Positions 1 to 64,000 of a DNA stretch of 64,000 bases are shown here, piece by piece. The stretch is from NCBI RefSeq assembly GCF_040938485.1, contig NW_027271267.1:434001-498000 (forward strand), read 5' to 3'. A program made the translations under genes and the position numbers. This stretch comes from Diadema antillarum (lineage: Eukaryota). Each line of letters begins with the position of its first letter. Position 1 is the first letter of the stretch. The notes under the pieces are model-generated. The model was given only the letters and a program-made list of their open reading frames with translations. It was not told the origin of the DNA and did no database searches.

Positions 1-13118: not shown

Positions 13119-16100
13119 GATGAGGATGATGATGATAATGATGAGGATGAGGATAAGGATGCTGGTGATGATGAGGAGAAGGAGGAGGAAGGTTTGATGA
13201 GGATGATGATACAGTAATGTTGATGAAGATGAATGGCAAGGTCAGTAACAATAATGGTGCCCATACTGCATGTACTATTACATAACTTGTACAAATGTAA
13301 CTACAAATAATGATGAAGTGATAAGCAATGGCAATAGTATGATATATGTGAGAACAGAGTCTAAGGACCACAGAGTTCATAGGTATGTCTTGTGTGTCAA
13401 CTCAGTTTTAATATCTTGTAGGTATCATATGTCATTGCTTATGATGATTGATTATATATCACACACTTTGTTGAACACTTATGGGCTGGAATGTCATTAA
13501 AATGAATGTGTCTGATTTTTAACCTTGGGATTTTACTTTTGCTTTTGTTTTTCTTCTTTTTTTCTCTCTCTCTCGCTTTCCGTCATTTTCTCACTCTCAG
13601 GCAATGCTTCTGTTAGCCTCTAAACTGAATGACAAGAATCTCAACATCGAGCTGCTCAAACACTTTGCCAGACTTCAAGCCAAAGATGAACAGGTAATTG
13701 TCCCCTTTCTCCAATGACCTGCTGATGCATTTCTGACAGAAAATTTATTTGCTATCATGAAACGTGTTATACTGTAGTGATCATCTATCAGGTGTTTATT
13801 TGAAAATTATCTATGACTTCTTTATGGTTTATCAATATTGAAAGAAATGGTGGGAAGGCTATCTGACATAAATAAAATGTAATGCTGATATGGAGGTAAA
13901 CTAACCTCAAATATCTATATATTACTGAGTTTGCAGTAAATTCTATTTTGCACATCGTAACAGTGAGATACATGCAGAATGAGTTTTGAAGAACATGCTT
14001 GACTGAAGTCAATGGAGTCAGAATCACAAATGTGACCAATTCAAAATGTTCGCAAGTCAACTGCAGAAAGAGTACCTCCCATAGCATGGTCCTGATCAGT
14101 TCATTTACACGGAATATGTTTTGATGTTGTAAGGCCACACAATTTAGAATGGGATGTATTCTCATCTAGGACAAAAGTAAAAAAAAAATGATGAATTTAG
14201 CTTTGCCGCAGAAAAAACCCCAAAACGAACAGGGTTTGATTTTATGATTCTCCTCATGCTTTCATGTATCACATTTCAAGATCTTTCATTTCTATATCAA
14301 CTCTTTGTTTCACAGGGAGGGATTAGAACAAATACCACGATATGCCTCGGGAAGATTGCCAGTTACCTGAATCCTGCCGTGAGTATCATCTTACTTCTCT
14401 GTGGCCTAAAAGCGTGCAAATTAAATCTGTTCGACTGGACTTACTTGTGAAAATCACGGAGAGAACAGTTTCATGACTCGTCCGAGTCACTTCTTCAGCT
14501 CTGTCTGGCTGGCAAGCATTCACCAGTGGAGGGTGAATGGGCGATGTTACTGCCTCTATTGTCTGCATGTCGAGGAATTTTGCGGATCGTCGACTTGTAT
14601 GTTGGTAAAAGGTTGTGTCGGAGTGGCCCTCACTCAGAGCAGGAATCCAAAGTTGTGCAAATCAGCCTTCGGTCAAGATGGGTTGCACTTGTGATATCAT
14701 GCAAGGAGATATTTTTATTGTTGCTATGACATTCAGTTTCCTTCTGTATCATCATGATATGAGTGCATTGCATCTTTGACTGATGAGACATGACATGGAT
14801 ATGTCTGATGTAAATCAGTGCTTTGGTACATAGCATTTTGTCTCATGATTTGATAACAGTGTAACGTTCCCTATTTAGGGAATGCAGCAGAAGCACCAAT
14901 ACCAGATTATGAATTAACCCTTTGCTTTCATATTTTACTTCAAAACTATGAAATAACTATTGTAGTATTTTGCAAACGTTTTTCATTTTTACAAAAAATA
15001 TGAATGATGAAATTGTATTTGCAGTATATGAATATGCCAAGTTGCCTGTGAGTATTGACCAGACTAATGGAAGACTGCTCGTTGATTAGAAAAGTTTCAC
15101 AAAAATAGAAACCCTGCAAAATATATGGCGTATACAGAAAATCGTCAATTGTGTATGCACTACATGTAATTTGCTTGCGCTATTCACTTTTGTAGACCAG
15201 ACAGAAAGTTCTATCATCCGCCTTTGTGCGGGCCATGAAGGACCCCTTCCCCCCTGCGAGGACGGCTGGGATCCTCTCCATGATTGCCACCCAGAACTAC
15301 TTCTCGCTGAACGACTGCGCCCTGAGGGTGTTGCCCACCCTGTGCACCCTGACCGTTGACCCCGACCAGGGGGTGCGGCAGAACACCTTCAGGGCTATCA
15401 AGATCTTCCTGGACAAGCTGCAGAAGGTCTCCGACAATCCCGAGCTCCAGGAGGAGATGGGTGAGAAAAGGGCGTCCCCTGCAGCAACTCTCTGCTGTCC
15501 CATTTAAAAATGATTTATTTTTTTCTTATAATTAGTCGTTAAGAATGAGTCTAGGGTAATTACCCCCTGGGCAATTGCCCCGGACCCTTTCCCTGGCCCC
15601 TAATTCTAATCCTAATCCTGAACCTAATCCTAACCCTAACCCAAACTCTAATCCTAAACCTAACCCCCAGCCCTAATCTTTACTCTAACCTCACCACTAA
15701 CCAGTATTTGGAGGGGGGGGGGGGGGGGGGCAATTGCCCTGATACGGTTAAGAATATCATTGAGACGCTTTACCCCTTAACATGCCACATTCAAGTGTGC
15801 GTACACACAGGACACATATATGTTTACATACAGTTTGCCCTGCTCATTTAGAGTCACCGTCAGTACCACTGCGCATGTTTGCTTGTGTATTTGTTTGTTT
15901 TTGTTTGTGTATGTGTTTTTTTCTTCGAGTTGCACAAAGTACTGGAATTTGCCAAGAAGTGATTACCACACAAAACTGTACATTGTGGGATTGAATAACA
16001 GAAATTACTAGTATTATGTGTGTGTTTATTGATAACATTCATAAAGAGTTGTATTGAGCAAACCTTTTTGACCTGAAAAAAAAACACACACACACACTCA

Positions 16101-19100
16101 CCCAAACCCCCCCCCCCCCCCCCCCCCCGAAATTAGACTGTGTGACCATCAAATAGAAACTCTTAGCCTAGCACAATATGGACTGACATCTTGATGCTCG
16201 ACATGTTGCCTCGTGTGCACGCTCAGGTTTAAATGTTACATCGTAACAAAAGAATGCTTTCCATTTCATCTCCTTGTTTCTGTGCCAGAAGGTATAAGTA
16301 TCCTCAGAGATAGATTGAATTACAGGGAAGATTGTTACTCTAAATGTGATGGAAATATATAGTCTCAAAATTGATGAACACCTTGTCTCTTTCATCGTGA
16401 TACATATAGCCACTTTTACATATCCAACATCAATAGGATAGTATGGGACTATCGCTCTGATTGAATTGATTGCAAATACAAATCTGACTGTTCTAACGGG
16501 CCTGTTTTCCATGTGATGCTTATAGAGGCTGATGTAAACAAGGCAGGGATGGCATCCCAGAATTCATCTAGCTGGACAGGATGGGCTGTGACCTCACTGA
16601 CCTCAAGGTTTTACCGAGGCGGGACCAAGCCAAACGAGCCTGCACAGGGTGGTCAAGAGCAAGGCAAGTCTTCTCTGCAACTCCATTAACCCGTTAAAGA
16701 TTAGTCCTGGGTATACTTTGGCAGATGTCCATGGGAAACGTGTGTTATAGCAAAACCAGCTCGTCTTCTTTGCGTTAATAAGAGCTGTCTCATTTTATTT
16801 CAAATATTGTGAAAGCTTTGGGTGTTTTCTGTCTTGAAAATCTACCTCCAAAAGAAACATTCTGCATTCCTCCATCGTTACTTAAGTTTTCATCATCCTT
16901 GCATTGCATGAATGAAATACAGTTTGATTTCAAAACATCATTTTTGTGTTTGAGAATCAGTGGATTTTAGACGTGAAGTGGTTTTGTGTGTATGGCAAAA
17001 AAGAAAAAAAAAATCCTTTATTCTTTTTTCACAATAGAATGATTGGAACTATTTCTGTATAACAACAATGAATTTAGAAATCATTGGCTGTATGGAGATG
17101 TGCTTTTCTCAGTGGTTGTCATCAAACAGTGTTTACAGTGCTGCTGATGTATTTCTGAATGCTGACATTTTCTATTCCAATCTTGTACGATAACCTAGGA
17201 GCAAAGGCGGAGAAGTCGGAAGCAGCCTCTACCAAGAAGAGCGTTGCCCAGGACAAAAGGACGTCTTCGGTTAGGCAAGATGAAGCGGCAGCTCAGGACT
17301 CAGGTTCCGACTATGGCAACGACGATGCTGATGACGACGGATGGAAAGACGGGGACAACTGGGGAGAAATTGAGGTTAGCGGCAGATTACATCAAAACGG
17401 CACTCCCATTAAATTATCATCTGTATATCTTTATGTACTGTATCTGTTCGGCAATAACAGAATTTTGATATAATGGAAACAAAATTGTCTGTCCCAAGGA
17501 CTTGGTTATAACGGGATTCACCTGTACTTGGAAAGAAAAAAAAAACTTTCCGATTACCAGCACAACTTGTTTGCAGATATCTATTTAGCAGGGAAGAAAC
17601 TTCTATGTGTATTAGTCTTGCATGTTCTTGCCGTTCTCAAGGGAATTCCCTTGAGAACTGCACGAACATGCTTGCCGAAACATTGGGATTGGGTAGGCTC
17701 TTTTCAGGGCCAAACACAGAAATAATATGTGGTGCACTGTTAAGCCTTCTACCGTCCAATGAATACTTTCATTATTTATGAACTGCATTCTAGAATATTT
17801 TACAGAGCACAAACAATGAGGTTACTAAGTAATAATGTCGATAATAGTTGAATTACAAACAAGAAGAGGGAAAGGATGCAGAGCAAAATTAAATGGTAGT
17901 GTTCATGTTAGGTTGGCATTCACAGTTAAGAAATGGGCGTCCATGAACTTGATATACATTCCACATAGTGAACACATGCAAGGATTAATACTGGAGCATA
18001 AAATAAGTTAATGCCTGTCTTCATGTATGGGACTTTGTGCAATTTCTGTAAGAAGAGGGATTGTGATGCTTGCAGAGCTACCAAGTCTCACGCATTCTGC
18101 GTGAGACTCAAGCATTTAGGGGCCATCTCACGATTTCTCACGCATGGCACCTATTTTTCTCACGCATCGGGCGAAATCTGCAACTTGGGCCTATAACAAT
18201 GAGCATAGCTCAAAAAATTAAAGTGATAGTTGCAAATGAAGGTATATTTCCCTTTTGTCCTTCAAAATAAGTAAAAAATAGTCACCTAAGTATGCACCTG
18301 ATCTCACCATTAAGAGCTAAAAATTGAAAAATCTCCCTACCGTGGGAGGCCACAGGTAGGAAAAACCCCTCCCACACCCTCGCTCGCGCGCACATTCGCA
18401 TATGCCGAGATGCCAAGTCATGAAAATCTCACTCATAAATTTTGTTTGAACTTGGCATCCCTGTGCTTGGTTCAGTGCTTCGTCATCTTTTTGAGGGTTT
18501 GATATTACAAAAGAAGGAAGTGAATCCAGTTATTACTACATCAGCTGGTAATTGATTCATCCTTACAAACTCTCACTTTAACAGGATGACTCCACTACCA
18601 CTACGCAACGTACCAACACAGATGCTAATGCATGGGACTCACAGGGATGGGGAGATGGTGCTGATGATGACGAGGACTGGGGAAGCCTGGAAACACCAGC
18701 GCCTTCTACTAAACGACCGTCATCAGCGACGTCGACATCGTCGTCAACCAAATCAAAGTCCTCCTCGGCACTTAAGCTCGGTGGAACAAAGAGCAAAGAC
18801 ATTGATTTCAGTGACTGGGGATTAGATGATGCATTAACAGAATCAAAATCCAGCAAGACCGCCTCCAAGCCAGCTAGGTCTTCAGGATCAGCAAAATCAA
18901 CTCCAAAGGGCAGCCCTAAAAAGGCTACCAAGCCTTCGGCTACAAGGACTACAGCCGATTTCGGAGGGTGGGATGACGATGGTGGGGACTGGGGCAGCAT
19001 GGACGCCCAGGGTGACGATGAGGGAGGAAATGCCGGAGATGGTTGGGGAGATGATGACGACTGGGGTGCCATGGAAGAACCATCTGTATCATCCACCAAA

Positions 19101-20287
19101 TCACAGGTGAGATGTTTTGCTTGCCCTTCTCATGCAATGTCATGGAAGTTTTAGATGCTCAAAGTCAAGGTACATCAATCTCCCTTTGTCACAGTCCCTC
19201 AGGAACTTTCAGGGAGGATATATATCTCTCTCTCTCACTGTCTCTCTCTCTGTCCCTCCATATATTCAACTTTGTGTTGATTCTGCATGGAACCGATATC
19301 ACTGAAAGAAGGCTCTTTTTTTGTATACTTTTTTTTTTTTTTGCTCAATGTTTTACAACTGCAAATCAGTTTTTTGAGGACTACTATAAAACCTGAAACA
19401 TTGGGGCATGAAACTTTTGCGAATTGGAGCCAATGACCTCTTTTGTAGCATGAAACTTTTGTAACTGCCACTAGCATTCAGTGTTTTGTGCAGACCAACA
19501 CCTGTGCATTTTACTCTCATGAATTTTCCTTTGGCTCTTCGCAAACTGTGTGAAAGCTTCATGCACATGAACATTTCTGGTTTTAGACATTTCATGCACA
19601 CAAAAATCAAAAGTTTTGTGGACAAGAAAATGCTTCGTTTGACAGTATTACCAAATAGTATGACAATAGACCTGTCTCAGTCACTTTGGGACTGTCATTT
19701 TAATCCATGGAGTGGCCTGTTAGTTACCCACCACAGTTCACCAAGTTGAAATTTCAAGTAAAAGTTTGTATGGAGCTTCTGCACTCCTTTAGACAAAACG
19801 AAACATTAGCTATGTTTTTTACCAAATCAATTGCATGTTCTTTAGATGTGAGGAGAGAGACGATTGATGGCATTGTAGTGATTGTAGTTGTGGATGTGAA
19901 TTAACAAGTTCTCAGCAGAAAAAGAAAATTATATCGTGTCGTTTTGTGCGGTTATAGTCCACAGTTTCTCAGTACCTTGCCATATGAAATGGTGGGAGAT
20001 TTGGCACATATCTGGCTCCTGCTTCATCCACACTTTACTCTCTTTTCGCTGACAGAAGGCATCCAAACCTCCTCCAGGCTGGGGTGATGATCTGGACTTC
20101 TCAGTGGACACAAGCCGTGCACCAGCCAGTAACTACGACTGGGGGCAGGAGCCGGGCACGGGGGATGACTTCTTTGGCAACGTTTCCTCGTCATCGGTGA
20201 GTCGGAGCAAAAATTCACTTCACTACTAGCAGTTAGATGAAGATGATGGTGATGGTGATGGTGATGATGGTGATGACAGTGATGATT

Positions 20288-20322
<35 letters not shown>

Positions 20323-21889
20323 GATAGTATGGTGGTGGAGATGATGGAGATGATGATGATTATGAGGGTAATGAGAATGATGGTAAAGATATGAGATTCT
20401 TTAATATCATGTAGGACTCAGAGAATTATACAATGACATAGATTTCCCATTACCTTGTTACTGCTTTCATGGGAAATTCACCTCAAAGATCATAAATTTA
20501 TGAGAAAGTTGTTCTGGATGAAATCAGAGTAACAGTTAAGCAAGAGATTATTTTCATCAAGAGGTATATTTTCCTTTCTCAATCCCATGCTACTCCAGCA
20601 GTCTAAAGGTAAATCTTCATTGGGAGCATCAAAGCACAGGTCCTCGCCCAGCAAGCAGAAGCCGGTGGCGGCAGTGGCCGACTCCACGTCATGGGGCACC
20701 CAGGACTCTGGGTGGGATGATGACGGCTGGGGCACCATGGCGGCAGATGCGGATGAAGGTGAGCTACGAAATGACCAAATTTAGTCTTGATGTCAAATGA
20801 TGTGACCTTTTATCAGCAGATGTGACCTTTTGTCAGCATTCCCCCTTTGACATGACTTAGGACCACCAGCAAACTCTTATGGATTATTGTGGATGCAAAT
20901 TAAACACAAAACAAAGAGAAAAGCGATATGAAATCCATGGGAGCCATTGTGGCCCCGCGGGTAAAACCATGGCCTTTCAATTTTAAGGTCCTTGTTTTGA
21001 GTCTTCTGGCAGTAGCAGTTTTGAATTCAATGAGTGGAGAAATATTAGTAGTACACTGCACTCTCATCTTAACGAACATGGTCATAACGAAATTCTTTTT
21101 ACAACAAAGTAAAATTCAGGTCTCAAAATTGTCATCTGTGTATCTTTATATACTTTACTGTTCGGCTATAATGAAAGGAAACTGCAGGTCCCGAGAATTT
21201 TGTTATAACCAAAGTTGCCCGTACTGATCATTATGATGTAAGGAAAGTCGGACAAGCCATTCAAGTTTTGGTTCAATCCATGTGCCGTGATTATTAAATA
21301 CAAAGTTTACATCAATTTTAATGTCATGGTAGGATTACGTTGTAAAGAAAACTTAACATATTTTCATTTTTCTTACATTGTGCAAGAGCACTTGATTCCC
21401 CCTTTCACAAGGTAGGGGAAATATCACCCTAGACATATGTCAGCATCAAGTGGAAGGAATGTACACTTTTCAAAACAAATGAGATTTTTTAAATTCTCTA
21501 TATAAGTTTTTGGATTTTTATCCTACACATACTTTGACATCTTGAACTAGTGAAGTCTTCTCATCCAGCAATGGCAGCACCAACATTTTTAAGATTCCAA
21601 ACTGTTGAATGGATGATCAGATTTTTTCCCCCCTCAAACTTCACTGATATGTTCTACTGATATTGCTGTATCACTCAAATCCACACATGACCGAACATAT
21701 TTAGGGTAAATTCCCCACAAAAGATTTAAGTAACCACTTCTCGATCTCATTATCGCAGGGCTGAGCAAAGCCGAGCTGGCGAGGAAGAAGAGGGAAGAGA
21801 GGAAACTGCAGAGAGAAAAAGAGCTGAAGGAAAAGCGAGCGGCACGGAAGGCGGCGGGACCAAGCAAACTTGGCGTCAAGAAAGACTGA
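2178..21889 (+). CDS. SCYL1: SCY1-like pseudokinase 1 (N-terminal kinase-like protein), 18 exons, 969 aa
   Basis: Exons joined by hand with consistent phases: 2178-2291, 5390-5530, 6022-6132, 6783-7009, 7415-7505, 8119-8274, 8926-9084, 10418-10525, 12833-12946, 13601-13693, 14316-14378, 15196-15460, 16526-16663, 17199-17374, 18585-19106, 20056-20196, 20599-20758, 21759-21889 (2910 nt). Starts [17 protein letters not shown]. Contains [12 protein letters not shown], a degenerate catalytic loop ([18 protein letters not shown]), HEAT repeats ([12 protein letters not shown]), WTGWAVTSL, and a C-terminal coiled coil ending KLGVKKD. Confidence 0.96.
4832..4924. mobile_element. About 90-bp TTAA-flanked piggyBac-like MITE, copy A
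   Basis: TTAACCC...GGGTTAA termini; core similar to copies at 5568, 16686 and 51801. Confidence 0.75.
5568..5664. mobile_element. About 90-bp TTAA-flanked piggyBac-like MITE, copy B
   Basis: Termini TTAACCCATTGAG and CTCAACGGGTTAA. Confidence 0.8.
10831..12089 (+). mobile_element. Helentron-associated non-autonomous element (HINE; DINE-1/pearl/Tsp-like) with internal tandem arrays
   Basis: T-tract flanks, 5' subTIR GTCTTGCCC paired with a nearby GGCGAGAC, (GTCC)n microsatellite, and two arrays of about 156-157 bp units (starting near 10911/11247/11403 and at 11511/11667/11824/11981). The 3' subTIR GGGCGAGAC is followed by a short stem-loop and a T-tract. Confidence 0.75.
12990..13230. repeat. 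(GAT)n/(GAG)n low-complexity microsatellite in a SCYL1 intron
   Basis: Degenerate GAT triplet tract starting just after the exon 9 donor. Confidence 0.9.
15554..15746. repeat. Interspersed element with a degenerate (CTAACC)n core
   Basis: GGGCAATTGCCC motifs at both ends, CTAATC/CTAACC repeats and a poly-G run. Confidence 0.55.
16686..16778. mobile_element. About 90-bp TTAA-flanked piggyBac-like MITE, copy C (degenerate)
   Basis: TTAACCCG...GCGTTAA termini with the same internal GTATACT..GGCAG..GTC..TGGGAAA core. Confidence 0.7.
17398..17526. mobile_element. Degenerate fragment of the same Tc1/mariner MITE family
   Basis: Shares the internal core (TGTCCCAAGGACTTGGTTATAACGGGATT..CTGTA) with copies at 43430 and 47146; left boundary approximate. 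Confidence 0.5.
18073..18463. mobile_element. hAT-like non-autonomous element
   Basis: Imperfect TIRs CAGAGCTACCAAG / CTTGGCATCCCTG; TGCTTG direct repeat immediately flanks both ends (6 bp seen, whereas hAT TSDs are usually 8 bp). Confidence 0.55.
20235..20385. repeat. (GAT/GGT)n microsatellite in a SCYL1 intron
   Basis: Degenerate GAT triplet tract. Confidence 0.85.
21052..21224. mobile_element. Degenerate copy of the same Tc1/mariner MITE family
   Basis: TACACTGCACTCTCATCTTAACGAACATGGTCATAACGAAATTC left end; internal similarity to the 17398 copy. Confidence 0.5.
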
Positions 21890-24490
21890 GCGAAAAATTG
21901 TGAAAATCCACAGCTGAAAGTGCAACCTCGCCCACAAGATGCAGTTCCCATTGACATTCTCTGTGGCTTTTCTTATGTGCGTCAGCTGCTGTAACTCAGT
22001 GAGGGAAATATATATCCATTACCCACTTTTAAAACAGTCTATCTGAAATGTATCTTTACAGCAAAGTTGAGGTACCCCTATCTTTTATTGCTGCTTGGAC
22101 AAGTTTGTCAATATAAACAATGAAGTAAGTTAGAAGGCAAATATATTTTCCACTGTCAAATTGAGATTCAGGTATGCCTTTGCACAATCTAGAGTAAGGC
22201 ATCATTAAAAAAAAAAAAAAAAAAAAAATGTTGAAATGAATTATTACAGCATGCTATACATTATTACAATATCTACATATTGACATCTAACACTACAATA
22301 TCTGTGGTGTTTTACATTACTCTGTCGTGACTTTGTTTACAGTGAAATGACTGAACAAAAATGCGACAGATCATTAAAATACTGCAGGTATCACCTCCTC
22401 CTTGCTGAAACAAAGCAAGATCTTGATCCCTCATTCTTTGACAGTGCCACCCAGCCACAGCCGTCCATTTTTGCTAAACCTGCACAACAGAATATGTTCA
22501 TCAAGGTCGACAATTAGTGTAGTCTTTAAAGAATTGATTTGTCTTTTAAGCTAGCCTGATTACAAACACCAGAGAGTGGCACCCACAATGTGATTTGGGG
22601 CGACTGTCTTCAAAGTATGTTACTGGACCCGTGGTGCAATTTTGCAAGTAACAACGTGCAGTGCATGCTTCATTTGAAACAAACCTGCCTAAATGTGGAA
22701 TAATTTGCAAACGATGCGTAAGTGTTATTGTACTTGTATATTGCCCCAAACTACCTATTAATGCATAAGTAATTACTTTTAGTGTGGGGTAAAGTCTAGG
22801 AATTATGATTCAAGGTTTACTTGCCTTATCACACAACGTTGTGTGGATAGCATACTGAACTAGCATATGTGGCTGTACTATGATGATATGTACTGTTGGT
22901 GCTTGTTGAAGCTCGCAGACACGTTAATAGAATTAAACAATAAGTTTGAATTATGAAATTTGTGTTGGAATAGGGATAGGGAATTTTTGCTGTAGTTACT
23001 TTGTTTTAGTGTCCCTTTCCCTCCCTCGTTAAATATCTCTGGTACGGGTGTCATGATCTATAACCCCAATGGGAAAATGATATGGAGCGGATACACACCA
23101 AAACGTATATTTTCACAACAGAATACCATTTTGCCATTTTTAGGTCATTTTGCCTCTGACGAAGATTCTGCTAGGATCGAAAGCTCGGGCCCATTTTGAC
23201 TCCAATGGAATACCATGGTACATGGGCCACTTTTTTGCCTTTTCCGTTCACCTGTTCTGCATTGACATCCCCGACACAAACATTCCTGATAAATAAAGTT
23301 GGATCCCTGTTTAGTTGAAATGTAATGTATTTTGACTCTCTTGCAAGATAACATCTCGTGAAACAAGTCGTGACAGCTTTTGTTTCATTTCATTAGAAAA
23401 GCTGATGTATACTGTCATGATTTGTGCAAAGTATCAGTACTGTACTAGCCATTGCTTGTATCATGTATATACATCTTGAAAAAAGAAAAACAAATGTGTG
23501 AAAGATGATTATCAATCATGTATTGAATTATTTTTGAAATTATCAATAGAATTTCTTCCAATGAATAAGTAAAATTGTACAGTTTATGCTTTTCAGTGCA
23601 TGTCTATACCTCACCTAAGCACATAGATAGACCCAAAGCAGTTGTCAGAAATTACCAACAATGTTTCTTCTTTATGTCTTTCTTGGTTCCTTGTGTACTG
23701 GTTGAGGTTCTTTCTTTGTGGTGGCATAATTATATAATTTGGCAGCAAACAGAAAAATGTTCTTTAACTGTGACTGGAAGCTTGACACATTGCAACTGCT
23801 GCCAAATGAGGAGTTTTCATCGTGTGCTTAGTTTTTAAGCAACACCTGAAACAAAGAAAGAAAGAAAGAAAGAAACAAACAAACAAACAAAGTGTTTCCC
23901 TAGCAACTCTAAAGCCTGCCCAAACTTATCATACCCAGCAACGTCTGGTGAATTCAAATTTGGTCGGACTCAGGTGTCAAGAACAAAATGAATCGAAGGA
24001 TTGGCCTATTGGTCAAATCACTGGTATTGATGCATGAATGAATTATGATACATTACAAAACTCTTTTGTTGTCTTATTGCCAGGTTATATTACTACTGTA
24101 ATGTCACAGATAGATTCTCTCCCCACCGCCACTGAAAAAGTAACATCTAACAACTACATGTACCATCCTGCCCATGATGGCTCTGAATTTTATGTTTTGT
24201 GCATCATTATACTTTTTTTTTTGGTAAACCTTGTGTACTACACTGGTAAATCTGGCTTCATCCCTATATGACATTAAATGTTCATCTTATGCGGTGTTGC
24301 AAAGTTAAGTTGCAAATGATGGCATGTACAATGTATGTCACTGTAATACGAGTCATTTGTGTTGTTGAAAGTATATCACATACTGACCACAACTGGAGAT
24401 TCTTATGTCCAGTGCTTTTATATTAACAACTCTGTTGTTTGTGGGATGGTTATTTTAAATCTAGTACCAGCTGTACAGAAGGGAAACGCT

Positions 24491-24751
24491 ACATATCGTC
24501 GCTGGGGTGACAAGACCTCGTACTGTATCTACAAAATGTCAAATGTTCAGAACCAAAAAACATGGAGGCTAGAGCACTATAGCGAATGGGATAGCCTTTC
24601 CTTTGACATGCCGTGGTGGCTCCATTTTTGGGGTAAGACAGTTGGGATTTGGACAGGACACCACTTAACCTATTATTTGACCATTAATCCAAAATAGTCA
24701 TTTTCACCAAAATTGCCGATACAAGGTCTTGTCACCCCAGCGACGATATGT
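24491..24751. mobile_element. MITE with a perfect 28-bp inverted repeat
   Basis: ACATATCGTCGCTGGGGTGACAAGACCT at 24491-24518 and its exact reverse complement at 24724-24751. Confidence 0.7.
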
Positions 24752-25547
24752 CTTAAGCCAAAATAAAGGCAAGTGGATGAAGATATATTGTATTATCTAA
24801 AGTTCTTATGAAAATATATGTGGAAGCTAATGTATCGAAATGACAAATAAATATAATTGCGTCTAAATTGTGGTCGCAAACTTTCAAATGCTATACTGTA
24901 TGTACGGAGTGGTTTATTCTGATGATTGTGTGTGACTAGAAGTGAGCATTTTGTAAATACAGCTGTATACTGATACATACACATACAATGTAATAAAAAT
25001 TGTAACCGATGCCAGCTATTACATATGAAAAACTTTGTAGAATCCAGTGATGTTAGGACCTTTGCAACGGGATTATCCATACAAATTGTCTTGTCATTTT
25101 TCCCGTTCCAGATGACTTGGTCTTTAAACTTTCAGCAACAGGAAATTATTTATATGAGTACTTTCTTCTCTTTCATCATGATTAGTTTATTGCAACATAC
25201 ATTGCAGTACAACATACATTGCAGTACAACAAAAAAATCGTCAGGGAGCTTCGCATCTTATATGACACTTTTTTTTTTCAATATATCCTCAAGGAAACAC
25301 ATGTACATTTTACGACTCAATCATTCAAATAATATTTGAGTATACATGGGATTTGTCCCAGGATTCCAGCCCCTCTGATTCCCTTTTAAAAGGCAAGAGA
25401 AGCTTGCATTGATTTGCATATCTTACACTTTCTATGCCTCTTACACAACATGTGTCTAGGCTCTGTTCATAGGAATACTGTAATAGCTGGCTCCATATAC
25501 CGACATCTAAGTGTGGTGACAGCATTTAGTGTATGCTGTCTGCACAA

Positions 25548-25735
25548 TACAGTGGACTCCCGTTATAACGAAGCCCTTGGGACCGGCAATTTTCTTTGTT
25601 TTATCGAAATTTCATTATAACTGAACAAATAAACAAAAAAAAACATAGAGAGGATAATGCTGCGGCCTGAATTTTTATTTCATTGTAACCGGAATTTCGT
25701 TATAACCGTGTTCTTTATAACGGGAGTGCGCTGTA
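25548..25735. mobile_element. About 190-bp Tc1/mariner-type MITE (TA-flanked)
   Basis: TA-CAGTGGACTCCCGTTATAA ... TTATAACGGGAGTGCGCTG-TA; same family as 37669, 43430 and 47146. Confidence 0.8.
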
Positions 25736-27279
25736 TATATGATTTTTTTCGCCTGCCTTTTATCTCTCAAGTTCATGTAATGCCACAGTAAATGCACATT
25801 GGAATGTTTACAAGGAGCCATCTATAACCAGTTCCAGATGTTTTCTCTCAAATACTGTTCATCATCAAATCTCTCAAGCAGCTGTTATATGCACAATATG
25901 ACCTCTCACAGCTGGCTTCGAGTATCTCCTATTTATAAAAATACCAGCGCTTTTACACTGCAAAATTTATGATATTGGCCTATTGAATTATTACCATGCT
26001 ATACAAATGCTACAGGTTATTAAGTATACAAGTCTTATAAAATATCAAAAATTACCTTGTACTCACATCTTTGCATTTAAACTCGGTTTGTAGATGGGCA
26101 TACCTATCTGTATACTAGTGTAATCGAGGAAGAGAGAATCCAGCTAAGAGTAATTTTTCTGCATCACATAATTCAAAACATCACAACTTTTGTACCTTTC
26201 ACTAAATTTTGCTCAGGTAATTCCAAATTTGATCTCCCTGCCTTTCTGCCTCAACTCAGAACAACTTCCAGCTTGGGGCTCCATCTCATTTCAATGTCAG
26301 CACGTGACAGAAGTTTAACATCAGTACATTAATGCAAGGTAATGGTCAGTTATTTTAGCAGTTTGGTACATGGGTGTAATCCCCTATCAACTCATACTGC
26401 ACTACCAGTATGATCAAAGACTTAATGGCAACATTCCCTGTATAATGTTTTTTCCAACTATCCAGTGGGACATATGAGATGTACTTTCTTAAGAGATGTA
26501 GTTTCTTCTGACCTTACAGTGTCCCTTTAATAATGATTTAAAAAAAAGCAAATTAGTCCAAAATACTGGTACAATATTTTTTCTTATTGAGTGAGATTAC
26601 CTTTTGCTTCACCTGAAACCTCAAAAACTTATCTTGTTTTTCCAATCAACATCCTAATAATAGACGATTTGCTTCTTTTCATGCAATGTCAATCGTGTGA
26701 TTAACAGCGGATGGCAGCATTAGGCATGCACAAAAACGACAAAAAGCACCACAATCGCATGCTGTTTCATAGTCTACCCATATGATAGGGTACCTTGGTT
26801 GTTACTATGGCAACAACCTCACCTCGACTGATGGCATCCCGCATCACAAATTTACAATTAAGAAGATATATCATTCCCATGATCTTATGCAGCGTTGGTC
26901 CCCAATTCATACACAAAAATAACAGCATTCAGATGAAGAAAGTGCATGATTTTGTCCCATTTTGTTTTTTCTTGCCTGTGTGACACCTGACTGGCTTGTC
27001 GAGTGCACAGTGTCACATGACCTCTGCTTTTTAGACTGGAAATGAATGTTTACTGCATCCACCATGTCACTATTCTTGAAATTGTTTGGTACCTCTCCGC
27101 AGCTCCAATGAGTTTATGCAAGGAAGAATCACAGGCAAAATGCTCCTTTTTGGAATTGTATGTTCACAGTCAAATAACAGCGTGCTGAGATTTGATTTTG
27201 CACATGATTGATCCTAAGTCTCCAATGTAAATGGGGCCATGATTTTGAGACATGCTGCGGCTGTCCATATAGCCTTCTC

Positions 27280-30200
27280 TCAAGTCTTTTCAAGCTCTTC
27301 CAGGGCTGTCATCATGGAGTTGATGGTTTCTTGGAGCGCAGACTGCTTCTCCTTGAGAGCGTTCATGACATCTGAAATGCAGAGACAGTGAAAGAAGGAA
27401 AATGTAATTCTGGTACAAGTAAAGACTATCATTCATGCCTTTCTTAAAGAAAGAAACCAGAAACATTGATAGTGCTCCCACCATCCAACCCCTTTAAACA
27501 TGAAAACAGGAATGATGATTTTATATTCTCTGAAATCTAATTATGATGCAAATATGTGGAAACATTTGGAGAATCACATAAGCTATGTTCAGTTCATCAG
27601 GAGAATGGCATTATTTGCTTTTAGATGACTGGATGTTGGCACATTTCTTTTTTTGATATGTGATTCTTTTTTTTCCCCAAACAAAATAGATAGTACAGTG
27701 CTCACCACTTAATCACAAGGGGTCGGGAGACAAGTTTTTCTCCCGTTTAAGCGGTGCTCCCGCTTAAGCGATGGCCGGTATTGGCCCGTGCAAACCACAC
27801 AACATGAAGTCCAGTATGTGGACATTACATTAAACCATGCACAGTTATCAAACCTGAGGTTAACCACAGTGACAAATACACACACGCTACGACACGCAGA
27901 CACAAAACAGCGATAAGAAAGGACATGGCAGTCTTATGATTTTGGCAAATGCATTATCGGAACAAACCTCCATTCATATGATCCACAAAATAACCCAGTT
28001 TTTTATTTTTAGAGTTGAAAATACATACTGTAAAGTTTTGTGTATAGATGCACCCTTGTATAAGACGCAACCCAACTTTGGGACTTCAAAAAAAAAAAAA
28101 TGATTAGCGATCGCAAGGACAATTTGATGGGATGGTGCAAGAGGCAACTTGGCTTGAGCAGACTTTCTTCTTTTGATATCCCTCACCCTGGCCCGATCCC
28201 ATGAATGACAGAGAAAAACAAAAACACTGCAATGATTAAACAACAAACCACTTGCTAGCAGCCATGCAGGTATCTCATGTAAGTAGAAGAATAAGGGAAA
28301 AAAAAAACCCAATGGTAGATAGAGGGAAACTGACAGTCTGACACCCAGCAAGCATGCCAGCCACCTGGCTGGCCAGGCTGAAAGGAATCTGCGTACACAC
28401 GCTTGTAGATTGCATGGATGGGGCCCTGGGAAAGGGGCAATTGATGTAATCTCAAAGTTGAAGTTTCACACAGTGCACTGCATGTTTTGGCACGCACACA
28501 CAGTGAACTGTGTGTGTGTGTGTGGCGTGTGTTTGTGGGGCACACACAGTCACACATGAGTTGGCAACAGGGCTAAGAGGGAAGAGAGCTCAGTCTCTCA
28601 GCTAGCTACGTCTGTAGCTGGCTGGCCGGTGAGATCAGTGGACTTGATCGGTGAAAGTGCGTGGGTAGAGGCTTGATAAGATGACGCTCAATAAGACCGC
28701 CTCTAGACTGTGCTACGTCTCACTGTCTAGGGTCTAATGGTAAATGTTTAGACTGCAGTCAGCATAATCTATTGGGAACTGGTGAGAAAATAATCCTTTC
28801 TAATTTTTTCCAAGGATTAATTTATTATTTTCACACATTAATACACAGACAATGGAAGTGTTTCAGCCAGATTTGTCCCGTTAAAGCGGTTCATGGTTCC
28901 GATAAAGCATTGGAAATAACACGTGAAAATTTTGTTGCATCAAGTTTTGTTGCACTTAAACAGGTTTCCCGCTAAAGCTGTTCCTGACTAATGGGTGAGC
29001 ACTGTAATACAAAATGAAGTGATACATTGTTGCATTAACACAGATGCAGAGGTAAACAAAGAAAGCTATGTTTTGATGAAATTGTTGAAAAGAGGAAATA
29101 TAACTACCAGTAATGCATTTCATCATAAAGATGACCCTACAAGAGAGTTTGTCCTCCAGTTACAACTCTGTTGAAAATGAAAATGATATACTACAAACAA
29201 CAAGTCAATACATCAGCACTTGGCTTCTAAGTTCTAACTCACCATGGATATAATCAGGATTGTGGTGGAGCATCATACAGATTTGGAAGGACTTCTCTGT
29301 TGGTTCTGCATACTGGAGGCCAGTTTCTCCGGCTCTCAGTTTGGACTCCCATTTCTCCCGCAGTATCGCTGCTTCCACAACCTGCAAGAATGGGGGAGGG
29401 GGGCATGAGGATGGTTCATTCCACCAAACAACTTTCCTGCAATCATTTGATTAGAAAGTGATGAACATGAAGTGATCAATGTCTACTCATTTCCCGCTCG
29501 GGCGAGATGGAGCAAGAAGTTGAACTTGTAGGGTACGCGATTTTCATCGTAGTATCATCTTTTTTTCTTTTTCTTTTTTTCTGGTGGTAACCATACACAC
29601 TTGAGTTTTTTCATAAGTGGATTTTCCTGATGGAAACATACATTATACTTTAGATAATCTAGAATTGTCTAGGAATTACAGGGCAAACTTCATCAACATC
29701 CATGGCAATAAGAATTTACGTACCAAAACGAGGTGAAATGGAGTCTTCAAGCAACCACAGCAAATAATGTCAATATGGACGGTCCACGCGGTCATTCAAG
29801 AGTCATTTTTTAATCTAAATTTGAATGAATTAAATTCAGACCTGATCTGATAATGATATTATGAAAGTCCCCATTAGCACTGATTTGGAGGGGGTTCCTC
29901 ATTCCTTTTCAAATAAACTGACTTTGAAATTGTCTAGCAAATGTCTAGCATATTTGCAGTCCTATTCTGTGCTAATAAAGTTTACCGTAGTTATGGGTAA
30001 ACTCGGCCTAGCGGGTAAAGTCGGCCGCCAGCGCGCACAGTACATAAAATTGTACTGTGCGCGCTGGCGGCCGACTTTACCCGCTAGGCCGAGTTTACCC
30101 ATAACTACGGTACTCCTCCTCTAAAGGTATGAAAGGTTTACACAGATGTTCTGGAATTTTTTCCAATCTGTGTACAGTGTAGATCTGTTTCTATTCGATG

Positions 30201-30529
30201 CCGTGCAACGCCCCGTAGCCAAGTAGGCGTAGCAGCAATGATGACCCAACCCAAGGCGCCCTACTTGAAATGAATGTTTATCCATCCCCAGACATGGACC
30301 ATGCCATGGTACACTGCGCTCTGGTTGAGTGTGAGTAACATGAAGTTATACTAGTGGGACTATTAAATATGACCCTTACCTTCGAGAGCTGAATGATGTC
30401 GCTCTGTAATTCTTTGACAGTGGCTTTTGTACATTCTACTTGACACTGAATTTCTGCGTGTTGCTGCTCTAAATCTGATATGTGGATAAACGTATCAACA
30501 TCATCGCAGTTCTGGCAAATGGGATCCAT
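27280..30529 (-). CDS. Uncharacterised small coiled-coil protein, 3 exons, 126 aa
   Basis: complement(join(30380-30529, 29243-29381, 27280-27371)). Canonical donors (AAG|GTAAGG, ATG|GTGAGT), pyrimidine-rich acceptors, phases 0 and 1 match, start context GGTATGG. Protein: MDPICQNCDDVDTFIHISDLEQQHAEIQCQVECTKATVKELQSDIIQLSKVVEAAILREKWESKLRAGETGLQYAEPTEKSFQICMMLHHNPDYIHDVMNALKEKQSALQETINSMMTALEELEKT. The start codon could lie further upstream (in-frame ATGs up to 30646). Confidence 0.72.
27694..29006. mobile_element. 1.3-kb non-autonomous Tc1/mariner-type element
   Basis: TA-CAGTGCTCACC ... GGTGAGCACTG-TA termini, subterminal TCCCGCTTAAGC/TCCCGCTAAAGC motifs, no transposase ORF. Confidence 0.65.
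29983..30112. repeat. Perfect palindrome (62-bp arms, 6-nt loop), probably a TA-flanked MITE
   Basis: Arm 29983-30044 is the exact reverse complement of 30051-30112; termini TACCGTA...TACGGTA. Confidence 0.9.
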
Positions 30530-31082
30530 ACCATCACGTCCTTTGGTCTGATTCCGCACTTGTTTCGTATACACGGCTCGTATTCGTACATTGCGTGTGT
30601 AAAAACATATACAGTTTGTACGTAGATTATGCATGATCCACCCCATCTAGATCTAACGTACACTCACACGTACACGTACGTTATATGGTGCATCTGTGCA
30701 GTACACTGATCTTGTGTCGCGCACACACACTGGAGCTCTATCTAGTCTAAATATTCCAGTGCTTAGTCCAACAGAGTCTTCGAAATACTGGTAGGTGATT
30801 TGTTCCAACTAATAACAGGTATATCAGATACAGTATACATGGTCTTTCATCTACTGCCATACATCAGTGCTGAAACATTGATATTTTGAATGTGTTCAAC
30901 ACATAAATATAAATAACCTCACGAGTGGTCAGAGTGCAGCTAGTGCCAATGGATTTTTTTTTTTATTCCACATAGAGTGCTCAGTAAACAAGACTAACTT
31001 CAGACGAGCGACACCTCCTAACTTTGGGCCAATGAGATGCTCGAGTCCTGCACACTGCAGTGTCACACGCGCGTTCCGAATG

Positions 31083-31120
31083 TTTGAAGTTTGAAGTTTG
31101 AAGTTTGAAGTTTGAAGTTT
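31083..31120. repeat. (TTTGAAG)x5 tandem repeat, possible 3' tail of a decayed antisense LINE
   Basis: Perfect 7-mer repeat followed by TTTATT; the tail interpretation is inference. Confidence 0.6.
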
Positions 31121-31692
31121 ATTTGAACAATTTCTAACGACCCCTTTCGGAGTATGAGAAATTTACAATGTCTTTGTAACAGTAAAATACAACCAACATG
31201 ATGTTACATATATACATACATGTACGAACAAATATAATAATCATAAAGTAAGTACATTGAAAACACGATGCAAAGGGATGCCTGACACAAAAAGGACATC
31301 AAGGCACCCATGTACACCCATATGTGTGTATATACTTTATCATACATGAAACATGTATTCATATGATTATGCATGTACACACATACAACAAAATTTCCAG
31401 GTCCAGAAGACCTCGCTGTAACAAGCTACCACTGTAGTTCTGTCGTGTACCATATTTTTAAACAGTCGTGTAAAAAGAAAAGGTGGTGAGTTCTAGGGTT
31501 GTAGTAAGTAGGCTATAGATCTGTTACTAGCTTTCAAAATTCAGCTAATCATTTGACAACTACAAAGATATCATTCCATTTTCAAAATATATGGATTAAG
31601 TATTCGGGCATATATACAGTATATGGTAAGTGGAAAATGAGATCATGAATTTTTAGATGAATACCAAAAGTGAGGAATTGAATAGTTACGAA

Positions 31693-32243
31693 TACAGTCA
31701 AAACGGCCACCTGTCTATAGCAGCCACTAAAAAATCCCCCAGTGAAAACCCCTGTTAAAAACCCTGTGTATAGCGGCCACATGTCTATCGCGGCCAGTGG
31801 CCACAAATATTGTTTCCCGCGGTAGATTTTAACCTGTCTATAAGCGGCCACAGACCCACATGGAGCCGTAGCCGAGCCGATAATTTAGCGTGTTTTTCTG
31901 CTTTGTAGCCGTGCCATCACCGTGGGCAAGGTTCAGTGATCGCCACCGCTGCATTCATCACTCATTCAGTCATAGTAAATGCACCAAGCTTTCTTCACGA
32001 CTGTGCACATGCTAAGATGTGCAACAACTTAATAAACACCGGCATTGTTCAATGCATGAAAAACACATGTGCCTACGTACACATTGTATACATGTAAGTA
32101 CTCTATGTATTATACAACAATGATACATGTACATGTAGACAATGCACATAAAAGTCGGATAACCTGTCTATAGCGGCCACCTGTCTATAACGGCCACTCT
32201 TTTCGTTTCCCTTGGGTGGCCGCTACAGACAGGTTTGACTGTA
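31693..32243. mobile_element. About 550-bp Tc1/mariner (pogo-like) MITE with subterminal repeats
   Basis: TA-CAGTCAAA ... TTTGACTG-TA termini; several ACCTGTCTATAGCGGCCAC repeats near both ends. Confidence 0.75.
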
Positions 32244-32681
32244 CCTGTACACAGGTGTATACAAGCTTTCTCTTGGAGCCGGGTGTTTGGATGGTACCTT
32301 TTCAGATACAGAATATAAACAACCACCTTCTTGTCATTTTTTTTTCACTTTCCGTCTAGACTGATCTAGATTAGATTACAAGAAGTAATGCTATTGTGAC
32401 ACCAAATGCATACGTTTCCCATTTATATTCGGAAAGTGTGCAATTCCCACAGATCACATACAGCACAATGTCAACCCGCCTCTTTGTGCCCTTTTTAGGA
32501 TCCGAGGAACGTTTGTTTTGTTTTGTTTTGTTTTGGGGTTGTTGCTGTTGTTACTGTGGGGGGGGGGGGGGTTGGAGTGGCGCATGTGGTTGGTTTGGTC
32601 ACTAATCAATGTTCCCACCCCCATCCCCGTTCGATTGGAAGAATCTCGGGGCTGTATTATTCACTGTCATGTTTTTTCTCT

Positions 32682-32723
<42 letters not shown>

Positions 32724-32833
32724 TGCGTTTTACTTAATGTTTTTAAGTACGTGATGTAGTGTGCTTGAGTGAAGTGAAGCCCTCACATCCCCCGCCCCCA
32801 CCCCCTTCCACTTCGCTTGCCTTTGTTATAGAC

Positions 32834-32965
32834 CAGGAGCGGATCCAGGAATTCCGTAAGGAGGGGGCGCATTCACAAAATTTCTCTTTATTTTTTTATT
32901 TCGACAAAAAATAGGGGGGGGGGGTGTGTGTGCTCCCGGTGCGGTCCTCCCTGGATCCGCCACTG
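32834..32965. mobile_element. 132-bp GC-rich MITE
   Basis: TIRs CAGGAGCGGATCCAGGA / CCCTGGATCCGCCACTG, with TAGAC direct repeats on both sides. A related GCGGATCCAGGAATTC end occurs at about 2517. Confidence 0.7.
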
Positions 32966-33139
32966 TAGACCACCAATAACTCTTGACCACCACATTCTCG
33001 TGTGAATTCATGGTCATTCACAAACTCTCATGACCATAATCACGGTGTAAATAATTTTCCCCTTCTCAAATTGCAGGAAAATGTCCACTGTGTCTCGAGT
33101 GTAGGACCGGTGCAGTGCAGTAATCAAATCAAATCAAAT

Positions 33140-33173
<34 letters not shown>

Positions 33174-34619
33174 TAAAAAAAAATAGAACATCCCCCAGAG
33201 AAATATTTGTGATATTCTCCCTTCATTACCTATAGCATTGTCTGTCTGCTTGTATGTTTGCAAAAATAATCAAAAAGTTGTAAATAGATTTAGCTTAAAT
33301 TCAAAGTTGATAATGACACAAGAAACAGATTATCGAATTTTGGTAGTGATCTGGGTCACCGTCTAGATCCAGGATTGTTTTTGTTTGTTTGTTTGTTTTT
33401 TCTTAAAGGAATCGTTGTCATTGGCGAATAGGGCCAACAAACCGATGGAATTCAAGTCTCTATAGCTCGTATTTGATGTGTGCATTATAGACGCGCAGCG
33501 GCAGGAAGCGCAAGCTAAGGAAGACTGAGAAAATATTTAAAAAATAAAAATCTCTATCAAAATTGTCATTGTCATTGCCAATGTCATTGAGACACTATAG
33601 AAAGGCTTCTTTGTCATTGGGAAAGTGGGCAATTTTCAGCATGTGTGTCCGTGGACGAGTTGCTGGGCGGAGGTCTGTGTGCAATCGAGCTCCGAGTGCC
33701 TATTTAGTTTTGTCAAGTAGCCGGAATATATTCCCAGTCTGTCCACAGTACCAAATTTGTCAACATGGACTAAAGTCATCATTACAAATTCTGTACAATG
33801 TACAAAGATCACATTGAGAACTACATCTCCCCCCCCCCCCAACAGCTCAACCTGCGGGATCGAAAACGAGTACATGAGGATGGTTATTTGATTTGTACCA
33901 ATGTAATGATTTTAGAAACTGATGAATTCATCAATCATGTGAGCAAGAAGCTAAGATTCCCACCCCACCCCATAACTTACACGCCACAATGAATATGTAT
34001 AAGACTGCCGCGTCGTCACAGTCTATACTAGCCTAGCCTATCAAATCAGACACACATTCGAATACGCGGGCGATGCGCTCATAATTGCCGGACGCACGCG
34101 CAGTTAGTAGTAATCGCAAATCTGGGATATTAATTATTGTCCCTGTGTTTTATTATGTATGCATGGCTATGGATATGGGTGTGTAGCTAGGTCGCCCCCG
34201 GCTCCCTTGGCCTTTTTGTGCGTTTAAAACATACTGGTATAAGTAGGCCTATACTGTATTATATACCTCATATATAGATTCCTCTCATCTGATTGGTTAA
34301 AAGTGGAGTCATGAAAATAGCTGTGCCACATTTTTGATCAAAATGACGTCATGATTTACTGTGCCCGGGGCATAGAATCAACTGTCCTGTAAATAGGTTT
34401 GGAGCAAAGAGATTAATCTCTTTGGTTTGGAGACAGTCGCAACCCCGTACACATAGATCACTCATTATGTACGCACCAATGATACGACCGCCGCGCTGTC
34501 GATCAGCGTTGATTACGAGTGCTGTAAAAGAGACTAGAATCTATATTTTCGGTATCTCTATTTCGGAATCTATATTTTCGGTATCTATATTTCGGAATCT
34601 ATATTTTCGGTATATGAAA

Positions 34620-34784
34620 CAAATAATGACAGCTTGATATTCGGGGCACAGTTAGAATTATGTAGGCCCTCGGTGATGTGAAAACCGTAACTATGCCCTC
34701 AACTTCGCTTCGGGCATAGTTATGGTTTTCACATCACCTTGGGCCAATAATTTTAACTGTGCCCCTCATAGCAGTCATTATTTG
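34620..34784. repeat. Long imperfect hairpin (about 75-bp arms) at the end of a palindromic element
   Basis: CAAATAATGAC..GGGGCACAGTTA..GGTGATGTGAAAACCGTAACTATGCCC, a 13-nt loop, then a near mirror image. It is preceded by about 5 copies of ATCTATATTTTCGG at 34539-34612. Confidence 0.85.
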
Positions 34785-34830
34785 TATGATAGTGCCTAGG
34801 CTTGCATGCATGCTCAGCTCAGCAGATGCC

Positions 34831-35044
34831 CCTGTATAAGCAGTTATTTTCGCGAGGGTTTAATTTTCGCGAATCAATGTTGGACCGCGAATTTAACAAC
34901 ACCCGAAAATGACGCCCATGTGCTGGTGTAATAGTGCACTTACGACAGCTTTGTGTCAGTTCGCGAAAACAACATCTCGTAAAAATGTCCATGATCTCCT
35001 CATTCCTGAAAATATCTGTACGCGAAAATAACAGCTTTTTGTTA
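34831..35044. mobile_element. MITE with GTTATTTTCGCG / CGCGAAAATAAC inverted ends
   Basis: Inverted terminal motifs and repeated internal TTCGCGA motifs. Confidence 0.55.
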
Positions 35045-35052
35045 GTGATCAT

Positions 35053-35179
35053 CGGGCCGCGTGTTTTTTTTTAGACGGTAACCCTAACCCTAACCCTAAG
35101 CCTAACCCAACGTGTTTCCCATAGGTTTAATACACGCCATGCCCCAATCTGTGCCGTCTAAAAAAAAAAACGCGGCCCG
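35053..35179. mobile_element. Small foldback element containing (TAACCC)n
   Basis: TIRs CGGGCCGCG-T-run-AGACGG / CCGTCT-A-run-CGCGGCCCG enclosing about 4 telomere-like TAACCC units. Confidence 0.7.
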
Positions 35180-35378
35180 GCCGTGCGTTACTAATGTTGC
35201 ATGCATGCTCCATATCCATGCGCGTAACACGTGCATGCACGCACGCCGGTCAGTACAGTCGAGTCAGGTACGTATATTTGCGCTTGTTTTATTGCGCTGG
35301 TCTACATGGTATGGATGGCCCGGCTAGCTTAGCTCCTCTCTAACGTTAGCTCTAAATTTCATTGTGAAAAGTTTCAAA

Positions 35379-38300
35379 ATGATCCGGAAAGTGAAACCAA
35401 GACGGTCGCTCCCAGCTTCAAAAAATAGATCTAGATTGGCTGTTCATGCTAAACCAAGGACAAGGTTGAACTCATCTCAGCAGGACTCTAAGGAGGGCAA
35501 TCTTGGTCAAAAGAGAGCCCATTCACCGGAAGAGGACAAGAAAGAACTGCATCGTATCCATGAACGGTAATATAGTCCCCGTACACACATGACATGTGTC
35601 ACCTCTCCACTCTCGTGGACGAAAATGGAAAACTGTGTTGAAGTGAAACTGGGTGCCTTCGTCACTCAGGGCTCAAAAATTTAATCATTCAATTGTCTGT
35701 CTACTGCTCGTGCAGTGGTCTATCCGTTGCATTAACAGGTAGATCGTATTGAGACTTGACATCTCGAGACGGTAGGACTAGAATCTAGAGTAGGACTCGT
35801 ACTAGGCAATAGGGCCTAAGAAGAGTTGTGTACCAAGGCCACGGCAAGGCATAGCATCTACATTACAGTAGGAAGGGTCCTACTCCTACACCTACTAGGC
35901 TAGACTAGCGTACGTGTACGTACTACTACTATTACAACTTGGTAGTCTAACGTTACTCCAACAATCCAGTAATCACACTCGATACTAACACTTGACACTA
36001 GTCCCTTGACTTATCAAAATGAAATTTAACTATTTAAGGGCAAATAATAGTATTAAGCAGCTCCTTGCGACCTTGGTCATTTCAAAATTTAAAAGACCCC
36101 TAACATTAATGTTAACAATTTGTTAGACCTAACCGTTACCTCTGAGTCTAAAATCACTTTGAAAGTTTGGGATCTAACTTTGGTTTTCAAAAAAAGAAAG
36201 AAAAGAGAGAAAGAAAAAATGAACTCGACAAGTCCAATCAATGTACAAAATGAGGGCAGACCCATGCAGGCTCGGACCCCAGCCAGGGCAGGGGTGCATA
36301 GGACTAGGCAATACCCTCGCACTTAAGACATACAGTCTAATTAGAAGTAGAACGTCTAGTTAACGTTAGGGGTCTACATAACCCCGGCGCGGGGTGCTGT
36401 AACTAGTAACACGGTACGTGTTGGGATCGCTGGTGCGGTTAGATTTGGTTATTCATACAAAGAAGGGGGGAAAAAAAAGGAAAAAGAAAACCAAACCAAA
36501 ATGCAAATAATAGTCATATGTGACATTTGAGTGTTAGTTCATGCTAAACCAAGGACAAGGTTGAACTCATCTCAGCAGGACTCTAAGGAGGGCAATCTTG
36601 GTCAAAAGAGAGCCCATTCACCGGAAGAGGACAAGAAAGAACTGCATCGTATCCATGAACGGTAATATAGTCCCCGTACACACATGACATGTGTCACCTC
36701 TCCACTCTCGTGGACGAAAATGGAAAACTGTGTTGAAGTGAAACTGGGTGCCTTCGTCACTCAGGGCTCAAAAATTTAATCATTCAATTGTCTGTCTACT
36801 GCTCGTGCAGTGGTCTATCCGTTGCATTAACAGGTAGATCGTATTGAGACTTGACATCTCGAGACGGTAGGACTAGAATCTAGAGTAGGACTCGTACTAG
36901 GCAATAGGGCCTAAGAAGAGTTGTGTACCAAGGCCACTGCAAGGCATAGCATCTACATTACAGTAGGAAGGGTCCTACTCCTACACCTACTAGGCTAGAC
37001 TAGCGTACGTGTACGTACTACTACTATTACAACTTGGTAGTCTAACGTTACTCCAACAATCCAGTAATCACACTCGATACTAACACTTGACACTAGTCCC
37101 TTGACTTATCAAAATGAAATTTAACTATTTAAGGGCAAATAATAGTATTAAGCAGCTCCTTGCGACCTTGGTCATTTCAAAATTTAAAAGACCCCTAACA
37201 TTAATGTTAACAATTTGTTAGACCTAGCCGTTACCTCTGAGTCTAAAATCACTTTGAAAGTTTGGGATCTAACTTTGGTTTTCAAAAAAAGAAAGAAAAG
37301 AGAGAAAGAAAAAATGAACTCGACAAGTCCAATCAATGTACAAAATGAGGGCAGACCCATGCTCGGACCCCAGCCAGGGCAGGGGTGCATAGGACTAGGC
37401 AATACCCTCGCACTTAAGACATACAGTCTAATTAGAAGTAGAACGTCTAGTTAACGTTAGGGGTCTACATAACCCCGGCGCGGGGTGCTGTAACTAGTAA
37501 CACGGTACGTGTTGGGATCGCTGGTGCGGTTAGATTTGGTTATTCATACAAAGAAGGGGGGAAAAAAAAGGAAAAAGAAAACCAAACCAAAATGCAAATA
37601 ATAGTCGTATGTGACAGTTGAGTGTTAGTTACTGTCCCATGTTAATCAATTACAATCATTGTAATTTGTACAGTGGACTCCTGCTATTAACAAAGACCTT
37701 GTAACCAGCAGTTTTCTTTTGATATATTGAATTTCTTTATAACCGAACAAGTAAACAATAAAAAAGATTGAGCCAATAATGTTGTGGTCTGAATATTTTC
37801 TTTGTTGTAATCAGAATTTCGTTATGACAGGATTGCACTGTCTGTACCTTACACGATGGCAGACTTATCTGTATAGTGATGTAGTAGTATCTAATTGTAT
37901 TAGAAGACGTGAGTCCCATCAGAGTTGTGGCAACCTCTAGTAGGAGAGATGGACACCTTATTGACAAAGTTTTCAACCATGTCTATTGCCTTCATATATG
38001 TCAATGCCTTTAGTGTCTTCACCTTTCAGACAGAGACACCACAGCCTAAATGTAGCCATAAGGAAAATCATCTCCACAATGCCTTCTTGTGAACCCAATG
38101 AACCAGAAACCAAGGTAAATGCAAATTGACATGCATTTCCATTAATCTTTAACTTTACCAGAATTTGAATGCCTAGATAGGTTCTAGATAAATAGAGGGA
38201 AATTACATTTACTTGTAACAAGATTGTTTGATAACCTGATTATAAGAATTCCTTCTGGTCACCTTTTACCATTTAAATTCTAATATTATACTTAATGAAG

Positions 38301-41300
38301 AGCTTTGGTGCATGTTGTTTTTTTTTAATCTGTGTGGATGTGTTAGTATGTAATTTTGCATTCTTTTAACAAGAAGATGCATCCATTCAGTTGATGTATT
38401 TGTTACATCTACTTATTCAAAATGTACATTTTCTGCTGTCATAAAATCATTTTTATTGTTCAGTCATGTCTACTTTTAGAGCAACAACAACAACAACGTT
38501 GTCAAATACCATCCCCATCATAGACCACTGATATTCTCTCTATCTTCTTCCAGCACTATGTCTTGAGGAAGACAAGTGACTACATCCAGTTTTTGGAAGA
38601 CAAAATTTCAGAGCTGTGTGCTGCCATGCACATTGAGCCCCAGAACAGAGATAGAAATTTGTCGTTCAGTTCTCCCATCTACACCTGCATAGGTGAGTCT
38701 TCTATAAAGCAGCAGATATATATATATATATATTATTATTACCTGAATTACCTACGATGACGCCCAGTAAGTTGAAAACTTGTAGAGGGCCATTCAAAGG
38801 ATTTAATCCTGAGCCTGAGGAGATCCATGTGTTGTACTGTATCCATGGAATTATCAGTTAATGCAATCTGGATGAAATTTGTTATGCTTCTGCTTCCAGT
38901 GATCATTGAGCTTGGACTTGAAGCTATTCACAGATGTTGCCGCGACAGCATCTGCACAAAGGCTATTCCAAGTATTTACTACTCTCTGACTGAAAGACTT
39001 CAACCTTTTACTTGTTCGACACCTTCCTTTATACAACTTCAACTTGTGACCGCGAGTAACATGATCATTGATGACAAAGAGAACAGCTGGATCAAAGTCT
39101 TCCATACTATGCAAAATTTTGAACACTTGAATCATATCTGAATTTTCACGTCGATACTCTAGGGATGGAATCCCCCAAATGCTTGAGTCTCTCAGGATAT
39201 GACAACAATTTAACCTCTGATACCAACTTTGTTGCTCTCCTCTGAACTGATTCAAGCTTCTTTGCATCACTCTTTGAAAGTTCATTCCACACACAAGAGC
39301 AATATTCCAAGAGTGCATCTATTATTATAAGGGCTCGACACTATTTTTTCTGGTGGCCTGTTTGGACCACTAATGACTAAATGTATATAGATTACAAATT
39401 TTGGTGGCCCTAACCACCCCCCCCCCCCCAGAATTGGCCCAAAATAAAAGTATACATAGCAACCCATTTTGAATCTTAGTTTCCCAAATGGGTCACCAAG
39501 AGATAACCTTGTTGGACATTTGCAGTTCATGATGTTAAATAATGTATGATGTTAATAATTTTGGTCACATAAACATTGGATATCACTGTTATATTCAGGT
39601 ATTGAAAGTTCTAATGCCTAGTCAGATTAAAAATTAGTAATTTTGCAAATGTATTAATATCCGTTCAATCTTTCAATGCAGACACTTACAATCTATCATC
39701 AAATGTATCCATTTTACAGATGGAGTGCAAAAGGAAATTGCTGCCAATGTCCCTGTAAGCCTCAATGATTTGGAAGAGCTAATGAGCAATCTCAACTTTC
39801 GAATGACCAAGAGTAGAAGTTTCAGATCCAAGAGGAAATCGTGCAGGAACAAAAGGAGCACAGGTATGAAAAAAACTCAGACCTCTTGTCCCAGTGCAGA
39901 GGACGAAAACAAAATCTTGGATGAAGCGGATCATTTCTACCAGGAGGGGAAGGATTCACAGGAAGAAGTAGCAAAGGGAGAAAAGGGGGACTCACAAGAG
40001 AGTTTCCATGGTGATGCCTCTGGAAGCAGCATGATGTGCTCTGAGAGCCCAACAGACTTGGACTCTTCCGGTGTAAGCAACACGAACACTTCCTCATCTA
40101 GTAGCTGGGGCACGACATCTGTTGATGATGGGTTTGCCAGCGGCGGGAAGGCACAGGAGTCCACACAGGAGGATCGATGCAGCACCCATTCAAGCCAGGA
40201 GAAGGAAGAGACTCTCTCTGATCTTCTTGGGAGAGACATTGCCAGACTAAAAACAAAGTACATTCCCAGCAAAGAACAGGTTGATTCAGTGAACAAGCCT
40301 CACAGCAGTGGTATCACAGAGACCAGGCAGGATTGGGTGGCAGTTCTGGCAGGGGGTGTATCCAGCCTCCAAAAAGCATATCAAGGACATTCGCACAGCC
40401 TGGAATCAAGTTGTGGGGAAATCCCATTTCCTGCTACAAGGGGATGTAAGGCAAAACGCAAACAGCCAGAAAGTGGTGTGTTCTTGCCAATCTTACCATC
40501 ATCAAGCTACCAGTCACTGGAATTGAACCATAAGCTTGGTCTTCCTCATGGAACTCTTATACAGAATGACAAAACTTCTGGTCGTTCTGACAACATCGCA
40601 TCTGTCCAGTCCAGCCACATCGTCAACCCATCTCTCACACATCAGTCAAAGTCAAACCCAAGAACTGGCTTCAAGAAGAGGTCCTTGGCCACTGGTCGAA
40701 GCTGCAAAACTCGTGGTGATGCTGGTTCCAGCATGTCCTACACCAGCATCAATGTAAGCAATCAGGGGTTACGTTTCCAACCAGTCGAGCAAACTGTCGA
40801 CATTCCCCTTGATGTGGGACCAGATCCGCAGCTGTTGTCCTCCATCTATGGGCTTCAGTTCCCCACCAAGCGGACCTGGCTCAACGGCTACCAGCTCTTT
40901 ACAAAAGTCAACCAGAAGAGATTCAGAGAGTGAGTGTGGGAGACAGTCTATATCACTGTACAATCATCTAACATAGCACTGGTATTTTGGTTTGGAATCC
41001 AACTTGAATATTTGTTGGCATCTAGAAGGAGGGGGGATGGGCAAAATGTGTCAAACTTTCAAATTACTCAAAAAAAGATAACATCTATCAGATGGATTAC
41101 AGTGATACATGATTCAGCATAGTTGTTTCTATGACCTTGTGCTGTGTTCGTCAGCACCCATTTCTTAAAAGCAATGTTTTATAGTGAGTATGGGCATAAT
41201 GTGAATCACACAAATTCATGATGTCAGTGGTGCTCTGGAAAAAAAAGAATTGTAGTAAAACAACTCATCATTTCAGATTTTTGATAATCAAGAACATTAA

Positions 41301-42509
41301 AAAAAAAAATAATGGTCTTCTTATTTCAACACCTTATCTTACCTTATCCCTACAGTGGATGGCCTCACCTGAAAGACAAGGAAGTCGCCAAAGTGGTTAG
41401 TCAAGCTTGGCAACAGCTATCAGAACCTTACAGGAAACTCTACAGGTAACCAGCCATTCTTGGGCAATTTCTTTTCTTGTGTTGATTTTTTTTTATAGCT
41501 TTATTCATTACAGGGTTTGGTTGGGGTTTGATATCAATAGGAGAAGCCCAATCTGCCCACGAAATTACTGCCTGTTGTCAAGATGAGAGCCAAAGGGCAC
41601 TATAGTCTGCTTGGCCATACCATGGAATTGTCTAGTAAAGCTATTAAACTTTCTAGCGTCTCTGTCATTATTACATTTTTTTTTTCAAAATTATATTGCA
41701 GAGTAACTTGCAATATGGAATCTCCTGTCGATGCGACAGATGAGTAGGCAGACCAGTCATTTGCAGAGGTGGGTTCTCGTGTGAGAATGAAGTCCAATTC
41801 TTGATGCACATGATCTATGGGTGCTACACAGAAAGGACTCCAAAGAAGTTGAACTGCTTGTCTCCCTCTTTGACCAGATGGCTATTGCTCTGTTGGTTTC
41901 AAATGTCTCAGTGCCTTGGGTACACTGTTGCCTCCATAGAGCTCTGTAAACATACCCTTTACTTCAGCAAACATTAATGAACGGGAGCAGCTTATGAGCT
42001 AAAAGAGATTTGAGTGTTTGGTGATGGCCAATGTTGCTGAATGAGATGGTGTCTAATATTTCTGTCTGTTATTTGTCATTATCAACTGCTTTTTGCATAC
42101 ATATCATTTTTCAGTCACTTGTGCTACATGTTCATAAGCTTCCTTCTGACAGGCACTTTAACCACTTTTAGCAGTTTGAGCTATTAAAGGTTCTGAAATG
42201 TTTCAGCTTTTTATGCTTCAATTCATTTTCTCTGCATTTGAGTGTTAATTGTGATTGTAATCTTGGGCATTATACAAGTAGGCTTTGCGCAGATAACGAT
42301 TGCACATTTAATTCCCCCTGTCAACAATGACTCAACCATCCCTTTAAAGGACATATAATACAGTGGCATGTGATATCCTATGTGGAAATCATTTACTCTA
42401 TGTCCATATTCTGAAATAATGGTGACATTCTTCTCGCTTTCTTGTTCTCAGTCAAGGAGCCCGGGAATGGAACCGCTGGTACAAGCACCAAGTTGAAACT
42501 AAACATTGA
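35379..42509 (+). CDS. MEIOSIN: bHLH and HMG-box domain protein, MEIOSIN/BHMG1-like, 6 exons, 589 aa
   Basis: join(35379-35566, 38030-38114, 38554-38692, 39720-40929, 41356-41445, 42452-42509), 1770 nt, all GT-AG with matching phases. bHLH split over exons 1-3: KKELHRIHERQRHHSLNVAIRKIISTMPSCEPNEPETKHYVLRKTSDYIQFLEDKI. Long Ser/acidic linker in exon 4. HMG box split over exons 4-6: KRTWLNGYQLFTKVNQKRFRDGWPHLKDKEVAKVVSQAWQQLSEPYRKLYSQGAREWNRWYKHQV. This aligns without gaps to the BHMG1 HMG box as recalled (VNGFIMFCRMNRK...LWRVMT..ERRPYCTKARRFSRQHNRIV). The gene model is well supported; orthology is inferred from architecture. Confidence 0.75.
35442..37630 (+). repeat. Head-to-tail tandem duplication (about 1095 + 1091 bp) of the 3' part of exon 1 and proximal intron 1 of the bHLH-HMG gene
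   Basis: Copy 1 is 35442-36536 and copy 2 is 36537-37627, with GTT microhomology at the junctions. The copies differ by only a few substitutions and one 4-bp indel (CATGCAGGCTCGG vs CATGCTCGG). Confidence 0.97.
37669..37842. mobile_element. About 175-bp Tc1/mariner-type MITE, degenerate copy
   Basis: TACAGTGGACTCC left end and TTATGACAGGATTGCACTG right end. Confidence 0.65.
38720..39320 (-). mobile_element. 5'-truncated CR1/L2-clade LINE 3' end
   Basis: ORF 38854-39318 encodes the typical CR1 ORF2 C-terminus (LEYRR..DMIQVFKIL, TRGHKLKLYK, FSQRVVNTWNSL, SVNSFKSKLN). It is followed by a 3' UTR and a short-repeat tail (AGGTAATTCAGGTAATAATAAT). Confidence 0.85.
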
Positions 42510-43429
42510 GTGTGTTGACACTCCCTCCATACTAATAACCCACGTAACCAGAACACCATCGATCCAGCAAGGAGAGAATGGTTCACTGTTATGTTTTTTT
42601 GTTAAATGATAACGAGTAAAACAAGACAGGCAAATGATGTCATTTGGTGATTCTTCACTGTGAAAGGCAACATTTATTACTTTGATTATGCATATAAATT
42701 TTTTTTCTACTTTAATCCTTTCCTCTCTTTTTTTTTTTGAAATGTTTGTGCCAATTTGAAAGCATACAATAATTTTGGTCATTTTTTTTTCCTCCCCATT
42801 GAATCATCTATGTGAAATAGTTTAAAATCAGTTATAAAATACAGTTATGGCTACTGTCTTTTATTTTGTGACATTGCATGTGTTAAAGGGTCTCTTCTGC
42901 TTCATCAACAATGCAAATTGCTCTCTGCTCAATCTGCAACCCCAAAGTTGCTCCCGGTGTCAAATAACTGTTGTTGTCCTCTCCAGTACCAGGTATTAAA
43001 GCTCTCGGACAGTTTTTGCGTTTATATATGCTCGAGTGAAACACGTACATTGTATATGAAATGTCTCGCGCAGAATCTTATAGAAGATGCTCAAGGGACG
43101 ATGCAAAAAGTTTCAAATCACATGGAATAGCGAGTGTCAGTTTTAAGAAGACAAGGTTACCTAATGCATTCTTGAAGGAATACCACATGCAAGAACTCCT
43201 TTGTGAATTACTCTCATTGTACTTTATTGCCATTGCCGTGTTTTGCCTTTGAGACCCTTTCCATGGTTTCAGCCTACTTTTCGTTCAAGTAATGTATCTG
43301 GAATTTTCTCTCATTAAAATTTCTTTCTTAGAAAATTCCCTTATATCACAAGAGGAGAGCTCAAATGTTTTGCAGTTATTTTGAAATGATTATGAATTAT
43401 AATGTTTGGGCTCACCTTGTTAAATGGTG

Positions 43430-43621
43430 TACAGTGTACTCCTCTTATAATGAACATTGTTGTAACGAAATTCCGGTTACAAAAAAAAGTAAAAATGCAC
43501 GCTGAAACATTATTTGCTCTATGTTTTTGTATTGTTTATTTGTTCAGTTATAACAAAATTTCAATATAATGCAAGAAAACTGCTGGTCCCAAGGACTTCG
43601 TTATAATGGGAGTCCACTGTA
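43430..43621. mobile_element. About 190-bp Tc1/mariner-type MITE
   Basis: TACAGTGTACTCCTCTTATAA ... TTATAATGGGAGTCCACTGTA. Confidence 0.8.
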
Positions 43622-45149
43622 TTACTTAGATTATCACAAGTAAAATGTTTATCACTGAATGTAAATATGCAAATTATGTAGAGCACAGATGTACCTGATA
43701 CTACTCATGTTTGTAATGGTGATTGTTAGTAATTTGTGATTGGTTTTGTTAGGTTCATTTGGATTATGGAAAATTGGTTATTGCAGTTTCATTTGGATTA
43801 TGGATGATGATTGTTTTTCGATACTTTATGAAAAATCTAATCTCAGACCACAAAGTTAACATCAGCATTAGATCATGCAATTTTCTGTTGGATTTGTACG
43901 TGAATTTTATCATGGATCTTCAGTAGTGGCTCTGTTCAGATTTTGTTGGTGATGATATAAAACTTCAATTAATGCATCATTCTCTAAGTTACATTTAATT
44001 TTGAATCAAGAAGTTAACATGGGGCTCCCTTGGCACATCTACCATTATGATGCTCTAATTTCAGCTTTCTTACCTTAGCTATATAATGTGCATTTGACAA
44101 ATAATTAAGTTTGTATGCAAACACGATGTGTCATTTACAGATTCTAGAAAATGCTGATCTAACACACAAACAAGTTCCCATGAAGGGACCTCCAAAGACA
44201 TTTTTTGCTAGAAGTCTTTTAGAAAACACGTCATAATTGGCAACAAACTATTTGACACCAATGGAGATGAACACTTATATTGATTTTAACATGTTCAAAG
44301 TGTTGTATATATTTTTCTCAAAAATTTGAGTATTGCGATGAATGTGAATGTCAATTTCATTTGAGGGCTATTTGCATTATGTAGTGAATTTTACCAGACA
44401 AATCAATACAGAATATGGGCTGTTCAAAGGGAAAGTCCATGCTGATATCATGTTGCTTTGTAAAAATCAGTTTAGATTTGGAAAAAAATCAGTTTAAATT
44501 TGGAAACAAAATCAGACACACACAGAAACTTATACACAGTTAAAGTTTATGGAGTAGGACAAATGAGCAACTCTGTGTGACATAAATGTTGAGCAGCTCT
44601 TCATTTGGTTTGCACACAAAGTCACTGAATTTGGTTTTTGGTTTTTTTCTTGTGAAAATTTTTCTTAAGGCCTGTTCTTGGTATGCAATGAGAGCAATGT
44701 TTTTGCATGTTCTCCTCAGCAGGCAATTTCTGTCGGTGCCTATATATATTGGAGAAAAATTAGAAATAATGAAAGTTCGTGTGCAAAACAAGTAAAGAGC
44801 TGCTTAACATCTACGTCACAAAATCTGTCTAAATTTTTAACATCTCATGACTTTTTGCTGTGTGTGATTTTTACCAAAATTTTCACTGATTTATTCATCA
44901 GATTTTGCCGTTTTCATGCAGAGCAACATATCAAGATAGAACTACCCTTTGATGATAACAGATGCCAAAAGTTTTGGGCAAAAGCAAAAATGGATAGAAT
45001 TATGTTGATGCATATATGTATATATTGTTTACGAAGGTGAAGAAGATATTTTCAGTGGGATATTTGTTAAAATCTGAATGTATATTTACACCCCATAGCT
45101 GGTCTTCCTTGATGTCAAAAGCACTTCCATGACATATGCTCCTGTGACA

Positions 45150-45342
45150 ATTGCTTACGTGAAATATGTGCACGCTAAGCCAAACATAAATTCTGCCCAC
45201 AAACATAACATAAACTTAATCTTAATCCTCACATCAAACTAAACCTAAAATGGTATCACAACCCTAACCCTAACCCTAACCCTAAGTCTTTGGAGGAAAA
45301 TAAGACAGGAGCAGCTGTCACAGGAGCAAATGCCATGTCACC
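45150..45342. repeat. Interspersed element with an (AACCCT)n core
   Basis: Four AACCCT units at 45260-45285, followed by CAGGAGCAGCTGTCACAGGAGCAAATG; boundaries approximate. Confidence 0.5.
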
Positions 45343-47145
45343 ATTAAAATCTGATGTCCTCAAAGAGCGTAGAAATGCACCTAGTGGCGATGTTTTAAAG
45401 AACAAATGAATAAACAGTATACCTGTATGTATGTTTTAATGGTATGTACATAGATGTGAATAGCAGTTTGAAACTAAAGCAGCATACATTGAAAAAGTGT
45501 TAATGATTACTGAAAGTCCAATTCCTTTGGATATAGAATTATACATTTCTTCCAGAATGGTTGTGAGATTAAGACTATTTCTTCTGTGGAGGAATGCCTT
45601 GTAAGTGATGTAACCCCATTTCAAGAGCAGTCGCCATGATATTTTTGGTTCAGTGTGGAAAATCATTACAGTACCACATCTTGTTAAAAAGAACATGCAC
45701 CATAATATGGCCACAGCAAGTCTTCATGGACAAGGTGCACTAATTGCTTACTCTTAATACGATCTATCAAAGGCAAGGCAATTTAGTGTAGTTATCCCCA
45801 AAAGAGTTGTTTAATGAAAGAAGGTCAAAGGAGACACAATTTTGAAGCAGTACCTGTACTTGGTAAACTTTGTGTACATAACAAAAATTCAGTGGATGCA
45901 AATAGTTGCTTTTGGCTTGTATTTGTGTTTAAAAAATTACAATATGATATCATGTTGGGATTACAAAAATAAAAATCCCTTTTTTACTGCCTGTAACCAA
46001 ATGCTGTCAATGCAAACAATTTATAATACCATTTCTCACACGGAATGATTCCCTTTATAGATCTTTCCAAGCTTGATTATTCTGGTGTTACATGTGAAAG
46101 CATTCCCGAGAGAAGAATAAACCTGTTGAAATCAACACAAAGTAAGAGACGACTCACATAACTTTTTTTTTCTGTGTGTGTATTTGTACATAGTGCATGG
46201 CATAATTACTCCATGATTTCTGAAGTGTCAACAATAACATTTTAAATGACTGCATGTAGGCATTGAAATGTGCATTGTGCCATTTCCTTTTTACACACAG
46301 ATTTCACAGAAATGTATGAAATATCAAAGTCATACAAAAATATATATATCTGTATTTTCATGTAAGTACATGACTTATCAAATATAATAAGCACTTATTT
46401 AGCACCGTAGTATGGTTGTATAATAGGAGCACACACTTTTCTTATGGTACAAAGTGAACCTTTTCATTGCGCAAATGATGAGCATGTCTTGAATATCTTT
46501 TGATGTTCGTAGCAAACTGAATGATACATGTAATTCAACTGACTGAAATCTATGGTAAAAGAAGAAAAGCAAGAGTAAGCTCATGGAAAAACCCACTGAC
46601 TGCAAGGACAAATACCAGCAAAAAAGTACCAGATACATCCATGCATTAAAATTGATTTGAGTTATCTGAACCTGAACTCCACATCTATGATGAAGTTTAT
46701 TTCTAACAGAGTGTAATCCCTGAAATGCCATGAATGTAATTTACTGGTATTTCATGTCAGCAAAGTGGAGCTTTTAAAGATTTTCACAGTTTATATGAGA
46801 ACATGAAGACATTGAGGCTTTCTATAAAAGAATCTGTACAGAGTTCGACAATGATTATTCAAGTGATAAAAAAAGACAATGACAGCAAAACATGAACAAT
46901 GGCCAAGGCATAAATAACCCGCACATGACTGGATTTCAGCAACTTGCTGGATTGTTTTCCTCTTTCTCATTATTCGGACAAACCCAAAACTGTTTTGGAC
47001 ATTCAATTCATGATTCAATGAGATGTGTTTGATTGCAATATAAAAACAGTTGAATGGGAACACTTTAAAAAAAATCAACAAAAAATGGCAAGACTGTCAT
47101 ACATAATTATTCAAACAGCAGTGAGTTGGCCTGTGAAATACAATG

Positions 47146-47338
47146 TACAGTGCACTCCCATTATAACGAACACAGTTATAACAAAATTCCTTTTACAAGA
47201 AAAAGTAAAAATTTGGGCCACAACATTATCTGCTCTATGTTTTTTTAATTGTTTATTTGTTGGGTTATAACAAAATTTCGATATAATGAAAGAAAACTGC
47301 CGCTCCCAAGGACTTCATTATAACAGGAGTCCACTGTA
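47146..47338. mobile_element. About 190-bp Tc1/mariner-type MITE
   Basis: TACAGTGCACTCCCATTATAA ... TTATAACAGGAGTCCACTGTA. Confidence 0.8.
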
Positions 47339-50324
47339 TGCAAAGAAAAAATATCTTTGTTACAGTACTGGCAAAGTATTGAAATTACATTAAAGAGGAC
47401 GGATATGTACAAATTTCTTACATGATCAAACGCATCAGAACATTAACAAGAAATAACACAAACTTCATAACATTGTAATAAAAAATGCTGCATCTGTTTA
47501 AACAAAACAAAAAAGTAAAGGAAACAATAGGTACAAATATCATGCTGCATATCCAAAGGGTGGATTTGCCACTTAAATTACTAATGTACATAGCAAATGA
47601 TAATGTGTATCACATTTAAAGCCTTGATGCATAGCATAGCTCGTGCATATATTTACATTCTTGTCCATTAACACCCTGTCAAACATACAGAAAGCATGGT
47701 TTTTAAAAACATACTCATGTTGAAGAATTACAATGATAGAGTGGCCTTAGAAGTAAGATGATTTCAAGTACTTATGCAGCAATTATTTTTGGTGAGGCAA
47801 ATACAATGACAAGGTAAAACTAAAATGAACCAAATGGGATATTTACACACGCTGGAAAAGGAGAATTGGGATTTTATTGTAGTAGTAAATGTATATCTAT
47901 TAAAAAAAAAAGTCAATCTGCATATTACTGGCTTGTGCACTGATACATATATTTTAGAGCATTGGCATACTGTGATTATCCACAGCCTGACACTTGACCA
48001 TAAGTCATATTTTTATGTCCTTACTCAAGAAAACATAAGGAAAAAAAAATGATCCACATCCAACTCAACGTGACAGAACATGCCACCTACCAATATATAT
48101 TCATTTTAGTGGAATCTAGCCCCACTGGTAGCATACCCATGTAACAGCCAATTATTGTTTGGCAGGACTGTCTTACACAACAGCCATTCTTTGCCTTTAT
48201 CACACAATTTCCTTTATAGCGGTCAGTCTACAAGTGACGACTCAAAGGTAACCTTTTATTTTTCTTCTGTGGCCAGCTTCATTCTGACCCACAGGGAAAC
48301 GAGAAGTGATTTTCTTCAGATTTTTACACATTCTGTGGTCTAGTGATGCAGAAAGTGCTGTATTTGGTAAAAATGGCATGGAGTGTGTTGTACTGCCATG
48401 CAGCATCATGGGAATGTGCAATTGTAAGAGTAATGATTCTTTAAACAAAAACCTGTGGTGTGGAGGCAACAAAACGAAAAATTTCCAGTGCGTCTTCAAA
48501 GTAATAAACTCGACATTGTGCGATGAAAATGACTTAAACTCGGCCAGTGCACGGGTGACTGCAGAGAAATACAACTGATGATGTATGTCACAACATATCA
48601 ATGATTAATGAAAATACTATCCTAGGACAAATAAAAGGAGTTGGAGTATATTACAAATGTGGGAAGAATGAACACAGTGGGACTGCTGGTTTTCACAGTC
48701 TCATACCTCGTGTAACAAAACTTCAAGAACATTCACATTTGTACATGTACCATCAATTACAAACTGCATGCATTTAATAGTTGATTTAGAAGCCAACACG
48801 AATCTGCAGTTTTATCAGTTCATGTCATCGATTTCTCCTTTTCATTTTAGGAGAGAGTTGGAAGCCCTCGACAACGGTCCATAGATAATTTAACACAAAG
48901 CAAAAAAAAAAAAAGTTATTGAACAGTATATTCTAATGCACACTTTGTGGGTATTACTACTCATACAGACATAACTTCCTGGAATTCTACTGTAGCTGTA
49001 TCTACTCTACACGTTCTCTATGAATTGATTTTAGATTTAAGAAAAAAAAATACATGTATGTATATATACATATGGCTCAAGAGAACACATGCAGGAAAAT
49101 ATCTTCTAGAGTCTACACTAAATTCTGAATTACTATACAGATGAGCATTCATTTCATCAACTACTAAAAATTACATAGAATCTAAAGTTTTCACATTCAT
49201 GCTTCTTTTTATCAGCATACTCCTTTCTTTGCTGGCTTTCTGTATTGCCTTCAAAATCAGAATTACCTGTTATTTGTATCCATTCCCAATTACAGTATTT
49301 ATCAGACCATGTATCTAATTGCGTTACATGTTAGAACAATTATCAATAAACAATTTCAACTGATAATGCCTTTAGGGAAAATTATGTTTACGAAGGTAAG
49401 TTTCAAAATAAGTATTCATGTACCAGAGTAATTGATGTACATGCCATACATCATTCCATTCACCGTCTTAATGAAGCAGGTTTAGCTGCATCTTGCCTGT
49501 TTTGCAGTGAGCAGATTGTTGCATGTACAGCTAAAGGAAAAATATACAGGTGAGGCAAAGAAGAGTCTGTTTCTCAAAAACTACTATACAGTGTGATCTA
49601 AAAGTTTGGAATAAAGTATTCTGGCCCTAATCGGAAACCAATACTGCAATGTTGCATTAATCCAGACAGGGCTACATAACTTAGCATGCTTTATATACAT
49701 CTCTTATCGTTTCTACCATCTGAGTATGCATATGAAAATACTTTGCGAAAACCACCTTGATACAACAAAATCTTTCCTCTGGCAAGGAGGCACGTTCCGA
49801 GCCCTTCATTCTGACACATAGAGAGTTGTTTTGATTTATATACTAGTAGTGCACATATCATACATTATGCAGCGCATATAGCAATATTTACTTGTGGGAG
49901 TCGGGGAACTGAATAACACAGGGCATGACTATGTCTCTGGTCTCATACTTTGATGGTAGCAAAGAATGAGCAATGATTTCAGAGTAGTAAATCTTGTAAT
50001 GTCAGCATTACAGCTGACTATCGCACCGGCTCAAAATGTAGATGACAATAGCACCATATTAATGACATAAAACATCAAGACAAAACTTACAATCAACCCT
50101 TGGTCTTAACTGTAAAACAACAAAGTTCAGCTATTCGTCAATCATGTTCCAAAATCAGAAGACTTTTTTGATCATTATTCTTTACAAAAACAAAAATAAA
50201 AATCCAAATGCATATGAAAGAAATAATACTGCATTTGAGATTTTGTGTAATGCTGACAAGAGAGGGCGAAGAAATAATTTAAACAAAAATATCGGCAAAT
50301 CTTTTTTTGTCACGGAACCTTGTG

Positions 50325-52627
50325 TCATCCACATCCGCACGGATCGCCGCACTGCTTCCTGTTCTGCCACCTCGTGCGCAAGTCCTCGGCGGAGAGTTCC
50401 GCCGAGACGTACATCGACGCGGAGCAGGCATTGTCGCAGTGCCACCGTGGGTCGTCGTGGTAACTCGGCTGGACGGCTGCCAGCCAGATGCCAAGGGAGA
50501 CGTCCTCACCCTGAAACCTGTGCAGGTGTCTAGGAGAGAAGGGGACATTGAAACTAATCTAAATGTTTGACCAACACCTGAATACTGTGCACATAAAAAA
50601 AAATAATAATAATAAATGAAGAATGATAATAAAATGATAATAAATAAATAAAATGAAAACATATTTTCTCTTCAATTTTGGAAAGATATTGCTATCTGGC
50701 CTGTCTACAGTGGGCAGTGCATCAAGCGTACCCTTCTTTACACAGAATAGAGATGGAGGGCTCAGAGTCTGAAAGATATTCATCTTACCAACAGCCCTTT
50801 CACAAAACAACAACAACTTGGCAAGAATAGCTAGTCTCCATGGCAATGTGGACTGGCAAAATCACTGCAAAGGATCAAAGGTCATATCTCCCTCCTAATG
50901 AATCATAGGATATCAAAGCAATCAAACGTTTCAGTCTCGGTAATGACCCCCCCGACCCCCGACCCGCAGCCAATGTGTCCAGACACAATTGTGTAGACCG
51001 ATATCAACATAAGACTGACTGAAAATATCACATCTCTCACATTCTGTCATGGAGAATTTCTAATTGTCCATTCAGAGTGGTAATAATATTACACAAATTC
51101 ATATTGAGTCATTAGTCTGAGTAAAACCATTCCAAGGCATATTACGAAGGAGGAGAAGGGGGAAAAAATACACCAATGCTACAGGCAATTGAAATGTTGT
51201 TTCGGCTATGTACTGTATGCTTTTGTGAAAAGGAATGTTTTTAGGGTAGCTGTGAAAGAACCAAATGTTTCCAAAGAATGGATATGGCTGGTACAAATGC
51301 AACTGGGAAAAAATGAAAGCATACCTGGAGTTGCTGGCAATCCACCTGACTAGGTCCATGCTCATCAGACTGCCCGACCCACAGGCAAAGGAGGGGTACA
51401 CTGGGGATTGGTAGTCGTGCTCCGCCCACTTCCCATGGTGCTCCACAGTCCAGCCAGTGCGGAACTGACCCCACCACAGTTTGGGTTCAGGGAACTTGTT
51501 CATGGTGAAATGCTAGGATTAAAATATCATCATTTTAAATGGGTGGGATTATTTTCTACTCTTTTCACCGGTACAAGTTTGTCATAAATTGGTTAAATTG
51601 ATTCATGAAATGCAAACTTCCCACGTTCCTGAATACAAAGTAAACACTCAAAACTTGCCCCGTCATATGATATCAACTTTCAATCAATTTTGCCCAAATC
51701 TTGTCAAGTGTATTGTTTTCCTGTACTATGTACTGACAGTGATGCAAGACAACATACGACTCATTTGTTGGGTAAGAAGTTACATTTTAAATTTTGACCC
51801 TTAACCCTTGAGGACGAGTCCCGAGTATACTCAAGCAGGTGTCTATTGGAAATGTGTGTTGTAGCAAAATCAGCCCGTCCTCAACGGGTTAATGTTGACC
51901 TTTATCTGTTTTAGTACTTTTAGACTTCATATAGATATCTTCGAATTACCACAACCAATACCAGTATATGAAAAATGTCAGTAAAGGTTTTAAAGGACAT
52001 GAAAACATAAGATGGCATGAGACATCATCCAAACATGGAATATATCTTAATCATTAAAGAAAGAAATTGCTAAGGTGTGTATCTACATACCTGCATAATG
52101 TGATCAATGTTCATGAAGACATCGTCATCCGTCTTGATGGCATATTCTATATGGTTTAATTGCACCAGCCTGCATTTACGAAAAACCAAGACATAAGTGA
52201 CTGTGCATCACAAAACTACTAATAAAAAGTCACATGCCCTGATTTTTATTTTATTTTGTGTGTGTGTGTGAGGACTCAAGCAGGATAAGTGAAATGTGGA
52301 AACCTAGTCACTCTTAAGTTTTTCATATTTTCTAAAAGACCATTTCTTCTACATTTTTTAAAGTGTGGGATCATAAAACAAATAGGAAACTTTATTTTTC
52401 AGCAGTTTTTCTAAAACACTTTCTTTTTATACAATACTGTGATTAGGTATGTCTTAGAGTCCCCTTTTAATTTCTAAAAAAAAAAAAAAACAAAACAACC
52501 TTTACACACTTCAACTCTAAACTTTTGAGTTGGTGTTAGTCATGGATAAAATGGTTCGATAGAGGATGCACACATTCAGCTTCATGAGATAATCTCTTCA
52601 TTGTTCTTTAATAGTTTTATATCCCAT

Positions 52628-52663
<36 letters not shown>

Positions 52664-55600
52664 TTATTGCATAGAACATGGCTTGGGAAGATAAGCGCGT
52701 GAATAGACCCTATACTTCAGAGCCTCTTTTCCTCAGTAAACACTTTTCCAAAGTGTGTACTTTCTTTCCAATATTTAGATAGGTTAGGAGAGTCCATATG
52801 AATTGAGTTATACATCATTTTAAAGCTTAGAGTCTGCTCGTTAAGAATCTTCCCTTACCTAAAAATCCATATCTGGCGACTTTTTGTTGGTTTTGTGATG
52901 CAGGGTCAGAGTTAAAGATTAAAATTAACATTGATAAGCGCTGTGTAACAATCCACAGTAATCTATTAGGGGGCCTATGGAACTTGTTCATAGCTATAAA
53001 TTGACTTCATGGACCAACTCTTTCCAAAATCCACTTGGAAATATTAACATTGCTCCTACTGATAAATATCACAAATATATTATCAAGAAACGAGGTGGAA
53101 GTCTGGCTCTTAAAGAATATTCTATCTTTGTGTTGCCTCTGATTAGTTTGTTTTTGTAAATACAGAAAATACTTGCAAAGCCAAATGCATTAAAGTCTTT
53201 TAAAAAAAAAAAAAAAAACCTTGTTGCAAGAAAGTTGTAGAATAAAAGGAGTAGATATGACATGCCCACAGGTCAATGTGTTAGATAAAAAATTGACATT
53301 AAAATGGTCAAATGTTCTCAATATCTGTTATATTTTTTTTTAACTTAAATTTTCACTGTGCTACTGACTTTAAATTCCTGCCTTTATTTAGAATAATTTT
53401 CTCTTGAAGATAGAGAATCTGTTGACAATTGATCAAATAACAATAAAATGTGCTGTTTCAATATCACAATTATACATTCATTTCAGCATTCTGATAACAA
53501 AATCAATCCTTCTTGCCTCAGCATACAGATGAAGAACTTACCACTCGTAGAATTGCAGCATTTTGGAAGGGATGTTCCTGTATGTGTCTACGACATTCAG
53601 GAGAAGTAAGTCACCGTAGGTGGCGGCCTCTAACTCGAGGGCCTTTGTCTCATTAGCCACCTTCACTCGCCATTTTGATGACTGTTCATCACTGACATTC
53701 ATCCAGCCAGTTAACTTGGTGGGCTCTGTATTTGACAAAAGATATTACCGAACTCATTCTTTACCAAACATCTGATTCTGCTCATCCCTTGAAAGGCTAT
53801 ACAATATGACATTGTTATAAAATGCACATCTTCCATTCCTTCGTTTCCTAAAGTATTCATCTAATCATGTTTTGGAAGACCTATAATGTAATCTATGCAG
53901 TATCCTAGAGGCATTATTTACCATTTGCAGATGAAACAAAAATCCAGCTTTAGTGCTTCAAAATAGTTCTAAAATGTGAGTCAGGAAGAGAAACAACCAA
54001 TGTAAAAATTTTAATCTGTATAATCAATGTTAAGTATTGTTATATATACACAAAATGTTAACAATTTAGTTATAATAAAAATGTTTCTAGACTAAACCAT
54101 CTACAGTTATGGTTTAGTAAGAAAAATAGTGATATCTCCTTATATTTTAGACTTCATTGCAAAATGTTTACCTATGGAAGGATGTTTTGTGATACTACTG
54201 ACCTACACATATGCATCAAATGTGATATCTCAAACATTTTTTAAATCACTGCTCCCAATGGTAAACAGTACCTTTAATTTTATGAATAACATTTACATTG
54301 TTCTTCAAATCACTTGAAACATTTGTCAATAAAGTGACTAGTACATTGATCAGTTTGATAATATAATTCAAAATTCACAAATATTTTCCCCTTGAGGACC
54401 TAACAACAAGAAAGTCATTTTACTGGCTTCTGTGATATGTGTTTCCATCCAGTTTGCACCTGTTAATTGAGGGTATCGCCAATACGTAGGTGCCGTGCGC
54501 AGAGCAGCGTTTTAGATGCATCATGGGATAGCTCAAGAGACAAACTTGCCCTGGTTTTGGCTGCACATGCACTTACATCACGCTCTGTCTTTATCCAGAG
54601 GTATTTTTTGTTGAAGATTTCTTCGCTTTCGATCATGTGACCAGCACATTGAAGCCTTGCAGTAGTGAACCATGACTCTAGTGACCGCAAATCAGTAAAG
54701 CTTAGACACTTTCAACTCTTTTAAGCTGAATTAAAGCCAAGAAAAAAAGGGCTAACAACGGAAAAGCAGACAAAGAACTCCATTAAATCGTATGGGAACT
54801 GCCACTCGCGTGAGACAACCAGAAGTGAACAAGGGACCGAGGAATCCCACAGTGCATCTGTGACAGAACTCTTCAGCGTGCGCAGAAGTTTTCTGCGCAT
54901 TGGCGATACTGAGAATTACTTGGGATGGGCTTCAGGTATGCTTCCTGGTTGTCAGAAACGACCTTTGTTATAACGGTATGACTAAACTTAAATTACATTT
55001 CAATGACTATTCAATATATTACAGTTTTAGCCATAGATCAGTGCCCTCTAGCATTGACCTTGATGGATTTTGCAATAATCACATCTTGTATTTTCAAAAT
55101 AAGAGCATTATTGTCCCATCTTTTTTCACTTTTTTTTCTTTTTCACTTACCATGAATATTATAGATGAAGTTTCCTGAAACAAGAGCTGCCATGCCCCGG
55201 TCCAGTTTCTCAACCTTTTCGGGAAAGTCTGAGTTATCCTCACTGTACCTGCTATACTGGATGGCAGAAAGTACAACAAAATGTTACTTGAAACATTCAT
55301 TCATTTTTTATTGGTTTATTTTTTTTCAACAAAGGAACTGGTTTTTCTCTGTGAGAATCCTGAAGTGGGTAGGATGCTGATTGAAATGAAAAAAGAGATG
55401 AAAAAAAAGGTACAATGTGCATCTTTATTTATGATAAAGTCTCAAAGCATCCCTTTGAAATGTACATCCATGGCCTTATAGATATTTTAAAGGGATGGTA
55501 AAGTTTCGGTCGAGATGGGGCTACAGATTTCCAAAGGGTTTTTTATGATTATTATTTGAGACAATGAGAAACCTCTCCTGAAATATAATATAGGATACAA

Positions 55601-58600
55601 TTCTAAGAGGAATTTTTTAAAGTTTATTTGATGAAAATTGGCTTTGAAATGGGTAAGATATCCTAAACAGAGCAATCCTAATAAAAGGTGGGACCCACCT
55701 TTTATTAGGATCGCTTTGTTTTACTTTGTTTTTGAATATCTCAGCCATTTCAAAACCAATTTTCATCAATTGAACTTTTAATTCCTCTTAGAATTGTATG
55801 CTCTTTAACATTTCATAAAGTGGTTTCTAAGTACCTTGAAAAAAGTTAAAGGCTGAATCCTTACCTCAACCAATACTATACCATCCATTTAGGAAAAACA
55901 TTAGTGTGAGGAAGCATAACAATCCAGTGTTTTCATTGCACAACTTAATTGTTAATAGAAAAGATTTGGAAATGTACTAAATGCCAGTGATTCAGCATCT
56001 GATACTCTCAAACGTTTTTTGAACAGATTTATTTAATTCATCTATCTTGTAAACAAAAATGGCTTTTTCATAACATCAACAACCAAAAAAAACCTTAAAT
56101 CAGCTCCATTTCAAGAAAAACTAGACGTCGCCTTGCTGAAATACCTGTTGAATGTCGATAACTCCACCACCATTGTTTGTTGCGCCCTCGTCTAGGTATA
56201 GGGTAGTGGATGGGTCATCTTTATTGAAGCTGTTGACCACTATTGTTCCCTCAAAGCCCTATAGACAAGATGAAAAATTAAAACAAAAATATATATTTAG
56301 CCATAGCTCAGTTGACCTTTGACCTCTGAAGCTGAGAGATTCTGTCCCCCAAATCTAAATCAGCCCATCTACACCTGATGTAGCACATCCAGGCCAGACA
56401 CCGAGACAATCTATGGGACGGTTTTTGTTTACGTCACAAATATGACATCTGGGATGGACAAACTGAAGGACAGACCTTGCAAAAACACAAGCATCCTTTG
56501 GGGAAGAGCATTTAAAGAACGTAAATAATGACTCGCCTGATGTATAAGGTTGAAAGCATCTCCTTTTCATATCTAACTAACTTCCCATCACTCAGCTATA
56601 CCTCATGTATGTTTAACAAATTTCTGCATTCCAATTCTCCTCTCTTTGCTCTGAATTTAGAGAAAGTTTTGCTACATAATGAGAGAATGATGGCGTGCAT
56701 ATATATATCTATTGCAATTGGTCACTAAAGCAATTAAGAACAAGAGAATTTTTACCATTGTGTGCATTCAACTGGGATGGAATTAAAAATCAAAACAATA
56801 ACAAAACACAACAAAACACACAAACAAAAACAAAGGCAGCTTCTTACTTTTGGAAGGAGGTATGGCTCTACTGCTCTAAATCTGTATCCCTCAATGAAGA
56901 CACCTGGCTGCTCAGGACTGAAGCGTGCCCCAACAACTTTCTCCTACAAAGGAAATATCAACAATCAAACATCCAGAAATGACACACGATACTCAAGGCA
57001 ATTCAATTCAGTTCACAATGAAATGCCAAATACAAATACAACTTGATGGTGACAACAATAATACTTCTTGGACAAAGAGTACCACTAATGTTGATGGTAA
57101 TACTAATATTAACATATTACTAATATTACATAGTGCTCATTACAAAAGTAATGCAATTACCATATTGGACATCCATCACAAAATTACAGAAATTCAAAAT
57201 GAAACAAAGAAAACTAGTATCGCAACTGTTTGACAAACTGCCCTACATCGAAGTAAATAAGCACTAAATTAATCAGCATTATAGTAGTAGCCCCTCCAGC
57301 CCCCCCCCCTTCCCAAAAAAGAACAACAACACAACAATCTTACAGGCAAAATTAAACATGCGCAATTTTCATACTTTCTTGAGTGAGAGCAAAAAGGGCA
57401 CCTCTCCATAGTACACTTTGTACAGTTCCTATGACTAAATTTCAGGTGAACTCTTGCAGGCCCCTTCATAATTAGAAGAGGTCGTATAAAACCCTGGGGG
57501 TCATATTGCAATCTTGTTTGTATTGGCATGTTGACTGACATAGCATCTCTAATATCTAGAATGAACATAATCAAATGATTTCCTTGAGTCTCTGAGTTAG
57601 AATTACCCAAAACAGGAAAAGACCTGTGTCAATATTTTGCCAACCAAGAACAGGAAAAGCCTCTTCACAGAACATTGCATGACAGTTAAGGTTATTGCAT
57701 ATCTCCGTCAGTACAGCTGAATATTGATTGCCAGGAAATATCCCCTCTTGCATACACTCTGAAAAGGATGTGTCACATAACCAGGCTCAAATACTCTACT
57801 TCTCTACTCCAACAGTAAATCACTACACAGTTCAAAGCATATCATTTTTTTTTTAATTCTTTTTTTCTCTGTCACTCTAATTCTTGCTCAAGACATATTC
57901 ACTAACAATTTGTCATCATCTATGAATTCCCACAACTGTTCAAATACAACCATGTAAAAGAAGAGTCAAATTAGATGTGAACACCCTATGAAAAAACAAC
58001 AACAACTAGGAGAGACAGTGATTAACAATGACTTTAAATAAATAACTAATGAATTCCAGTAAGTGTTCAAGTACACACTGTGTAAAAGGAGTATCAGGTA
58101 GTCAAAGTGGAAGTGGACAAACTTCATGAAAAAAAAATATGAGAGACAATAATTAACAATGTATTGCAGTAACAAATGGATTGCAATAAATAACAAATTA
58201 ATTCCAGTAAGTGTTCAAATACAGACTGTGTAGAAGATGTGGTAAAATTAGATGTGGACACTCCCACAAAAAAAAAAAAAAAAATGACAGACAAAAAAAA
58301 AAATAAAACAAATGTAAAAACCACACACATCAAGCCTCTGACCTGCCTCCAAGTGTCAAAAAGGGCCACGGTGAGTGGATGCTTGATGCCGTCTGCTGCC
58401 GAATCGAACACACCCAGCTTGTGAAGGATGATGGGATAGTGCACCTGGTTGCCATGGGTTACAAATTGAAAGACAGTATTAAAGGGGTGGTAGGTGGGGA
58501 GATGTTTTTCATAACAGTAAACCAGCTGCAGAATTCATCCACATGGCCTACCTTTTTCAACAGAAGGTAATCTTATTGTGATGAAACATATTTGGTATCC

Positions 58601-61600
58601 CGAAGTAAGGTTCTGTTTGAAATGTTGATATTGCAGTGAAATAATCTGTATGGATTCATTGCTTCATAATCAATGAATTCATATTTGAGTTTCAACAGAT
58701 GCTGTAAAAAAAAAATGATATCATGGCAATACCAGCAGTATTTCTTGACACGTAACAGATATAATAGCAGCATATTAATGAACCACGCATATTGAGATGT
58801 ATGAGTTTATTTTCGACAACAAAAGGAAAGAACAAATATACTTCTCTCCAGATGTCTGAGCAATTTGTGAACTTTTACTTAAAGAAAAAAAGAAATGCAT
58901 GATTAAGTTAAAATCATCACTTTCATCCATTTTTACAGCAGTTTCTTAAACATTTTTTTTTCATTTTCCAACTGCCCTTTAAGGATGCAAAGAACCTACT
59001 GCAATGCATGATGTCTTGTTTTCTCAGAGGCTGAAATATTGATTGAATACTATTGATAATAGTTTCTAAAGACAGCACGAATACACTTCTGGATTAACAA
59101 ATACTCATTCAATGCAGTCCACTCATACATATCATACAAGTTAATTGGTCCATGGGGAGGCTACCTTGAAGTCGAAGCCTATTGGTCCAGAACTCAGTCT
59201 GTGTATTCCTGTGTCATTCATGACTGTCATGGCAACAATGTCCTTTTGTCTTCCTGGAGTGAAAATGTATAATAAGCACAGAAACAAAGATGTCACCATG
59301 ATGAATACATTTACTGCTTTCCTCTACGCCAAAAATTCAAATGACTACTTGTAATGGAGCACAGGGCAGTCATATAAAATGGTCCATGGCAAGAGCAATT
59401 TTTAAATGAAGCATTTGCCCGAGAATATAAAATATAGGCAATATTTGCAATATGCATGCTGAAATTGAGAGTATGACATTCTTGCAGATCAGAACAATGC
59501 AGGATATTTCTATTCAGCCAATAAAAACGTTACACACATTTCTTTTCTTTCTTCTTTTTGAACACTTATGTTTTCAAACGCAAGGTACCATTATAACATT
59601 TCTAACAGCAAATAATTGCTCAATAATTGGACTGCGTTCATGCATATCAAATGTCCTTTTCAGTAATCATTAAAAGGGGCTGAAGTAAAAAATTTATAAT
59701 TTCAGCCATTTGGCCACACAATCGTGGAATAAACTGTGTTCCTAGTGTCACTATATATCACTCAAAATGAAACTACTACTCCTCCTCCTCATCACATGTT
59801 ACAATGAGAGGTCACAGAAGTGTCAATGGTGATGAAAAGTTCACTGGAGTTTCACTTCATCCTAGTCAATTTTGTCTGTGATGTCAGACAGTTCAATTAC
59901 AACACATTCACATCAGGAATTGTAATATTTGTGTTCGTGTTTCTCTGTGATAAGTTCTGCTTCAACAACATAAAAGATAGCCTCATGTTATTTTGTTCGA
60001 AGAGATAAAGTTAACAAATAACAACTGGAGCAATTACTTCATTTCATAATATGACCTCAAGCATGTCTTTTTCCAGGGGATCAACAACTTTTGATAGATA
60101 AATATACATATTATATCTCTGATGGGGACATATAGGGAACAAACTTCTTTGCTTCTGGTTCTCTTTACTGCTTAACCCTTCATCTTTCCTTGCTTATGAA
60201 CACCTTTAGAAATATTTCCCATAAAATCAGTGCTTCATTAACTGTTGACAGTCCAACTAGAAATGACACTTGCATTATTATCAGTTACAGATACTAACAT
60301 TTTACTGACCAAAGACTAACACTATGGGTAACATGATCACTTAATTGTCAAACCCACAAATTTTCCCTTTTAATTGATGTCAAAGCTGTTCATTTCTCCA
60401 ACACAGCCACTAATAACACAGCACCTATCATATGAACATTGGTAATCCTTATTTTTTACAAGACAGTTCTCATTCATGATTATGTGATATATTCATCAAA
60501 GTTGTAAAGGAAGAAAGACCAACAGTTTTTAACCCATCTTAATTTTGTGTACATTTGGGCTTGGATATACCCAGAATGTCTTTTAGGGGGAAAAAAATAG
60601 GCAATAGTTTCAGGACCAAAACAAACGTATATGGCAACAACAACAAAAAATAATAATAGTAATAAATGAACACATTTTTTTTTTTAAGTATTTGTTGAGA
60701 ATCCCCAGGGCTTCAATTAGTGGACTTTATACAGCATTAATGCCTCTATCATTCTTACATAATTTTGCTTGATATTGGTGCATTTCACTCACCCGATTTT
60801 GTGATGTTGAGAGGGCTGCAGGAATACGGGTCTCGCCGGTAGTCAAGGGGAAGATGACATGAGCGGTTGCCCACCACAAACTTGCTGCATATCCTGCAGT
60901 AATGAAAACAATCAAATAAAACAAAACCCTCACTAAAAGACTTCAGTTGGCCTTCAACAAGTTAAGAAAGCCTGAAAATGTGGAATACAAATGTTACTCT
61001 AACAGTGATTTCCTAAGAACACATTGCAAATACACTGTATCAAACACACAAACAGATTATGAAAAGAAATACTCAATCATTTCAATCTTTATTTCATACA
61101 AGAACATAAACAATTTTTTTCAAGCACAACTTCTAAATCAAAATTTGGGATTGATCATAATCGTTTTTACTGGAAATTGAAATAAATGTCAAATAGGATC
61201 TGTTAAAACACAGAATCTGAACAAATGCACACAATAACTTGACTTTCTCACATAGTACATAGAACAACATACTTACGTCCATTCTTCAACGGGAAGATTT
61301 CTAGATGAACAAGTTTGTTTTTGTTTGTATTTCACTGGTTCATGCCTCTACAGTTTGATTATCTAATACCTGGGACTCCCAGAATGCAGCACTTGGTGAA
61401 GTATGCTCACTCCAGCTTAACTTTTTTTTTTTTTTTTTAAATATAGTTTGTGCTACAGCAGTTTTTCTGCATCACTTTCAGTTCATAGTGCACTGTACGC
61501 TGTGACTTGGAGACTAACGCTGCTCTTTCACAATCTGGAACAATTTACAAACTTTATTTAAAAACCATTGTAGTAATAAAAAATTAAGTAATTGGCCTTC

Positions 61601-62940
61601 CAGGTGCTCTTGGCCAACTAGAGCAAGAGAAATGAATGCAGCCCTCGAATGAAACTGAACTGAAATGCATGAAATGCACAAACTGCGATGTCGCTGCAGT
61701 TGGCATTTGAGAAACATCCTAATATTTATGAATACTGCTCTCAAAAGGTATGTAAATAGTGTCTAGCAATTATTATGTCGACTGCATAGAATGATGGTGT
61801 AACAGAACACACTTGAGAATCCATGCTTTACAAAACACTGCGCTAGACTTTGAGTTTTGAGGAAAATCATTCACAGAATGTGTCATTTCACTAAGTGGGA
61901 ACATTATACCTCTTTTTCCATTTTGGATGAGTGCGAATGTATCCCAGCCATGTGTCTCGCACAGCTTTCCTTTGCTCAAAGTGGTCTCTGGCAGATAGTA
62001 TAGCAAGGAATATGTCACACTTCGTCTGGTGGTTGTGTTTACCTTTGAAATAAGGACAGAGAAGGGCAATGATTATAAATTGATATTACAAAAAACGAAT
62101 AGACCTAAACTATACAACATGCAAATTTTTCAGATTTGCGATAACTGCAAACACGGCTAGCAACTCTTTTGTACTGTCCACTGCTGTTTGTATAATTATT
62201 CTTACATCTTGCATGCCAAAGCTGATGCTGACATCAGTTATGAATAAGGCAAATCAAAATGGAAAATCTACACGAAACTAATATGAATAATCACAATATT
62301 TGTTGCTGCAAAACTCGATCATGACAAGAAGGGGAAATAAATATTATCATGATCATACATATTCATTTGTGACAGAACACTGGTTGACGTAATGTCACAT
62401 AACAGATATCATATTTTGTTGATAAGTTTTTGGTACTACTGACTGGAGAATTTCACTTATAAGGCAGATATTGTAGTTATACGAATGTGATGAACAAGTA
62501 ACTTTACATTTAAAACTTAATTTTTACGTATCACTCTTTGTCAATACGAACCGAGTATAAATAAAGATTCGCATAACATTTCTTTATGTCACTCACACTG
62601 TCACAGGAAAAAGTTAACGGACAACAGCACATATTGCATAGTAGTAGGAATAAATTTTACAGCTTAACAACTGATGGACTCTTGAATGAAAGACGTTGCT
62701 TGGGAAACAAATCAACTAGAGTCTAACTATATACACCAGCTTAGGAAAGCTGTTGAACAACACACCAAAAATTACATGTAGGACTGAGCTATTTGCTGAC
62801 GTGGACTTGACTCAGCACTGCTCAAATTTACCTGGATTTCCACTTCGACTTCGCCGTCGATTATACATACTCTCCTCGTTGACCACAATTACGGCCAGTG
62901 CAACACCAATGGCAACTAAAACAGACGGCCAACCCGCCAT
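50325..62940 (-). CDS. B3GALNT2: UDP-GalNAc:beta-1,3-N-acetylgalactosaminyltransferase 2 (GT31), 12 exons, 501 aa
   Basis: complement(join(62832-62940, 61910-62042, 60793-60893, 59165-59253, 58343-58444, 56848-56943, 56145-56258, 55151-55256, 53542-53725, 52091-52169, 51325-51512, 50325-50529)), 1506 nt. N-terminal TM segment, then ILSARDHFEQRKAVRDTW, KFVVG..C..P.DYRRDPYSC, VVDTYRNIPSKMLQFYEW, KTDDD (DxD), WWGQFR..W.VEHHGKW, YPSFACGSG, QGEDVSLGIWLAAV and terminal CGDPCGC. These motifs match B3GALNT2 as recalled. Confidence 0.95.
51801..51892. mobile_element. About 90-bp TTAA-flanked piggyBac-like MITE, copy D
   Basis: Termini TTAACCCTTGAGGACG and CGTCCTCAACGGGTTAA. Confidence 0.8.
54465..54918. 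mobile_element. Probable MITE with about 17-bp inverted ends
   Basis: GTATCGCCAATACGTAG at about 54473 versus CTGCGCATTGGCGATAC at about 54893. Confidence 0.5.
55486..55890. mobile_element. TTAAAGGG-terminated (Kolobok-like) non-autonomous element
   Basis: TTAAAGGGATGGTA left end, TACCATCCATTTA right end, central palindrome AAAAGGTGGGACCCACCTTTT. Confidence 0.5.
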
Positions 62941-63141
62941 TTTCAGCTCATTTGTAGCACGATCACGTTCCGCTGAGTGTCATGGGCGCAGACATTTTTC
63001 CTGACGAGGCACTTTCCCCGGGCGGTTGATGGGATCGTCCGGTTGTGATCACCTGACACTTGCAGCTGTTTCTGTTTCGCAACAACAACCACATCGGTCT
63101 TGTTATGACAGGAAGTGGCTGTAGTGTTAGTTTAAGAAAAT
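62941..63141. promoter_or_regulatory. Compact CpG-rich bidirectional promoter
   Basis: 201 bp separate the divergent ATGs. An ETS-type CAGGAAGTGG lies at 63109-63118, a YY1-type AAAATGGCGG (- strand) overlaps the B3GALNT2 start, and CpG density is raised through about 63420. Confidence 0.65.
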
Positions 63142-63246
63142 ATGAAGTGCTTCGAGGATCATATGGAAACTGTGATATCTTGGTTTGATGACTGCACGCA
63201 GGACCAGCAAACCGGGATACTGTTACAGCTGCTTTCAAGATGCAAG
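63142..63246 (+). CDS. First coding exon of a gene with a Smaug/SAMD4 N-terminal (SSR1)-like helix; partial, continues beyond the window
   Basis: ATG at 63142 reads MKCFEDHMETVISWFDDCTQDQQTGILLQLLSRCK, ending at a phase-0 donor AAG|GTACGA (63247). The spacing F-x-D-x7-WF-x7-QT-x2-LL-x-LL-x-R matches the recalled SAMD4 start ([33 protein letters not shown]). Confidence 0.6.
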
Positions 63247-63764
63247 GTACGAAAGATGAAGATGTGATCCGGCTGGGATGAGCATTTTAGGTAGCGTCGG
63301 GTAGTTTGCCGCACCGGCGCCGGCGGCGCCGGCGCGCGGAGCGAGGTGCTGTGGTTGAGCGAGGTGGTGGTGGGCCGTATGATCACGTGGGGTGGGCATG
63401 CGTTTACGCAGCGGACATGTGGTAAATGGGGTTTGGTTTGTCGCTGTAGTGATAATTAAGGTGATTACCATAGACATTTTGATAATGAGATAATGTTTAT
63501 GGATTCAGGACACCAGTCTATATAACCATTAATTGAGATGAACGTAACAATTACACAAAAAGGAAGATGTTGATAGCGATGGTATGGTGGTAGCTGTCTT
63601 TCTTGAGGAAAATGCTGATGATGAGGAGGAGGGGATGGGGATGATGAAAGTTGCAATCTGCAACGTTGCAGGCCCACCGAACCGAGAGTGGGTGTATAGG
63701 CACTTATGAGGCAACAGTGGTTTGAAGGAAGTGGTTCCCACAATCAGTTCGGGAAACCCACTCA

Positions 63765-64000
63765 CAAGGGGGGCCCCTCCTTATAAGTAACCCGTCCCCC
63801 TTATAAGTAACCCCGTTCCCCTTATAAGTAACCCCCGGGGCACCCCTTATAAGGAGTCTCCACGCTTTTTTGCAATGCAACGCGAAAATGAAAGGACTGC
63901 AGCAATTCGCTTGATTATGTCCATAAAGCTTCACAAGTTTCCTAGTTACTCACGAAATTTGAGCAAAATCGGTTCGAGGCATCATATCTAAAATCATGGA
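63765..64000. mobile_element. Probable transposon end with subterminal CCCCTTATAAGTAACC tandem repeats (runs off the window)
   Basis: Three full copies and one partial copy of CCTTATAAG(TAACC) between 63779 and 63853. Confidence 0.45.

Follow-up and report, generated by a model that had tools for sequence, protein, structure and literature searches.

In the sea urchin Diadema antillarum, the locus holds a genuine and conserved protein-coding gene that combines an N-terminal bHLH with a C-terminal HMG box and belongs to an undescribed single-copy family that is widespread in invertebrates. The two-domain bHLH-HMG gene dates to the bilaterian ancestor, the last one that deuterostomes and protostomes share, because the family spans both groups and five intron positions and phases agree between representatives of five phyla. 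We consider that the family is most likely the invertebrate counterpart, as orthologue or pro-orthologue, of vertebrate MEIOSIN/BHMG1, and a common ancestral gene for the family and MEIOSIN is likely.

Gene structure and domains

In the window, the whole 64,000-nucleotide stretch of DNA that was analysed, the gene comprises six plus-strand exons spanning 35379-42509. All borders are GT-AG and the phases are consistent, yielding a 1770-nt open reading frame that encodes 589 amino acids plus a stop. The first-pass annotation, made from the sequence alone, had claimed six phase-consistent exons in an apparently non-vertebrate genome, with both domains split by introns; its start and stop coordinates agree exactly, the source is a sea urchin, and the bHLH is indeed spread over exons 1-3 and the HMG box over exons 4-6.

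Exon 1 (35379..35566) contributes the start codon, a basic N-terminus and the bHLH basic region, and ends in phase 2 within the invariant Arg codon of the E-[R]-x-R-H motif. Helix 1 and the loop of the bHLH are encoded by the 85-nt exon 2 (38030..38114), which ends in phase 0 after E-T-K, while exon 3 (38554..38692; phase 1 end) supplies helix 2 and ~20 residues beyond. The 1210-nt exon 4 (39720..40929; phase 2 end) encodes a Ser-rich linker that is predicted to be disordered and, from ~40868, the first part of the HMG box (N-terminal strand and helix 1). The box continues on the 90-nt exon 5 (41356..41445; phase 2 end) with helix 2 and the beginning of helix 3, the remainder of which is encoded, together with the stop codon, by exon 6 (42452..42509). 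On the same strand, an alternative last exon (41702..41747) encodes a C-terminus like that of D. setosum isoform X2, P0002; the isoform that uses this exon has 585 amino acids and a shortened HMG helix 3. Compared with the D. setosum protein, identity is 98% in each of the two domains and 92% over the linker.

The NCBI prediction for D. antillarum, P0001 ("uncharacterized"), corresponds to the six-exon model save for 36 additional residues, which come from a duplicated exon fragment. A 1.09-kb tandem duplication (first copy, 35442-36536; second copy on the plus strand, 36537..37630, 99.27% identical to the first) repeats the final 125 nt of exon 1 together with intron sequence; from the second copy, the NCBI model includes 36554-36661 as a further exon segment of 108 nt that keeps the frame. 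Pfam searches of ORF fragments from the adjoining genes gave no match, leaving these neighbours without names. A scan of the promoter vicinity revealed no retinoic-acid response elements upstream of exon 1, the direct-repeat hits in the window belonging to a tandem array at a distance of 24 kb.

Using Pfam on P0001, we found that HLH (24.4 bits, cut-off 20.7) and HMG_box_2 (28.5 bits, cut-off 22.4) both exceed their thresholds, with HMG_box scoring slightly below its own (24.0 bits, cut-off 25.4). AlphaFold2 generated a helix-loop-helix for the bHLH region and a three-helix HMG fold for the box, each with a pLDDT of 88; the Atlas pLDDT for the whole protein was 0.44. In the 589-residue protein the bHLH occupies residues 54-118 and the HMG box residues 521-589, separated by a linker of ~400 residues, which bears out the domain layout that had been proposed. 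The linker had also been described as rich in Ser and acidic residues. The first part holds (S, 16.7%) and the second does not: D+E (12.3%) is close to K+R (11.7%), and the linker is therefore not net acidic.

A two-domain family across Bilateria

We searched 1.84 billion representative proteins with the Diadema protein using phmmer (E ≤ 0.001). The 34 matches were all invertebrate proteins, most aligning in two stretches, and those with names came from echinoids, asteroids, ophiuroids, crinoids, holothuroids, hemichordates, molluscs, Lingula, Owenia and Priapulus. The bHLH-HMG family thus covers every one of the five echinoderm classes as well as hemichordates and molluscs, together with one brachiopod, one annelid and one priapulid. 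Among 24 aligned members, every one has the HMG box and 23 have the HLH, the bHLH being the best-conserved portion across phyla. Three word-indexed searches (with exon 4, with a 24-sequence family profile, which was swamped by low-complexity words, and with the Lingula HMG region) likewise returned invertebrate proteins only.

In the family tree, Ambulacraria and protostomes separate with 100/100 support, with one copy per species. The divergence between the two groups amounts to ~3.7 substitutions per site, marking a fast-evolving family, and urchin and mollusc HMG boxes are only ~20% identical. Sea urchin, acorn worm, oyster, brachiopod and priapulid have five intron positions in common, with identical phases, in or adjoining both domains. 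These are a phase-2 intron in the Arg codon of the basic region, a phase-0 intron that closes an exon of ~85 nt behind the loop, a phase-1 intron ~45 codons further on and, in the HMG box, two phase-2 introns ~90 nt apart. Counterparts of exon 2 with equal length and borders are present in Ptychodera and Magallana, and the 90-nt exon 5 is kept in Ptychodera, Magallana and Lingula.

Existing labels for family members vary: the Argonauta member was named BHMG1-1 by the record submitters, and those of Aplysia and Lottia carry the UniRef label 'Sex-determining region Y protein'. We found no paper describing an invertebrate MEIOSIN orthologue, nor any retrieved by the gene or protein accessions of family members; a sea anemone preprint includes 'Meiosin' among listed meiotic genes, without characterization. 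MEIOSIN orthologues have been described in vertebrates only and were traced down to hagfish, with more distant species outside that analysis (Shimada et al. 2026, PMC13637641).

Proposed relationship to MEIOSIN and alternative explanations

MEIOSIN/BHMG1 resembles the Diadema protein in having an N-terminal bHLH, a disordered linker of ~400 residues and a C-terminal HMG box. Mouse MEIOSIN (A0A5K7RLP0) carries its bHLH at ~10-70 and its HMG box at ~484-534 of 589 residues, and both domain order and spacing agree, in line with the MEIOSIN-like architecture that had been read from the Diadema sequence. Mouse and Diadema proteins have the same length (589 residues each), human MEIOSIN (C9JSJ3) having 638. 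The two differ in that ~45 residues follow the mouse HMG box, whereas the Diadema box lies at the extreme C-terminus, and they show no significant pairwise sequence similarity.

In a whole-protein language-model search (Atlas), 'meiosis initiator protein' ranked third with a score of 0.76, ahead of STRA8 clusters at 0.73, making MEIOSIN and then STRA8 the closest named vertebrate/chordate families. Among the Atlas clusters listed, HLH and HMG_box occur together only in the MEIOSIN cluster and in a mollusc cluster. The MEIOSIN score falls short of 0.9, the line set by the tool itself, and may be due to architecture alone. Atlas searches with each domain separately recovered generic HMG or bHLH clusters and singled out neither MEIOSIN nor another family.

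Foldseek with the HMG model against SwissProt ranked mouse and human MEIOSIN at 14-15 (23% identity, E 0.035), aligning 70 HMG residues of Diadema to mouse residues 475-544, with scores level with those of NHP6, HMGXB3, HBP1 and SOX10. A gapless alignment of the box to that of BHMG1, reported by the first-pass annotation, is compatible with this result; its specificity is not borne out, given 23% identity and many other boxes that match equally well. In the corresponding bHLH search, TAL, MYC and Twist came first, and neither MEIOSIN nor STRA8 was among the top 30. Profile searches of the structure database revealed no special affinity for either domain, the boxes of HMGB1, SOX18, SOX30 and HBP1 scoring about equally, as did MAX, MYC and USF for the bHLH. 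Against solved structures, the Diadema box alone matched TFAM best (27 bits), with SOX9 at 23 bits. The proposed MEIOSIN/BHMG1-like identity is thus partly supported, by layout and Atlas rank, and not by phmmer similarity or by specificity of the HMG fold.

These generic fold and profile matches, together with a phmmer search that found no vertebrate protein at E ≤ 0.001, are the observations in favour of a convergent architecture. According to this alternative, an ancient invertebrate bHLH-HMG family is unrelated by descent to MEIOSIN, vertebrates lost the family or changed it beyond recognition, and MEIOSIN joined its two domains independently; the function could then be anything that a dual DNA-binding factor does. 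We regard this as possible but doubtful. A bHLH and an HMG box very rarely occur within the same protein, the order and the ~400-residue spacing of the domains agree with mouse MEIOSIN, and whole-protein features put MEIOSIN and STRA8 as the closest named chordate clusters. Moreover, in a family evolving fast enough for urchin and mollusc boxes to differ as they do, failure to detect the vertebrate protein is expected even under orthology.

SOX/SRY proteins, like the family, have one HMG box in which the Asn and aromatic residues are conserved, but they lack a bHLH. The protostome boxes are SOX-like, and the family profile scores 47-49 bits on the structures of SOX2, SOX17, SOX18 and SOX30; with the UniRef labels of the Aplysia and Lottia members, this could suggest a divergent SOX-type gene (for example, SoxH/Sox30-like) with a spurious HLH match. 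Such an origin is very improbable, since the HLH stands above the Pfam cut-off in Diadema, recurs in nearly all aligned members and is the part that varies least across phyla, while the Diadema box reaches only 16-23 bits on SOX structures. The family's box motif is W-x-N-G-[YF]; that of SOX is P-M-N-A-F. We also considered echinoderm SoxH as an identity for the gene and rejected it: the published SoxH proteins are different sequences without the family's box motif. The published set of echinoderm SOX genes does not include the Diadema gene.

Regarding transcripts, a contig from X1, an unlabelled RNA-type run of a Diadema relative, joins the end of exon 1 to the start of exon 2. This was the only junction found spliced, and no D. 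antillarum reads or contigs span all exons. An intron-free oyster contig of 2349 nt contains both domains in one ORF, the genomic span of the gene being 15 kb. That the bHLH and HMG exons form two adjoining genes never joined in one transcript, as this single junction from a relative would still allow, is scarcely credible in view of the oyster contig, the independent prediction of the two-domain arrangement in 24 species (with the single missing HLH noted above) and exon 4, which connects post-bHLH sequence with the HMG box in one open frame. Runs X2-X4 are DNA of a related species, because their contigs continue through introns, and are uninformative on transcription or on the 1.09-kb duplication. 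We found no data on tissue expression for members of the family.

Putative function and a possible origin of meiotic entry

With two DNA-binding modules on either side of a long disordered Ser-rich linker, the product is predicted to be a nuclear transcription factor. The bHLH would provide dimerization and E-box-type contacts, and the HMG box would bind and bend the minor groove. The protein may act as a homodimer or with another bHLH partner, because STRA8 is not known outside vertebrates. Binding of promoters by both domains could activate a germline programme, possibly that of meiotic entry.

STRA8 itself resembles the Diadema protein in having an N-terminal bHLH followed by a long low-complexity region, but, unlike the family, it lacks a canonical HMG box; an HMG-like domain has been reported (Shimada et al. 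2026, PMC13637641). Its clusters stand at ranks 5, 6 and 12 of the Atlas neighbours, and all the STRA8 clusters among those neighbours are chordate. The Pfam bHLH_STRA8 model (PF23175) matched none of the family members checked (Diadema and the 24 aligned).

A bolder and, in our judgement, unlikely proposition is that MEIOSIN and STRA8 both descend from the bilaterian bHLH-HMG gene as their single pro-orthologue. A homodimer of this factor would already have brought germ cells into meiosis before there were vertebrates, and a duplication in the vertebrate stem would have produced the MEIOSIN-STRA8 heterodimer. If so, the meiotic-entry switch would originate at the base of Bilateria, which could be tested in sea urchins, sea stars and oysters.

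The bHLH-HMG family may bear on the age of the MEIOSIN-STRA8 axis. Should the family be the counterpart of MEIOSIN, as we favour, tractable marine models would make it possible to test how meiosis begins in animals that have no STRA8, and whether an HMG-based core is ancestral.

Finally, the five conserved intron positions offer a simple structural test of orthology that is independent of the fast-evolving protein sequence. In the mouse, the guides used for a delta-bHLH allele target the exon 2 donor and exon 4, indicating that the bHLH of mouse MEIOSIN spans exon borders too; by a weak reading of the repair oligo, mouse exon 2 ends in phase 2.

Exon structure and coding potential of the two-domain gene

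We reconstructed the Diadema gene by reading the sequence at 35300–42600 and splicing the exons by script. Six exons on the forward strand (35379–35566, 38030–38114, 38554–38692, 39720–40929, 41356–41445 and 42452–42509), all with GT-AG borders, yielded a 1,770-nt frame encoding 589 residues, exactly matching the start and stop coordinates assigned in the first-pass annotation. Both the bHLH domain and the HMG box are interrupted by introns, as had also been proposed; each contains two, so that no single ORF contains either domain whole. The linker, previously described as rich in both serine and acidic residues, is indeed Ser-rich (16.7%), but its acidic (12.3%) and basic (11.7%) residues are balanced.

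Using exon 4 as a query, we identified P0001, a 625-aa Diadema antillarum protein recorded by NCBI as ‘uncharacterized protein’ (100% identical), and P0002, isoform X2 of a D. setosum protein (87% identical). The genome, which had been judged non-vertebrate, is therefore that of a sea urchin. The proteins of the two Diadema species share 98% identity in both domains and 92% in the linker, while the corresponding values between Diadema and Lytechinus are 75% (bHLH), 42–47% (HMG box) and 31% (linker). An alternative last exon (41702–41747), conserved with D. setosum, reproduces the C-terminus of isoform X2; in the predicted 585-aa isoform, HMG helix 3 is cut short and the last third of the box is missing.

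P0001 corresponds to the 589-aa model plus 36 residues, which originate in duplicated sequence. The assembly contains a 1.09-kb tandem duplication (35442–36536 and 36537–37630; 99.27% identical), the copies of which differ by 4 mismatches and one 4-bp gap and cover 125 nt at the 3′ end of exon 1 together with 970 nt of intron 1. The NCBI model includes 36554–36661 as an extra exon (108 nt, in frame) through a weak acceptor, doubling the 36 residues immediately ahead of helix 1; D. setosum lacks this piece. Because it keeps the frame, the piece need not act as a poison exon. The duplication may be genuine or may have arisen in assembly.

Both domains scored above the Pfam thresholds (HLH, 24.4 bits against a cut-off of 20.7; HMG_box_2, 28.5 bits against 22.4). 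AlphaFold2 models generated from family alignments showed a three-helix HMG fold for the HMG box (pLDDT 87.9) and a helix-loop-helix for the bHLH (pLDDT 88.3). Within the family's bHLH, the basic region and helix 1 carry invariant H, E, R, R, H and N, the loop an invariant P, and helix 2 invariant Y and L; in the HMG box, W, N, G, P, W, Y and A are invariant or nearly so. The conserved Glu, with the Arg residues flanking it, corresponds to the residues that contact an E-box in bHLH–DNA complexes such as MAX, and by analogy with such complexes the Diadema protein is predicted to bind DNA.

A bilaterian bHLH-HMG family

Searching 1.84 billion representative proteins with P0001 (phmmer) returned 34 matches, most of them in two stretches and most 430–1,050 aa long. 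Their sources include echinoderms (echinoids, one asteroid, one ophiuroid, two crinoids and two holothuroids), the hemichordates Saccoglossus and Ptychodera, and protostomes (the annelid Owenia, the brachiopod Lingula, many molluscs and the priapulid Priapulus). All records are ‘uncharacterized’ or auto-named except one from Argonauta, which its submitter named ‘basic helix-loop-helix and HMG box domain-containing 1-1’. Among 24 aligned members, Pfam detected the HMG box in all and HLH in 23, with none matching bHLH_STRA8. The two-domain tree, with a single copy per species and long branches, separated Ambulacraria from protostomes at 100/100. The Diadema gene is confirmed as real and belongs to a bilaterian bHLH-HMG family that has not been described before.

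The two domains probably also occur on one transcript. In oyster, a 2,349-nt contig found in public sequencing data has an unbroken frame for a 590-aa protein that includes both domains; the genomic gene comprises 13 exons across 15 kb. For Diadema, a contig from an ‘RNA?’-labelled run of a relative ~94% identical (X1) passes from the end of exon 1 straight into the opening 29 bases of exon 2; runs X2–X4 are DNA from a related species.

Mapping proteins onto genomic loci of sea urchin, acorn worm, oyster, brachiopod and priapulid revealed five common intron positions with identical phases: within the basic-region Arg codon (phase 2); after the bHLH loop, ending an exon of 82–88 nt (phase 0); ~45 codons further on (phase 1); after HMG helix 1 (phase 2); and 90–93 nt past that (phase 2). 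On this evidence, the gene already carried both domains at the base of Bilateria. The exon encoding bHLH helix 1 and the loop is 85 nt in Diadema and 82–88 nt across the loci compared (L004–L007 and the window), and the mid-HMG-box exon measures 90 nt, or 93 nt in Priapulus; neither has changed much in size between priapulid and sea urchin. Linker introns were gained or lost often, with one linker exon in Diadema versus about eight in oyster.

Possible relationship to MEIOSIN

The proposed MEIOSIN-like layout was borne out: the Diadema protein and mouse MEIOSIN, each of 589 aa, share the same bHLH-to-HMG order. In mouse deletion constructs, loss of residues 10–70 removes the bHLH and loss of 484–534 the HMG box; Foldseek placed the box at 475–544 in mouse and 531–600 of 638 aa in human MEIOSIN. 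In the ESM Atlas, the whole Diadema protein lay closest to the cluster of the mollusc family (0.84), followed by a chordate HMG-only cluster and ‘meiosis initiator protein’ (both 0.76) and then by several STRA8 clusters (0.73–0.62).

Other results count against the MEIOSIN reading. Exhaustive phmmer with P0001 against the 1.84 billion representatives found no vertebrate protein at E ≤ 0.001. In SwissProt, Foldseek with the HMG model ranked MEIOSIN 14–15 (23% identity, E = 0.035), among NHP6, HMGXB3, HBP1, UBF-like and SOX10; the bHLH model matched TAL, N-MYC and Twist best. Atlas queries with single domains returned generic neighbours, and profiles searched against solved structures found no privileged partner for either domain. 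Weak vertebrate similarity is, however, expected whether or not the genes are orthologous, because urchin and mollusc HMG boxes within the family are themselves only ~20% identical. On the basis of architecture, parsimony and language-model proximity, we consider relationship to MEIOSIN the best available reading and moderately probable.

Shimada et al. 2026 (PMC13637641) traced MEIOSIN to hagfish, stating that their analysis did not extend to more distant species. ‘Meiosin’ is named, though not characterized, in a sea anemone preprint's list of meiotic genes. The Diadema gene is absent from an echinoderm SOX survey, and a literature search by accession found no paper citing any family member.

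Other features of the window

Two intronic segments (37338–37937 and 38738–39337) are high-copy repeats, as their contig depth runs into the thousands in DNA runs from the related species. An ORF at 38854–39318 (−) has no Pfam match; it may resemble the C-terminal end of a non-LTR retrotransposon protein. We take the upstream ORF fragments (2121–10582, +) to resemble a SCY1-like pseudokinase and a downstream fragment (51099–51503, −) a beta-1,3-galactosyltransferase; neither has a Pfam match. Finally, 11152–11995 contains two 157-bp tandem arrays dense in AGGTCA direct repeats with DR1, DR4 and DR5 spacings, accounting for 10 of the 13 direct-repeat matches in the window (0.43 expected from shuffles). 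These arrays resemble clustered nuclear-receptor half-sites but may be no more than a satellite.
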